From: an uncultured delta proteobacterium
GTDB taxonomy: Bacteria > Desulfobacterota > Binatia > UBA9968
Assembly: GCA_963745835.1 (NCBI GenBank)
Contig: CAVUZH010000019.1
Location: 288,001-352,000 of the forward strand
Direction: 5' to 3'
DNA length: 64,000 bases
The notes under the pieces: generated by a model
Database searches by the model: none
What the model was told of the DNA's origin: nothing
Seen by the model: the letters and a program-made list of their open reading frames with translations, nothing else
Made by a program: the position numbers and the translations under genes
Shown: positions 1-64,000 of the stretch, one piece after another
Layout of the letters: each line of letters opens with the position of its first letter
Numbering within the stretch: the first letter of the stretch is position 1

Positions 1-105
1 GTAGCCCTCATAGAGCTTGAAGTGCATCTCGAGGGTTTGATCGGAAATCCCTTGAAGCCCGCTTAGTTTGAACTGCTTGGCTTGATACGCCTCATTTGTC
101 GCCAT
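1..105 (-). CDS. Fe/Mn superoxide dismutase family protein, N-terminal 35 aa (runs off window)
   Basis: Own translation MATNEAYQAKQFKLSGLQGISDQTLEMHFKLYEGY matches the SOD N-terminal IS..T...H...Y.GY motif; GGAGG RBS upstream. Confidence 0.8.
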   Translation of the reverse strand, partial: MATNEAYQAKQFKLSGLQGISDQTLEMHFKLYEGY

Positions 106-198
106 CTATAATCCTCCTTTGTCTTAAAATTCTTGACCGTATAGCGTGAAGTTGACCCGGCAGTCAGTGAAAGCTGATGCAAATGCTAAGAACCTGGG

Positions 199-867
199 CT
201 AGACTGACTCAGCTTGCAGAAATGCTCTTAACATCCAGGCCATTTTTTCGTGCTGTTCCATCAAGCCTGTAAGAAAATCGTTGGTGCCCATGTCATGATA
301 TTTGTTGGCGCAGGTCTCCAGATCGCTGCGCAATTGCCGGATGACTGCCTCATGGTCGTCTACAAGGTTGGCGATCATCTCGCGCGCCCTGGGATAGTGG
401 CCCGGGTGTTCCTTGAGCCTGGCGTGCTGGGAGAATTCGCTCATGGTGCCGAATGCCCATCCGTCAAGAGTGCGCCCGCGTTCCGCAACCTGATCGACGA
501 TTTCACTGAGCTGGGTATATTGCTCCTCGAAAAACTTGTGCAGATCGTTGAACTGCGGTCCGGTGACGTTCCAATGGTAGTTTCGTGTTTTAGTGTAGAG
601 AAGATACTCATCAGACAACACGGTGTTCAGGATCTTCACAACACCGGCACGTTGTTCCTCCGAAAGGTCGATATTTGTTTTCATAATAAACTCCTCCTTG
701 TCGTGTATTTTTGACGTTTGCGTGACTGCGGCGCCGGCAGTTTCTTCTTGCTGGTTACGATCGCGGCCAAGTGTCCATGACGGCGGATCGCTTGCGGGAA
801 AGCTGTCCGCCAAAGTCGCGTCGATCATCTCTTCAGAGAGCTGATCTGGTCTACTTGTGGGTGGCAT
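199..867 (-). CDS. dps: DNA starvation/stationary phase protection protein Dps; long form carries an N-terminal SFPASDPPSW segment, core starts at ATG 684
   Basis: HWNVTGPQFNDLHKFFEEQY, DQVAER and HEKMAWML Dps signature motifs. Confidence 0.93.
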   Translation of the reverse strand: MPPTSRPDQLSEEMIDATLADSFPASDPPSWTLGRDRNQQEETAGAAVTQTSKIHDKEEFIMKTNIDLSEEQRAGVVKILNTVLSDEYLLYTKTRNYHWNVTGPQFNDLHKFFEEQYTQLSEIVDQVAERGRTLDGWAFGTMSEFSQHARLKEHPGHYPRAREMIANLVDDHEAVIRQLRSDLETCANKYHDMGTNDFLTGLMEQHEKMAWMLRAFLQAESV

Positions 868-900
868 GGTTTTCTCCTTTTAGTCTAACCGACAGCTTAG

Positions 901-1245
901 CTATTCATAGATGGGTCCAAAGGTTTGAGCTCGCCGAGAAGCGTCGGAATTAATTCTGTGATCGTAGGATGGATGTGCATGGGGCGCTGGATGACCGTAT
1001 AGGGGCGCTTTGGGATACATCACGTCGAGAATCGAATGAATCACCTCATCGCATTCGATGCCCATTAACGATGCGCCGAGAATTTCTTTGGTGTCTGCGT
1101 CCACCAGGATTTTCAAGAATCCTTGGGTCTCGCCTTTCTCCACCGCGCGGCCAACCCGAGTCATCGGCCGTGTCGCCATCAACGCTTTTCGCCCCGCTTT
1201 GCGCACTGCCGATTCCGTCATCCCGCCCCGCCCTAGCGAATGCAA
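901..1245 (-). pseudogene. C-terminal dimerisation-domain fragment of a pyridine nucleotide-disulfide oxidoreductase (mercuric reductase-like), frameshifted
   Basis: GRGGMTE..RVGRAVEKGETQGFLKILVDADTKEILGA; after an extra C near 1003 the other frame reads YTVIQRPMHIHPTITELIPTLLGELKPL; no N-terminal FAD/NAD domains. Confidence 0.8.
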
Positions 1246-1470
1246 AGACGCTAAGGGTAAAACAAATATCCCAACTTCGCGTCTTGGTCACTTGGCGCGA
1301 GTAAATCCTCTTTCACATTAGCGATGGTCGTCGGAAAATTTGCGCGAAGCTGCAATACTTTCAACAAACTAGTAGGAAGCTCGCGAATATTCTGTAAGTA
1401 ATTTGCTTTAACTTATAAACTTCGTGTCCTTCGCGTGAAGTTTCGAAACTGCCGTCGTCGCAACATTCGG

Positions 1471-1865
1471 CTATTCAGTCGTCTTGCCGTCAAAATGTTC
1501 CTCGTGCGCCAGCGCATCAGCTTTGGTTTTATGGATGGTTCCGTCGCGATGCTCAGGCGGAGAATAAACCGTATAGAGCTTTAGTTCGTCTCGATCTGAA
1601 ACATTGATGACGTTGTGTTTTGTGCCCGCCGGGATAACCACAGCCGTCCCATCAGAAATCTGATGCCCCACTCCGTCCAACACCGCAACACCGCTGCCGG
1701 CTTCGACCCGGATGAACTGATCCAGCGTATGAGTTTCCTCGCCAATCTCCTCCTTTGGCCGAAGGCTCATTAATACCAGCTGTGAATTTTTCCCGTATAT
1801 AAGACTCGCCTAAAATCTTTGCTTTCCAGCGTATCGTCTTCAATGTTTGTCACGTAACCTTTCAT
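1471..1865 (-). CDS. Cupin domain protein (mannose-6-phosphate isomerase-like); one-base frameshift near 1790
   Basis: ATG at 1865 with GGAGG RBS gives MKGYVTNIEDDTLESKDFRRVLYTGK; one A short in an A5 run; continues NSQLVLMSLRPKEEIGEETH...IPAGTKHNVIN...LYTVYSPPEH. Confidence 0.8.
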
Positions 1866-2083
1866 AATTTCGCCCTCCTTCCTGAGCCTATACCTATAAA
1901 AGGATCGATCAAGGCAGGTTGCGAACGTTTCCGTGTTAGAAGCACCGTCTCAACACTGCCTTTGATCCGAGGCTGGTGGTTGTTGCACCGGTAAGGAGAT
2001 GTCTCAACCAGACTAACCGGCGTACGTGATCGGAATCGGCTAAGTCCCAGGGCGCTCGGATTGGCGTGCCGCGATTCCCGTAC

Positions 2084-3043
2084 CTAGGCCGTGGTGAAGT
2101 TCAATTCCGGCCCGATCGGAACAATGCCGGTGGGGTTAATCGACTTGTGACTGGTGTAATAGTGCCTGCGAATGTGATCGAAGTTCACCGTCCCGGCGAT
2201 CTTGGGCAGTTGGAACAGATCCCCGGCGTAACGCGATAGATGCTGATAATCCACGAGGCGGCGCAGATTGCATTTGAAGTGACCGACATAAACGGCATCG
2301 AAACGGATTAACGTCGTGAAGAGACGCCAGTCGGTTTCGACGGGCCGATCGCCAAACAGGTAGCGGCAGCCTGCCAGGCGCTCCTCGAGCTCGTCGAGCA
2401 TGGCAAAGACGTTGAACGCCGCTTCCTCGTAGGCTTCCTGAGTCGTCGCAAACCCGGCCTGATAAACGCCATTGTTAACTGCGCGATAAATGCGCTCGTT
2501 GAGCGCATCGATGTCGCTCCGTAATTGAACCGGATAATAATCTCCGGGCTGCGCGCCGACGCTGTCGAAAGCGTCATTTAACATGCGCATGATATCGGCG
2601 GATTCGTTGCTGACGATGCCGCCCTGCGCCTTGTCCCAGAGCACCGGTGTGGTGGCACGACCGGATGCTTTCGGATCGTCGGCGAGATAGATCTCGTATA
2701 GATACTTCGCATTGTGAATCGGATCGGGAATCACGCCCGGAGCGGGATCGAACGTCCAGCCATTCTCGCCCATATGCCAGTGCGTCACCGACAGCGAGAT
2801 CGCGTCCTCCAATCCTTTCAGCGCGCGCATGATCAAGGTGCGATGCGCCCACGGACAAGCGAACGAGACATAGAGATGATAGCGGCCGGGCTCGGCCCTG
2901 AAGCCGCCTTCCCCTGTTGGCCCCGGAGCGCCGTCGGGCGTGATCCAGTTGCGGTAGCGCGATTCCCAACGAACAAATCGTCCACCGGTGCTCTGGGTGT
3001 CATACCACTGGTCTTTCCACACTCCCTCGACCAGCACGCCCAT
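2084..3043 (-). CDS. yqjG: Glutathionyl-hydroquinone reductase (Xi-class GST, YqjG/ECM4-like)
   Basis: RYHLYVSFACPWAHR, VSNESADI, NNGVYQAGFATTQEAY, RFDAVYVGHFKCN, INPTGIVP. Confidence 0.92.
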   Translation of the reverse strand: MGVLVEGVWKDQWYDTQSTGGRFVRWESRYRNWITPDGAPGPTGEGGFRAEPGRYHLYVSFACPWAHRTLIMRALKGLEDAISLSVTHWHMGENGWTFDPAPGVIPDPIHNAKYLYEIYLADDPKASGRATTPVLWDKAQGGIVSNESADIMRMLNDAFDSVGAQPGDYYPVQLRSDIDALNERIYRAVNNGVYQAGFATTQEAYEEAAFNVFAMLDELEERLAGCRYLFGDRPVETDWRLFTTLIRFDAVYVGHFKCNLRRLVDYQHLSRYAGDLFQLPKIAGTVNFDHIRRHYYTSHKSINPTGIVPIGPELNFTTA

Positions 3044-3674
3044 AAAGCTATCTCCTTGTTGAGTGCGAACGCGACCGCCTTACTCAGCCGCGCTTCTCGC
3101 CGTAAAGGTCAGCCGCGAATGGCCGGCTTCGGACTGACCGCTCGTATAAGTACTTGCCGGCGCTTTCCGCCCGATGTCGTTGCCCGGCAGGGGCGTCAGC
3201 GATTTGGCTTGCCCAAGGTCGATGCCGGCTCCTTCGGCGACACGCCGGCGATTATCTTTGTCACCATGCGGCTGCAAACAATAGCCCCGCGACAGAAAAC
3301 GGCAGATCAATGCCGTGGCAACATCAAAAGACCGGTGTTGGAAACGATCCTCAGGATCTCAGGACCGCGTCCTATGGTCACCTAAGCAATACTCCGGCGG
3401 TGAATCAATAAGTTCTGGAAGTAATAAGACGCAGCATCCGGCGCGCGATCCATGCGAAAAGTTTACGGCCTTAATGCATACGCATCTACGACGGGCGCGG
3501 TTACAGTTATCATCTTAAATCCCATTGTTGTTTGCCGATCAGGCGATTCATAGCGCCAGCACAACCGCTCCTTAGCCAGGGGGAAAATACCAAAACCGGC
3601 GGTCTGCACCACCGAAACACAGCTTGAGAAGCTGGCTAGATTATATTTTTCCGCGGTGGTAAAGATGGAGCAAC

Positions 3675-4568
3675 GTGATCGCCAATGGGCAGAAAAAATA
3701 CTTTGATCCGAAGGTTCTGGCCGGGATTTCCAATCTCTCACTGCGGGCGCGATGGGTGGTGGAAGGTATTATGTCCGGCATTCACCGCAGCCGCTCCAAA
3801 GGGTTCAGCGTAGAGTTCGAAGAGCATCGCGAATATTCTCCGGGCGACGAGATTCGGCGCATCGATTGGAAGGCGCTGGGAAAATTCGACCGCTATTTCA
3901 TCAAGGAATACGAAGACGAAACCAACCTGCGGGCCTATCTTCTACTCGATACCAGCGCCTCGATGGATTATTCGTCCGATGGCATCACCAAATTCGATTA
4001 CGGTTGCACCCTCACCGCTTCGCTCGCTTATCTTATCCTGCGCCAGCAAGATGCCGCCGGTCTGGTGACCTTTTCAAACCGCATCGAAAACGTCATACCG
4101 CCGCGGGCCAAGCGCGATTACCTGACCCAAATCGTTCACGCGCTTGAAAACCAACGGCCCGGCGGCGAAACCAACGTCGGCAGAATTCTCGAGGAGATCG
4201 CCGGCCAAATCAAACGGCGCGGCATCGTAGTTCTTGTCTCTGATCTGCTGGACGAACCGGCGCAGATCCTCAAAGGCTTGCGCTTGTTCCGCTTCAAAGG
4301 CAACGACGTCATCGTCTTTCATATTCTCGACCAAGCCGAGCTCGATCTGCCGTTTGAAGGCAACATTTTGTTCGAGGACCTGGAAGCCGCTAATCTCAAC
4401 GTGATCGCCGATCCGCGGGCGATTCGCCAAACCTACCGGCAAGTCGTCGAAGAGTTCACCGAACAGATGCGCAAGGAGTGCCACGATAGCTCCATCGACT
4501 ATCAACTCATCTCTACATCGACCCCATTAGACCGAGCGCTGGCCAGTTACTTGAGCTGGAGGGAATGA
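3675..4568 (+). CDS. DUF58 domain-containing protein (MoxR-associated)
   Basis: GIHRSRSKGFSVEFEEHREYSPGDEIRRIDWK...IKEYEDETN, LLDTSASM. Confidence 0.92.
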   Translation: MIANGQKKYFDPKVLAGISNLSLRARWVVEGIMSGIHRSRSKGFSVEFEEHREYSPGDEIRRIDWKALGKFDRYFIKEYEDETNLRAYLLLDTSASMDYSSDGITKFDYGCTLTASLAYLILRQQDAAGLVTFSNRIENVIPPRAKRDYLTQIVHALENQRPGGETNVGRILEEIAGQIKRRGIVVLVSDLLDEPAQILKGLRLFRFKGNDVIVFHILDQAELDLPFEGNILFEDLEAANLNVIADPRAIRQTYRQVVEEFTEQMRKECHDSSIDYQLISTSTPLDRALASYLSWRE

Positions 4569-4575
4569 GCTGCCG

Positions 4576-6669
4576 ATGTCGGTCTTTTTTCTCTACCCCA
4601 TCTTCCTTTTTGGTCTGATCGCAGCCTCCTTACCGCTGCTGATTCATTTGCTGAACCGCCGCAAGCTAAACCGCATCCGCTTTCCCGCGGTGCGTTTTAT
4701 CCTGATGTCGCAAAAGCGTATCTCGCGCAGTTACCGGCTGCGTCATTGGATCCTGCTGGCGCTAAGAACCATGGCCGTGGTGCTCTTGGCTTTGCTGCTT
4801 GCCAATCCGATTTTCCAGACAGGCGCCGGCTTGTTCGCCGGCGGCGGCCCGGTTTCGTTGGTGATCTTGTTGGATAATTCGTTGAGCATGACGTGGAGCG
4901 GCGACGGCATAGGATTCAAGCAAGCCAAGGAAGCGGCGCGGCTATTGATCACCTCCCTTGGCGACAGCGACCGCGCCGCAATCATTCCCACCAGCATTTC
5001 CGGTAAAGAACCGATCCGTCTCAAGCTCGAAAAAGATGTTCTGCTAAAGGAGCTCGATCAAATAGAAATTGCCGAGGGCACCGCCGATTATTCGACCGCT
5101 CTCGGCAAGGCTTATGAGATCTTGGGCGAACCCGCCGGGCAAAAGGAAATTCGCCTGATCAGCGATCTCGGCCTCACCGGCTGGGACAATTTTTCGATGT
5201 CTTCACTGAAGCAGGTTGATCCGGCGATCCCAGTCAAGGCGATCCGCGTCGGCAGGAAACAGAAACCGCTGAACGTAGCCGTGAAAGAGATCCGTGCCAC
5301 CGGACAGGGCATCGGTGTCGATTTGCCGCTGCACCTCGAAGCCATCGTGGCAAACTTCAGTGATCAGGAAATCAAGGATCTGCTCGTGCAACTGAGCATA
5401 GACGGACAAAACAAAGACCAAAAACTCACGTCGGTTCCCCCCAGAGGGGATGCCACGGTTACCTTGCAAACTCGATTGTCCCAAGCGGGATCGCATGCAG
5501 GACAATTAACCATCAAAAGAGACGGGCTGGCCGGCAATGCTTCGCTGCATTTTGGCGTGCACGCTCAGGATCAACTAAGGATCCTGGTCGTCGACGGCGA
5601 TCCGCAGACATCATTGGTCCAGAGCGAAACGTTTTTTCTGACCCGCGCGCTCAACCCCGCCGGCGAGAGCGATTCGTCACAGTACTTGCCCACCGTGATC
5701 ATTCCTGAAGGCTTGAGCGGGGCCGCCTTGGACGCCTATCAGGTAATTGTCTTGTGCAACGTCGCCGCCTTACCCGATGCCTTTATCGCCAAACTGCAGA
5801 ATTATCTGCGCGGCGGGGGCGGTCTGTTGATTTTCGGCGGCGACAGGCTGCAAGCCGATAACTATAATGCCAAGCTGGCGCAGATCGTCGGGACTCCCAT
5901 CCGCGACAAGAAGCAGGGTCTGGAAGCTAGCGGTGAAAAAATCGGCAAGCTGGAATTAACCCATCCGGCGCTGCAAAGTCTTTCAGACAACCTTTTGCAG
6001 GAGTCAATCAAGTCGGCGCGGGTCTGGGGATATTCTCGAGTCTCAGCGTCCGGCAAAACCGTGTTGATGTCGCTGGCAAACGGCGATCCGCTCCTGATCG
6101 AACACAAAGTCGGCTCCGGCCGGGTTATGTTCATCACCACCACGGCGGACCGGGACTGGAGCGACCTGCCGGTCAAAACCGCCTATCTGCCGATGATCCA
6201 TTCGCTGACAAACTACCTCGCCGGCGGCAAACGCGGCCTCCTCGATGGTGGAATCAGCGTCGGTGATGTCAAAGAGATCTCCTTGCCTCCCGGTTATGTC
6301 GGCAAAACGATTCGCATCACCAAGCCCAACAAGCAACCGGCCGAAGTTGTAATGAGCGCGGCGCAAGATCGCGCCTCCGGTTCTTTTGAAGACAACGATG
6401 TTTCGGGCATCTACCAGCTAGCTCTAACGGGCGGCAATCAGGAAAGCGGCACGCCGCGGTTGTACGCGGTCAACCCGCCGTTTCTCGAGTCCCGCCTGGA
6501 GGAGATCACCGAGCGTGAACTGCAAGCCAAGCTCAGCCCGGTTCGGGCCGACGTGGTTCCCATCGAAACCCTGCGACAGGGCGGAACCCGGAGAGACCTT
6601 GCATTGCCATTACTCGGGCTCTTGCTCGCGACCCTTTTATTGGAAGGCTGGTTCGCTCAACGCATTTAG
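4576..6669 (+). CDS. BatA N-terminal + vWA domain membrane protein
   Basis: PLLIHLLNRR..FPAVRF BatA motif; MIDAS DNSLSM; C-terminal TM ending LLLEGW. Confidence 0.88.
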   Translation: MSVFFLYPIFLFGLIAASLPLLIHLLNRRKLNRIRFPAVRFILMSQKRISRSYRLRHWILLALRTMAVVLLALLLANPIFQTGAGLFAGGGPVSLVILLDNSLSMTWSGDGIGFKQAKEAARLLITSLGDSDRAAIIPTSISGKEPIRLKLEKDVLLKELDQIEIAEGTADYSTALGKAYEILGEPAGQKEIRLISDLGLTGWDNFSMSSLKQVDPAIPVKAIRVGRKQKPLNVAVKEIRATGQGIGVDLPLHLEAIVANFSDQEIKDLLVQLSIDGQNKDQKLTSVPPRGDATVTLQTRLSQAGSHAGQLTIKRDGLAGNASLHFGVHAQDQLRILVVDGDPQTSLVQSETFFLTRALNPAGESDSSQYLPTVIIPEGLSGAALDAYQVIVLCNVAALPDAFIAKLQNYLRGGGGLLIFGGDRLQADNYNAKLAQIVGTPIRDKKQGLEASGEKIGKLELTHPALQSLSDNLLQESIKSARVWGYSRVSASGKTVLMSLANGDPLLIEHKVGSGRVMFITTTADRDWSDLPVKTAYLPMIHSLTNYLAGGKRGLLDGGISVGDVKEISLPPGYVGKTIRITKPNKQPAEVVMSAAQDRASGSFEDNDVSGIYQLALTGGNQESGTPRLYAVNPPFLESRLEEITERELQAKLSPVRADVVPIETLRQGGTRRDLALPLLGLLLATLLLEGWFAQRI

Positions 6670-6700
6670 TTTTCTTCTTGCTGCGGAGAATCGATTGCAT

Positions 6701-7471
6701 ATGCACCGGCGAGATTTTCTTTTCATCCTTTCTAAAACCCTGGTAACTGCCGGGCTGTTGCCGGCGGTCGCCAGCGCCAGCCATCCGAAAGGGAAAACCC
6801 CGACGCAATTCGTTTTTGCCCAGATCAAATACCGCGGCGGCGACTGGAACCCGCATCCGCTATCGGTTACTCCGTTGATGGAAGAGCTGATGCAGCGCAC
6901 CAGCGTAGAAGCAGCCGGCGCCAGGCACGAAGTCAATCTTACCGACCAGGATCTTTTTAATTATCCGTTTCTCTACATCACCGGCAGATACGAATTCGAG
7001 CCGTTTACTGCTGAGGAGATCGAGACCCTGCGGTTATTTCTTTCATTCGGCGGTTTTCTCTTGATCGATGACGGCTTGGGTCAACAGGGTTACGGCTTTG
7101 ACAAATCCATAAGGCGGGAGATGCAGCGAGTTTTTCCAGGCAACGAGTTCAAACGGCTCCCCAATGGGCACGCGGCGCTGAGGAGCTACTATCTGCTGCG
7201 CCGCATCGGCGGGGTTAGAATCGTCAGCCCCACTCTCGACGGATTGACAGTCGGCAGTTCCACTCCCGTGGTCTATTGTCAGAACAACCTGGCCGGCGCC
7301 TGGGAACGCGATCAGTTGGGTAAATGGACCAACGCGTGCACCCCGGGCGGAGAGGAACAGCGTCGTGACGCGTTTCACCTCGGCATCAATCTGATCCTCT
7401 ACGCCATGACTGAGAATTACAAAGAAGATTTGATTCACGTCCCGTTTATCCGAAAGCGGCTGACGCGCTGA
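6701..7471 (+). CDS. DUF4159 domain-containing protein with Tat-like signal
   Basis: Start re-assigned to MHRRDFL (GGAGA RBS); YPFLYITG, GGFLLIDD, GINLILYAMT..YKED..H. Confidence 0.85.
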   Translation: MHRRDFLFILSKTLVTAGLLPAVASASHPKGKTPTQFVFAQIKYRGGDWNPHPLSVTPLMEELMQRTSVEAAGARHEVNLTDQDLFNYPFLYITGRYEFEPFTAEEIETLRLFLSFGGFLLIDDGLGQQGYGFDKSIRREMQRVFPGNEFKRLPNGHAALRSYYLLRRIGGVRIVSPTLDGLTVGSSTPVVYCQNNLAGAWERDQLGKWTNACTPGGEEQRRDAFHLGINLILYAMTENYKEDLIHVPFIRKRLTR

Positions 7472-7473
7472 CG

Positions 7474-9729
7474 ATGAAGGATCTCTATCTCATAAGCAGT
7501 GTACCGTGGTGGCTGGTTGCGCTGGTTGTTGCCGCCAGCATCGCTTTACTGGTCCAGCAGTTTCTCAGCTTGCGACGGCGCCTGAGCATCGGACAGAGCA
7601 TTTTTTTGGTCTCTCTGCGCGCCTGTGTTTATGGTCTGCTGATTTTCTTTCTTTTGAGCCCGGCGTTGGTGGAGAAGCAGGTCAGGCAACTGCGGCGACC
7701 GCTCACATTACTGATTGACGATTCTCAGAGCATGACATTTCCCGCCAACCCACGAGGCGCTCCGGAAAAGGCGCCGACCCGTCTCGATCTGGTCAAACAA
7801 AAATTGACCGAGGGAGAAGAACCTCTCATTCAGAAACTTAGCCGCGATTATGATTTAAAAATTTACCGGTTCGGCACGAGCCTGGAACCGATTGCACCGG
7901 AATCGGTGCCGCAGCTCAAAGCGCAAGACCAGGGGACCCAGTTGTTGGAACTGCTGCAAACCGCCGCCAAGGAAGCCGGTCCGCAGTCGGGAATTGTCAT
8001 CTTCAGCGACGGTATCGCCAATGGCGATAGGCAAAGCTTGGAAGGAAGCAGCGCGTTGCCGGTGCCGGTGTTTACCGTCGGTGCCGGCGACACCGACGGC
8101 TTCACCGACGTGCGCGTGACCGACCTCCGAACTCCTGAGTTCGCGTTTCGCGGGCGTGAATTCAAGTTCGACCTCACCGTGCGCGCATCCGGGATGAAAG
8201 GTAAGACCGTACCGCTTTATTTCAATCGCGGCAGCGGACTGATCACCAGCCGCACAGTCAGCATCGATGACGACGATTTCACGCGGAAGATCACATTGAA
8301 CTTCACTCCCAAGGATATCGGCCCGCATCATTTTTCATTGAACATCCCGGCCCAGCCCGGCGAGCAAATCAGCCAGAACAATCATAAGGACTTCAAGGTC
8401 GATGTTCAGCGCGACAAGATTCGCGTCCTCACTTTATCCGGCTCGCCGGCCTGGAACTATCGTTTTCTGCGTATGGCGATGAAGCAGGACCCGCTGATTG
8501 AACTGGTGTCCTTTGTCTTTTTGCGCACACCGACGGATAGCGTCGATGTGCCTGACTCGCGGCTGAGCTTGATCCCTTTTCCCATCGACGACATATTTCT
8601 CGAAGAACTGAAGAACTTCGACGTGGTTTTTTTCGACGACTTCTCTCATCGCGCTTATTTCAATCCTGTCTACCTGGATAAAGTAAAAGACTTCGTGCGC
8701 GACGGCGGCGGCCTGGCGATGCTCGGCGGCGTGCGCTCGTTCGATAGCGGCGGTTACGGCGAAAGCGCGCTCAAGGAAGTGCTCCCCGTCGAAATGGACG
8801 GCAAGGGACCCTATCGCAATGATAGCAGCGTGCCGCCGGCGTTAACCGCTTCGGGAAAAGCCCATCCGATTACGCGCCTGTTCCCCGATCCACGCGCTAA
8901 TGAAAGCGCATGGGCCAAGATACCGCCGCTTACCTCGATCAACCAGGTGCGCGCCGCGCGCGGTCAAGCCCTGCTGGTTGCCGGTGGCGAAAGCGCGGCT
9001 AAAGGAGCGCCCTTGCTGACGGTCGGCCGCTTCGGCAAAGGGCGCACCTTAGCGCTGATGAGCGATGACGTGTGGCGCTGGAACTTCATCGCGGTCGGCA
9101 ATCGAGAGTCGCCGCAGAATCATCTCAAGCTGATTCGCCAGTCTGTCCGTTGGCTGGCTCAAGAACCTTCCTTCGAGCAGGTAAAGATACAACCTATTCC
9201 GTTGGCTCGGCCGGGAGAAAAACTAGCTATCAAGCTGCGCGTCTTGAAGGATGATTTCACCCCGACCCGCCAGGCAGCGGTGCAGGTGCGCGTGTTCGGA
9301 CCTGATGGCGAGCCCAGCTTGATCACAGCCAAAGCTGACAGCGCCGAAGGCGAATATACCGGCGAATACACCCCTACAAGAGAAGGCTCTTACCGGGTTG
9401 AAGCAGAGGCTAACCTCGGCGGCAACCCTCTCGGAAAAGACCGCTCGAGCTTCTCCGCAGCGTTTCCCTACGGTGAAACCGACGATGGCAGGCCACGGAC
9501 CGAGCTCCTCCAGGCGATCGCCGAATCTAGTCAGGGATTTTACTTTCCGATTGCTGATTGGAATGAAAAGGCTCTCGAGCAAATAGCGGCAAAGCTCGAG
9601 CAGCACGCGCCATCGCAAATTGTTGAGCGCCGCCAGACGCAGCTTTGGAGTACGCTGTGGACTTTTTTACCGATCCTGCTGCTGCTTTGCGTCGAATGGT
9701 GGATGCGACGAAAATGGGGTCTGCTATAG
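7474..9729 (+). CDS. vWA + class I glutamine amidotransferase-like membrane protein
   Basis: N-terminal TMs, DDSQSM MIDAS, FVRDGGGLAMLGG..SF..GGY, GRFGKGR..WRW, C-terminal EWWMRRKWGLL. Confidence 0.85.
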   Translation: MKDLYLISSVPWWLVALVVAASIALLVQQFLSLRRRLSIGQSIFLVSLRACVYGLLIFFLLSPALVEKQVRQLRRPLTLLIDDSQSMTFPANPRGAPEKAPTRLDLVKQKLTEGEEPLIQKLSRDYDLKIYRFGTSLEPIAPESVPQLKAQDQGTQLLELLQTAAKEAGPQSGIVIFSDGIANGDRQSLEGSSALPVPVFTVGAGDTDGFTDVRVTDLRTPEFAFRGREFKFDLTVRASGMKGKTVPLYFNRGSGLITSRTVSIDDDDFTRKITLNFTPKDIGPHHFSLNIPAQPGEQISQNNHKDFKVDVQRDKIRVLTLSGSPAWNYRFLRMAMKQDPLIELVSFVFLRTPTDSVDVPDSRLSLIPFPIDDIFLEELKNFDVVFFDDFSHRAYFNPVYLDKVKDFVRDGGGLAMLGGVRSFDSGGYGESALKEVLPVEMDGKGPYRNDSSVPPALTASGKAHPITRLFPDPRANESAWAKIPPLTSINQVRAARGQALLVAGGESAAKGAPLLTVGRFGKGRTLALMSDDVWRWNFIAVGNRESPQNHLKLIRQSVRWLAQEPSFEQVKIQPIPLARPGEKLAIKLRVLKDDFTPTRQAAVQVRVFGPDGEPSLITAKADSAEGEYTGEYTPTREGSYRVEAEANLGGNPLGKDRSSFSAAFPYGETDDGRPRTELLQAIAESSQGFYFPIADWNEKALEQIAAKLEQHAPSQIVERRQTQLWSTLWTFLPILLLLCVEWWMRRKWGLL

Positions 9730-9744
9730 GCTCATAGCTGCGCA

Positions 9745-10593
9745 ATGTCTAAGCATACCGCGGATAAGCGTTACCCGAAGAACACCAGGCGAGCGATGTC
9801 TACAGCGCAGTTGATGGAGTTCATTTTGCTCTTCATCGCGGCGACGGTAGCGTTACCCCAAGCTGTCCTGGCTTTCTGCCATGAAATGGAGGTGGTCTGG
9901 AGGCCCATCGTCAGAGTGGCGGCCACCAACTCCCGGCCGGTGGAAATCGAATGGTTCGGACATTCGACATTTCAGATTACCTCGAGCAAAGGCACCCGCA
10001 TTCTTGCCGATCCGCATTCGCGCAGTGATTTGCGCTGGCCAACCCTCGATCAACATGTTGTCACCACCAGTCATCAACATGGCGCGCACAACAATATCTA
10101 TATGGCCAAAGGCAACCCTATAATCTTCCAGGGCCTCACCCCCACCGGAGAAAACTGGAATCCGGTGCATGAGACTATCCGTGACGTTTCGGTTTACTCG
10201 GTTCCCGCCTATCACGACAAGAGCCAGGGCCTGCAACGCGGCAAAAACGCCATCTTCGTTTTTCGCGTCGATGACATTTGCATCGCTCATCTAGGCGATC
10301 TCGGTCACCTGCTGACGCCGCCGCAGCTTAAGCTATTGGGAAAAATAGATGTGCTGCTCGTCCCGGTGGCGGGTGGCATGTTTACCGTGACGCCCAGCGA
10401 AGCGATTGAAGTGACCAAACAGGTCAATCCGCGAATCGCAATTCCGGAGCATTACTGGTGGCAGGGAGCCGCCGACCGCTTCATTAGCGGCTTTCCGCGG
10501 GTTAAACATTCGCCCGGCCCGATTCTCAAAGTTTCCAAACCGGAGTTGCCCCAGCCGGTTGAGATAGTAGTGCTCTCGGAGAATGGACGGTGA
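9745..10593 (+). CDS. MBL-fold metallo-hydrolase, probably exported (start uncertain, possibly 9796 or 9814)
   Basis: WFGHSTF, SHQHGAHN, HLGDLGH, IAIPEHY. Confidence 0.85.
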   Translation: MSKHTADKRYPKNTRRAMSTAQLMEFILLFIAATVALPQAVLAFCHEMEVVWRPIVRVAATNSRPVEIEWFGHSTFQITSSKGTRILADPHSRSDLRWPTLDQHVVTTSHQHGAHNNIYMAKGNPIIFQGLTPTGENWNPVHETIRDVSVYSVPAYHDKSQGLQRGKNAIFVFRVDDICIAHLGDLGHLLTPPQLKLLGKIDVLLVPVAGGMFTVTPSEAIEVTKQVNPRIAIPEHYWWQGAADRFISGFPRVKHSPGPILKVSKPELPQPVEIVVLSENGR

Positions 10594-10696
10594 GTTCGCG
10601 AGATCAAGAAAATTGAAAGGCTAACGCGCATCCTCGACGCAACGGCAAGCCTAAAACACACCCAAGCTGGCCCGAATTGTCTCTAGCATTGTTAGT

Positions 10697-11749
10697 CTAC
10701 CATTTCCGTGTTTCGCCGATGTTAAAGATCCAGGCTTGGTCCTCGTCCATGCCGCGGCGACGGACTTCGGCGAGCATTCGCCCAGGCGGCTCCTCAAGCG
10801 GCTCTTCGGCTAAATCGAATGTCCCCCAGTGAATTCCCAGCAGAATACGCGCGTTCAGATCGATGGACGTTCGTACCGCTTCCTCCGGCGTGGTGTGGAC
10901 GCTTTTCATAATCTCCGGCGGAACATACGCGCCGATAGCGACCGCTGCCAGATCGAATGGACCAAGCTTTCGGCCGATCTCATTGAAGCCGTCGAAATAG
11001 CCGGTGTCACCGCTGAAATACAGTCGCCGCTCAGGGCTCAACATCGCCCATGATGCCCACAGTCGCTCATTACCATCCCATAAGGTTCGTTGTGAGAAAT
11101 GCTGCGCCGGTAAGCAAACGAACTTGACGCCTTTATACTCGCGCTCCTGCCACCAATCGAGTTCCTCGACGTGGTTCATGCCGTTTTTCGCAAACCAAGC
11201 TTTCATACCCAACGGGACTAGAAAAAGCGGATTGTGGGTATCGGCAAGTCGTTTCACCGTGGTGAAGTCCAGATGATCGTAATGATCGTGCGATATGATC
11301 ACGACATGAATCGGCGGCAGGTCCTCGAAAGCTAAGCCGGGCGCGCTCAAGCGCCGCGGCCCGCCCCATGAGACCGGGCTAGCGCGTTCGCTCCACTGCG
11401 GGTCGGTGAGCGCATTGACGCCGTTCATCTGGACTAGCAGAGTCGCATGGCCGACCCAGGTGATGCTCGGGTTGATCAAGCCGGCTTGAAGGGCCTTGCC
11501 GTCGTTAGCCACCCGGGGAGCCTCGAAAGCCCGTGGTGACGTGTAACTCGCCCATAAACGACGCGCCATAAAACGCCAGCGGGTCAAGCGTGATGGCCGT
11601 TGGAAATCATCACCAGTATTCCGGAAGCCGCCGTTGACATGATGCGCAGGCTGGCCGGAGACTGACTGTTCCGTACTCACCCGGCCGCAAGCAGCTAGAC
11701 CCAGGAGCAAACTCAAAAGAAAAGCGGCGTGATGTCGATTACGACGCAT
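10697..11749 (-). CDS. MBL-fold hydrolase, NAPE-PLD/RomA-like lipoprotein
   Basis: TWVGHATLL, TDPQWSERASP, SHDHYDHLD, PAQHFSQR, GDTGY, IHWGTF; lipobox LAAC; start re-assigned to MRRNRH. Confidence 0.88.
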   Translation of the reverse strand: MRRNRHHAAFLLSLLLGLAACGRVSTEQSVSGQPAHHVNGGFRNTGDDFQRPSRLTRWRFMARRLWASYTSPRAFEAPRVANDGKALQAGLINPSITWVGHATLLVQMNGVNALTDPQWSERASPVSWGGPRRLSAPGLAFEDLPPIHVVIISHDHYDHLDFTTVKRLADTHNPLFLVPLGMKAWFAKNGMNHVEELDWWQEREYKGVKFVCLPAQHFSQRTLWDGNERLWASWAMLSPERRLYFSGDTGYFDGFNEIGRKLGPFDLAAVAIGAYVPPEIMKSVHTTPEEAVRTSIDLNARILLGIHWGTFDLAEEPLEEPPGRMLAEVRRRGMDEDQAWIFNIGETRKW

Positions 11750-11917
11750 TTCTCTTTTGTCCAACAAATCGACTGCCGTGACAACCGTGATCCATGGATT
11801 CAGTCGTTCACAGGCGCCTCCCAACCAGATATGCGAGTCTATAAGGAACCCGACTGATCTGGAGCCGGGCAACGGCTGGCTTTGCGAGATTGGACGATTT
11901 TGTGATTGAACAGAGAC

Positions 11918-12268
11918 ATGGCGCAATTAAACGTTGACAAACTACCGGCAGGCCACGAGCTCGATGCTTTGACGGCCGAGCGGGTCTTTGGTTGGAAAGA
12001 TATCGAGCGGCGGGAACACCAACCTTGGGGCAAAAGAAAGGACAAAGGCGGCCGGTGGCGCCCGGCCCGAGTTCCGGATTACTCAACCGATCCTACCTAT
12101 GCCGACGATCTCGAACAGCGGATGAACGAGTTGGGTTTGTTGAAGCAGTATCTTAAAGAGCTTGCAAAAGCTTCCCGCGCCAAAGGCTTGCCCACCGACT
12201 GGGCGCCACCGGATCAACGTTGTCGCGCCGCGATCAGCGCGATTAAGCGCAAAAAAAAGTTGCGCTAA
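11918..12268 (+). CDS. Hypothetical protein resembling phage ABA-sandwich (BC1872-like) domain
   Basis: AGHELDALTAERVFGW...PDYSTD motif pair, recognised from memory. Confidence 0.6.
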   Translation: MAQLNVDKLPAGHELDALTAERVFGWKDIERREHQPWGKRKDKGGRWRPARVPDYSTDPTYADDLEQRMNELGLLKQYLKELAKASRAKGLPTDWAPPDQRCRAAISAIKRKKKLR

Positions 12269-12549
12269 TTACGCAACGGAGAGGTCACGGTAGTGACTTT
12301 GGCTGTGTGCGAACCCCGAACCAACACGTCCAGTAAAATCAACATGTACGACAGATGAGTCCTGCAACCTTCTCATGCTGCGACGGTGCGGCGTATGAAC
12401 GCGAGCGCCGAGTTCCTCTATTTAGGTTTTTATTTAGGTGTCTTAACCATGAGTCGGGCCGGTGCTTGCTCGCTTCAATCCTAACGAAATATTTCGATCA
12501 ACACATTCTTGCTGTAGAAGAGCTTGCAAGGTAATGTACCGACTATTTT

Positions 12550-13902
12550 ATGGCAGCTCTAAACGTGGCTTCGGCGACTCTGGCGGTTTTTCTGTCATCA
12601 GCTGCTTTTGTGGCACTCAAACCTTCTGGCTATCAAGGGCGGCAGGCTCCTCGTGCGCCCCACGCTTCAGTCCACGTGCAGCGCGGCGACAGAGTTCAGA
12701 AGGATTACGATAATTATACTAAACGTCTCCACGCTTATTACGAATCGCTTGTGGATGCTTTACAGAGCGGCGCCCCTGCGCTGCTTCCAATTGTCGAGCC
12801 ACCCAATCCGTTGCAGCACGGCTATCAGATTTTACCGAACATCGTTGCCGACCCAGCGTCATCGACGCGACCCGCCCGCGCGCGATCAGCGCAGTACAGT
12901 TGGCCTTGGACGGATCATTTGATCGACAGGGCATCGAGTGAGGTAGGCCGATCCGCGCACGACTTGAAGCGCGCCTCATCGCTTGAGCCGAAAATGCGGC
13001 AGATCGCTTACCAACAGCTTGCAGCGCGATATCGGCAGATCCGCCAGCAGCAGCAAAATATCGATGCCCATATCCAGTATAATCGGCTATGGCAAGAAGC
13101 GATCGCTGCAAATCGATCAAAATACGATAGGGAGAGCGTGCTTCATGATCGGGTGCTGGAGCGTCAGGAGGTTGTCGAAGTTTTCAATGCTAGGTACGCT
13201 GCTGCCCTAACGAGCGCGCATGGAACAACCAAACAGGTGGTTGTGGCGAATTTAAACAAATTAAGCAGCGGTTTAACGGAGAAGGCAAATCTGCTGGGCC
13301 GCGAGATCGATGCAGCTAGAGATCTTTCTTTTGATACCCCGGGCTATGTTCGCGTCGAGCAGCAAATTAGTAATTGGATCATCCACGTACCGTTTTACAC
13401 CGATATTCAAGATAACGCGTTTGTACAATCCGCCAAGACAGCGATAGAAGACATTTGGCACCTGCGCAGCGGCAAAGACGACTTCAGTATCCAGCTTCAT
13501 TTTTCCTATGTATCTCCTGAACATCTTTACGGCACCGATAAATTACCACGTAGCGGGCAGCGCGTGAATATCCAGAAGCATGTTGAACAATTTCCCGCAG
13601 ACGGCGCGGTCCTTACAACCGGCGCGAGAACGACTCATGTAGATGGGCGAGCGATTATTCTAGGCCCGCATGATATTACCAAACGTGTTTTGGCGCACGA
13701 GTTTGGTCATATCCTCGGGTTTAGAGACGCTTACTTTCGCGGCTATAAAGATCTTGGTGAAGATGGATTGCAGGTGATGGAAATCGTCGCCAATTCTAAT
13801 GACATAATGGGCGACCCCGCCACAGGAGAGGTCTTGCGTCGGCATTATGAAAGGCTCACTTCAGACGCGACCAGGAACCGTCCAGATCCTGGCTGTTTTT
13901 GA
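12550..13902 (+). CDS. Secreted zinc metalloprotease-like protein (metzincin motif)
   Basis: N-terminal hydrophobic signal; HEFGHILGFRD (HExxHxxGxxD) followed by DIMG Met-turn. Confidence 0.7.
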   Translation: MAALNVASATLAVFLSSAAFVALKPSGYQGRQAPRAPHASVHVQRGDRVQKDYDNYTKRLHAYYESLVDALQSGAPALLPIVEPPNPLQHGYQILPNIVADPASSTRPARARSAQYSWPWTDHLIDRASSEVGRSAHDLKRASSLEPKMRQIAYQQLAARYRQIRQQQQNIDAHIQYNRLWQEAIAANRSKYDRESVLHDRVLERQEVVEVFNARYAAALTSAHGTTKQVVVANLNKLSSGLTEKANLLGREIDAARDLSFDTPGYVRVEQQISNWIIHVPFYTDIQDNAFVQSAKTAIEDIWHLRSGKDDFSIQLHFSYVSPEHLYGTDKLPRSGQRVNIQKHVEQFPADGAVLTTGARTTHVDGRAIILGPHDITKRVLAHEFGHILGFRDAYFRGYKDLGEDGLQVMEIVANSNDIMGDPATGEVLRRHYERLTSDATRNRPDPGCF

Positions 13903-14004
13903 TTCGAAAATGGACGTCGAAGATAAGCGAATAACAACATGACCAACTCAAAGTTTGACGGATCTCGATCCAACGAGATCCGTCAAACTGAAAGCTCCGC
14001 AAAA

Positions 14005-14394
14005 TCACACCTCACGACTTCCGCTACGAGACGCAGCTACAATAGCAACAACCACAATTGCAAACACACCTAAGCCAACGAAGAGCGCAACGGTCGAGTC
14101 CATTCCCAAGAATCCGCCGCTAGATGAACCCGCAGGCCCGGATGGTCCTTGAGGACCAGGCGCGCCAGCAGGACCCTGGGGACCCGGTGCTCCTCTTTCA
14201 CCTTCGCTAGGCTGTGGAACCCGGCTTCGATTTTCTTTGTCTCCTTGAATTCGCACATCAAAGTTCGTATCGCCGGCGCGACCTTCTACTTTCGCTCCCT
14301 CATTCTTACGCTGCGAATCCTGGGCTGACACATAGCTAGCCCCCGACACAGATAGAACGAATAGAGATAAAATCGCCATCAGATATTTTTTCAT
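14005..14394 (-). CDS. Small exported, membrane-anchored protein with short collagen-like Gly-X-Y tract
   Basis: Signal peptide; GERGAPGPQGPAGAPGPQGPSGPAGS; C-terminal TM; GGAGG RBS. Confidence 0.75.
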   Translation of the reverse strand: MKKYLMAILSLFVLSVSGASYVSAQDSQRKNEGAKVEGRAGDTNFDVRIQGDKENRSRVPQPSEGERGAPGPQGPAGAPGPQGPSGPAGSSSGGFLGMDSTVALFVGLGVFAIVVVAIVAASRSGSREV

Positions 14395-14491
14395 TTCTCA
14401 CCTCCTCTTTGTATCTTATACCCATTGCTGAAAACAACAGTTACAACTGCCCGGAGTATAAGGCAGCTGCAAAGAGCATGTGGACAGGTGC

Positions 14492-14507
14492 AGCCAAACT
14501 CATGCCA
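14492..14507 (-). promoter_or_regulatory. Possible sigma-54 promoter for the collagen-like gene
   Basis: Minus strand TGGCAT-GAGTT-TGGCT, GG-N10-GC spacing. Confidence 0.4.
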
Positions 14508-14834
14508 ACTGAAAATCATAGGGATGTGAGATCGCGAAGCCCGCAAACAAATCAACGTCCCAAACGTAAGACGACGACATCATGTAGCGGGAGTTAAGTG
14601 TCACTGATACTTGTAATCCAGCGAATAGCAGAATACTTATGCCGCCCCAATCAAGGCGAGCCGGGCAGTGTTTCATTGATGGTTCGACCCGTCTCACGTT
14701 TGGAACGGGATAGTGCCGTAGGCGGCTTCAAAATTAGGATTTCTTGGGCTTATACGCGTTATGTTTTTTGTGGCGAGAATATTGCTGAAGGCTCGATCCA
14801 CGAGGAACGGATTGACCACAGGATTGAGGCCGCA

Positions 14835-14981
14835 ATGATCACAACCGAATTAGGAGTTATTCTAGCAAGGCTATTCTATGGCGGGCTTCTCGCAATTTGT
14901 ATCTTTTTACTCGGGCAGTTGCTGCCACTCGTTTATGTGTTCGTATCGGGGAGCACTCTAGAGAAGCCTTTGCTCTTCTAG
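14835..14981 (+). CDS. Putative small membrane protein (48 aa)
   Basis: GAGG upstream of ATG; MITTELGVILARLFYGGLLAICIFLLGQLLPLVYVFV is hydrophobic. Confidence 0.35.
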   Translation: MITTELGVILARLFYGGLLAICIFLLGQLLPLVYVFVSGSTLEKPLLF

Positions 14982-15943
14982 CGAAGTTCTTTACCGAAAA
15001 ATTTTTCGAAGAATTTCTCTTCAGCAAGCTGATCAACAATGCTGTTGTCGATGACTCTCGACGCGAGAGCATCGGCAGTAACGCCTTTCACTTGGTCGAA
15101 TTCCAACAAGACTGGAATCGCCCGCGAATCGAAGCGCGGAATACGCTCGGTATAGGTTTTTACCAAGGAGTAAGTTTCATCGAGAAAGGCAGGATCCGAT
15201 CGTCGCAAGTACTTGGCCAGAATGTTCACCGCTCGTTCCTTGTCCTGAACCATCATAGCTACACCTTCAACGTATGCGCGTAGAAGCCGTTCCAGGGTTT
15301 CTCGATTGCTTTGAAGAAAGCTTTGCGTCACTCCGATGATACTCATCGGATATGGGATGTCCAAATCAGCGGCATTAACTAGGGGCCGAGCGGTTATCCG
15401 CGGTTTTATGGTAGTAAGCATGCCGGCGATCATCTTCTGCTCGAACGCCGCTTGTACCGCGGGCGTCTCGCCCAGGGGTCTCAACGTAACGCTTTTTTCC
15501 AATCCGAATTTCCGGAGCACCAGTGTGGATAAAGCGTGGGTCGAGGAACCGTAACGCGTAATGCCTAAGACCTGATTTCTCAATTGATCAGGTTTGGTGA
15601 TGTCGGGTTGCACGTAAAGTGTTACAGGCGGACGGTTCATTTGCGATGCGATAGCAACGAGTGGCGCGCCGCGCGCTGCGGCGCTCACGATGCCGCTGCT
15701 GCCTGCAACCATGACGTCGATGCTGCCGCCAAGCAGAGCCTGAACATTCGTACCGCTCGAAGGAATATAAACAAACTGAACGTCCAGACCGTATTTTTTA
15801 AACGCACCGCTTCCTTCCGCCATCCAGATGCCGGCAATGTTTGCCGCAATGGCCGCATAAGAAATCCGTAAAGGCGCCGCTGCCGCTCGCCCTGCACCAG
15901 TCAGGAACAAAATCGCTAATAAGGCTGCTGCCATTCTTCTCAT
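14978..15943 (-). CDS. ABC transporter substrate-binding protein (SsuA/NMT1/THI5-like)
   Basis: Signal peptide; GAFKKYGLDVQ, ALLGGSID, LGITRYGSST. Confidence 0.88.
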   Translation of the reverse strand: MRRMAAALLAILFLTGAGRAAAAPLRISYAAIAANIAGIWMAEGSGAFKKYGLDVQFVYIPSSGTNVQALLGGSIDVMVAGSSGIVSAAARGAPLVAIASQMNRPPVTLYVQPDITKPDQLRNQVLGITRYGSSTHALSTLVLRKFGLEKSVTLRPLGETPAVQAAFEQKMIAGMLTTIKPRITARPLVNAADLDIPYPMSIIGVTQSFLQSNRETLERLLRAYVEGVAMMVQDKERAVNILAKYLRRSDPAFLDETYSLVKTYTERIPRFDSRAIPVLLEFDQVKGVTADALASRVIDNSIVDQLAEEKFFEKFFGKELR

Positions 15944-15977
15944 GTCAATTTGCTTTCATCCGTTCTTCCGAATGCGA

Positions 15978-16820
15978 CTATACATCCCAACCTTCTTCAG
16001 AAAGATCGATTTCGTTTCCGTCCGGATCCTTCAAATAGACAGCTTTGTACGGGCTGCTCGCCGGACGTTCACGGAGTTCTATAGAAGTCTCACCGGGATA
16101 AAGAAACTCGGCTGATTGCTGCAAGCGTTCGCCAATTTCTTTGATATTCTCAACTTTAATGCCGAGCAACTGCACGCCGCGTTTTGCGATCGGCGAGTTC
16201 TTAACCAGCGCCATATTCATCATTCCATCCGAAAGGTAAACTGCAGTCATGCCGGTGTCTTTGGTTTCGACCCTTCCTATGGGCTTCATGTCCAGCGCAA
16301 ATCGGTAAAACTCCGCCAGGTGATCGGGATCCGCAGCGCCAAAGGCGACGTGGCGTGCCGCTGCCGATTTCTTCTCCGGTCCTGGATCCCAAACTCGTTG
16401 GCTCAGCTCGATGTCATTGACCTCCGGATCCAAAAATCGTTGATCTTCATAACGCCCGTCTGACGGGCTCGCCACTGGCGTAATGGCCGGTTTGAGGCTG
16501 GCGAGCTTTCGGTTCGTTTCAGCAAGATCATCGACCTGGAAACCGATATGATTGATGCCTACTTCGGGAAGAATGACTTTTCCTTCCACAACCACGCCGG
16601 CGCCGCGACTATGGCCAAGATTTGAAGATTGTTTTTCCCGGGCGCCCCCCTGGCGAATCTGCAGACAATTTAAATTAAAATAGCCATCGCCAATGTAATA
16701 CGCGAAAGGACTGTTTTGCACTGGGTTCCAAACTTCATTCCAACCAAAAACGATTCTATAGAACCGGGCCAACCGCCGGTTATTCTTCGTGCACATAGCC
16801 ATGTGCGTTATTCTACCCAT
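15978..16820 (-). CDS. Two-domain VOC (glyoxalase/dioxygenase-like) protein
   Basis: ITHMA, GINHIGFQV, YLKDPDGNEIDL. Confidence 0.85.
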   Translation of the reverse strand: MGRITHMAMCTKNNRRLARFYRIVFGWNEVWNPVQNSPFAYYIGDGYFNLNCLQIRQGGAREKQSSNLGHSRGAGVVVEGKVILPEVGINHIGFQVDDLAETNRKLASLKPAITPVASPSDGRYEDQRFLDPEVNDIELSQRVWDPGPEKKSAAARHVAFGAADPDHLAEFYRFALDMKPIGRVETKDTGMTAVYLSDGMMNMALVKNSPIAKRGVQLLGIKVENIKEIGERLQQSAEFLYPGETSIELRERPASSPYKAVYLKDPDGNEIDLSEEGWDV

Positions 16821-16915
16821 GATTAATCCTCCTGATTTGTAGCACTTCGATACTTACGGGCTTACGTGACTGTTAGACCCGAAGCTCACACATACGGCGG
16901 TAGCGTCGACAACAT

Positions 16916-17887
16916 CTAGAACTTGCCGTCGGTTTTCAATTCTCTCATGAGGCTCCAGTCGACTACCCGACTGAGAGGAATATCTTTTGTTATCTTAAGC
17001 CGTTCCTTGGTTAGCTCCAGATTAAGACCAAGCCCTTTATCGGAGATCATGCCGTCGTCGGTAAAAGACTGGATTGAGACATCATAGGCGCGGCCCGCTT
17101 GCTCCGGTGTAATACCGAGAAAGTCAGCCATCATCTTGACGGTTTCCTGACGGTTATCTTTCATGAACCGAGTTCCTCTGAGCACCGCCCGGAGCACCTT
17201 TTTCACCTGAGCTCGATCCGTGGCCAATTTCTTTTCTAATACCGCGACGCCGGAGATCGGAAGATCGACGATCTCGGCTAAGTTGACGAGGCGCTTCAAT
17301 CCTTCTTCTTCTGCCTTAACCGCAAATGCGATGTCGATCGGTGTAGCGTCAATGAGGTTTCCTTTCAGAGCGGCGACGCGATTGGGACTCGAGCCGGTTA
17401 CGAGCACCTTGATATCGCGATTAGGATCGAGCCCATAGTGCTTAGCCGCCACGCGGGCGAGGTATTCCATCGTTCCGGCAAATGAGTCGACGCCGATCCT
17501 TTTGTCCTTGAGATCTTTACCGGATTGGATTTCCGGCCGAGCCATAAGGACGTGGAGCGGTCGGGCGGCAATGCCGGCGACCACTCGCAACGGAACTCCG
17601 GTGATGGCGGCGCGAAGGGCCGATCCCCACGAGAGAGAATAATCGACGTCGCCGGCGACAAGCGCCATCACCGCGACCTGAGGCTGCATTTGCACTTTAA
17701 CAATCTCGAGCCCTTCATCTCTGAAAAATCCGCGCACGGTCGAGATCTGGATGGGAAACTCGAACAAGCCCGGGCTGAGGCTGGCCATCACCACACGCTC
17801 AGCGGCTGAGGCGGACGTAAATGACAGGAAGGAGAACAGAACGGCTCGAATGCAGATTCGAGATATTTGGATTTGCATAGCGATCAT
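16916..17887 (-). CDS. ABC transporter substrate-binding protein (SsuA/NMT1-like)
   Basis: Signal peptide; GFFRDEGLEI, ALVAGDVDY, DLKDKRIGV. Confidence 0.88.
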   Translation of the reverse strand: MIAMQIQISRICIRAVLFSFLSFTSASAAERVVMASLSPGLFEFPIQISTVRGFFRDEGLEIVKVQMQPQVAVMALVAGDVDYSLSWGSALRAAITGVPLRVVAGIAARPLHVLMARPEIQSGKDLKDKRIGVDSFAGTMEYLARVAAKHYGLDPNRDIKVLVTGSSPNRVAALKGNLIDATPIDIAFAVKAEEEGLKRLVNLAEIVDLPISGVAVLEKKLATDRAQVKKVLRAVLRGTRFMKDNRQETVKMMADFLGITPEQAGRAYDVSIQSFTDDGMISDKGLGLNLELTKERLKITKDIPLSRVVDWSLMRELKTDGKF

Positions 17888-18011
17888 TGGGTGCGCCTTG
17901 CCGCGAGTATAAGTAAATCAAGCTCCGTACGTCGCCTATTGCCTATATCTTACTTTTTTCCCCGTGTCTCCCTTTGACACACGGCATCTGCGCGGTATAG
18001 AGATCCGGCCT

Positions 18012-18977
18012 ATGGTAAAATTCCTTTTCTTTGCCCTCGTCGGCAGCGCCGCTCTCTTCAATTCCGCTTATACCTTCGGGCAAGCGCTGGAAACTGTCAG
18101 GGTCGGTATACCCAGTCCCTCTCTCTCCGTCCTCGCGCTGCGAACAGCTCAGGTTAAAAATCTGTTTCGCGAAGAAGGACTAGATGTATCTCTCATACAA
18201 CTGGCGACAAACGTTACGATTACAGCCTTGACCACCAAAGAAGTCGACTACGCCACGGCGTCGGTCGCCGCCATGCGCAGCGCGATCTCGGGATTGCCGG
18301 TCAGGACGGTAATGTTCGTCGTGCGCCGGCCGTTGCATGTCCTGGTGGCTAGACCGGAGATCAATTCTGTCCAAGACTTGCGCGGCAAGATCGTCAGCAT
18401 CGGCGCTTATAACGACCTCACCGACTTCGTCCTGCGCGCCATTCTTGGGCGCCATAATTTAGATCGAGAAAAGGACATCAAAAATCTTGTCATTTCCGGA
18501 AGCGGCTCGCGTTTGACCGCGCTCCTCACCGGAACCATCGATGGAGCGATACTGCCGCCGCCTTTCAATGTCGAGGCAGAAAAGAAGGGATTCAAACGCT
18601 TGGCCTCGGGAGCCGATGTTTACGAAGGCGGGATTACCGGTTTGAGCACGCATACCGATAAGTTGAGGGACAATCCGCATCAGATCAGAAAAATGATCCG
18701 CGCATTACTGAAAGGCCACTCGTTTCTCAAAACAAACAAAGCGGAATCGGTCAAATTGATTTCCGATTGGCTAAAGATGGACTCGTCGGTAGCCGGCGCT
18801 TCTTATGACATGTACTTGAACGCTCTAAGTGATGACGGGCTGGTCAGTGACCGCGCACTCATGCTCGATATCGCGCGGACGCGCGAAGCGATGAAGATTA
18901 AAGACGAAGTGCCATTGTCTAGAGTTGTCGACTTCTCGCTGGTCAAAGAGATCTCGGGACGACCTTCCAACCGCTAA
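18012..18977 (+). CDS. ABC transporter substrate-binding protein (SsuA/NMT1-like)
   Basis: Signal MVKFLFFALVG; LFREEGLDV, DLRGKIV, ILPPPF. Confidence 0.88.
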   Translation: MVKFLFFALVGSAALFNSAYTFGQALETVRVGIPSPSLSVLALRTAQVKNLFREEGLDVSLIQLATNVTITALTTKEVDYATASVAAMRSAISGLPVRTVMFVVRRPLHVLVARPEINSVQDLRGKIVSIGAYNDLTDFVLRAILGRHNLDREKDIKNLVISGSGSRLTALLTGTIDGAILPPPFNVEAEKKGFKRLASGADVYEGGITGLSTHTDKLRDNPHQIRKMIRALLKGHSFLKTNKAESVKLISDWLKMDSSVAGASYDMYLNALSDDGLVSDRALMLDIARTREAMKIKDEVPLSRVVDFSLVKEISGRPSNR

Positions 18978-18983
18978 GTCTCT

Positions 18984-19991
18984 TCATTCGCTAAGCTCCC
19001 AGGTGCTGGGCGCGAAAAGATCATACGGCGTAATCGATCTTGCGCTTATTCCCTGCGCGTCACAGTACGAAAGGAACTTAGTCAGCGCGGCGAAATTCGC
19101 TTTCAATCCATAAGCCCAGGGATCGCGCCCTTCGAAAAGCGCGCGCTCATCATCGACATACCGATTCATCCAGGCCAGATTCAAACTGGGAACCGACCGC
19201 ATCCAGTCCCGGCCGAGCTTCTTGGCCTGACTAAAAAGCTCAAAAAGTTTTGCCGGCAGCTCCGGATAACGTTCAAACACTGCTCGGCGTGCAACCACGA
19301 CATGCATGATCGGAATGATTCCGGTGTTTTTATAGTAACTTAATTCCGCTTCTCGGACGTTTGTAAACAATGGCCTTACGCGGGCATGTCCAGCAAGCCA
19401 ATCGTACTTTCGATTTTCGGTGATCATGAGCACATCGATCTTTCCATCGACGAGCGCGCGGCAACTCATCTCGTACTCATCGTTTCCTTCCCCTTCAAGG
19501 TGCCTTATGATCGAACCGTCACGCGGCATGATCTTTTCTTCCACACGGTTTTCATGCCAATGATGAAGAGCCGAGACATACCAATCGGTGTCTTTTGCTG
19601 AGAGGTTATGCTCGTCGACCAGCATCCCTCGCAGCCAGATAAAAGCGGTCTGGACCCAGCGAAGACCGCCGATCTTTTTGCCGGTTAAATCTTCCGGCCC
19701 CCGTATGCCCGCCGTTCCATTGCAGAACATGAAGCCGTGCCGAAATAATCGCGACGGAAAAACCGGGATGCCGATAAAATCGCACTGATCTCGCGTCAGA
19801 TAATAGATCATTTCGGCAAGCGACATCTCAGCAACGTCATACTCGCCCTTGAACATTCCTGAAAACATTTTGACGACGTCATTGACTTCGTTGACCTGCA
19901 GGTCGATGCCTTGAGGGCGAAGCGCGCCGCGAATAATAGCGTTGGTGCCGTCGTAGTTGCGGCAGGCGAGGGTTATGGAACGGTCAGCCAT
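18984..19991 (-). CDS. 4,5-dihydroxyphthalate decarboxylase-like protein
   Basis: ITLACRNYD, YDVAEMSL, IPVFPSRLFRH, TGIIPIMHVV, DPWAYGL..N. Confidence 0.8.
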   Translation of the reverse strand: MADRSITLACRNYDGTNAIIRGALRPQGIDLQVNEVNDVVKMFSGMFKGEYDVAEMSLAEMIYYLTRDQCDFIGIPVFPSRLFRHGFMFCNGTAGIRGPEDLTGKKIGGLRWVQTAFIWLRGMLVDEHNLSAKDTDWYVSALHHWHENRVEEKIMPRDGSIIRHLEGEGNDEYEMSCRALVDGKIDVLMITENRKYDWLAGHARVRPLFTNVREAELSYYKNTGIIPIMHVVVARRAVFERYPELPAKLFELFSQAKKLGRDWMRSVPSLNLAWMNRYVDDERALFEGRDPWAYGLKANFAALTKFLSYCDAQGISARSITPYDLFAPSTWELSE

Positions 19992-19997
19992 TCGAAC

Positions 19998-20801
19998 TTA
20001 AGCAATCCAGCCTTCCTCCGAAAGCTCGACGATATTGCCATCGGGATCTTTCAAATAGAGAGATTTTCCGGGATCGCCCGAAGGAACGCTCATGACATTA
20101 ATCTCCGGCTCACCTGGATAAAGATATGGCGGCGCGTTATGCAGTCTCTTCTTAATTTCATCAATGCTACCCACCTGAAAACCCACTCTCTCGAAACCAT
20201 TTTTGCTGGCACTGGTTTTCTTAAGCAATCCTAAAGCGGTCTTGCCAGCCGAGAGAAAGATGGCCCTTGCCTCGCCGGTTGGGTCGGTCACTCTGTTAAC
20301 CTCTCTGATCGGCAGAGCAGACTTATAGAAACTCGCAAGCCTCTCCGGATCCTCGCTGCGGATGCCGACATACCTGATTGCCGGAAGTCTCTCCGGCCCT
20401 CCTGCTTCCCACCCTCCTTCGGCAATCTCGAAAATCGTTCCGTCCGGATCGGTGATGCGCCACTCCTCATAGCGCCCATCCTGCGGACTCGCGACAAGTT
20501 TCACAGGAGGGTTTAGCGATGACAGTCTCTGCTCAATATCTTTGACGCTCTTGACAGTAAAGCCGATGTGATTGATGCCCGCATCCGGCATGATCTCCTG
20601 ACCGTCAACCATACGGTTGTACGATGAGCCCGGTCGAATCTGCAGGCAGTTAAGATTTATATATCCATCGCTCATGTAAAAAGCGTAAGGACTGTTCTGG
20701 AAGCGATTCCAAGACTCTTCCAGTCCAAATATTAGCTGATAGAACCTCGCCAGCCGCCGGTTGTTCTTCGTACAAATTGCCAAATGCTGAATCTCAGCCA
20801 T
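19998..20801 (-). CDS. Two-domain VOC protein (paralog of 15978-16820)
   Basis: IQHLAICTKNNRRLARFY, GINHIGF, YLKDPDGNIVEL. Confidence 0.85.
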   Translation of the reverse strand: MAEIQHLAICTKNNRRLARFYQLIFGLEESWNRFQNSPYAFYMSDGYINLNCLQIRPGSSYNRMVDGQEIMPDAGINHIGFTVKSVKDIEQRLSSLNPPVKLVASPQDGRYEEWRITDPDGTIFEIAEGGWEAGGPERLPAIRYVGIRSEDPERLASFYKSALPIREVNRVTDPTGEARAIFLSAGKTALGLLKKTSASKNGFERVGFQVGSIDEIKKRLHNAPPYLYPGEPEINVMSVPSGDPGKSLYLKDPDGNIVELSEEGWIA

Positions 20802-20965
20802 ATAATACTCCTTACGAAATTACCGGCTGCAGACGAACAAGCCGATAAGAGCTTGTACATAGGGCCACGCTCGCTGCTATGAACGAGCCTGCGGCTTCAT
20901 AGCGTCCCGTCAACGACCTCGCTCCGTTTTATGAATAAATATGCGATCTCCAGGGACGAGCCGAC

Positions 20966-21478
20966 TTATTTTTTTCGCGGTAAAACGGCCCAGGCTTCGA
21001 TCTCGATCCGCATATCCGGCAGATCGATCCCTACGTCTCTGAGCAATGTCGCCGGTCTGGGATGCTGCCTGAGATCAGGCTCGTGCTCTTCAAAAAACTT
21101 GTACATCTCGTCACGCATGTCGAAGACGTCTTCTCGCCTACGTAGGAAGTAACGGAACATGACGATATTTTTCAGGCTGGCACCCATCTGCTCTAAACTA
21201 GCCTTGATATCTTCGAGTGTCGCTCGGGTCTGTTCCTTGATGCCGCCCACCACCTTACCTTTGCCTGATCGTTCCTCCTCAGGGCTTCTACAGGGGCCAT
21301 CTTCGAACGGATCTCTACCCGTTGACCCTGAGAGAAAAAGAATGTCAACGTCGCCTTTGGTTCTAAAACCAGTGGCCCAGTTCATCTTTTCTTTATGATA
21401 CTTGGGCCAGAGCGTGCCCCAGTCGTATTCGACCTTTTCTTGTTCTTGCCTTTCGAAGGCTTTCGAATTGATAGACAT
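20966..21478 (-). CDS. Rid (YjgF/YER057c/UK114) family protein
   Basis: LFLSG, EQTRATLEDIKASLEQMGASLKNIV, IEIEAWA. Confidence 0.8.
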   Translation of the reverse strand: MSINSKAFERQEQEKVEYDWGTLWPKYHKEKMNWATGFRTKGDVDILFLSGSTGRDPFEDGPCRSPEEERSGKGKVVGGIKEQTRATLEDIKASLEQMGASLKNIVMFRYFLRRREDVFDMRDEMYKFFEEHEPDLRQHPRPATLLRDVGIDLPDMRIEIEAWAVLPRKK

Positions 21479-21709
21479 ATTAAGAGTCCCCTTTTCTTGT
21501 TGAGATAATTATCGATCTAATAAATCCTTGTAATCGGCAGAATTGCAAATTGGCAGAATTGTTTTGGATCTCAGATCCAATTCAGCCGTTTTACGATTAC
21601 AGCTGCAACGCCGATTGCATTCGTCGCCGATGAATATAGAAAAGTTCCTACCGTCATGATCGGCTTCGACTTTCCGATCTAGAAGATAATGACTTCTCAC
21701 AATGCATTC

Positions 21710-22786
21710 TCAACCAAGACCGAAAAGCGCCTTCGGATTATGATAGGTGATCTTCTCGTACTGAGATGCGCTAATCGTGCCCGTCTTCTTCAAATTGCGC
21801 AGAGCTTCGACCTCGGTGGATTGGTCATTGTGACCGTAGTCGGTACCAATCGTAAGATTATCCTCTCCTGAGTACTTCATGACATAATCGACGTCGTCAT
21901 CGGTTTGACATGATACGAATTGACGATATTCCTTCAGCGGGTTTTCCGGCAGTTCCTTCCCCTGCGTCGCCCAGCGGCGCTGCAGATCCTTGACGACATA
22001 GGGTATCCATTGCGCGGCGGCTTCGGCCCAGTGAAAACGAAGCTGCGGAAATAAAGTCGGCACCTCGCTCATGATTATCGAATGGAATGCGCCGATCACC
22101 GGAATGCGAAATTTCCAGAAACTGCCGCCGCCATTATATTGCGCTACCAAATCCAGCATCTGCGGGTTGCCATTACCGACGTGCACTCCCACCGCCATGT
22201 TGAGACGACTCATTTCCTCATACAGGGGATAGAAATACGGATCGGTGATAAGCCGATGGCCTTCGATGCCGCGCATAAACACGCCGCAGGCGCCGTTCTG
22301 CTGACAAAATTTCAGTTCCGTTAGTGAAGCGTTGATATCGAGCAGGGGCAATACACAGATCCAGCGCAGCCGTCCCCAACCTTGCCGATAGATATCGGCT
22401 AGCCAGCGATTGTATCCCTTGCAAATAGCGATTTCCCACTCAGGCTTATCGGTGATTTGCTCGATGAAAATCGTCGGATAAAGCACCTGAACGTCGATGC
22501 CCAGTTCATTCATGTGATCGAGCCGGGCCTCAACGTTCTCCATCTCGCGCGTCTCACGCGGTGTCCGCATATCACGGCCGGTGCGAGACGAAACCTCCGC
22601 CATCTCCTGCGCGGTCATTACGATCCGCACCAGGCCGCGTATCTTGCCATCGATAAACCAATATTCCCCACCCTTTTCCCCGCGGGGCCGGACTACAACC
22701 GGTCGATATTTTTGGTCGGCCGGCTCCATGAAGTCCCAGGTATGTTCTGACTCAACAACATGAGCATCAGAATCGATGGTCGGCAT
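21710..22786 (-). CDS. Amidohydrolase family protein (Amidohydro_2)
   Basis: IDSDAHV, DVQVLYPT, YNRWLAD, GTDYGH. Confidence 0.88.
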   Translation of the reverse strand: MPTIDSDAHVVESEHTWDFMEPADQKYRPVVVRPRGEKGGEYWFIDGKIRGLVRIVMTAQEMAEVSSRTGRDMRTPRETREMENVEARLDHMNELGIDVQVLYPTIFIEQITDKPEWEIAICKGYNRWLADIYRQGWGRLRWICVLPLLDINASLTELKFCQQNGACGVFMRGIEGHRLITDPYFYPLYEEMSRLNMAVGVHVGNGNPQMLDLVAQYNGGGSFWKFRIPVIGAFHSIIMSEVPTLFPQLRFHWAEAAAQWIPYVVKDLQRRWATQGKELPENPLKEYRQFVSCQTDDDVDYVMKYSGEDNLTIGTDYGHNDQSTEVEALRNLKKTGTISASQYEKITYHNPKALFGLG

Positions 22787-23348
22787 GACAGATACCTCGC
22801 CTCATAAGAAATGTTTCAACCGCAAATGAAATCGGCAGAGTCTTACATGAACGCCTGTTCTCTTACGAGGCGTATTGCCCTACGGCTATTGCTTAGATGC
22901 ACCCTTATTCTTTGATTTACATGGAGTCAAGAAACAACCAGAGCTACACAGCAAGCCGGAGGCCTAATGAGGTGGGTTAGTCCAATGCCATCGATAACCT
23001 GTTGAGGACAGATGAAAACAAGCTTTCAGTTGGGCCTGCTTTGGATAGCAAATCTGCAGCGAATCATGCGCGACTTATCTCGGTCGGCGTGCTCTCTGTA
23101 ATCATCGAAAAAACAGAACGATAAACACCGTCGCTAACAAAGGAGGTAGCTAGTCTCTCGGACGCCAATTTCGAGCAGCCATTTTGACCGCCGAGTTCAG
23201 ACCTTTGATTGAGTGATGTGAAAGCTAGTCCTCACCAAGAACACTGCTAGAAACTTTCAAGCTTGTCGGTCCTAGAGGCTAGTGACAGTTCAATCGGCTT
23301 TCAAGTTTATGGCGCTCATGTTTCTATTGCAGTCATGGAACAACAAAC

Positions 23349-24440
23349 GTGAGCAATAAAAAATTAGTAATTGGAGAGTTTGCCAACTTTCGGGAGCGAC
23401 TACCTGGTATTCTTAAGGCACTCGCTGTCGGTATTCCGGCGGGATATCTGTTTGACCTGCTTGACACGCCGATTCCGTGGATGATTGGGCCGATGATCGC
23501 TGTTGCAACAGTGAACTTGATGGGCGTGCGGATGCACTCGCCCCCATATGCCCGTCATTTTGGTCAGGTAATTCTCGGTTCAGCAGTGTCGCTCTACTTT
23601 ACGCCACCCGTCGTCGCCGCGCTGGCGGGTAACTTGCCCGCGATCGTTGCCGCGACCATAGCGGTTTTCTTGATCGGCGCGCTCGGCGCATTGATGCTAA
23701 GCCAGGTTTCCGGTGTTGAACGAAAATCGACCTTCTTCGCTTCAATTCCGGGGGGCGCCATGGCCATGGCGGTGTTGGCCGAGCGTTATGGCGCTCAGAT
23801 CGCGCCCGTGGCGGTCGCTCACAGCCTGCGCGTTTCGCTGGTTGTTATCCTGATCCCGTTTGCACTCACTTATGGAGGAATCCCCTTGGAAGCGTCTGCT
23901 TACCGACCCGTTCTTCCGCTAGATTTCGCGATCCTCCTACCATGGTTATCATTTAGCTTTTTCTTGGGGGAAGTTTCCGAGCGCATGCGCTTTCATAACG
24001 GTTGCTTGCTGATGCCGATCTTTTTCGGTGCTGCGCTCACAGTGAGCGGCATCGAGCTTTCTGCGGTGCCGCACCGGCTGATGGATTTCGCCCAGCTCAT
24101 GTTTGGCCTCGTGCTCGGCGCCCGTTATGAGCGCGCGTTCTTCGCCCGCTATCGCATGTTTATACCTTTTGCTTTACTCAACTCCTTTTTCATTCTCATC
24201 GCCTCTGTCGTCGCTGCCGCGACGCTCGCCTGGGCGTTCAGCTTACCGATCGCAACGATGATCATTGCGACCTCGCCCGGCGGTCTGGCAGAGATGACGA
24301 TAACGGCGCAAGCCCTGCAGATCAGTGTCCCCTTGGTGGTTGCCTTTCACCTATTTCGCGTGGTGATGGTAAACATGGGAACACAATATTTCTACGCGTG
24401 CGCCGCATGGATGTTTGATCGTAATGATCGGAAAAACTAG
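23349..24440 (+). CDS. AbrB family membrane protein (AidB regulator-like)
   Basis: PIPWMIGPM, GQVILG, duplicated PGGA/PGGLAEM motifs, H..RV. Confidence 0.85.
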   Translation: MSNKKLVIGEFANFRERLPGILKALAVGIPAGYLFDLLDTPIPWMIGPMIAVATVNLMGVRMHSPPYARHFGQVILGSAVSLYFTPPVVAALAGNLPAIVAATIAVFLIGALGALMLSQVSGVERKSTFFASIPGGAMAMAVLAERYGAQIAPVAVAHSLRVSLVVILIPFALTYGGIPLEASAYRPVLPLDFAILLPWLSFSFFLGEVSERMRFHNGCLLMPIFFGAALTVSGIELSAVPHRLMDFAQLMFGLVLGARYERAFFARYRMFIPFALLNSFFILIASVVAAATLAWAFSLPIATMIIATSPGGLAEMTITAQALQISVPLVVAFHLFRVVMVNMGTQYFYACAAWMFDRNDRKN

Positions 24441-24543
24441 GGTAATATCAGAAAGGGCAAAGGCCGAGATGATGAACGGACAGGAGGAATGTAACTGCTC
24501 AGTTACTCAGGGGCATTGTCCCTGAGCGCGGCCGCCGCGGACA

Positions 24544-24948
24544 TTACCTTCCATGAGATCTCGACACTGCGGCAACAGTTTTGGTTCTCCGCCGTAGCAT
24601 TGGCTGCTGACGGGACGTGATTTCACAATCTTGGATCTTAGCCTTCTTCCAAAGGAGCAAGCCTTGGCGCAGATAATCAGGTGAGAACCTCAAGGTTTCA
24701 CAGATGCTTTCGAAGGAAAAGAACCAGTCGCTGTCCTTATCCCATAACCACTCCTCCACCTCGTGGAGCAACGCTTTTCCTTTGGGATCTTCGGCCACGG
24801 CATACTCCTGAAACTGTTCAATCGCATTTTCCAGCACCGCGAGCATAAGCTTTTCTTCTGCACTTGCGGCTCTGGTGAACTGACTCTGCGCCAAGCCGGT
24901 ATCCACCGGATCGATCGCAACGAGGGACTTCCAATGCTGAAGAATCAT
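24544..24948 (-). CDS. Conserved hypothetical protein (EKLMLAVLE.A...W...FSFE.ICE.L family)
   Basis: Protein-like ORF with GAGG RBS and upstream sigma-54 motif; family recalled from deltaproteobacteria-like genomes. Confidence 0.7.
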   Translation of the reverse strand: MILQHWKSLVAIDPVDTGLAQSQFTRAASAEEKLMLAVLENAIEQFQEYAVAEDPKGKALLHEVEEWLWDKDSDWFFSFESICETLRFSPDYLRQGLLLWKKAKIQDCEITSRQQPMLRRRTKTVAAVSRSHGR

Positions 24949-25140
24949 CTATTAGGTCCTCAAGCGGCAGTGCCGCGTATCGAAATTGCTGACGAGCCCG
25001 AGTGTGTCCGCAGGCGGGAGGAGAGACTCGATCGAAGGAGATCGCGCCGGATGTGATGTTACCGGTACTCTGCCTGCCCAGACCTGTGGGTGAAAACCTG
25101 GGCAGGAAATTTCCTGGACCAAGCCTTCGTTTGGAGCTAG

Positions 25141-25156
25141 CGCAACCGATGTGCCG
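25141..25156 (-). promoter_or_regulatory. Sigma-54 (-24/-12) promoter
   Basis: Minus strand CGGCAC-ATCGG-TTGCG, near consensus TGGCAC-N5-TTGCW. Confidence 0.6.
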
Positions 25157-25536
25157 CGCAGCTTACTCTCCTACTCAGGAAAAAAGAGAACTCGGTATGA
25201 CAAAAGTCACCGGCATCACTGCCTCGTATGCCCGATGCAAGTTATCGGAGGATTCGGAGGGACTACGGCGCCCTCTTGTAAGCGAAGATAAAATGGCACG
25301 TATGCCGTCGTGATCCGCGCCCTCCTGCATGGTGGAGGTCATCGCTTCCACTGTTGCAGATGAATGCGATTGGTTTTTCGGGGTTATTATCGCGAGGAAT
25401 TACTTAGGGAATATGCTTACCTGCGCAGCCGAGAGGTAAGAACTAAGCAGCCGAACCAACAGATCGTTGACTCCGAAGTTCACCCAACCTATATATTTAG
25501 CTTTAACGTTGGATTGACCTGGAGGAATTGTAATTC

Positions 25537-26577
25537 ATGGATCGCTACTCAATGAAATTCGGGGCGCACTATTTACCTACCTATGTTCCTGATCTCGATG
25601 GCCCTCTACCCGAATACTATCGAACGATGTTCACGCAAATGGAGGAGATGGACCAGTTAGGCTACGATCATATCTGGGTTACCGAACATCATTTTGCGTA
25701 CTATGGAGGCACGTTGCCGCATCCACCCACGTTCATGGCGGCCGTTGCGCGCACAACCAAGCAGATTCGCCTGGGAGTGGCGATCAATGTGCTGCCGCTG
25801 CATAATCCGATCGATGTCGCAGAGTCCTACGCCATGGTCGATGTCATTTCAAACGGGCGGTTGGATTTTGGGGTGGGCAAGGGCAGCGAATCCCATGAAT
25901 ACCGAAAATTCGGCATCGACCAACAACAAGCAACCGGACGCATGTATGAAGGAACCGAGGTCATCCTTCAGGCGTGGTCCGAGAAACCAGTTAGTTTTCG
26001 CGGCGAATTCTTTAAATACGATAACGTGCCGGTTTTCCCAAAGCCGGTGCAGCGTCCGCATCCAAGATTTTGGGTAGGTTGCGCGCGCAGCGAAGATTCA
26101 TTTCGTTGGGCGGGTGAGAAAAACTTTCACTTGATGACGCTGCCTTATATCTATCGCGAGGCCGATGTGTTGCCTAAGTTCGTCAAGAGTTATCGAAGTG
26201 CACAGGCACAAGCCGGGCATGACTTCACCCAAACCGATGTACTGGGGAAGTTCCACATTTACGTGTCGGGCAGTCTGGATCAAGCTATTCGTGAGGCAGA
26301 GCCCTATCTCAATAACTATTTTGACGTTCATGCGGTGGCGGACCCAGATCGGAAAGAGCAAGGCCTCTTAACTCAGCGCGATGCCCGAACTCAACTGGCC
26401 GAAGGGTTTGTGCTGGCGGGGGATCCGCAGCGCGTAGTCGATACGATTCGCAAATGGCGCGACGAAGTTGGGCTGACGACTATCTCGGGCACGTTCCATT
26501 TCGGCGGCATGCCGCAAGAACTGGCGCTCAAGAACATCCGTCTGTTTGCTGACAAGGTAATGCCCGAGTTGAAGTAG
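25537..26577 (+). CDS. LLM-class flavin-dependent oxidoreductase
   Basis: WVTEHHF, RLGVA..LPLHNP, DVISNGRLDFGVGKG, PKPVQRPHP. Confidence 0.92.
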   Translation: MDRYSMKFGAHYLPTYVPDLDGPLPEYYRTMFTQMEEMDQLGYDHIWVTEHHFAYYGGTLPHPPTFMAAVARTTKQIRLGVAINVLPLHNPIDVAESYAMVDVISNGRLDFGVGKGSESHEYRKFGIDQQQATGRMYEGTEVILQAWSEKPVSFRGEFFKYDNVPVFPKPVQRPHPRFWVGCARSEDSFRWAGEKNFHLMTLPYIYREADVLPKFVKSYRSAQAQAGHDFTQTDVLGKFHIYVSGSLDQAIREAEPYLNNYFDVHAVADPDRKEQGLLTQRDARTQLAEGFVLAGDPQRVVDTIRKWRDEVGLTTISGTFHFGGMPQELALKNIRLFADKVMPELK

Positions 26578-26600
26578 TATTCAGCCGATCGGCGTTTTTC

Positions 26601-26635
26601 AAAGCTCGAGCTTCCGTCTCGAGCTTTTGTTTTTC
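26601..26635 (+). terminator. Rho-independent terminator
   Basis: AAAGCTCGAG-7 nt loop-CTCGAGCTTT followed by TGTTTTT, right after the LLM stop. Confidence 0.75.
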
Positions 26636-26802
26636 AATGATTCGACCCAGCAGTCGACCTGAATCCTGCGATGAACTCCTGCGGCAGTTAACGGAAAGTC
26701 CTCAGTGAACGCCGCATCATTGGACTTTGCTAGGACCTTCAGGTATGAGACGTTGAAGCCTGCAACAGGATCTACCGCGTGTCGCGGATCGGAGGATCAC
26801 AC

Positions 26803-27690
26803 ATGAAAATCTGTCACTACGATAGCAATCAAGCCGGCGTCATTGTCGAAGACAAAGTCTACAATATTGGCAATGCCTTGATTAAGGCTGGGGTTGCCCG
26901 CAACGGTTACACGATGCTCGAGATTATCGATGCACTGGCCAACGACTCTAAAGCGATGCAACTTGCACGAGACGCTTCGCAGGACGCCGCAGGGATCCCG
27001 CTCAATTCAGTGAAGCTCTTGGCGCCCATTACCAACCCGGGATCATTGTGGGCTGCGGCGGCAAATTACCGGGCACACCAAAAAGAGATGATCGAGCGCA
27101 TGGGCAGCGCAGACCGAGTCACCAAAAGCAAAGACGAACTGATGGCCGAGTTCTTCCTCAAGACGACGTCGTCCATCATCGGGCCCGGTGACACGATAAT
27201 TTTGCCGAAAGTTTCCAAGCTCGTTGATTTCGAGTGCGAGCTCTGCGCCGTCATCGGCAAACGGGCCCGTAAAGTGACCGAAGAGCAGGCGCTCGATTAT
27301 GTTTTTGGTTACACCATCTGCTGGGACATCAGCCAGCGCGATCCTTGGGGAAAAGGCGTGCAGAACACGCGCAATATTCGCAAAGGATTCGATACCTTCA
27401 GCGCTTTGGGTCCATGGGTCGTGACCCGGGATGAGATCGATGAACCGCAAAATCTGACAATAAAAGTTTTACAAAACGGCAAAGAAGCGATGACGGCGCA
27501 TACCAGCGATATGATTTGTGGCTTGCGCGATCATATCCGTTTTCTCACCAGCTGTCTCACGCTGCGCCCGGGTGATCTGATCACCACCGGCACACCTGCC
27601 GGCGTCAGCAAGCTCAACGATGGGGACCATCTTCACGGCACGATTGAGAAAATTGGCTCAATGGAACTCCGCGTGAAGGCAGAAGAGTAG
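26803..27690 (+). CDS. Fumarylacetoacetate hydrolase family protein
   Basis: GGAGG RBS; NYRAH, FFLK, DFECEL, DISQRD, KGFDTF, GDLITTGTPAGV. Confidence 0.92.
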   Translation: MKICHYDSNQAGVIVEDKVYNIGNALIKAGVARNGYTMLEIIDALANDSKAMQLARDASQDAAGIPLNSVKLLAPITNPGSLWAAAANYRAHQKEMIERMGSADRVTKSKDELMAEFFLKTTSSIIGPGDTIILPKVSKLVDFECELCAVIGKRARKVTEEQALDYVFGYTICWDISQRDPWGKGVQNTRNIRKGFDTFSALGPWVVTRDEIDEPQNLTIKVLQNGKEAMTAHTSDMICGLRDHIRFLTSCLTLRPGDLITTGTPAGVSKLNDGDHLHGTIEKIGSMELRVKAEE

Positions 27691-27710
27691 CCATTGGAAG
27701 GTAAAGCTCT

Positions 27711-28820
27711 ATGTCCTTACCACTCAAACTTGATCCTCCGACCCGAACATTGCTTGGACCTGGCCCCAGTCCGGTTTCTTCAAGGGTGCTGAAAGCGCTC
27801 TCACTGCCGGTCGTGGGTCACCTGGATCCGGAGTTCCTAAAGATCATGGATCAAAGCATGGCGATGCTACGCGAGGTTTTTCAAACCAAAAATCGCCTCG
27901 CACTGCCCATGTCCGGTACCGGCAGTGCGGGCATGGAAACGTGCTTCGTCAATGTCATCGAGCCCGGTGATTCAGTTTTAATCGGCGTGAACGGTATTTT
28001 CGGCATGCGCATGGTTGATGTTGCTGAACGTTGCGGCGCGCAGGTGGATGCAGTTCAGGCCGAGTGGGGCTCAGCCCTGGACCCACAACAATTCCGCGCC
28101 GCATTAGCGAAGAAGAAGTACAAATTGACCGCAGTAGTTCACGCCGAAACATCAACCGGAGTTCTGCAGCCGCTCGATGAAATCGCAAGACTGGTGCATG
28201 AGAACGGCAGCTTGCTGCTCGTTGATAGCGTAACGTCTCTGGGCGGCGCTCCCGTGCGCGTCGACGAATTAGGTATCGATATTTGCTACAGCGGCACGCA
28301 AAAATGCCTCGGTTGCCCGCCCGGGCTGTCACCGGTTACTTTCAACGAGCGAGCGATCGAAGTAATCCATAATCGCAAGCGTAAGATTCAAAGCTGGTAT
28401 CTCGATCTATCGATGATTGAGAAATACTGGGGCAGCGAACGCGTCTACCATCATACCGCGCCGATCTCGATGAATTATGCGTTGCATGAAGCGCTCCGTA
28501 TTGTCCTCGAAGAAGGTCTCGGAGCAAGCTGGCAGCGCCACAGGCACGTGCATGAGACCTTCGTTCGTGAAATGCACAAGCTCGAACTTGAACCCGCAGT
28601 GGCCGAATCGATTCGGGCGCCAATGATCAATACGGTTAAAATCCCAGAGCGCGTCGATGATGCTAAGGTGCGTCAGCGTTTATACGACGAGTTCAATATT
28701 GAGATTGGTGCCGGACTTGGACCGCTCAAAGGCAAAGTCTGGCGCGTCGGTTTGATGGGCCATGGCTCGCGAGTGGAAAATGTCGAGTTATTGGCAAAGG
28801 CGCTGAAACAGTTAATCTAA
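27711..28820 (+). CDS. Alanine/serine-glyoxylate aminotransferase (class V PLP enzyme)
   Basis: [45 protein letters not shown]. Confidence 0.92.
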
Positions 28821-28942
28821 TCGTCGCGCGGAAATCGATTGGAAGCTGGGCTGTTCGGGTGCGGCGCGACACCTTCTTGATTTGATATCAGTTAGATTGA
28901 CCACATCCAGGAGCGTCAAACGAGCGTAGCATTTTGCGACCG

Positions 28943-29911
28943 TTAACTGTAAAGAGCTGCTACCCACTCGGCGTAACCATTAAATGGTAGGGTGAGTCGC
29001 CGTTCCCCGCTATCGATTAGTTTCTCGGACTCTTGTGACCAGCGCGGGTGGGGTGTCGCGGGATCGACGTTTGCTCCAAAGCCATACTCGTGCGGCCGAT
29101 TGCTGTTCCAAAAGGTGCGCGGCTGCTCTGCAGTGAATTCAATTTTGACAATCGACTTGATGCTTTTGAAACCATACTTCCAAGGCACTACCAGCCGCAG
29201 TGGTGCGCCGTGCTGCTTTGGCAGCGAGTGTCCGTAGATCCCGCACGCGAGCATTGTCAGTTCGTTCGCAGCTTCCGACATCGTCAATGCTTCGGTATAC
29301 GGCCAAGGGCCGTAAGATGGACTTTGATTCGGCGCCTCGGCGGGTGCCCAGAAACTAACCAGTCGAATATACCGGGCTGATGACAAAGGCGCGACGAGTT
29401 TCAAGAAAGCGCGCATGGGAACCCCCGTCCACGGCACGGCCATCGCCCAGGATTCCACACAGCGGAAGCGGTAACGTCTTTCTTCCAGAGGCAGGGCTCG
29501 GAGTAATTCATCGATATCAAATGCCCGCGGCCTTTCGACTAATCCAGCGACTTCAAGCCGCCAAGGCGAAGTTTTTAATCGCGCGGCTTTCTTGTAGATG
29601 CTTCCTTTGAAAACACTAAACTCATAAAAGTTGTTATACGATGCGGCATAGACTTCGTCGGTGATGGGTCTGTCGAGAATGAAATTAGGATTCCTCCGAG
29701 CCGGATACAGATCCGCAACGGGCGGATTTTCTTGCGCTCCGATCTTTGCCGCGTCCTCATTAGGGCCGCAGCCGAATGGGAGCCCGGCGACGAGCCCTAA
29801 ACCCGATAAACCGAATGTCTTCATAAAGTTGCGGCGAGCGCAGAAGATCGACTCCGGAGTGATACTCCGCTCGGGCATTTCCCATTTAGGTGGAACGATT
29901 ATCGCCGCCAT
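28943..29911 (-). CDS. msrP: Protein-methionine-sulfoxide reductase catalytic subunit
   Basis: Tat RRNFMK; YNNFYEF, FRCVESW, GAPLRLVVPWKYGFKSIKSI, HPRWSQ. Confidence 0.92.
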   Translation of the reverse strand: MAAIIVPPKWEMPERSITPESIFCARRNFMKTFGLSGLGLVAGLPFGCGPNEDAAKIGAQENPPVADLYPARRNPNFILDRPITDEVYAASYNNFYEFSVFKGSIYKKAARLKTSPWRLEVAGLVERPRAFDIDELLRALPLEERRYRFRCVESWAMAVPWTGVPMRAFLKLVAPLSSARYIRLVSFWAPAEAPNQSPSYGPWPYTEALTMSEAANELTMLACGIYGHSLPKQHGAPLRLVVPWKYGFKSIKSIVKIEFTAEQPRTFWNSNRPHEYGFGANVDPATPHPRWSQESEKLIDSGERRLTLPFNGYAEWVAALYS

Positions 29912-30028
29912 AAAAGGTGAGTGATCCTCATCTTATGGGGGACGCGCGAAATCTACAATAGTTTGGCGCGAGACAGGATCTCGTAAAAAGGCAAGGCGAT
30001 CTTGGTTAGACTGGAATTGACAAGCTCA

Positions 30029-30973
30029 CTAGGACTTACTCTTTGCTGAATCGGCTGGGGCAATAAATTCCTTTCGCAGAAAACCTCTCGGCCCTCCATC
30101 ATAACGGACTTCATACCAGTCGCCGCTTTGTCCCAGCAAAATAACCTTCGTACCGGTAGTAAAGCGGGCAACTGCGGCAGCCGAATAGTTGGGCTCCTCA
30201 CGAATTACAGTCGTATACTTCATCTGATAAAGCGCGCCTTCGGCAGGGGATTGCGCTTTCGGCAGCTGTCCTGGCTGAGGTCCGACGGCAATTTCTTTGG
30301 ACGAAGTTTGCCGGACACTGGGGGTCCTTATCGCCGTGATCTGTGGGGCCTGCTCTATATCTAACTTCAGTTTGGCAAGCGCCGGTTTGTCGCCCGCTTG
30401 TGATAAATTTTTTTCCCACTGGATCAACGTTGTTATATCCATCCCTTCCCGCACGAATAGCAGCGGACAGGTAATGGTGGACTCTTGGGAAAGAACCTGA
30501 TCAAAACTCCAGGTGGAAGCGGCAGCGATGACGGCTTTGCGAAAGTCGTTATCGCTAATGCGCGACGCGATCTCGCGCACCTTCGTTACTTCGCCTGAAG
30601 AGTTGATGCTCAACTGCAGAACAACTCCGCCCATGAGCGCCGAATTTTTCGAGATCTCCTGTCGATAGAGATCACGCAGAGTTTGTAATTGGCTCTCGAT
30701 TCTACCCGCAATCTTGGCTTCATCGATGAGCGCGTCCTTGCCGGCTTGAACATCGAATCCCATATCGCGAGCGAGAATGACGAGATCTCCCAGCGCGATG
30801 TTCCAGGTTGGAAGTTTTCTCGAGCTCTCTTCTTTGACAGCACTCGTCACTCGCTCCTTTGAACTCGAACCGACTCCAAGGCCGACTATGATGAGCCCGA
30901 ACCCAAATGCACAACCCGCCAGGGCAATGACAGTCCGGGAATTTCTCAGACCATTGATCTGTTCGCGTTTCAT
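30029..30973 (-). CDS. Membrane-anchored TonB-C-like (AgmX/PglI-type) + SH3b domain protein
   Basis: N-terminal TM; LYRQE...GGVVLQLSINSSGEV...WSF...ITCPLLF; C-terminal IREEP...GDWYEV...GFL. Confidence 0.7.
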   Translation of the reverse strand: MKREQINGLRNSRTVIALAGCAFGFGLIIVGLGVGSSSKERVTSAVKEESSRKLPTWNIALGDLVILARDMGFDVQAGKDALIDEAKIAGRIESQLQTLRDLYRQEISKNSALMGGVVLQLSINSSGEVTKVREIASRISDNDFRKAVIAAASTWSFDQVLSQESTITCPLLFVREGMDITTLIQWEKNLSQAGDKPALAKLKLDIEQAPQITAIRTPSVRQTSSKEIAVGPQPGQLPKAQSPAEGALYQMKYTTVIREEPNYSAAAVARFTTGTKVILLGQSGDWYEVRYDGGPRGFLRKEFIAPADSAKSKS

Positions 30974-31023
30974 AATCTCGATTGCATCCTTTTAGCAGCA
31001 GCTGTGAAGCGCATCCGCTCTGG

Positions 31024-31039
31024 AGCAAGTCTCATACCG
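31024..31039 (-). promoter_or_regulatory. Sigma-54 promoter for the TonB-C/SH3 gene
   Basis: Minus strand CGGTAT-GAGAC-TTGCT, GG-N10-GC, ~50 nt upstream of the start. Confidence 0.55.
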
Positions 31040-31364
31040 TGCGCATGCAAACCTAAATCTCAATCAGGCAAAATGAGAATTGGCGGCAGAGGCATGGGGA
31101 GCTTACAGGACAATCAGGACAATCTGCAGCGAAATTCTGTCACAGCAAACCGCCGGTGATATTCAGCGTGACGCTTTGAGGTCAGATCTAGCCAAAGCAG
31201 GAGGTTTGACGTTCGGACATTTTCTGCTGTCTTCACGGCAAGGTCGAACATTTGTGCTTCGTCGCCACCGAAATAGTCGCTTCCGATAGTGTGGTTGAAT
31301 TCTCAGGTTCCAGCACGTAGGCTCAAGTACCTCACACCTCTACAGTCTGGAGGACAGGAAGCTA

Positions 31365-31889
31365 ATGATGCAAGCACGCGCCCTTTTTTATTTGGCAACC
31401 ATGGCGGCACTTCTTTTGAGCACTCGCCTCATTGGCGAAACTGCAGAAACGGAAGCGCAAATTCGGGAAGGCTCGCAGGTCGCCCTGGAATACACATTGT
31501 CCGATGAAGCCGGCACGGTCATCGAATCAAACAAAGGTAAACAGCCGATGAGCTACATCCACGGTAAGAGCCAAATCATCCCAGGTTTGGAGAAGGAACT
31601 TTCAGGAATGAAGGTTGGCGAAGAGAAAAAGATTCAAGTCAAACCTGAGGATGGCTACGGACCGGTCAATCCCGATGCCTTTCAGGAAGTTCCAAAAGAC
31701 AAACTCCCACCCGAGGCGCTGAAGGTCGGCACGACGCTGATGGCTCAAGGTCCCCGAGGCCAAGGAATCCCGGTGCGTGTTCATGAAATCAAAGATACGA
31801 CGGTAATTATGGATTTTAATCATCCAATGGCTGGCAAGACTCTGTCCTTCGATGTCAAAATCTCCGAGATTAAGACGCCCGAGAAATAG
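31365..31889 (+). CDS. FKBP-type peptidyl-prolyl isomerase, SlyD-like, with N-terminal signal-like segment
   Basis: VALEYTL, HGKSQIIPGLEKEL, PEDGYG, DFNHPMAGKTLSFDV. Confidence 0.9.
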   Translation: MMQARALFYLATMAALLLSTRLIGETAETEAQIREGSQVALEYTLSDEAGTVIESNKGKQPMSYIHGKSQIIPGLEKELSGMKVGEEKKIQVKPEDGYGPVNPDAFQEVPKDKLPPEALKVGTTLMAQGPRGQGIPVRVHEIKDTTVIMDFNHPMAGKTLSFDVKISEIKTPEK

Positions 31890-32039
31890 CTCCAGCTGGT
31901 GAACCGAAGAGTGGCATGGCGCGCGCTATTGAGCTTTGACGGATAGATTGAGGAAATAGCTCCTCATTACTCGCGACAAATGGGCCTCGTGGTGCACTGA
32001 CGCCGCTTTAGAAAGTTTATCCAAGAGTAAACATTCGCC

Positions 32040-33068
32040 TCAGTTCCCCAGTATTTTTTTCATTCTGTCAATGATCGTTTGAGGTTGGGACATCACTTCC
32101 TTCGCGAGTTTCTCCATGTCCTCGCCGGCAACCGGATCCAATTCATAATTCCTTTTTTCAGCTTCGGTTTTGAGCTCGGGATCTTTGACCGCACTCACAA
32201 ATGCGTCGCGGAGAAGTTTGAGCCGATCAGCCGGCATTCCGGCGGGGCCGACCAACGGCCGGCCGAACACACCACCCGCAAGGATCAGCGTAGCGACACG
32301 CCGTGATTGATCCGTCGTCTTGTATCGATCCATCAACTCATAGATTGTCGGCGTGTCCGGCAGACGAGCGTCACGTTTGCGCGCCGATTGCGCGATGCTT
32401 TTGACGAAATTGTTCTTGCGCCAGGTATGAAACGGCTCGCGCGCAAAGAAAGATTCAATCGTCATGGCTCGACAGTGGATCTCGCCCTTCTCCACCGCAA
32501 GATCGATGGGGCCGCCGCCCTGATAGCCAAGAACGATGGTAAATTTCGCCCCCACGGTTTCTTCCAGTAACCTGGGAAAATAGAAACCGGTTCCGGCGGC
32601 GCCGCCGGAACCGCATTTCGGCGGTTCGCTAGCATTGCGGATATCTTCGATCGTTTTGTACGGACTGTCGGTGCGCATATAAAGGTGATGTTCGCTCTCC
32701 GAGGGCGAGCCGATGAAGCTGTACTTGCCCCAATCGTATTGCACTTCTTTGCGGCCGACGAGCTGATCAAAATACAGAGTGGGCGCGATCCAACCCAAGG
32801 TAAGTCCGTCCGGTTTAGCGACGCTGAATACATAATTAGCGGCGATCATCGAGCTGGCTCCCGGCATATTCTGAATGATGAAATTCGGATTGCCGGGAAT
32901 GTACTTCGTCATATGTTGGGCGATGAGCCGCGGCCACATGTCGTTGACGTCGCCGGCCGGATATCCTGTGACGATTCGAATCGTCTTACCTCCAAAGAAA
33001 TCGGTCTGCGCCTGCACAATCGAGATCTCAAGAAGGAAAAAAGAAACCGCCAGCAACAGTGTCTTCAT
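32040..33068 (-). CDS. Tripartite tricarboxylate transporter substrate-binding protein (TctC/Bug)
   Basis: GKTIRIVTGYPAG, IPGNP..IQNMPGA, KPDGLT, GYQGGG..LAVEKGE. Confidence 0.88.
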   Translation of the reverse strand: MKTLLLAVSFFLLEISIVQAQTDFFGGKTIRIVTGYPAGDVNDMWPRLIAQHMTKYIPGNPNFIIQNMPGASSMIAANYVFSVAKPDGLTLGWIAPTLYFDQLVGRKEVQYDWGKYSFIGSPSESEHHLYMRTDSPYKTIEDIRNASEPPKCGSGGAAGTGFYFPRLLEETVGAKFTIVLGYQGGGPIDLAVEKGEIHCRAMTIESFFAREPFHTWRKNNFVKSIAQSARKRDARLPDTPTIYELMDRYKTTDQSRRVATLILAGGVFGRPLVGPAGMPADRLKLLRDAFVSAVKDPELKTEAEKRNYELDPVAGEDMEKLAKEVMSQPQTIIDRMKKILGN

Positions 33069-33268
33069 AGTGATCCTCGGAAGTTACCACCCGCCAATGT
33101 TTGTCGCACCTGATCATAGGTCGCTGCCAACGCCCTCATAGTACAAATAAGACTTCTTGGTCAATTGCCATCAACCGCGTTCGGACGATCTCAGGAGAAT
33201 CGTCGCTTGACGCAGTACTGTAATTGAACTAGCTTCCGGTCCAGGAATTCAGTTGCCAAGGAGACAGC

Positions 33269-34177
33269 ATGCTGGCCAAACTCAAGCTGGTTATTTTCGT
33301 TGCAGTCGTTATCGTGGGCATCGCATTTGCCGCGTGGGCGCAGGACCTCGGCCCAGGATTTCATAAGATCAAAGACGGCATCTATACTTTCGCGCCGGAT
33401 CAACTCACGACTACATGCAGCTTCGTGATCACCGAGGCGGGTGTGGTGATGATCGATGCCTGCAACAGCCCGTTGGATTCGCGCCGAATGGCGGATGCGA
33501 TCAAAAAGGTAACCGACAAACCGATCATGTTCTTGATTGATACCGAGACGCACAGCGACCATACCGGCAACCACTTTATCTTTTCGCCGCCGGCGACCGT
33601 CATCAATGCTCAAGGCGCGGCAGACGGGATGAAAAAAGAGTACAACCCCAAACGCGCTGAGACTCTCGCCGCGAAATCTCCCGAAATGCGCGAAGCATTG
33701 AAGGGGGAAAAGATGATTCCGCCGCACATCGAGTACAAAGATCGCATGACCATCAACCTCGGTGAGCGGACTTTCGAATTGATCTATCTGAAAAATGCCC
33801 ACAGTGTCGCCGACACAGCGGTGTGGATGCCTAAAGAACGGGTACTGTTCGCGTCATCGGCAGCCAACGTGCGCACGTTTATCAATTTACGCCCCACGGT
33901 GGTGTTACCGGACGTCATCGCCAGCTTTAAACTGATGAAATCGCTTAATCCGGAGGTAGTGATCGCCGGGCACGGGGAGCCCACCAGTACGACTATTTTC
34001 GACGAATACGAGGGATTCTATAATCTTCTGATGAAGCGGGTCGGCGAAATGGCGGCGCAAGGGAAATCTCTGGACGAAATCAAAAAAGAGCTGAAAATGC
34101 CGGAATACACTCACTGGCAGGGTCAAGATCGTTTAGCCGTCAACATTGATGCGGCGTGGAAGGTGGTCAAGAAGTAA
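33269..34177 (+). CDS. Exported MBL-fold hydrolase (cyclase-like)
   Basis: Signal peptide; TETHSDHTGN (first His of HxHxDH replaced by Glu), AHS, IAGHG. Confidence 0.82.
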   Translation: MLAKLKLVIFVAVVIVGIAFAAWAQDLGPGFHKIKDGIYTFAPDQLTTTCSFVITEAGVVMIDACNSPLDSRRMADAIKKVTDKPIMFLIDTETHSDHTGNHFIFSPPATVINAQGAADGMKKEYNPKRAETLAAKSPEMREALKGEKMIPPHIEYKDRMTINLGERTFELIYLKNAHSVADTAVWMPKERVLFASSAANVRTFINLRPTVVLPDVIASFKLMKSLNPEVVIAGHGEPTSTTIFDEYEGFYNLLMKRVGEMAAQGKSLDEIKKELKMPEYTHWQGQDRLAVNIDAAWKVVKK

Positions 34178-34200
34178 TAAGGTAAAGCGGACTTGTTCCA

Positions 34201-35046
34201 ATGCGAACGAAGGCGATGCTCATCACATTGATGGCGACGAAAGTGCTTCTGCTCGCACTGTTATCAATGTCCTGTCCGTCCAGTAGCGCGGTTGCCCAGC
34301 AAGAAATTGTAACCCTGCCAACACGAACGGGCGTAACCCAGTCGTATTTCCTAACGAGCATCCCGAAAAATCCCCAGGCACTCGCGCTGCTATTTCCCGG
34401 TTCAGGGGGCTTAATACAACTGCGAGCCGAAAACGGAAAGCCCAGATTCAACCAGGGTAATTTTCTCGTGCGCAGCCGCGCTGAATTCATCAAGCGCGGA
34501 GTCGCCGCCGCGATCATAGATGCGCCATCTGACCAGCAAAGTGGCTGGGGCATGAGCGACGAATTCCGTCTCGGTAATGAACATCTGAGCGACATTTCCC
34601 GCATCATTGAAGAGCTCGCAAAGCGGTTTCCCGAGGTGCCGTTATTCTTGATAGGTACGAGCCGTGGAAGCATTTCCGCGGCAGCCCTCAGCAGCAGGCT
34701 CGGTGAACGGACTGCGGGCACGGTTTTGACCGCGACGATGCTTCGCCATACCCCTAAAAAGTCGAAAGAGCCAGGCGAGGGTCTGAGCAAATTTGACTTT
34801 GCAACGGTCAAGGTGCCATTGCTGTTGGTACACCATGTGAGCGATCAGTGTGCGTCTACGCCTTACGGCGATGCGGCACGGCTGTCAGAAAAATTTCCAT
34901 TGATTTCGGTGTTCGGCGGAGCCACACCGCAATCGGGCCCATGCGAGCCATTTAGCCAGCACGGGTTTTTGGGCAAGGAGTCCGAGACAGTCGAGCAAAT
35001 CGTGAACTGGATGCTTAAGAAGCCGTTCAGCCAAGAAGTTAGATAG
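34201..35046 (+). CDS. Exported alpha/beta hydrolase
   Basis: LLFPGSGG, GNFLVRSR, GTSRG nucleophile elbow, HHVSD, HGFLG. Confidence 0.8.
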   Translation: MRTKAMLITLMATKVLLLALLSMSCPSSSAVAQQEIVTLPTRTGVTQSYFLTSIPKNPQALALLFPGSGGLIQLRAENGKPRFNQGNFLVRSRAEFIKRGVAAAIIDAPSDQQSGWGMSDEFRLGNEHLSDISRIIEELAKRFPEVPLFLIGTSRGSISAAALSSRLGERTAGTVLTATMLRHTPKKSKEPGEGLSKFDFATVKVPLLLVHHVSDQCASTPYGDAARLSEKFPLISVFGGATPQSGPCEPFSQHGFLGKESETVEQIVNWMLKKPFSQEVR

Positions 35047-35155
35047 ACAAGTTCGATGTCCAACATCGAGCACTACCAGGTTCACCAGATTCAACAGTTC
35101 AAGTCGATAACCAAATGGTGAGACCGTTTGCTGAGAGGATTGTTGGAGGAAGATC

Positions 35156-36136
35156 ATGGAATACGTACAATTTGGCACGAGTGAGTTCAAGGTTTCCCGA
35201 ATGGGACTCGGCTGCATGAGTATGTCGGGCGTGTATGGGCCGGCGGATGACAATGAATCCATCGCTACACTGCACCAAGCTTTCGATCTCGGTATCAATT
35301 TCATCGATACTTCGGCTAGCTACGGCAGCGGTCACAACCATGAGCTGATTGCCAAGGCTCTCAAGGGCAGGCGCGAGCGGATCGTCATCCATTCAAAGTC
35401 GGGCAGCCCGCGCGCGCCGGACGCCAGTGGCATGCGCAGCGGCAGCACGCCTGAATACTTGACACAGAATTGCGAACAGAGCGTTAAGCGGCTGGGCATA
35501 GATTGCTTGGATATATTCTGCATGTCCCGGGTCGATCCAAATATCCCGGTTGAGGATTCGGTAGGCGCTATGGCGCAACTCGTGCAGCGCGGGCTAACCC
35601 GATACATTGGGTTGTCGGAAGCGAGCGCAACGTCAATCAGACGAGCGCGCAAAGTTCACCCGATTGTTTCGCTGCAGATGGAATACTCGTTGTGGTCGCG
35701 TGATCCGGAAGCAGGAAATATCGCCGCATGCCGTGAATTCAACATGGGCTTCATGGCCTACTCACCGCTCGGACGCGGGTTTTTCGCGGGCGCTGTCCAC
35801 GATGTCAAGGACATGACAGATGGCGACGGCCGCAGCAATCATCCGCGTTTCCAGCCGGAGAATCTAGCACGCAACCTGAAACTCCTGGGGCAGTTCGAAG
35901 CTTTTGCCCGAGAGAAAACTGCGACTCCAGCGCAGCTCGCTGTGGCCTGGCTGCTGGCGCAAGGCAACGACATCATTCCAATTCCGAGCAACAAGACGCG
36001 CCGTCATCTGGAAGAAAATATCAGGGCGATCGATATCCGGTTGAGCAAGGACGATCTCGCGCGTCTCGACCAGATTTTCCCGCCAGGAGCCGCGGCCGGG
36101 CCCCGCACGAAAGATTTGCATCGGGTGAATGTCTGA
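35156..36136 (+). CDS. Aldo/keto reductase
   Basis: GLGCMSMS, DTSASYG, IGLSEA, QMEYSLW, YSPLGRG, IIPIP. Confidence 0.92.
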   Translation: MEYVQFGTSEFKVSRMGLGCMSMSGVYGPADDNESIATLHQAFDLGINFIDTSASYGSGHNHELIAKALKGRRERIVIHSKSGSPRAPDASGMRSGSTPEYLTQNCEQSVKRLGIDCLDIFCMSRVDPNIPVEDSVGAMAQLVQRGLTRYIGLSEASATSIRRARKVHPIVSLQMEYSLWSRDPEAGNIAACREFNMGFMAYSPLGRGFFAGAVHDVKDMTDGDGRSNHPRFQPENLARNLKLLGQFEAFAREKTATPAQLAVAWLLAQGNDIIPIPSNKTRRHLEENIRAIDIRLSKDDLARLDQIFPPGAAAGPRTKDLHRVNV

Positions 36137-36239
36137 GGTCGCTTCGGATCGGTTCAATCCGTGCTAATTTTCCTTGGTCCACGTCACGATCCGCTCTTCC
36201 GCTATTTTTGCACGAAGGGATGCTTCTCTGTTCGATCTT

Positions 36240-37073
36240 TCATCCGTTGCGCCAACCATGAACGGGTTGCCATCCGAGCAGTCGTTTGGCGCGAGCGTTG
36301 GAGTATGCTCCCTTGCTGCCTGTCAGACCGCAGGCTTTGTCGCCGATGCTCGGCATGACCCGCGGATAAAGTTCGCAGAGCGGTTCGGCGACAGTGCTAT
36401 CGTCGGCGACGATGAACAAGATAGTGCCGCTTGGAATCGCGCGCTCAATTGCCAGTCGAAACGCGACAGCCAGATCGCGCGCATCCACGTAACTGTATGC
36501 GTGGAAGCCGCTGGCTCGACGGCCTTGGTCTTTTTTCATTTGTTCGAGCTCGTCCGGAGTCACCACACCGCTTGGGCGCAAGATCACGGTCTCTAAACCC
36601 TTGCGGCTGTAGGAACGGGCGATGGTTTCGCCGATCTCTTTTGATAGACCATAGACATCTTCAGCTCGTAGCGGATGATCTTCATCGATGGGAAGGTACT
36701 CAGGCGTGAAGCGTTCGCCATAGCTCCAGCCGACGATAGCATTGCTGCTCGCGGAGATGACTCGTCTGACGCCGAGGCGGAAGGCGGCATGATGAACGTT
36801 GAACGTGCCGACGACGTTGGTTTGATAGGTCACGGTGGTAGTCGCGATGTTAGGATTGTGAATGGCCGCAAGGTGAATGACGGCTTCGGCGCCTGCCATA
36901 GCCTCGATGACTTGGCCGAGATCTTGGATGTCTCCGACTAAATACTTGACTATGCCATGTTCCGGTCCGGGTGTGCGGTCGAACACGGTGAGTTCGTAAC
37001 TGGGATTATTGAGCAGCTCGCGGACGAGCCATCGGCCAACTTTGCCGGCTCCGCCGGTGATGAGAAGTTTCAT
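36240..37073 (-). CDS. NAD-dependent epimerase/dehydratase
   Basis: TGGAGKVG, HLAA, YGLSK. Confidence 0.9.
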   Translation of the reverse strand: MKLLITGGAGKVGRWLVRELLNNPSYELTVFDRTPGPEHGIVKYLVGDIQDLGQVIEAMAGAEAVIHLAAIHNPNIATTTVTYQTNVVGTFNVHHAAFRLGVRRVISASSNAIVGWSYGERFTPEYLPIDEDHPLRAEDVYGLSKEIGETIARSYSRKGLETVILRPSGVVTPDELEQMKKDQGRRASGFHAYSYVDARDLAVAFRLAIERAIPSGTILFIVADDSTVAEPLCELYPRVMPSIGDKACGLTGSKGAYSNARAKRLLGWQPVHGWRNG

Positions 37074-37267
37074 TATGTGGATTCGTCTATCATGCAGATT
37101 ACCTATGACGGCGCATGCCTGTCCCGATTCGCATCGGAGAATTTACCGCGGAGCCGCAGAGGGCACGGAAAAAAGGTTCTTAGAGAAGAACTCTGTATGC
37201 ATTCTATGTCTCTCTGCTTTGCTGTTGTATTTTAATTTGTCACTTCGCAGGCTCGCATTTCGACCGA

Positions 37268-38296
37268 TCACAACCCGTAGAGTGCCCGGGCGTTGTCACT
37301 GACTATCTTTTTAGCGATCGAGCCGCTTAACCGGGTATCGTCCAACACACCACGTAGCGCCAGGAGCTCGGTGGCGCTATCGGCATGGCCGTAATCAGTA
37401 CCGACCACCAGATTGTCTTCTCCGGCATGACCAATGATGTATGGAAGATCATCGCTGGTCTCGCAGCCGACATAGAAGCGGCTCGCGCGCAGCAAGTCTT
37501 TCTTATTCAATTCTCTGCCCTGGAGGTGGTAGCGCTTGGCGAGATCGGTTAGCACGTAGGGGAGCCACTGCGCGCTGACTTCGAGAAAGGCCACCTTCAG
37601 TCTTGGAAAACGTTCGGGGATTCCGTCCATGATCAGGTTGTGAAACGCACCCACCAGTACCAGCTTGAACTTCGAAAAGCCGATGGTTTCGTATTTGAAG
37701 TAGTTGAATAAGATCGGACTTCCAGTGGCGGAATGAATGCAAATGGGCAAGTCCAAGCGGCTGGCCGCGTCATAGAGGGGGAAAAAGTAGGAGTCGCTCA
37801 GCAGCAGATCGCATTCCGATCCGCGTAGAAATATGCCGACCGCGCCGTTCTCTTTCGCGAATCTTGCTTCGTCATAAACTTTGTCGATACTGAGCAGCGG
37901 CAACACCGCCACCCAGCGCAGCCGATCTTTTGCCTGCCGCCAGATATCCGCCATCCAGCGGTTGTAGCTGCGGCATAGCGCGAAATCGATTTCCGACCGA
38001 GGCGTGAGCGGAATAATAAAAATCGTCGGAAAAATGATTTGAATGTCGACGCCGAGCTCGTCGATGTGCTTGAGACGGGCAGTGACATCGCGCAATTCCC
38101 GCGAAGCCATCGGCGTGTTCTTGCCGACATTGCGCGATTTGAGCCGCAGCGTGCCGTCGACCAACCAATACTCGTCATCTGAGGAACCATCGTTGGAACT
38201 GACGACCTGGGGTCTAAACTTACGCTCAGGGCCTTCCATATATTCCCAAGTTTTTTCCGTTTCAAGGACGTGGGCATCGGCATCGATCTTGAGCAT
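37268..38296 (-). CDS. Amidohydrolase family protein (Amidohydro_2)
   Basis: IDADAHV, YNRWMAD, PICIHS, GTDYGH. Confidence 0.88.
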   Translation of the reverse strand: MLKIDADAHVLETEKTWEYMEGPERKFRPQVVSSNDGSSDDEYWLVDGTLRLKSRNVGKNTPMASRELRDVTARLKHIDELGVDIQIIFPTIFIIPLTPRSEIDFALCRSYNRWMADIWRQAKDRLRWVAVLPLLSIDKVYDEARFAKENGAVGIFLRGSECDLLLSDSYFFPLYDAASRLDLPICIHSATGSPILFNYFKYETIGFSKFKLVLVGAFHNLIMDGIPERFPRLKVAFLEVSAQWLPYVLTDLAKRYHLQGRELNKKDLLRASRFYVGCETSDDLPYIIGHAGEDNLVVGTDYGHADSATELLALRGVLDDTRLSGSIAKKIVSDNARALYGL

Positions 38297-38469
38297 GGTC
38301 AAACCTCTGTCTTAAGTTGTCTTCGTGATAGGTCATTGTTAGCTGCTTCGTTCATAACACCCGCTGGAGCTGCGCGTCAACGAAGATGCTTGACACTGCT
38401 TGACTCTGTGATAGGTAGCGTTTTTCACGACCTACAGTGATGTCCTCTTCAAGATCATCAAGGCAGGCA

Positions 38470-39321
38470 ATGCGACGATTCGATTTAGTAGAACCAACCA
38501 GCCTCGAGGACGCTTGCGGTCTCATCGCCAACAACAACGATGCCATAGCTATCGCCGGCGGCACGGCGCTTTTGACTATGATCAAACATGGCATCTTCGT
38601 TCCCAAGACGCTTATCAATTTGAAGAAAATCCAAGCCGCCAGCGACATCACCTACGACGCACAAACCGGGCTGCGTATTGGCGCGCTGACGACAATCTTG
38701 GATATCGAAGCGTCGCCCATAGTAAGGCAACACTATACGGTGCTTGCTGAAGCGTGCCATGTAGTTGCGAACATTCGCATTCGCAACATGGCTACTATAG
38801 GCGGTAATTTGGCGCACGGCGATTATCAATCCGATCCGCCCACGGTTCTGGTGGCGCTGGAGGCCGTCGTCGAACTTTTAAGTCGCAACGGAATGCGCCA
38901 GATGAAATTGTCCGAATTCTTCAAAGGCAGTTACGAGACCGCGATCGAACCGGGAGAATTGATCTCTGCAGTGATCGTTCCGCCGGCGCGCCATCTTCAT
39001 GGAACCTACGCCAAATTTACTACCGGCTCCTCGGAAGAGAGGCCCTGCGTCGGAATTGCCGCCTTAACGAGAATGGACGAGGGCGTTTGCCGTGAACTTC
39101 GTTTGGTTATTGGGGCGGTGTCGCCGAAACCGCTGCGCGTGCAAAGCGGCGAATCAATGGCGCGCGGAGAGCGGCTTACACCGGAGATGATCGAGCGCAT
39201 CGCCAAAGATGCCAGCCGTAACGCTGATCCGATCGATGACTTGCGTGGGACCGCCGATTACAAGCGCCACTTGGTTCATGTGCTGGTTCGCCGAACGCTA
39301 ATCGCGGCCGCGCAGATGTGA
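38470..39321 (+). CDS. Xanthine dehydrogenase/CoxM-family FAD-binding subunit
   Basis: AGGTALL, IRNMATIGGNL, DDLRGTADYKR. Confidence 0.9.
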   Translation: MRRFDLVEPTSLEDACGLIANNNDAIAIAGGTALLTMIKHGIFVPKTLINLKKIQAASDITYDAQTGLRIGALTTILDIEASPIVRQHYTVLAEACHVVANIRIRNMATIGGNLAHGDYQSDPPTVLVALEAVVELLSRNGMRQMKLSEFFKGSYETAIEPGELISAVIVPPARHLHGTYAKFTTGSSEERPCVGIAALTRMDEGVCRELRLVIGAVSPKPLRVQSGESMARGERLTPEMIERIAKDASRNADPIDDLRGTADYKRHLVHVLVRRTLIAAAQM

Positions 39322-39331
39322 GAAGAGAACG

Positions 39332-41650
39332 ATGGCTCTGGTCGGTACAGATGTCACGATGGCAGGAGGTTTGGCCAAGGTCACGGGTGCGGTGAACTAT
39401 GCGCCCGACCTCGTGCTGCCGCGCATGCTCTATGCCAAAGCGCTGCGCAGCCCATTCCCCCACGCAAAGCTTTTGCGCGTAGACGCGAACAAGGCGCAAA
39501 AGTATCCCGGCGTTGTGGCTGTCATCACTCACGATGACCTAACCGGTTTAAATCCCTATTTTGGACCGGTGGTCGACGATCAACCCGTAGTCGCTACCGA
39601 TCGCGTGCGCCATGTCGGTGAAGTCGTCGCGCTCATCGCCGCGGAAAGCCGCGAGATTGCCGAAGAGGCGCTGGATTTGATCGAAGTGGACTACCAAGAG
39701 TTGCCGGCGGTGTTCGATCTTCTCGAAGCCGCGAAGCCTGGCGCGCCGGTGCTGCACACGCAGCGCAATGAGACCAACGCCGGCGTGCACCGCGAGGAAT
39801 TCAATTTCGAGTTGGGTGGCAACGTATGCAGCGTGTACCGCGTAGCAGACGGCGACATCCAAAAAGGGTTTCAAGAAGCCGAAGAGATCTTTGAGAATAC
39901 ATACCTGCTGCCGCCTGTGCAGCACGGTCATATAGAGCCCCATGCGGCCACTGCCTACTGGGAGCCGAGCGGCAAGTTGGTGGTCCATTCGGCCTCGCAA
40001 AATCCCTCCGGCGTGCAGGAGCAGCTGGCGCATATTTTTAATTTGCCGGAAAATAAAGTGCGCGTGATCGTTCCCATTCTCGGTGGCGGGTATGGCGGCA
40101 AGACCCATGCGAGGCTGGAGCCCGCTCTGGCGCTACTCGCACGCAAGGCGCGCCGCCCGGTGCAGTGGGTTTTGACCAGGGACGAGGTCTTTCTCACCGG
40201 CAGACGCTACGGCGCGCTGGTGAAAATCAAAACCGGAGTAAAACGCGACGGTGCCATCGTCGCGCGTCAGGTCGAGGTCTTTTATGAAATCGGCGCTTAT
40301 GCGCTCAACGGCCCGGTCAACGCCAAAACCGGCTGTTATGTCTCGAGCGGTCCCTACAATATTCCCAACCGGAGTCTGTCAACGTACTCTGTGTACACGA
40401 ATTTGCCGCCCACCGGACCCTTTCGCGGCGTCGGCGTTTCTCATGTCTGTTGGGCTTACGAATCCGAGATGGACGACATCGCGCGGCGGCTTGGTCTCGA
40501 TCCACTGGCGTTGCGCCTGAAACACCTCGTTAAAGAGGGTGATGTATTCGTCACCGGCGAAAAGCTGGTTTCTGTCGGCATCACCGATTGTTTGGAGCGC
40601 GCCGCTGCAGCGATCGGCTGGAATGGAAAGGAGGAACAGTCATCGCCAGCGGATGGAAACAACCTGGTCCGCGGCAAAGGGCTTGCGGTTACGATCAAAA
40701 GCACGACCACGCCGACGACGTCGTCGGCAAATGTGCGTCTGAACGCCGACGGTTCAGCTATTCTTCTTACCAGCAGCGTCGATATGGGGCAGGGGGCATT
40801 GACTTCGCTGGCGCAAATCGTCGGCGACGAGTTGGGGTTGCCGTTTGAGAACGTCTCCGTGAGCTTGCCCGATACCGACATTACGCCCTACGATAAGTCG
40901 ACGAGCTCAAGCCGCACGACCTTTCATATGGGGCAGGCGGCGCAGAAAGCGGCGCGCGAGATCAGAAATCAGTTGCTCGAAGTCGGGGCGAAGAAACTCG
41001 AGGCGCGAATCGAGGATTTAGAATTACGCGGAGGCGCCGTGTCGGTGCGCGGCGTTCCCGATAAACGCCTGTCGATCACGGACATCTTCAAGGCGCGTTT
41101 TGGATCGTCGGTCGGCAGTATCTTCGGCGGGTATTGTTTTAAGAGCGAAGGGGGTTTGAACCCCAAGACCGGAAAGGGAAAGGCTGCGGCATTCTGGTTC
41201 TTCTCCGCCTGCGGCGTTGAAGTCGAAGTCGATATCGAAACAGGCAAGGTACGTGTCCTCAATATCGTGACGGCGGTGGACGTGGGCAAAGCAGTCCATC
41301 CCAAACAGTGCGGGTTGCAGAACGAAGGGTCGATGTTGTCGGGAATGGGCTCGGCGCTCTTTGAAGAAATGCTCTATGACAACGGCCAGCCGATCAATAG
41401 TAACTTCTTAGAGTACATGCTGCCGTCAATGGAAGATCATCCGCTGGAGTTTCATTCGGTGTTGGTGGAAACGCCCCACCCCGAGGGTCCCTTCGGTGCC
41501 AAGGGAATGGGAGAAGCAGCGTTGCCGTCGGTAGCACCGGCCATCGGCAATGCCATCGCCAATGCGCTGGGCGGCATTCGGATAAGAGACTTACCGATCA
41601 AGCCGGACAAGATTATCGCGATGCTTAATGCAGGCAAGGAGCGAAGCTAA
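39332..41650 (+). CDS. Xanthine dehydrogenase family molybdopterin-binding subunit (not form I/II CO dehydrogenase)
   Basis: KVTG..Y, GGGYGGK, PFRGVG, DMGQG, GAKGMGE. Confidence 0.9.
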   Translation: MALVGTDVTMAGGLAKVTGAVNYAPDLVLPRMLYAKALRSPFPHAKLLRVDANKAQKYPGVVAVITHDDLTGLNPYFGPVVDDQPVVATDRVRHVGEVVALIAAESREIAEEALDLIEVDYQELPAVFDLLEAAKPGAPVLHTQRNETNAGVHREEFNFELGGNVCSVYRVADGDIQKGFQEAEEIFENTYLLPPVQHGHIEPHAATAYWEPSGKLVVHSASQNPSGVQEQLAHIFNLPENKVRVIVPILGGGYGGKTHARLEPALALLARKARRPVQWVLTRDEVFLTGRRYGALVKIKTGVKRDGAIVARQVEVFYEIGAYALNGPVNAKTGCYVSSGPYNIPNRSLSTYSVYTNLPPTGPFRGVGVSHVCWAYESEMDDIARRLGLDPLALRLKHLVKEGDVFVTGEKLVSVGITDCLERAAAAIGWNGKEEQSSPADGNNLVRGKGLAVTIKSTTTPTTSSANVRLNADGSAILLTSSVDMGQGALTSLAQIVGDELGLPFENVSVSLPDTDITPYDKSTSSSRTTFHMGQAAQKAAREIRNQLLEVGAKKLEARIEDLELRGGAVSVRGVPDKRLSITDIFKARFGSSVGSIFGGYCFKSEGGLNPKTGKGKAAAFWFFSACGVEVEVDIETGKVRVLNIVTAVDVGKAVHPKQCGLQNEGSMLSGMGSALFEEMLYDNGQPINSNFLEYMLPSMEDHPLEFHSVLVETPHPEGPFGAKGMGEAALPSVAPAIGNAIANALGGIRIRDLPIKPDKIIAMLNAGKERS

Positions 41651-42112
41651 GTGACGATTACCATCTTGACCACGATCAATGGATCACAGCAAGAGGTCGC
41701 CGTTAGACCGAATCAGACGCTGTTGGAGTTCCTACGCGAGAATCTGTCGCTTCAGGGTTCCGTGGAAGGCTGTGGCGTGGGAGTCTGTGGTTCCTGCACC
41801 GTACTGGTCGATGGCCGGCCGGTGAGCTCCTGTCTCATGCTCGCCAGCAATGCCGAGGGCAAGAAGGTAACTACCATCGAAGGTTTGTCGCACAGCGGCG
41901 AACTCGACCCGGTGCAGAGGGCATTTCTCAAACATCAAGCTTTTCAGTGCGGATACTGCACGCCGGGCATGATCATGGCAGTGAAGGGACTGCTTGCGGA
42001 TAATCCTCATCCCAGCGAAGAACAGGCACGTGATTATCTGTCGGGGAATCTTTGCCGGTGCGGCACCTACAGCGAAGTACTGGCCGCGGTCAAAGAATTG
42101 GCGGAAGAGTGA
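41651..42112 (+). CDS. [2Fe-2S] small subunit (CoxS-like)
   Basis: GCGVGVCGSCTV, QCGYCTPG, GNLCRCGTY. Confidence 0.92.
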   Translation: MTITILTTINGSQQEVAVRPNQTLLEFLRENLSLQGSVEGCGVGVCGSCTVLVDGRPVSSCLMLASNAEGKKVTTIEGLSHSGELDPVQRAFLKHQAFQCGYCTPGMIMAVKGLLADNPHPSEEQARDYLSGNLCRCGTYSEVLAAVKELAEE

Positions 42113-42221
42113 GGGCGCTGGAGTTATGGTGGACTGGAGTAGTGGAGTTTTGTGGGAGGGGCGAATAATCGGATAACCGATAAGTGGCCGCAGCGAATTG
42201 GGGTCGGAAAGGAGTCTTGTC

Positions 42222-43277
42222 ATGCCAAGTCCAGTTCGAATTTATGCCGGTACCCAAGAGGGATTGTTCGTCTGGCGTTCCAAAAATTCTTCCTGGAATC
42301 GTATCGCCGTTTTTTTCGAGACCGGCACCATCGATTCCATAGACGGGCTCCGCAGTCGACCCAACGTCGTCTATCTCGGTGTCACTCAAGACGGTCTCTA
42401 TCGCACCCAAGATGCCGGTAAGAGTTGGTGCCGGGTGTTCGAAGGCAACGTCCGCGCCGTAACCGTCGATCCCACGGATGATCAAGTCATCTATGTGGGT
42501 ATCGAACCGATTCACCTTTACCGCAGCGAGGATGGCGGCGAGAGCTGGGAGGAATTGACGGGCGTTCAGGATCTGCCTTCACAAGTCAAAGCCAAATGGA
42601 GCTATCCGCGGCCGCCGCACAGAGAGCATGTACGCCACATATTCGTCCACCCCGATGATCCTAAAATTCTCCACGTCTGCTTGGAACATGGCGGGATCAT
42701 CCGCAGCTTTGACCGAGGCAAGACCTGGCAGGATGTCAGCGGTGGCATTGACTATTTGGATGTCCATCACATCAGTAGTGCGCCCAGCCGCAAAGATCTC
42801 TATTTCGTCGCTACCGCTCGAGGATTTTTTAAAAGTAGCGATCCGGGCCAGGGTTGGCAGCGCGCCGAGACGGGATTCTCGCGCGACTACTTCCACGATT
42901 TTGTTTTTTTGCCCGGCGCCACGCCGGCAATGCTGGTGGCCACGGCAGACAAGTCGCCTGGTTATTGGGATCGCCCGGAGCGCGCTCAGGGCGCGGTTTT
43001 TCGTAGCCGCGATTTTGCCGAGAGTTGGGAGCGTGTCGGGGTGGGAAAGTGGCTGCCGGAAAACATGCAGCAGATGGTCTGGGCATTGGCGCAACATCCG
43101 GAAGATCCGTCTATCGTTTATGCCGGTCTCGGCGCGGTCTCGCGCGGCCGCTCGGCAGACGCCACCCAGAAAGGACATGGGGACATACTGGTGAGCCTGG
43201 ATCAGGGCGACAGCTGGGACCGGTTGCCATTGGATTTGCCGGCCGATCGCGTGCTCTTTGTGGCTTCTGATTCTTGA
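42222..43277 (+). CDS. BNR/Asp-box repeat beta-propeller protein (cytoplasmic)
   Basis: Repeated S/T-x-D-x-G-x-S/T-W boxes (TQDAGKSW, SEDGGESW, SFDRGKTW, SLDQGDSW); no signal peptide. Confidence 0.82.
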   Translation: MPSPVRIYAGTQEGLFVWRSKNSSWNRIAVFFETGTIDSIDGLRSRPNVVYLGVTQDGLYRTQDAGKSWCRVFEGNVRAVTVDPTDDQVIYVGIEPIHLYRSEDGGESWEELTGVQDLPSQVKAKWSYPRPPHREHVRHIFVHPDDPKILHVCLEHGGIIRSFDRGKTWQDVSGGIDYLDVHHISSAPSRKDLYFVATARGFFKSSDPGQGWQRAETGFSRDYFHDFVFLPGATPAMLVATADKSPGYWDRPERAQGAVFRSRDFAESWERVGVGKWLPENMQQMVWALAQHPEDPSIVYAGLGAVSRGRSADATQKGHGDILVSLDQGDSWDRLPLDLPADRVLFVASDS

Positions 43278-43314
43278 TTTTCGAAGCGCTGGCCAAAGCG
43301 CAACGGAGGAGATC

Positions 43315-44358
43315 ATGAAATCCTATCGAACAGCGTGCTTTGGCATGACTCGATTATTTTTGCTCGTGGCGTTGTTGATGATATTCGCTGAACCAACCTG
43401 CGCGCAAACTCCAGATCTGATCCAGGACGCCAAGAAAGAAGCCGAGGTCACCGTTTTCGGATCGCTCGAAAATGACGTCGCCGCGGCCATCAACAAGGGA
43501 TTCGAGGCGAAGTATGGCATTAAGACCAACTACTTCCGCGGCTCGTCGACAGTGATCATTGATCGAATCACGACCGAGCACCGCACCGGTAAAATGAGCT
43601 CGGATGTCGTTTACACGACAGCGGAGCCAATGAAGTTCATAAACAAAGAGAAAGGACTCTTGGCTCGTTACGTGTCACCGTCGGCGAAAGAGTATGACAA
43701 GAAATTGATCGACGACTTCTTTGGCCCCAACTATCGCAGCGTGATCATCGGCTTCATCTACAACAAAAACATGATTAAGCCGGAGGATGCGCCAAAATCT
43801 TACGAGGATATCGTCAGCCCAAAGTGGAAAGGGAAGATTGCGATGGGGAATCCGACTCTCCACGACACCACTATCGACTGGCTCTCAAGTCTCCATTTCG
43901 TCTTCGGCTCAACTCAGAAAGCCAATGAGTGGATAAAAAAGCTCGCCGCTTTGGAGCCGCTTATGCTGGATTCAATGGTGCCGGTCGGCGAGCGCATCGC
44001 CTCGGGAGAAGTGCCCTTGGGTGTTGCTTACGTGAAGTATGTTCATCTGTGGAATCGAAAAGGCGCACCGATGGATTACGTGAAAGGACTTCCTGTATAT
44101 CTGGGCGACGGCAATTACATCGGTCTTACCAACAAAGCGCCGCATCCCAATTCGGCAAGGCTTTTCGTCGACTATTTCCTCGGCCAGGAGAGCTCGGAGA
44201 TAATGGCCAATGTGGGTGAGTTCGTCAATCGCCCGGGCATTTATCCGCCCATCGAGGGCGCGGAGCAAGTCGCCGGTAGGTTTGTCCAAGTGGTCTCCAT
44301 GACGGCGGATCAATACTCAAAAAAGAAAGAAGAGTATCGACAGATCTTTCGGCGATAG
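43315..44358 (+). CDS. Extracellular solute-binding protein (Fe3+/thiamine/polyamine cluster)
   Basis: Signal peptide; AKKEAEV, FEAKYGI, PKWKGKI, APHPNSARLFVDY. Confidence 0.85.
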   Translation: MKSYRTACFGMTRLFLLVALLMIFAEPTCAQTPDLIQDAKKEAEVTVFGSLENDVAAAINKGFEAKYGIKTNYFRGSSTVIIDRITTEHRTGKMSSDVVYTTAEPMKFINKEKGLLARYVSPSAKEYDKKLIDDFFGPNYRSVIIGFIYNKNMIKPEDAPKSYEDIVSPKWKGKIAMGNPTLHDTTIDWLSSLHFVFGSTQKANEWIKKLAALEPLMLDSMVPVGERIASGEVPLGVAYVKYVHLWNRKGAPMDYVKGLPVYLGDGNYIGLTNKAPHPNSARLFVDYFLGQESSEIMANVGEFVNRPGIYPPIEGAEQVAGRFVQVVSMTADQYSKKKEEYRQIFRR

Positions 44359-44479
44359 TCAAAACACAATCCGGACTTTCACAGCGCTGCGCCATCACAC
44401 GGCAACACAAACCTGCAAACGCGTTTTTGTCGGAACCATCGCTCAGCTCAGAGCAGTGCCAGTCGAGCGGATCGCCTTG

Positions 44480-44835
44480 GCTTGGTTGCCTTATTGGAAT
44501 TGGTGGGTCGGAAAACATATCGAGCATGTTCTCGAGCCGCGCACCGACTGTAAAGAGAGCGACTGGGGATGAGAACCCTACGAATTGCCCGGCACTGTCC
44601 ATGAACCTGATGACGATATTCTTGAGGGCAGAATCTTGAGCGGCTTTGAACGCGATGAGAACCTGCTCTCGATCATCGATCAGCTCGGCAGCAAACGGTT
44701 CATGTATGCCAGCGACTATCCGCATAGCGACATGGACTGGGGCCGAGTTCAGGCGATCAAAGATCCGAAGCGCGCACCAGCAATGAAAAGGCGGCGCTCC
44801 TCGGCGAAAATGCCCGGCGCTTTATAATCTACTGA
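44480..44835 (+). pseudogene. Amidohydrolase C-terminal remnant
   Basis: AWLPYW, in-frame TGA at 44570, MYASDYPHSD, then frameshift to LLGENARR; no N-terminal half. Confidence 0.7.
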
Positions 44836-44932
44836 TCTGAAATCTGCCATCGGCTGCCGATCATGGGGTGAATGAGTAGTGTGTTTCTGGAATCGGTAAC
44901 CACTTTCAATGTCGAGAAATCGAGCGAACGGC

Positions 44933-45913
44933 TTATTTCTTGTAGAGCTCTTTGAGCTGCCCGCTCTTTTCCACCCTTTCGAGAAAACTCATGTCAACAA
45001 ACTGTTCGGGCTTGGCGGTTTTCGCCGCCGGTACCGAACGCGCCAGATCGTCCAGAGCGTTTTGCAGACCTGTCATGTTGACGTAAGGCGCCGGCTCGAC
45101 CACTTTGCCGACGTAAAAGTCGTAGGTTTTCCCGAGTAACACCGGGTCCGTGACGGTGGTGTACTTAGCCAGCGTTTTGATAGCAAACTCACGAGCGGTT
45201 CTCACGCGGTGTACTCCTCTCACATAAGCGCGCATGAAGCGGTCAATGGAATCGGGTTTGTTGCGGATCAACGCCCCTGGCACTGCCATAGCTGGATTCG
45301 GATAGGCGTAGTCCATATCCGTGACGCTTACCAGTTCTTTAAAACCTAAACTCTCGGAAAGAAACTGTGTCGGCGGCGAAACCAAGGCCGCCTCGATAGC
45401 GCCTGACTTCAAAGCCCCGAAGATCGAGGTCATGGAACCCAGCTGAAGAAGGATTACGTCCTTTTGCGGGTCGAGGTTGTGTTTTCGCAACGCGTAGCGG
45501 GCAGAAACGTCGGAGCTCGAACCGAATCGCGTCACACCGATGCGTTTGCCGCGTAGTTCCTGAATACTCTTCACTTCAGGCTTGGTATGAATCGAAAAGA
45601 TCATCTTGTTCACATTGTTACCGATGATCTTCATATCGGCGCCGCCGATTGCGGCCGCCATGATCGGCCCACCACCCAACGAGGCGATGTCCACGTCGCC
45701 GGCAACTATCACCTGAGAAAGCTGCGTCGCGCTGGGAATGAAGATAATCTGATCATCTAAATTTTCCTTGGCGAAGAAACCGGCTTCACGAGCGGCCCAG
45801 ATGCCGATGTAGGCGCCGCTGATTGAGCTATAGGCGATGCGCATTCTGTCGGCGGCAAATACCGTAGACGTATGGAAGAGGATAACTAGAAGAGCGCTGA
45901 CGAGCTGTTTCAT
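44933..45913 (-). CDS. ABC transporter substrate-binding protein (SsuA/NMT1-like)
   Basis: AAGGAG RBS, signal peptide; ELRGKRIGVTRFGSSS. Confidence 0.88.
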   Translation of the reverse strand: MKQLVSALLVILFHTSTVFAADRMRIAYSSISGAYIGIWAAREAGFFAKENLDDQIIFIPSATQLSQVIVAGDVDIASLGGGPIMAAAIGGADMKIIGNNVNKMIFSIHTKPEVKSIQELRGKRIGVTRFGSSSDVSARYALRKHNLDPQKDVILLQLGSMTSIFGALKSGAIEAALVSPPTQFLSESLGFKELVSVTDMDYAYPNPAMAVPGALIRNKPDSIDRFMRAYVRGVHRVRTAREFAIKTLAKYTTVTDPVLLGKTYDFYVGKVVEPAPYVNMTGLQNALDDLARSVPAAKTAKPEQFVDMSFLERVEKSGQLKELYKK

Positions 45914-46128
45914 GCTGAGCTCCTTTTTTGCCGGTATCAACGGGTCTACACTCACCAGTTTACGGACATTTGGCTCTTGCGATCATACAACGATCAGTGA
46001 ACATTTCGATAGTCTATAGAGCGCGCTTGCAGCGCTATCGATTCCGCCCTTGATACTTGGTCTCGACGGTCGAGAAGGTTCATGATATTGAGCTGCCATT
46101 CTCATCGAAACAGCGCGAGGCTCCGAAC

Positions 46129-47112
46129 GTGAAGATCCAATTCAATATCGCAGTGGCATTGGTGATCGCAACGGCAATTCCTGCAAATTTGGCCGCGCAA
46201 ATGAAGACGCGGATTGCCTGGACTTCGTTTGCCAGCAACATGGCCGGCACCTGGGTAGCGCAGGAAGAGGGACTTTTTAAAAAGAACGGAGTCGAAGCGG
46301 AGCTGGTGCATATTCCTTCGACGTCGCGGGCAATTCAGACAATGCTCGCCGGCGAGATTGCGTTTACTTACATGGATGGCCGTAATTCGGTGCAGGCGGG
46401 ATTGAAGGGAATCGACGTCGTCATTCTTGCCGGCGTCGCTAATCGGTTGGTGTTTTCTTTTATGTCGCGCCCGGAGATTAAAAACTTTGCCGAGCTCAGA
46501 GGGAAAAAGATTGGTATCACACGCTTGGGATCCTCGACACATAGCGTAACCCTCTGGACAATGTCAAAAATGGGCCTCAGGCCGGAAGAGTATCAGTTAC
46601 TTCAGCTAGTCGATGTGCCCAATATTCTGACCGCGATCATGGCTGGTCAGATCGAGGCCGGCGCTTTATCACCACCAACGAATTTTCGCGCGCGTAAAGC
46701 CGGGCTCAACGAACTGATTGATCTTACCAAGGAGGGGCCCGAATACGTCTCCGTCGCGATCGGTTCCACCCGTACTTTCGTAAAGGCGAATGAGGACCTA
46801 ACGCGGCGTCTAATCCGGGGTTATAGCGAAGGAGTCCAATTGCTCAAAGCCAACAAGGCGGTCGGAATAAGAGCGATTCAAAAGTATGCGCGGATCAAAG
46901 ATCCGGATATTTTGGAAGCGACTTATGGCGAAGCGCGGAGCTACATCGAGACAGTTCCCTATGCGACGAAAAAAGGCCTCGAAACTATCATCAGTGAATT
47001 GGCCTCGACGGAAGCAAAGGGAAAACAAGCGAAGCCTGATGATTTTCTAGACACGCGGTTCGTGAGTCAGTTGGAGAAGGAAGGCTTCTACAAGCCAGCG
47101 TCTGCAAGGTAG
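46129..47112 (+). CDS. ABC transporter substrate-binding protein (SsuA/NMT1-like)
   Basis: GTG start, signal peptide; GLFKKNGVE, ELRGKKIGITRLGSST. Confidence 0.88.
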   Translation: MKIQFNIAVALVIATAIPANLAAQMKTRIAWTSFASNMAGTWVAQEEGLFKKNGVEAELVHIPSTSRAIQTMLAGEIAFTYMDGRNSVQAGLKGIDVVILAGVANRLVFSFMSRPEIKNFAELRGKKIGITRLGSSTHSVTLWTMSKMGLRPEEYQLLQLVDVPNILTAIMAGQIEAGALSPPTNFRARKAGLNELIDLTKEGPEYVSVAIGSTRTFVKANEDLTRRLIRGYSEGVQLLKANKAVGIRAIQKYARIKDPDILEATYGEARSYIETVPYATKKGLETIISELASTEAKGKQAKPDDFLDTRFVSQLEKEGFYKPASAR

Positions 47113-47253
47113 CGGCATCTCGCAAGCTCTATCGCACCGGAGACTCAGAGGAGGCATCCACGTCAACCATTACCGTCGAGCAACCGTCGAGATCTGGGAC
47201 GTCATGTTCTTATAAGCGTTCATTGTTTCGTCGATTTGAAAGGATCAAGTTTT

Positions 47254-48081
47254 ATGCCGAACGTGAAACTGCCGAGCGGTGTTGATCTTTACTACGAAGC
47301 GCACGGTCAAGGCGAGCCGTTGGTTTTGGTGCCATCAACGGCTTATTCCAGCGATGTTTGGAAGCCGTCACAAATGTCGCTGGCGCATTCTTTGAATTTG
47401 ATTCTCTTTGATCCACGCGGTTGCGGTCGATCCATTGCGACGCAAGAGGTTTTTACAATCGAGCAAATGGCCGTGGACATAGTGGCCTTAATGGATCATC
47501 TGGAAATTCCCAGCGCGCACCTTTTGGGTCACTCCATGGGCGGCAGGATCGCCTTATCAATGACAGAGAACTTTCCGGGTCGGGTGAAAAGTCTGATCAT
47601 GGCTGCGAGCGGTTCAGGTCCGGCAGCGCGGCCGGGTGCTGATTGCATTCCCGGTCTGCCGCATCGGCTGGTTCTCGAAATGGTTGAACTGGGTTTCGAA
47701 AGGTTTATTTACAATGAAATCTGTGAATCAGACACGTTCTTTACCGAAGACTACCGCAGGCACAACCGCGACAAAGTCGAAGAGTTCTACAGATTGGCAT
47801 GGGCAACTCATGCGAAGCTACCGGAGTTTATTCACCTCTGTATGGCGCGCCACAATTTCGAGGGCACGCATCGTTTGGGTGACGTGAAGGCGCCGACATT
47901 AGTGCTGATTGGCGATGCTGATAGGAGTGGCAGTAATCACGTGGCGCAATCCCAGGTACTTGCGGATCGTATTCCCGGTGCGGTGATGAAAATCTTACAC
48001 GGCCAGTCGCACGGCTTTTTCTGGCAAGCGCCGGAAGAAACCAATGTGGCCATCCTGGACTGGGTTAAACGGCATAGTTAG
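47254..48081 (+). CDS. Alpha/beta hydrolase (3-oxoadipate enol-lactonase-like)
   Basis: FDPRGCGRS, GHSMGG, PTLVLIGDAD, SHGFF. Confidence 0.88.
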   Translation: MPNVKLPSGVDLYYEAHGQGEPLVLVPSTAYSSDVWKPSQMSLAHSLNLILFDPRGCGRSIATQEVFTIEQMAVDIVALMDHLEIPSAHLLGHSMGGRIALSMTENFPGRVKSLIMAASGSGPAARPGADCIPGLPHRLVLEMVELGFERFIYNEICESDTFFTEDYRRHNRDKVEEFYRLAWATHAKLPEFIHLCMARHNFEGTHRLGDVKAPTLVLIGDADRSGSNHVAQSQVLADRIPGAVMKILHGQSHGFFWQAPEETNVAILDWVKRHS

Positions 48082-48165
48082 TGTTAGGCCGACAATGCTC
48101 TTTTGACTAGCCTGCCCACGGCATTGTCAACGTAAATTGCGAGGCGATCTTGAAGGAGACCCGCG

Positions 48166-48762
48166 ATGGCAAAGTTAGTTGACCCTTGGGATCATCATGA
48201 CTGGAGTTCTCAACAATACGTTAATCAATGGGCAGAGGGTCAAGATAAACGGGAGGTAGAACGGGAGGAGGTCTTTCGCTTGATCGCGAGAACTCTGTCT
48301 GACGATTCGCAGGCGGCTCTCACAATATTGGATTTGGGCGCGGGCTACGGCGCATTAACCCAATTCTTGCTCAAGCATTTTCCCAACTCCACAGCGCTCT
48401 GCCAAGACGGATCCGAAGAGATGGCAAAGCTCGGTCGCAAGCGCATGAAACATCTTACGGGACGCTTCGACTATGTCCTTTGTGATTTCAGCAAGCCCGG
48501 TTGGCGTCAAAAGATAAAAGGGACTTTCGATGCGGTCGTATCGGCCATAGCCATCCATAATGTGCGATCACCGGAGATCATCAAATCGATCTACGCGGAA
48601 ACGTTTTTGTTGGTCAAAACCGGTGGTCTCTTTCTGAATTTCGATCGAATGGCTTCTTCAAAAGAAGACCAACTCGCGTGGCTACGAGACGCAGGCTTCA
48701 GGGATGTGCAATCTTTCTGGGACGGCGGCAGACGAGCGCTGGTCGGTGGGTACAGAAGGTGA
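48166..48762 (+). CDS. Class I SAM-dependent methyltransferase
   Basis: ILDLGAGYG, FDAVVS..AIHN. Confidence 0.88.
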   Translation: MAKLVDPWDHHDWSSQQYVNQWAEGQDKREVEREEVFRLIARTLSDDSQAALTILDLGAGYGALTQFLLKHFPNSTALCQDGSEEMAKLGRKRMKHLTGRFDYVLCDFSKPGWRQKIKGTFDAVVSAIAIHNVRSPEIIKSIYAETFLLVKTGGLFLNFDRMASSKEDQLAWLRDAGFRDVQSFWDGGRRALVGGYRR

Positions 48763-48908
48763 GTTGCCCGCAAGCTAAACTTTCAACCTCCTTTGCGCCA
48801 TAAATAGTTTTGTTCAAGAGTTCAAAAGTTCAACGTCATCCTTCTGAGTCGGACAATGGAATCGCGCCAAACGCGTAGAAACTTCGAGCTACTAGATATT
48901 AATGTCGA

Positions 48909-50351
48909 CTAAGAACCTTGCCCCTGCCGCTTGTCGACCCCGCGCATAGACGAAGCCACGATTGCAATCACCGTTAGCCCAGCAATAAGCAGCCAGGAAT
49001 TTTGAAATGCCCTGATAAAGACTGCCGGGTTTTCTCCCCATTGCGTGTAGGGCGGCACGCCCGACTGATCCAGCCCATAATGATTAAGCCAGCGCAAAAA
49101 CAACACGCTGCCAATCGCAACGCCCACGGCATTGGCGATGTTGGCACTAGTTAACGATATCCCGCTCACTGCTCCGACGTAACGAGGCTCCACCGCGCTA
49201 AAAATCGCGCTTAGGTTGGGCGCCTGAAAAATCGACCAGCCTACGCCCAGGATCATCAGGGGAATCATCACGGAAATGTAGTTCGAATCTGCTCCTAATC
49301 GGGAAAATCCAAGCATACTGATCAGACTCAAGGCGGATCCGGTCGTGCAGAGCAATCGCGAGCCTAGGCGGTCTCCCAACCAGCCGCCAAGCGGCGCGAG
49401 AAAGACGATCACCAGAGAAAAGAAAATAACCGTGAGGCCGACTTGGGTGGGAGAAAAGTGCAAAATTCCCTGCAGGTAAAATGGCAACAGGAAGAATGTC
49501 GAACTGTGGGAGATCACGACGAAGAGGTGGCTCAGAACCCCAGCGGTGAGCACTCGTATCCTGAAGAGCGACAGATCGAGCAAGGGGGCAGGACTTTTGC
49601 GTTCAAAGCGGACCAGCAATACGGCAGATATCGCGGCAACTGGAAAGATTACTAGCGAGACCCAGGTGACTCCGGACTTGGCAATCTGCTGCAAGCCCAA
49701 AATGAGCGTCACCGCCGTTGCGAACAATGTGAGCATACCGGGCAGATCTAGGGCATGGATTTGTCGTTGCAGCGGGGTTTCCGGCAGCACCTTCCAAGCC
49801 ATGTAAGCTGCCGCCAGAGCCACCGGTAGGTTCAGAAAAAAAATCCAACGCCAGCCCACCGTATCGATGAGAACTCCCGCAACTGAAGGGCCGCTGATGT
49901 AGCCCAAGTGAAAGGCCATCGAGGCGAACCCTAGGGCTCGGCCTCTCTCTTGTTGTGCATAGACAATCGATAGGATGGCCCTGCCATTGGCCAAGACCAT
50001 AGCCCCGCCAATCCCGGCCAACACCCTGAATGCGATTATCTGCCATAAGCCGGTGCTTAGACCCGAACACACAGATCCCAGCGCGAGTAGCAGAAATCCG
50101 GATCCATAGATTTTTTTGCGACCCCTTATGTCGCCCAGGCGAGCCAAGCTCAGCACAAAGCCAATGATAGTCAGCTGATAAGCCAGAGGGATCCACTGGA
50201 CCACCGCCATCGAGCTATCGAAATGAATCGAAATGGTCGGCAGCGCAACGATGATTGAACGCGAGTCGAGCGCGGTCATGAACTGCCCGAGACAAACATT
50301 GATCAGCGCGAGCCGCTGCAATCTGGCGGATAGATGTGTCGCCGACATCAA
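48909..50351 (-). CDS. MFS transporter (DHA2/EmrB-like, ~14 TM)
   Basis: LD..I.VALP, GDIRGRKK, WRWIFFLNLP, PLLDLSLF. Confidence 0.9.
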   Translation of the reverse strand: MMSATHLSARLQRLALINVCLGQFMTALDSRSIIVALPTISIHFDSSMAVVQWIPLAYQLTIIGFVLSLARLGDIRGRKKIYGSGFLLLALGSVCSGLSTGLWQIIAFRVLAGIGGAMVLANGRAILSIVYAQQERGRALGFASMAFHLGYISGPSVAGVLIDTVGWRWIFFLNLPVALAAAYMAWKVLPETPLQRQIHALDLPGMLTLFATAVTLILGLQQIAKSGVTWVSLVIFPVAAISAVLLVRFERKSPAPLLDLSLFRIRVLTAGVLSHLFVVISHSSTFFLLPFYLQGILHFSPTQVGLTVIFFSLVIVFLAPLGGWLGDRLGSRLLCTTGSALSLISMLGFSRLGADSNYISVMIPLMILGVGWSIFQAPNLSAIFSAVEPRYVGAVSGISLTSANIANAVGVAIGSVLFLRWLNHYGLDQSGVPPYTQWGENPAVFIRAFQNSWLLIAGLTVIAIVASSMRGVDKRQGQGS

Positions 50352-50796
50352 AGTATATGAATAGGAACCGATTAACTGGACATCTAGCCGGAATCGCGCG
50401 CTGACTCTCTGAGGGAGAAGGATTGAGGGGCACGACCGTTATTGCAGATATCGAAGGAAATCAGCGAACCAGATCTCCTGTTGAGTGTTTATTTAAACTT
50501 AAACTAAGAATTTACGCGGCTTGGTTAGATATGGCAACGCAACGCTCCTGCCTGGCCTGGTCGATTTTTTTGGACGTCCTTCACGGCAGGAATCGAGCTG
50601 ACCTGCCATGCGGCAATCGAATTAGGTCCCGATGATTGATGCTCATGAAACCGATGAACATCCCATGCTGGCGACGTGTTACGCGTCACTCAATGAAAGT
50701 TTGGCGTTAGACCCTTGCCAATCGGAATTTGCGGATTATATTTACGTCGTCCCGGCTCAGCGACAACAAAAACACGCGTTTTTTCAGAGGTGAAAC

Positions 50797-52068
50797 ATGG
50801 CATTAGTGAAACATGAGAAGACGCTCGCCCCAGTTTATCCTCCATCAGGCAGACCTCTTCGTATCGCGCAGATAGCACCCCTATATGAGAGCGTGCCGCC
50901 CAAACTTTATGGCGGTACGGAACGCATTGTCGCCTATCTGGTTGAAGAGCTTGCGCGCCGGGGACATCAAGTTACCCTTTTTGCCGCCGGCGATTCGACC
51001 GTCAATGTGCCTCTATGGGCCGGAGTTCCAAAATCGCTCAGACTTAGCGGACTCGATGATCTCGGCGCGATGTTCCATTTACCGATGCTCAGCGATGTGT
51101 ACGACCAGGCCGCTCGTTTCGACATAATTCATTCGCATGTCGACTGCCTCAGTTTTCCTTTGGCACAATTTGCCCAGGTACCGACCGTGTCAACCATGCA
51201 TGGCCGACTGGACCTCAAGGAGTTTTTGCCGATCTACCGTCATTATAAAGATCAGCCGGTTATCTCGATCAGCCACGATCAGCGCCGGCCGCTCCCTGAG
51301 ATGAACTGGGTCGGCACTGTCTATCATGGCCTGCCACGCAATCTGCTAAAGTTTCGGTCCGAACCAGGCAAGTATCTGGCCTTCCTGGGGAGGCTTTCTC
51401 CGGAGAAGCGGCCGGACCTGGCCATCGAGATTGCCCGTCGCTCAGGAATACCACTTAAGATCGCAGCGAAGATCGATCGGGCTGATCGCGAATATTTCGA
51501 TACTGTTATAAGGCCGTTGCTGTCCACCTCCGGGGTAGAGTTCATCGGTGAAATAAATGAGGCACAGAAGCAGGAATTCCTGGGCGGAGCGCTCGCTTTG
51601 CTGTTCCCCGTTGATTGGCCCGAACCTTTTGGGCTGGTGATGATCGAGGCACTTGCTTGTGGCACTCCCGTCATTGCCAGGCCATGTGGGTCTGTGCCTG
51701 AGGTTCTCCGTCACGGGATCAGCGGGTTTATCGAATCCTCTATCGACGATCTGGTTGAGGCAGTACAAAAGGTCCGTGATATCCCGCGCCGGACATGCCG
51801 CGACGAATTTGAAAGACGCTTTACCGCCGAAGTGATGGCGGACAACTACGAACAGGTTTACTACCAGCTGGCCGACGTGAGCGGGAAGGCGCAAGAGACA
51901 ACCGTGCGACGGACGATCCGCGATGTGACGCTCGCCCGACAAGCCGCCCGGCAGTGGCACCGAAGGCCGGAAGGTGACGGTGTGAACACACGCCCGAAAA
52001 GCGATGCGCCGGTTCTGAAGCTATTTTCAGGTCGTGATGGGAGGGATCCGACAAATCTCGATAGTTAA
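50797..52068 (+). CDS. Glycosyltransferase family 4
   Basis: VPPKLYGGTER, GRLSPEK, EPFGLVMIEALACGTPV. Confidence 0.92.
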   Translation: MALVKHEKTLAPVYPPSGRPLRIAQIAPLYESVPPKLYGGTERIVAYLVEELARRGHQVTLFAAGDSTVNVPLWAGVPKSLRLSGLDDLGAMFHLPMLSDVYDQAARFDIIHSHVDCLSFPLAQFAQVPTVSTMHGRLDLKEFLPIYRHYKDQPVISISHDQRRPLPEMNWVGTVYHGLPRNLLKFRSEPGKYLAFLGRLSPEKRPDLAIEIARRSGIPLKIAAKIDRADREYFDTVIRPLLSTSGVEFIGEINEAQKQEFLGGALALLFPVDWPEPFGLVMIEALACGTPVIARPCGSVPEVLRHGISGFIESSIDDLVEAVQKVRDIPRRTCRDEFERRFTAEVMADNYEQVYYQLADVSGKAQETTVRRTIRDVTLARQAARQWHRRPEGDGVNTRPKSDAPVLKLFSGRDGRDPTNLDS

Positions 52069-52095
52069 GTCGCTGGCAACCCGAAGGTTGGAGGG

Positions 52096-52392
52096 ATGAA
52101 CATGTCGAATTCAGAAGTGGCCCCTAAAGCAACCGAGCTGCTCGATTCGTTGCCCGATGGATTAAATACTTGGTATTTGAGTAACCAGGCTAGCTCATCT
52201 AATCCTTGGGAATTCAGTGTGGGTGAACTCTACGGGTGCGTCTGTCACCGAGCTCTCGATGAGCTTGCACGATCGCCGATCAAGTCGAATCCTATAACTG
52301 GCCTGCAGCTCCCCGAGCAAGCGCTGAAGAAAGCAGGCTGGGATCAGCGGTCAGCGTCCGAGGCAGCATCGGCTGCCGTCACTCACATCTAA
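52096..52392 (+). CDS. Hypothetical protein
   Basis: GGAGG RBS; fills the gap between GT4 and the convergent esterase; no recognisable motif. Confidence 0.4.
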   Translation: MNMSNSEVAPKATELLDSLPDGLNTWYLSNQASSSNPWEFSVGELYGCVCHRALDELARSPIKSNPITGLQLPEQALKKAGWDQRSASEAASAAVTHI

Positions 52393-52413
52393 GGCCCTGC
52401 CGATCGATCGCAG

Positions 52414-53052
52414 TTATAAACGGCCTCTTAAACGGTCAGCTTCAATCAACAGCGGTTTGATCTTTTCGGCGATACGCTCGGCGATTAGACGATAACCGGC
52501 GCTGTTAGGGTGAATCTGATCACTTCTGAGTTTCGTGTCATTGAAAATTCCTTTCATCACCTGTGGAATATAGATTGCGCCGAACTCCGCCGCGGTTTCC
52601 TCAAAGATCGGACCGTATTCATCAGTAAAGAAACCGAACTTAATGCCAGCGATTGCCACCATCGCGCCATGACCCTGTATTCGCCGGACGATTTCCTTTA
52701 GATTCTCTCGAGTCTCGCGCGCGGGTACCTGACGTAAAAAATCATTTCCACCCAACAGCAAAATCACCAGCCGCGGATTCTTGTCCACAACCGAAGTACG
52801 GACTCGTTGTAGCGCTCGCGCAGTCGTATCGCCACGATGGCCGGCGTTCAGCACCCGCATTCCCAACAGCCGCGACAATATAGTCGGATACTCCTCCCCT
52901 GGTTCGGCGCCGACCCCTTCCGTGAGACTGTCACCGAAACAGATGATTGTCTCCCCTGCCGACCCGACGTTGCGGATCGTATCAAATCGCTCGCCGCGGC
53001 ACGCGCATAAAATCAGGAGTAGAGCAAGCGGGATTCCGAGAGTAGGATTCAT
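52414..53052 (-). CDS. SGNH/GDSL arylesterase (lipoprotein)
   Basis: FGDSLT, GGND, DQIHPN; lipobox LCAC. Confidence 0.9.
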   Translation of the reverse strand: MNPTLGIPLALLLILCACRGERFDTIRNVGSAGETIICFGDSLTEGVGAEPGEEYPTILSRLLGMRVLNAGHRGDTTARALQRVRTSVVDKNPRLVILLLGGNDFLRQVPARETRENLKEIVRRIQGHGAMVAIAGIKFGFFTDEYGPIFEETAAEFGAIYIPQVMKGIFNDTKLRSDQIHPNSAGYRLIAERIAEKIKPLLIEADRLRGRL

Positions 53053-53075
53053 CTCCCGTTGAAATCGAGTTCAGC

Positions 53076-53315
53076 TTAGAGAATGGACGGCCGCGGTCGA
53101 GCAGTTTGCCTCCGGTTTGGCGGCGGCTGATCCTTCGTCTTAGTGATTCTTTTTGCGGTTTCTATCTTCACTGCTGGAAGTCCCAACCTTTTGGCTAGCC
53201 GCGCGCATGAAGAGCACACAACCATATTGAGCAGAACAACGCCCGCCTCTTCCGTGATTACGCGATAGAGTTTTTGCTTTGTAATGTGATTGCAGCGACG
53301 GCAAGTAAACTCCAT
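53076..53315 (-). CDS. Small basic Zn-ribbon-like protein (CxxC...CxxC)
   Basis: CRRC and CSSC pairs; AAGGAG RBS; sigma-70-like promoter upstream. Confidence 0.65.
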   Translation of the reverse strand: MEFTCRRCNHITKQKLYRVITEEAGVVLLNMVVCSSCARLAKRLGLPAVKIETAKRITKTKDQPPPNRRQTARPRPSIL

Positions 53316-53394
53316 TAATTATCTCCTTGCAATGCGCGGTAAACGCGCTTGATGATAGTTGATTAAATTCTCAGTGTGTGAAGAGTAAAAACGA

Positions 53395-53423
53395 AGGTTA
53401 CAGAGCAATACCAGAACGGGCAA
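53395..53423 (-). promoter_or_regulatory. Sigma-70-like promoter for the Zn-ribbon gene
   Basis: Minus strand TTGCCC-N17-TAACCT. Confidence 0.45.
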
Positions 53424-53458
53424 GAAAAAAATCGCCGCGATAGTTTATAAATCCTGGC

Positions 53459-53493
53459 TTATCCACAAGGCCATGTGAATAAGTTGTTCATAA
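53459..53493. promoter_or_regulatory. Cluster of three DnaA boxes
   Basis: TTATCCACA (+, 53459-67), TTATTCACA (-, 53474-82), TTATGAACA (-, 53485-93). Confidence 0.7.
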
Positions 53494-53757
53494 CACCTGT
53501 TTGCTCTGGCTAGACAGTAGCTGCATCGAATTGCCTAAACCATGAGCTAACACAAAGAAATTTTGTTGAAGGATTTTAGCCGGTACGATCACCGTAATCT
53601 CTTGCGAGCCGTCACAGGTTACGGTTTTTCACGATATCGGGGATCATCGACAAATTAGACATCGAATCTTACACGCTCGGCAAAGCGCTATAATGGCGCG
53701 CGTCAGCGGAAGTTTTTTTGGGTACTTATGGACCGTACGCTTCGGCACGTGAGCGCT

Positions 53758-54003
53758 TTAGTATTCTGCCGGCGCGGTTGATGGCTTCACGACCTTCTTG
53801 ACGCCATCGCCAACTGTATTCGCCGCATCGCGTGTTCCGTGCCCGATTTCTTTGGCAACGTCACGAGTGCCGTGACCAATCTCTCGAGTGACATCCCGAG
53901 TTGTGTGACCGATCGTTCGCCCCGCTTCTTTAATGTGAGCACAACCTAATACAAAGCCAGCTACAACAAGTAGCAAAAGAGTTTTCAGGAGATATTCAAC
54001 CAT
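53758..54003 (-). CDS. Small lipoprotein with 11-aa repeats
   Basis: Lipobox VLGC; IGHTTRDVTRE/IGHGTRDVAKE/IGHGTRDAANT; GGAGG RBS. Confidence 0.75.
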   Translation of the reverse strand: MVEYLLKTLLLLVVAGFVLGCAHIKEAGRTIGHTTRDVTREIGHGTRDVAKEIGHGTRDAANTVGDGVKKVVKPSTAPAEY

Positions 54004-54215
54004 TGTCCCTCCAAACTCGCCGCAGCGATTTTAGAGGAGCATGATATCACACCTAAAAAATCATTGACGATAAGAGAATCCAGCCGGATCTTATGCCGCC
54101 GCTTGCCACAATCGACAACAACATGACAGAAGTAGGTTGGATTCTACCTTAGCGGATATGCACCGAATTCCGATCAACTACCCAAGCGCCGTGCTAGATT
54201 GGGGTTATCACGGCG

Positions 54216-55325
54216 TCAGTCCAACCAATCGTTCTCCTTGAGCTTTCTCGGCAGATAGGTTTTGGTCAGATACTGAAAATCTTTATTGGCGAGGGCATCG
54301 AGCTCGTACTTAAGGCCAATAGAGAGCATTCCCTTTATTTCGTTCTGCCATTCTTTTTTCTGAAACCACTTGTACTTCAGCAGCTCGCGCGCACGGTTGA
54401 TATCTTTGTCGTTGAGTTTGATCCCAACATTGCGCGGCAGGCCATAGCGGTCGGGGTCGCTGCTCGAGAAACCGATGAACTTCGCCTTCGGGATGGCCAT
54501 TCTCTCGCTTTCGAAAGCTAGATTGATCGAGCCCTGCTTGATGACCGAGTAGATGTAATACCCCCATGGGTCGTTGTCTACGAGAACGTAAACCGGAAGT
54601 TTGTATTCTTGATGGAGCCGCCGCGCCAAGCGGCGCACGCCGCGCGGTGGTTGGCCGTTTCCGGTCAGCAGGATGCAATTGTACCTGCGCCAGAACTTGT
54701 CTTCGGAAAGCCGGTTCCACTGAGTGCCTTTCTCGACAAGCAGGACAAAATCAGCGGTGCATTTGCTGATCTGAATGTATTCCGGCTCGACGATCGAAGG
54801 AACCGAATAACCGCCCTTGCCAAGCCTGGTGCAGTCGACGCGATCGCCGTCATCGACCAGCACTAGCGGTCCCACAACGGTCCCCGAGTTTTCGGCCCGT
54901 ACATGGAGCTCCTCACGGAGCGCTTCCAGAGTGACTTCAAGATCCTCGATCAACGGGTCGGATTCGTTCTGCCCATCGAATGTATTTTCGTGAGAGTTCT
55001 TAATCGTATGCTTCGTGCGGTAATAGATTTCCCGAAGCGAGGTGGTCAGGTTGGCTCGCTGCAGCTCAGCCAAGGCATCGGCAACGAGCACTGTCTGCAT
55101 GAATTTCTTCGCCATGCCGACATTGAAGAACGAGCGCGCCTGCTTGCGCCGGCCCATCTCGATGATGCCGCGTTTCTCGTTAAAATTGACGTTGGCGAGG
55201 CTGCGCACGGGTATTGAAAGGGTCGGATCTTGACTGCGTTGCGCCGCCGTAATCACCGAGTCGGCCACTCCGACGAGCTTCTTCTCCACAACATCGCTAT
55301 GACTTTTTATGCTTTTACGAGCCAT
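54216..55325 (-). CDS. top6A: DNA topoisomerase VI subunit A
   Basis: SLREIYY (catalytic Tyr), Toprim LLVEK and DNDPWG, TGNGQP, KYELDAL. Confidence 0.92.
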   Translation of the reverse strand: MARKSIKSHSDVVEKKLVGVADSVITAAQRSQDPTLSIPVRSLANVNFNEKRGIIEMGRRKQARSFFNVGMAKKFMQTVLVADALAELQRANLTTSLREIYYRTKHTIKNSHENTFDGQNESDPLIEDLEVTLEALREELHVRAENSGTVVGPLVLVDDGDRVDCTRLGKGGYSVPSIVEPEYIQISKCTADFVLLVEKGTQWNRLSEDKFWRRYNCILLTGNGQPPRGVRRLARRLHQEYKLPVYVLVDNDPWGYYIYSVIKQGSINLAFESERMAIPKAKFIGFSSSDPDRYGLPRNVGIKLNDKDINRARELLKYKWFQKKEWQNEIKGMLSIGLKYELDALANKDFQYLTKTYLPRKLKENDWLD

Positions 55326-55333
55326 GTTTTTTC

Positions 55334-57356
55334 CTATCTCTTGCTGCGCTTCGAGCCCGCCGCCGGTTTTTTTGAGGCCGTCCTGGGTTTTCTACGGCTT
55401 TTATTTTTGGAGCCGCTGTGCTGTTTCGGTTTTGCCGGCTTCTTCCTCAGATTTGCCAGAGACTCAGCGCTATCAATCGATTCGACTGCTCCCGCCAACG
55501 GTTCGTCTTCGCGCGCTTCTTCCGGCGGTGCGAGTTCGCTCCTCTCGTCGCCGGCAATCACCGGCGCATCTCCTTCTGTGCCTTCCGGAGTGACAATAAT
55601 GGAAAAAGGAAGACCTTCGGGGCCGACGTTGCGGCCCAGGGCTTCGTCTGTTTTTTGGCCACCAGTGCGTTTGGCGGCAATTTTTTGCAATTGCTCTTTG
55701 AGTTTTTCTTTGGGCAGCTTTCCGCCCTTGAGACGATTACATGCTTCGACAACTTCTTCGATATAAAGCTCGAATATATTGCGTCGGCGGAACTCACTCT
55801 TGGCGTGCTCGCGTCGTCTAAGAAATACTCCGAGCCGCCGACCGCACTCTTGCAGAGCCAGTTTGATTTCCTTTCGGATCTCGTCGTAATCGGCGATAGC
55901 TTCCTTCGATTCGCTGGTGAAAGGGACCCAAACTGACGCCATATGAATGAAGATCACCATCGGACCGGCGGGCAGCGCGCCTCGAGATTGAGGAACGCCG
56001 TAGTTACGCCACGTGGTATCGAGCACGGCCTTGAAGGTCGAGCAGGCGGACTGCTGATACAAGAGCGGCACCCGGTTGGCGTAACGGATCACACGCGCCA
56101 GCTCATTATCGTTGTCTTGCTGCTCCCCTTCAGCGAGTGCAACCCTAGGCTGTTCGGGTTTCTCGGGCGCCTGTTCGGGCGCCTTGCCATAGGCCAGGCC
56201 GGCCTCGATCAAGAAAGGGTTGCCCCGATAAACAGCAGGGGGCCGAGTGACGGCCGTGTAGAATTCTCCTTTGATTTGCTTATAGAGACCATGGAGGATC
56301 GCCCTTTCACCGATCGGCGAGATGCAGTTGCTGGGCGGCGCCATAATCTTGGTCGATTGAATCGCTCTATAAAGAGCCTCGGCGGCGGATCCATGAACAT
56401 TTCGCGGACGAATGCCCGACGACAGCTTTGCTGTCTTGCAGATCTCCTGAGCGAGATTACTCGATACCCGGCTGAAATCGCTGCTCAAAAATCCCGCGAG
56501 CGACTGGCTTTTACTGTCGTGCAGCATCCTCAGTAAAATTCCGAACTCGATGCCGTAGGGGTGCGGCTTGATTTCACGCGGTTGTGGCGGCAGCTCCTGA
56601 ATTGTTCGCGGATACTCTTTAGTTTCGCCCTCCGGAGTCTGATAAACGAGCTTCGACGTGCGGGTTGGCAATCGCGGTCTGCTCTAGATATTCATCCACC
56701 GAAGCCCGTCCTTTTTGATAGCGGCCTTCTATTTCGAGCGTCACCTGAGTGCCGCGATGGTTCTCCCAAGCGATCTTCTTGTTCTCAAAAATCCGGGGCT
56801 CGTTCTTCTTGGTATCGATCTGAACCTCGAAATAATGAGCCGGGGACTTGGCGCTGATGCGGGACGTGATCTGCACCGGTTTGCCGGTGGTGAGTTGCGC
56901 ATACATGCCGGCAGCCGATATGCCGATCCCCTGCTGTCCACGGCTCATGCGCAATCGGTGAAATTTGGACCCGTAGAGAAGCTTGGCAAAAATTTTCGGA
57001 ACCTGCTGGCGGACAATACCCGGCCCGTAATCGATCACGGTGATGCGAAATCGATTGGCCTGGCTCGGTGGCGGCGCCGCATTGCCATTCGGAGCGACCT
57101 CCAGCCTGACAATTACTTCGGGTAAGATGCCGGCTTCCTCACAGGCGTCAAGCGCGTTGTCGACAGCTTCTTTGACGCAGGTGAGCAGAGCCTTTCTTGG
57201 ATTGTCGAAACCCAATAAGTGACGGTTTTTGGTAAAGAACTCGGAAACTGAGATTTCTCTCTGACGTGCGCCCATTTCTACCGCCGATAGCGAGATCTTT
57301 GGCGGACCAGGTGGAACTTCGACTAAGTCAGTGGACTTTACTTGAGCCTTGGACAT
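55334..57356 (-). CDS. top6B: DNA topoisomerase VI subunit B, split by a one-base insertion near 56655
   Basis: SVSEFFTKNRHLLGF, KEAVDNALDA, DYGPG, GSKF..SRGQQGIG GHKL motifs; ANPH then KPHPYG, YRGNPF, RYANRVPL, VPFTSESKEA in the next frame; span 2023 nt = 3n+1. Confidence 0.9.
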
Positions 57357-57734
57357 TTTGATTATTTGCTCCGTGAATCAGAATCGTAGTAGCTGGTTGC
57401 GTTTGAGAGTTGACTACGTTGAAAGCACTCGCGCATCGAACGTAGCGTTACGAATTTATGGATACGGCAAAATTTGGTCAGTAGTGATTGACGCTTGCTA
57501 GTATACCAGACGCGAGACTTTTTTGTACTAGCGGGAATGGAAACAGCGACTTTGATGAGCTTGTTTTAGTTCAGAGATCGAAGGCAAGCCGATGAAAAGA
57601 AAGTTTTATGCGGAAAGAGTAAATTGGGAGATAAAGCTCGCCGGGGCGTAACTTTGCTGGCGCTATCATTTAGCTAGGCACAAGAACTTAGCTAAGCACA
57701 AGATCGGCACAAGAATAGATCGGTGTCCGCCTCT

Positions 57735-58739
57735 TTATTGCCAGCCGTAAAAACGTTTTGCGTTTTCCCCCAAAATTCTATTCTTGGCCTGCTCCGAGAT
57801 GTCCTTCCTGCCGCGAATCGTTGATACGACATACGGAAAGATACCGTCCCAGTGCGGATAATCGGAAGCAAAAAGGACCTTATCATCGCCGATTCGTTCG
57901 AGCACATAGGGAAGGGTCTCTTCTTCGGGCTCGGTGGCGAAAAACAGATTGCCATGCTTTACGTACTCGCTAGGTTTTTGCTTGCATGCGGGCGTTTCCA
58001 CTTTGCCGCGCTTCTCCCATTCCTCATCCATTCGTTCCATCCAATAAGGAATCCAGCCTACGCCGCATTCAAGAAAAGCGATCCGCAGCTTTGAGAAACG
58101 TTCCGGAATGCCACCGTAGATTAGGCCGACAAACTGAATCACCGTCTCCACCGGCCGGCCGATGGTATGCATGAACATGAAGCTGTCGAAGCGGATTTCT
58201 CCGGCCGGGCCGGCGCGCCGGTTATGCACACAGAGCGGAACATTGAGCCGCTGAAGCTCGTCATAAATCGGCCAGAAAATTTGCGAGCCGAGGTGTTCCT
58301 TCATTCCCTGAGTCGCTACCGCGATGGCGGATAGCCCGAGCTTAGTGATCGCCCGGTTTGCCTCTTCGACAGCCGCTGCGGGATCCTGAAACGGCAGCAA
58401 AGCGACGCCTTTTAAGCGCGGCGATTGTCGGCACACTCCGGCGATAAAGTCATTGTACGCGCGCGCATAAGCAACGGCATAATTGCGCTCGATCAACCCG
58501 TTGACAGCAAAGCTGCTCGTGGGAAACAAAACTGAACTATCGATGCCTTCCTTGTCCATGTCTTTGAGTCGGGTGGGCACATCGCAGTCCTCCAACCCGC
58601 CGACCAGGCCGCCCATGCCGGTATCCATGCCGTCGGACGGGAGCAGAGGACGGCCGCGCTTGCTATGCGGCTCGGCTAAATGTTCTCGGACATCGGCGTC
58701 CTTTTCAACGATGTGGCCGTCTGCATCAATGGTATTCAC
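57735..58739 (-). CDS. Amidohydrolase family protein (Amidohydro_2)
   Basis: IDADGH, FLECGVGWIPYW, ASDYPHWD; GTG start with GGAGG RBS. Confidence 0.88.
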   Translation of the reverse strand: MNTIDADGHIVEKDADVREHLAEPHSKRGRPLLPSDGMDTGMGGLVGGLEDCDVPTRLKDMDKEGIDSSVLFPTSSFAVNGLIERNYAVAYARAYNDFIAGVCRQSPRLKGVALLPFQDPAAAVEEANRAITKLGLSAIAVATQGMKEHLGSQIFWPIYDELQRLNVPLCVHNRRAGPAGEIRFDSFMFMHTIGRPVETVIQFVGLIYGGIPERFSKLRIAFLECGVGWIPYWMERMDEEWEKRGKVETPACKQKPSEYVKHGNLFFATEPEEETLPYVLERIGDDKVLFASDYPHWDGIFPYVVSTIRGRKDISEQAKNRILGENAKRFYGWQ

Positions 58740-58774
58740 GTGACCTCCTGTTCAAATCGAATCAATCCTGGCAA

Positions 58775-59065
58775 TTAGTTTTTGTCTTCGACCCGAAGAG
58801 AACTCAACCATTCTTCATGCACATCAACCCAGATAGAATCTTGATCGCGGCACAAAGAGAGTGCGCTCAAATCGAACCTGACGGTGTAAAGCGGATCGTA
58901 CAGGCCGCGATGATCTTTGGGATTTTCTAAAACACCGTGAACCAAACCAATCACGCCGCGTTTGCCGCGGATATATTCGGGCGTCCGTGGATTGTTCCGA
59001 TGGGCCATTTCCGTAGCGACGACAACCGCGTCGCCAATTTTAAATTTACAATCGCTTGCGCTCAT
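58775..59065 (-). CDS. Nitrile hydratase beta C-terminal / thiocyanate hydrolase ScnA-like SH3 subunit
   Basis: FKIGDAV, RTPEYIRGKRGVI, PLYTVRF, VDVHEEWL. Confidence 0.85.
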   Translation of the reverse strand: MSASDCKFKIGDAVVVATEMAHRNNPRTPEYIRGKRGVIGLVHGVLENPKDHRGLYDPLYTVRFDLSALSLCRDQDSIWVDVHEEWLSSLRVEDKN

Positions 59066-59073
59066 AGGTCTCG

Positions 59074-60147
59074 TCAATCGGGTCGAACTCTCGGCGTCTC
59101 CGGCACTGCTCCGGGCCGCCGCGCTTCGCTTAGCTCGGAAGGTTCCTTTGCTAACCCGGCGCCAATCAAACTGTCGATGGTGACAAGCTTGGCCAGTTCC
59201 TCCGCCGGCATGCCTTCAGTGCCGGCAGGTCGCTTTGGCAAAACAAAATAGCGAACGTCCGAAGTGCTGTCCCACACCCGAATCTCCTGTTCGGCAGGAA
59301 GCTCTAGCGAGAACATCTCCTGGAGCACAGCGCGTGGCGTCTGCACAATTCGTTCTTTATAGATATCATGCTTATACCACCATGGGGTATCGCCGAGAAT
59401 GTCGTACGGATAGCAGGAGCATAAAGTGCAAACGACGACATTGTGAACAGTCTCGGTATTTTCCACAACGCGCAACTTGCCGATCTTGCCCTGGTGCACA
59501 CCCATTTCCCTGAGCGCTTCCCTTCCGCTCGTCAGCAAAGCCTGTTTAAATTCCGGATCTGTCCAGGCTTTGGCGACGATGACCGCGCCGGCCCAGGGCC
59601 GCTCCTCATGAAGTTGCTTCCAGCGCTGCTCTAACTCTTGTCGTGTTGCCCAGTGCCGCTCGATCAGGGCTTGCACGAAAACCTCGAGCAGTTCCTGGTA
59701 ATCTTTTAGATCCTGCTCCAAACTGATCATGCGCTCTTCCAGGGTGCCGTGATGCTCTTTCTTTTTGATCCTGAAAAAATCATCGTAATCGCCGCGCTCC
59801 TTGCGGTTATCTTCGATTACCATGTCCATGCCTTCGACGCTGCGTGAAGAAACAAGCGCGATCCCCTTGACGTACTCGTCGAGCCATTCTTCCAGATAAC
59901 GCACCCGAGCTTCCAAATTTTTGCCCTGAGGTTTTCTCGTCTCGAAGAATTGGTTAGCGCGTTTGAGCGCGGCGCGCGCCTTTAGCAAATCGTAAAACGT
60001 AACGATACCCCGGCGGATGAGATAAATAATGCGCGGCTCCAAACGCTTCGCCCGGTAGTATTCCAAGTCCTCTTCGACGGCGGTGATGTGAGCCTCATAA
60101 TCGTGCATGTGCCCTTCGAAAGGCTTGTGTCCATGTTTGCCTGACAT
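59074..60147 (-). CDS. Co-type nitrile hydratase alpha / thiocyanate hydrolase gamma-like subunit with long N-terminal extension
   Basis: GAVIVAKAWTDPEFK, VENT..VHNVVVCTLCSCYP, P.WYK, VWDSTSDVRYFVLPKRP.GTEG. Confidence 0.9.
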   Translation of the reverse strand: MSGKHGHKPFEGHMHDYEAHITAVEEDLEYYRAKRLEPRIIYLIRRGIVTFYDLLKARAALKRANQFFETRKPQGKNLEARVRYLEEWLDEYVKGIALVSSRSVEGMDMVIEDNRKERGDYDDFFRIKKKEHHGTLEERMISLEQDLKDYQELLEVFVQALIERHWATRQELEQRWKQLHEERPWAGAVIVAKAWTDPEFKQALLTSGREALREMGVHQGKIGKLRVVENTETVHNVVVCTLCSCYPYDILGDTPWWYKHDIYKERIVQTPRAVLQEMFSLELPAEQEIRVWDSTSDVRYFVLPKRPAGTEGMPAEELAKLVTIDSLIGAGLAKEPSELSEARRPGAVPETPRVRPD

Positions 60148-60260
60148 ATCGATTCTCCGTTACTATTGGTGCTTGGACGAGCTAAGAATATGTCCCGCGC
60201 TATCCATAAGAATGGCGGCTTTTTCTCGGCCTGTTGGGCACCTAATCACTGTAGCAGCCG

Positions 60261-61979
60261 TCAGTGAGTGTCGAAAATCTCCTGGTACTGTTTCAGCTTG
60301 TCTTTGGTAGCGTCGCGCTCCGCGGCGCTTGGCTTTGCCGCATCCGCTGCCGGCGGCAAGCATCCGAATTTCAGGAGACAGGCCATCAACAACAGCCGCG
60401 CTTTAGTAGCGGTAAGATTATTGCCGGCGATGGCTAAAGGGTCTCGTTTGGCGTCGACAAAGCCGCTGGCGTTGCCCCTGCCGACTTTAACCACTGGCAT
60501 GCCGCTAAAAGTGGCTCGTTTGAGGGCCGCATCAACGGAATTGCTCATCGCACCAAAAGGCGCTGAGCCTTCGGCGACAAAACCAGCCAGTGGCGCAGTA
60601 TGCAGGTTCCTGTCGATTCGCGCGAGAATATCGACTTCTTGCTCGGCGCTGCCGGCAGTGTCTTCGGGAAGGTAGCGCGCATGCTTGAGTAGAGTGACCT
60701 TTGGAATTGCTGTCGCCAGCAAATTTCTTGTCCCATCCTTTATTGGCACCGCAATGGTGCCGATATGTGATCCTTGCATTCTGGAACCCTGAACCTGATC
60801 CGGCAGGTGTCGCGTATTCACCAACGAGTTGTGCGTATGCCGCTTGACCGTTTTGAACGAGAACTGCGGCGCGCCGGGATGGCCGATCCTGCCGATAATG
60901 CCGCCATGACCGCCCGTGGCAACGTACCCACCCGGGCGCGCGTCGGCTTTTTGCACGTCGCGCGAGGTGAAAATCTGTTCGTCCAGGATAGCCACGGCGC
61001 CGACGCAATCGTTTCCCGACTCATCAGCCCAAATTCTTGAACTGATATAATCCACCGAATCAACGATGTTGCGATCTCCGTCATTGCCGATGGCGCCATG
61101 CGGCCGTTGGGAAGAATTTCCGACAATAGGCACCGCCGTATCGATCAATAGATTGAGCCAATAAATTGTTTCTTCGACGAATGGGCTTCCCTCCAACCAA
61201 ATGGCGCCAGAATACTTTCCGCTGCTCAGCGCGCCTTGGACGATGTTGGTGACCCGTGCGAGTGCCGACATCGGCGGCTCTTGACGCAAGTACGGCGGTC
61301 GATAAGGAAAAAAATCCGTGCCGCGGATTTCCGGCGCAATCTCGCCGCTTCCCATATCCGTGCGCTCGCCGGCGCTTCGTCCTTTCGCGTACCCGCCGGA
61401 AGGGAGCGCGCGGTAGAAGTCAAACTCGGCCTTGCCGCTAAGCAAACAACCGACGCCCTCCTCGGATATGCCAAGACGATCTATTTCTTCAAACAGCCTG
61501 GCACCGTCGGGGAAAAATGGCACCCGGCAGAGTTCTGCCGGCACATCTTTATCTGTTCCGTCCATTTCCCAGGGCTGGCCATTGGCTTGTCGCGCCATAT
61601 AGGGCAAAGGATAAAGGCCGTCCTCCGGCTTGAGCGTGACTTCATAAACCGGTTTGTCCTCAGGACTCATGCGCTTTTGATGAAAAGCGCCGGCGGCGTC
61701 GAGATAGCCGTCCGGAGGTCCGTAGAGTTCCGCCGAGTCGCGTTCCAGTGGGTGAGCGCTAAATTGTTCGACATAAACAGTCACTGGCGCAGCGAGCCGT
61801 TGCGGCCTTAGAACATCGAAACGAAGGGGAGTACCATCGGGCTGGTTCCGCGGCGATAAACCATATTTCGCACGCGCCTTGTTGCTCGTCACCAATGGCT
61901 CGCTGTTTTGGATGGTCGCCGTCGGTCCTGAAAAAACTGCGATACGAGGCTTTTTACCAGCCTTCATTGGGTCTGCCAC
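60261..61979 (-). CDS. Asparaginase/glutaminase-fold amidohydrolase, atypical
   Basis: GPTATI, EGSPFVEET, SQRP, DGDRN, RDVQK, C-terminal NLTATKARLLLM. Confidence 0.72.
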   Translation of the reverse strand: MADPMKAGKKPRIAVFSGPTATIQNSEPLVTSNKARAKYGLSPRNQPDGTPLRFDVLRPQRLAAPVTVYVEQFSAHPLERDSAELYGPPDGYLDAAGAFHQKRMSPEDKPVYEVTLKPEDGLYPLPYMARQANGQPWEMDGTDKDVPAELCRVPFFPDGARLFEEIDRLGISEEGVGCLLSGKAEFDFYRALPSGGYAKGRSAGERTDMGSGEIAPEIRGTDFFPYRPPYLRQEPPMSALARVTNIVQGALSSGKYSGAIWLEGSPFVEETIYWLNLLIDTAVPIVGNSSQRPHGAIGNDGDRNIVDSVDYISSRIWADESGNDCVGAVAILDEQIFTSRDVQKADARPGGYVATGGHGGIIGRIGHPGAPQFSFKTVKRHTHNSLVNTRHLPDQVQGSRMQGSHIGTIAVPIKDGTRNLLATAIPKVTLLKHARYLPEDTAGSAEQEVDILARIDRNLHTAPLAGFVAEGSAPFGAMSNSVDAALKRATFSGMPVVKVGRGNASGFVDAKRDPLAIAGNNLTATKARLLLMACLLKFGCLPPAADAAKPSAAERDATKDKLKQYQEIFDTH

Positions 61980-62099
61980 CTAAATCTCCGCTGCTGACGA
62001 ACGTTGGGAGTTGAACGAGTGTGCTCACGGGTCCGGAGCTTTCAAAGCCGATCGCGAGACTCTACTCAAGCTTACCGCAACACCGACCTGGCCAGCAAA

Positions 62100-62693
62100 T
62101 TACTTGAGCTCGTAGGGAATCTGCTCCGGCCCGTAGCCTTGCCAATATCTTTTTGTCGCCGGATCATAGCGTCCCTGTAAGAAACCGCCGGCTTTTTGGG
62201 CCCGGACGATAATCGCAACCGTGCGCTCTTCGCCGCTCTGTTCGGCATGAATCTGAAAAGGCCCGACGAGGTCTACTTTTCCCGGACCTACGTTTACTTT
62301 CTCCGTCTGACGGATATCGGCGTAATCGGATTTTGCGCCATCATCAAGCCGCTCATACCGTTCAATTGACTCATGACCGTCAAGCACCCCATAGAGGGTC
62401 CAGTTGTGCGCATGGTCATGGATCTGTGTTCGCGTCTTTGGGCTCTTTATCAAGCCGTTGATGACGAACTTATACTCCGGATCTTCGTAAAAAAGCAGAT
62501 TTTGCGCGCGCTCATCGCCTTGCCGGCAAGCAGGCCAGTCCTTTGACTGTTCTTTTATCGAGCGATCGCCGATCAAAGCCTCCAGCAAGGGAGTCATCTT
62601 TTTCCATCGCTCGGCAGGATCTTTTTCCTGAGTGAAAAGCTCACGTGCCGATGTGATGAACCGTTGAACTGCAGATTGCGAACTGGAAGTCAT
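62100..62693 (-). CDS. Cysteine dioxygenase-like cupin
   Basis: TQIHDH...YGVLDGHE...YER.DDG...IHAE (3-His cupin pattern). Confidence 0.72.
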   Translation of the reverse strand: MTSSSQSAVQRFITSARELFTQEKDPAERWKKMTPLLEALIGDRSIKEQSKDWPACRQGDERAQNLLFYEDPEYKFVINGLIKSPKTRTQIHDHAHNWTLYGVLDGHESIERYERLDDGAKSDYADIRQTEKVNVGPGKVDLVGPFQIHAEQSGEERTVAIIVRAQKAGGFLQGRYDPATKRYWQGYGPEQIPYELK

Positions 62694-62783
62694 AAGTCCT
62701 CCTGTGTCCCGGTAACCGTCAAGTAATTATTAGTCAGACTGCCCGCTCCAGGTCAAGGAGAATGGCGCGTTTATCATGGGGAA

Positions 62784-62807
62784 GACAGGGCGGGAGGCCC
62801 GCCTGTC
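62784..62807 (-). terminator. GC-rich hairpin downstream of ahcY (terminator or REP-like)
   Basis: GACAGG(G)CGGG-AGG-CCCGCCTGTC; weak U-tract. Confidence 0.4.
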
Positions 62808-62847
62808 CGAAGCACTGAAGATTGACCTTACGAATTTACCAACGAGT

Positions 62848-64000
<1,153 letters not shown>

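Follow-up and report, generated by a model that had tools for sequence, protein, structure and literature searches.

The 64,000-nucleotide stretch of Binatia DNA analysed here (the window) carries two adjacent minus-strand genes which resemble a cobalt-type (Co-type) nitrile hydratase (NHase) without the N-terminal half of its beta subunit (beta-N). One encodes an alpha subunit with an N-terminal extension, here named alphaX, and the other a stand-alone C-terminal half of beta (beta-C). We asked what the extension is and whether such a pair could be an enzyme by itself.

Identification of the gene pair

Analyses of the ORF, Pfam matches and homologues placed alphaX (59074..60147, minus strand, 357 aa) in the Co-type NHase/thiocyanate hydrolase (SCNase) superfamily. 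A GGAG lies 7 nt upstream of its ATG, and PF02979 (NHase alpha) spans residues 153-330 (E 4.9e-66, 222 bits against a cut-off of 27). The first-pass annotation had described a 357-aa alpha subunit with the metal motif VCTLCSCY at residues 239-246, and this was confirmed by the ORF and its sequence; the motif lies at 59410..59433 (-) and its residues C240, C243, S244 and C245 are kept in 27 of the 27 alphaX family rows of the alignment. VCTLCSCY is given as the Co-type motif in the available text of PMC3323583. The best 120 homologues are 355-395 aa long, most of them exactly 357 aa, and cover 100% of the query, so that alphaX is not a chance or assembly artefact. The nearest named entries, 97% and 89% identical, are labelled Candidatus Binatia. 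The C-terminal tail P-R-x-R-P-D (59074-59100, -) is found in many bacterial members and is absent from the archaeal and some bacterial ones.

The stand-alone SH3-like beta-C subunit is encoded at 58775..59065 (-). Its ORF (58775-59077, -) would give 100 aa from a TTG; homologues begin at an ATG four codons later, and the 96-aa product from 59065 is therefore likelier. As had been read from the letters alone, this protein holds RTPEYIRGK and is only the C-terminal half of a beta subunit: it matches PF02211 (beta-C, E 5e-13) and the C-terminal halves of solved beta chains and nothing else. Residue R27 in NPRTP (58985-58987, -) aligns with the HTR Arg of the solved beta chains, a position whose reference number we take to be beta-Arg157/141, and is invariant in 42 of 42 beta-C sequences. 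The protein also carries the family motif D51-H52.

Conservation and distribution

Comparison of synteny across homologues, a check proposed with the first-pass annotation, revealed that the two-gene layout is conserved. The beta-C gene comes after alphaX in 40 of 44 genome loci (the four misses stop at contig ends), in 14 of 16 further loci (L093 and L105 hold a truncated alphaX) and in all eight metagenome loci. That no beta-N or activator gene is visible nearby held across the family, in which neither a beta-N nor a P14K-like gene was found in 68 loci (685 kb in six frames; some loci are duplicates), but it did not hold for the genome, which has beta-N genes elsewhere. A promoter and terminator scan around the pair gave nothing informative.

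The tree of the catalytic core indicated that the alphaX family is one clade (SH-aLRT 99), separate from the canonical and the split types. The family made up 26 of 72 rows in one alpha tree and 18 of 56 in another; all trees are quick trees with SH-aLRT support only, the alpha trees being midpoint-rooted. At least one PF02979 match was present in 58 of 61 related genomes and alphaX in 34 of them, while 300 genomes sampled from the wider phylum gave no convincing alphaX match (two at E ~6e-4 lay in long unrelated frames). Family f3 genomes, G042 among them, contain clusters of short ORFs with weak partial PF02979 matches, which are probably NHLP-type leader peptides.

A sequence search with residues 1-166 against 1.84 billion representatives returned 105 matches, and those listed were alpha fusions or fragments, plus one probable chimera. 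Two distant members are Nitrososphaerales archaea by name, with 35% identity over the searched N-terminal part. The distant members P0182 and P0206 have the changed metal motifs CFFCSC and CFGCSC. With whole alphaX, the ESM Atlas returned clusters labelled only as NHase alpha, two of them (164 and 61 members) mostly Binatota, and one further cluster of 115 members, mostly Actinomycetota, at 0.89, which we take as a lead only; residues 10-135 gave no usable match there. Members of the family are annotated simply as 'nitrile hydratase alpha', and eight of the 598 soil-metagenome VCTLCSCY-type matches listed belong to it. In four soil metatranscriptome runs, both genes are partly covered by contigs, one of which bridges the pair. 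Intergenic DNA is covered too and the samples possibly contained DNA, so this coverage is no proof of expression.

Structure of the N-terminal extension

Residues 133-336 of alphaX superimposed on the whole of 4ob1_A (residues 2-204; Z 23.4, rmsd 4.0, 201 aligned). Since these residues cover an entire canonical alpha subunit, the true extension is residues 1-132 (59752..60147, -); the reported extension is thus real, and its length is about 132 residues and not ~140. It has a His-rich start with conserved H13, D16 and H20. In two AlphaFold2 monomer models (mean pLDDT 80.6 and 81.7), helices were predicted at residues 17-45, 51-60, 78-98, 136-163 and 169-179; the linker 61-76 is variable and sometimes His-rich, and the loop 110-124 had a pLDDT below 50 in both models.

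Profile alignment with hhalign identified the three long helices as copies of one repeat (second against third P 9e-7, first against second P 5.5e-4, first against third P 0.008). Module 1 (residues 13-60; 59968..60111, -) is a long helix, an LIRRG turn and a short helix, module 2 (residues 77-98; 59854..59919, -) is a helix repeated in module 3, and module 3 (residues 133-182; 59602..59751, -), according to superposition and profile alignment, is the alpha N-terminal arm. Homology to beta-N extends to the canonical alpha arm (P 2e-8). Module 3 can be aligned with that arm and with beta-N unit 2, and with unit 1 of split-type beta-N it shares 44 gap-free columns (P 1.5e-6; 0 of 25 shuffles reached the score). 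Taken together, alignments and models show residues 13-182 as three related, predicted helical modules of the kind that builds beta-N (two) and the alpha arm (one). Module 1 (identity 41-95%) and the loop 108-127 are conserved like the catalytic core, archaeal members included. Residues Y30, K34, R35, R45, R115, G119 and Y121 are invariant, the last three in 36 of 36 rows; they fall in module 1 and in the conserved loop E112-D113-x-R115-x-E117-x-G119-x-Y121-D122 (residues 110-127; 59767..59820, -).

A search of the extension for beta-N by HMM, also proposed at the outset, was negative: none of 88 members passed PF21006, the best at E 0.08. The likeness of YY...LIRRG to the beta-N/alpha-N helix, on which the first reading leaned, can be confirmed but is weak (hhalign P 0.002-0.011; 3 of 40 shuffles equalled it), and the L-x-x-(K/R)-G helix-turn-helix is the only part that can be aligned with ordinary beta-N profiles. 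Foldseek against the PDB returned alpha/gamma chains only at E <0.001, and a profile search of PDB sequences found no beta chain up to E 10. When the N-terminal bundle of the model was compared with 48,161 chains, NHase/SCNase beta chains ranked 5, 8 and 22 (Z 5.3, 4.9 and 4.2), and with the second model they ranked 4, 9 and 25. The Z values against beta chains (3.8-5.3; rmsd 5.6-9.8, 81-86 aligned) are at background for helical bundles and partly reflect the homology of the alpha arm itself to beta-N. Two finer mappings onto beta-N did not score above shuffles, namely G119-x-Y121-D122 as the beta N-terminal G-x-H-D motif (4/25 and 13/25) and module 2 plus the loop as helices 1-2 of ordinary beta-N. 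PF27793 is precomputed on 60 of the best 120 homologues; a match on half of a set of near-identical proteins suggests a marginal match, and the Pfam family could be one built on part of the alphaX extension.

The missing arginine and the sister fusions

According to the available text of PMC7587978 and PMC7193024, beta-Arg52 and beta-Arg157 form hydrogen bonds with the modified cysteines, and enzymes that lose these arginines are inactive. For the first of the two, an intermediate is found in the same order in loci L200-L202, in which beta-C is followed by an alpha subunit with a colinear, degenerate beta-N without the HDxGG start (L200:2038-3229; 17 homologues). By the beta-C tree this lineage is the closest sampled relative of the alphaX family (SH-aLRT 94, on few columns), and its beta-C shares an N-P-x-D-H loop with that of the alphaX family; the alpha tree leaves its placement unsettled. 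The EDGR motif of L200-L202, in which the beta-Arg52 equivalent lies, aligns with the D-E-L-R of beta-N and, at E 0.025, with E88-E89-R90-R91 of the SCNase beta chain 2dd4_B, and their YFEKRL aligns with the YY helix. In alphaX the counterparts are E-D-x-R115, whose match to EDGR has modest statistical support, and Y30-x-x-x-K34-R35-L, in an order reversed relative to beta-N.

Alignment of the alphaX loop 104-128 with the sister lineage fell on the EDGR motif with a score reached by none of 30 shuffles, and module 1 beat 28 of 30 shuffles against the same lineage; these motifs were picked after inspecting the sequences and the profiles are shallow. An HMM of the lineage found nothing significant in residues 1-132 of 36 alphaX sequences (best E 0.014), and against ordinary beta-N profiles the Arg loop was not above shuffles (19/40 and 27/40). 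By its motif and by the sister lineage, R115 (59803-59805, -) is the best candidate for the beta-Arg52/56 equivalent; R35 and R45 are alternatives for this role.

Other fusions were met in the same survey. In loci L203-L211 and L117, beta-C is followed by a 270-290 aa alpha subunit with only two helical modules and a His-rich linker; the arm module keeps D-E-x-R-R, and the catalytic Arg may therefore come from the alpha arm. Locus L190 (L190:4599-5582) has an intact split-type beta-N fused to alpha through a His-rich linker.

Comparison with known systems

The whole alpha subunit of canonical Co-type NHases (Pseudonocardia thermophila 1IRE/4OB1, Bacillus RAPc8 2DPP) is matched by alphaX residues 133-336 with 44% identity, and the VCTLCSC motif and the beta-Arg157 position are common to both. 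Canonical enzymes have a full beta subunit and P14K, whereas alphaX loci have neither, and the alpha-Gln and alpha-Trp116 positions are changed in alphaX. Both canonical profiles fail, TIGR01323 at 215.6 against a cut-off of 249.85 and the beta profile TIGR03888 at 33.8 against 152.2. ScnBAC of Thiobacillus thioparus (2DD4) likewise has the Co-type motif and a separate beta-C chain, and ScnB is one of the best-ranking structures against the N-terminal bundle (86 aligned residues at rmsd 7.8 and Z 4.9, a background-level score). SCNase has three genes, scnB-scnA-scnC, instead of two; on TIGR03887 alphaX reached 155.3 against a cut-off of 291.45. It has Tyr instead of gamma-Arg136, and the SCNase beta-Arg90 position would be the variable N114 if the motif mapping holds.

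Similar in composition are AnhD/AnhE/AnhA of Streptomyces canus and the toyocamycin NHase ToyJKL, which in the accessible portion of PMC7329996 also combine a Co-type alpha, a stand-alone beta-C and no activator. They have a beta-N gene, while alphaX loci have instead the 132-residue extension, the order alpha then beta-C, and an alpha in a separate clade. The beta-C of the alphaX family grouped with stand-alone beta-C and not with full beta chains (SH-aLRT 94 and 93; AnhE is outside this tree). The fusions in L190, L200-L202 and L203-L211, each with a separate beta-C, resemble alphaX in carrying beta-N-type modules on alpha; in them beta-N is colinear and detectable by HMM, whereas in alphaX it is undetected, the motif order is reversed and the helices are longer. 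Eukaryotic beta-alpha fusions, as described in the excerpts of PMC3323583, join a whole beta, and alphaX carries only beta-N-type modules.

The label of a third architecture given to the locus at first is an overstatement, as split three-gene forms, eukaryotic beta-alpha fusions and colinear beta-N-alpha fusions exist. The alphaX layout is not among the six NHase gene orders in the available text of a 2020 review (PMC7193024), and a phylogenetic survey, as far as its available text goes, searched with full beta and SCNase sequences and filtered by coverage (PMC10098168). Archaeal nthA is noted, with no substrate given, in the accessible passages of PMC12625717, and 'nitrile' is absent from the main text of the Binatota genome paper in its available form (PMC8262859). 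In the literature searched, which leaves most subscription journals outside, we found neither a description of the alphaX-type layout nor a link between Binatia/Binatota and nitrile terms. The alphaX/beta-C pair is a real, conserved and apparently undescribed variant of the NHase/SCNase superfamily; judged from its sequence, alphaX is like a Co-type NHase by every tested residue, yet it lies outside the canonical, SCNase and three-subunit families.

The predicted pocket and the neighbouring genes

The catalytic alpha core (residues 183-336; 59140..59601, -) differs from its relatives at several aligned positions. K221 stands at the alpha-Gln position, where Gln is replaced by Lys/Arg in 23 of 28 rows, and Y248 stands at the alpha-Trp116/gamma-Arg136 position, which is Tyr, His or Arg across the family; the equivalence of position 248 derives from the alignment and from the PDB titles aW116R and R136W. 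Asp249 and Asp253 are typical of the alphaX family. Beta-Arg90/91, gamma-Arg136 and alpha-Gln are pocket residues of the known enzymes. On this alignment the predicted pocket differs from those of both NHase and SCNase, which makes a different substrate plausible. As a guess, the most likely one is a small polar organic nitrile serving as nitrogen source.

A divergent asparaginase-fold gene (60261..61979, -; 572 aa with long insertions), whose HGTDTM motif reads EGSPFV, adjoins the pair in 39 of 44 loci and has counterparts of at least 50% identity in 45 of 61 related genomes. It was rejected as an obligate amidase: it was not found in 10 of 34 alphaX carriers and is unlinked in three more, it is present in 17 of 20 genomes of an alphaX-free family, and its catalytic motif is altered. 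Beyond it lies a thiol-dioxygenase-like cupin (62100..62693, -; 197 aa), which gave no Pfam match, was likened to mercaptosuccinate/3-mercaptopropionate dioxygenase and has as many as five paralogues in a single genome of the order. The cupin adjoins the pair in 36 of 44 loci and remains a neighbour in three different gene orders; as a dedicated Cys oxidase it is too widespread, being present in 56 of 61 genomes regardless of alphaX. The adjacency of both genes is a weak hint of an amino-acid nitrile such as beta-cyanoalanine; across genomes neither gene tracks alphaX. Beta-cyanoalanine itself is rather unlikely to be the substrate, and thiocyanate is less likely still.

An Amidohydro_2 gene (57735..58739, -; Pfam) comes immediately after the pair, in the same orientation, in the two closest loci alone. 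Topoisomerase VI subunit B (55334-57356, -) is split into two frames by a one-base insertion relative to the whole copy in a 97% identical locus, which is probably an assembly error.

A probable two-chain enzyme and its alternatives

The reading that we favour, as the probable one, is that alphaX and beta-C form a two-chain Co-type hydratase in which the role of beta-N is filled in cis by the extension. The Cys/Ser metal claw is intact in the alpha core, and beta-C has retained the Arg at the beta-Arg157 position. The modules would rebuild the alpha/beta-N helical interface inside one chain, so that no beta-N gene would be needed; R115 would stand in for beta-Arg52/56 next to the oxidised cysteines, with Y30 as a possible substitute for beta-Tyr68/72. 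By established NHase chemistry, cobalt would be bound by C240, C243, C245 and backbone amides, C243 and C245 would be oxidised, and the nitrile nitrogen would bind the metal before hydration to the amide. Such an enzyme may have arisen from a split-beta ancestor by fusion of beta-N to alpha, after which the modules would have been duplicated, reordered and diverged. A bolder version is possible, if doubtful: a self-contained, activator-free Co-hydratase in which a permuted and re-duplicated beta-N within alpha supplies catalytic R115 and Y30, and whose remodelled pocket takes a natural nitrile new to the superfamily (for example beta-cyanoalanine, converted to asparagine), which would give abundant soil Binatia and some Nitrososphaerales a nitrogen route.

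Could the pair instead take a standard beta-N in trans, the extension being accessory? The same genome has a canonical alpha/beta/P14K cluster on C20 (G000:C20:92324-94036; alpha motif CSCYPT) and, on C16, a split beta-N/beta-C/alpha cluster from which an activator is absent (G000:C16:221540-222787) and whose alpha motif CSCYPR places Arg at the gamma-136 position; a CobW-family gene lies on C14. Since this genome carries beta-N genes of its own, testing whether beta-N is required needed other genomes. PF21006 (beta-N) was matched in 25 of 34 carriers, as such borrowing would have it, and in nine it was not. In three of these nine the only beta-N is a degenerate one fused to a second alpha, and in the other six (G020, G025, G026, G028, G034 and G043) alphaX is the only alpha and PF21006 finds nothing; in G028 (98% complete, 7 contigs) there was no beta-N match even at E 5. 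Borrowing is therefore not required in six of 34 carriers, which are 90-98% complete drafts and mutually related. These genomes make it unlikely as a general rule, and we regard supply of beta-N in trans, for instance from C16, as very improbable for this pair.

It is unlikely, too, that alpha and beta-C suffice and that the extension is a built-in maturation or oligomerisation module, either a His-rich cobalt-loading chaperone like P14K/NhlE/AnhD or a coiled coil. The available text of PMC7329996 describes the activators as homologues of beta-N and gives beta-N (AnhD) itself the role of a swapping chaperone, and ToyJ alpha alone is reported active, as cited in the accessible parts of PMC7329996 and PMC11672702; the lack of an activator in the 68 loci and the conserved H13, D16 and H20 would also fit a chaperone. 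According to the same portion of PMC7329996, however, the three-subunit S. canus NHase requires both beta halves. The coiled-coil version draws on weak coiled-coil Pfam matches in about half of the members, but a permanent active-site role accords better with the seven invariant residues of module 1 and the loop. A maturation role and replacement of beta-N in cis can coexist. A further reading is that the Cys-claw site does other chemistry, such as thiocyanate, cyanamide or isonitrile hydrolysis, or has a sulfur/redox role tied to its neighbours; the score below the TIGR01323 cut-off, the pocket changes at 221, 248, 249 and 253, and ahcY (SAM cycle) together with the thiol-dioxygenase-like cupin as neighbours in 36 of 44 loci point that way. 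We consider it quite improbable: alphaX is far below the SCNase cut-off, an Arg at the gamma-Arg136 position occurs in only 3 of 27 rows, the cupin occurs irrespective of alphaX and, to our knowledge, characterised members of the superfamily all act on a C-N triple bond.

Significance

The maturation and natural substrates of NHases, which serve as industrial catalysts, are still a matter of debate. If the two-chain reading is true, an activator-free form of this kind would directly test which beta residues cysteine oxidation and catalysis need. The same bacterial order shows at least three ways of fusing a beta-N/alpha-arm module onto alpha, a natural series for the rearrangement of a subunit interface. 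Since alphaX is common in soil metagenomes and annotated merely as NHase alpha, its substrate matters for how uncultured soil bacteria and archaea use nitrogen.
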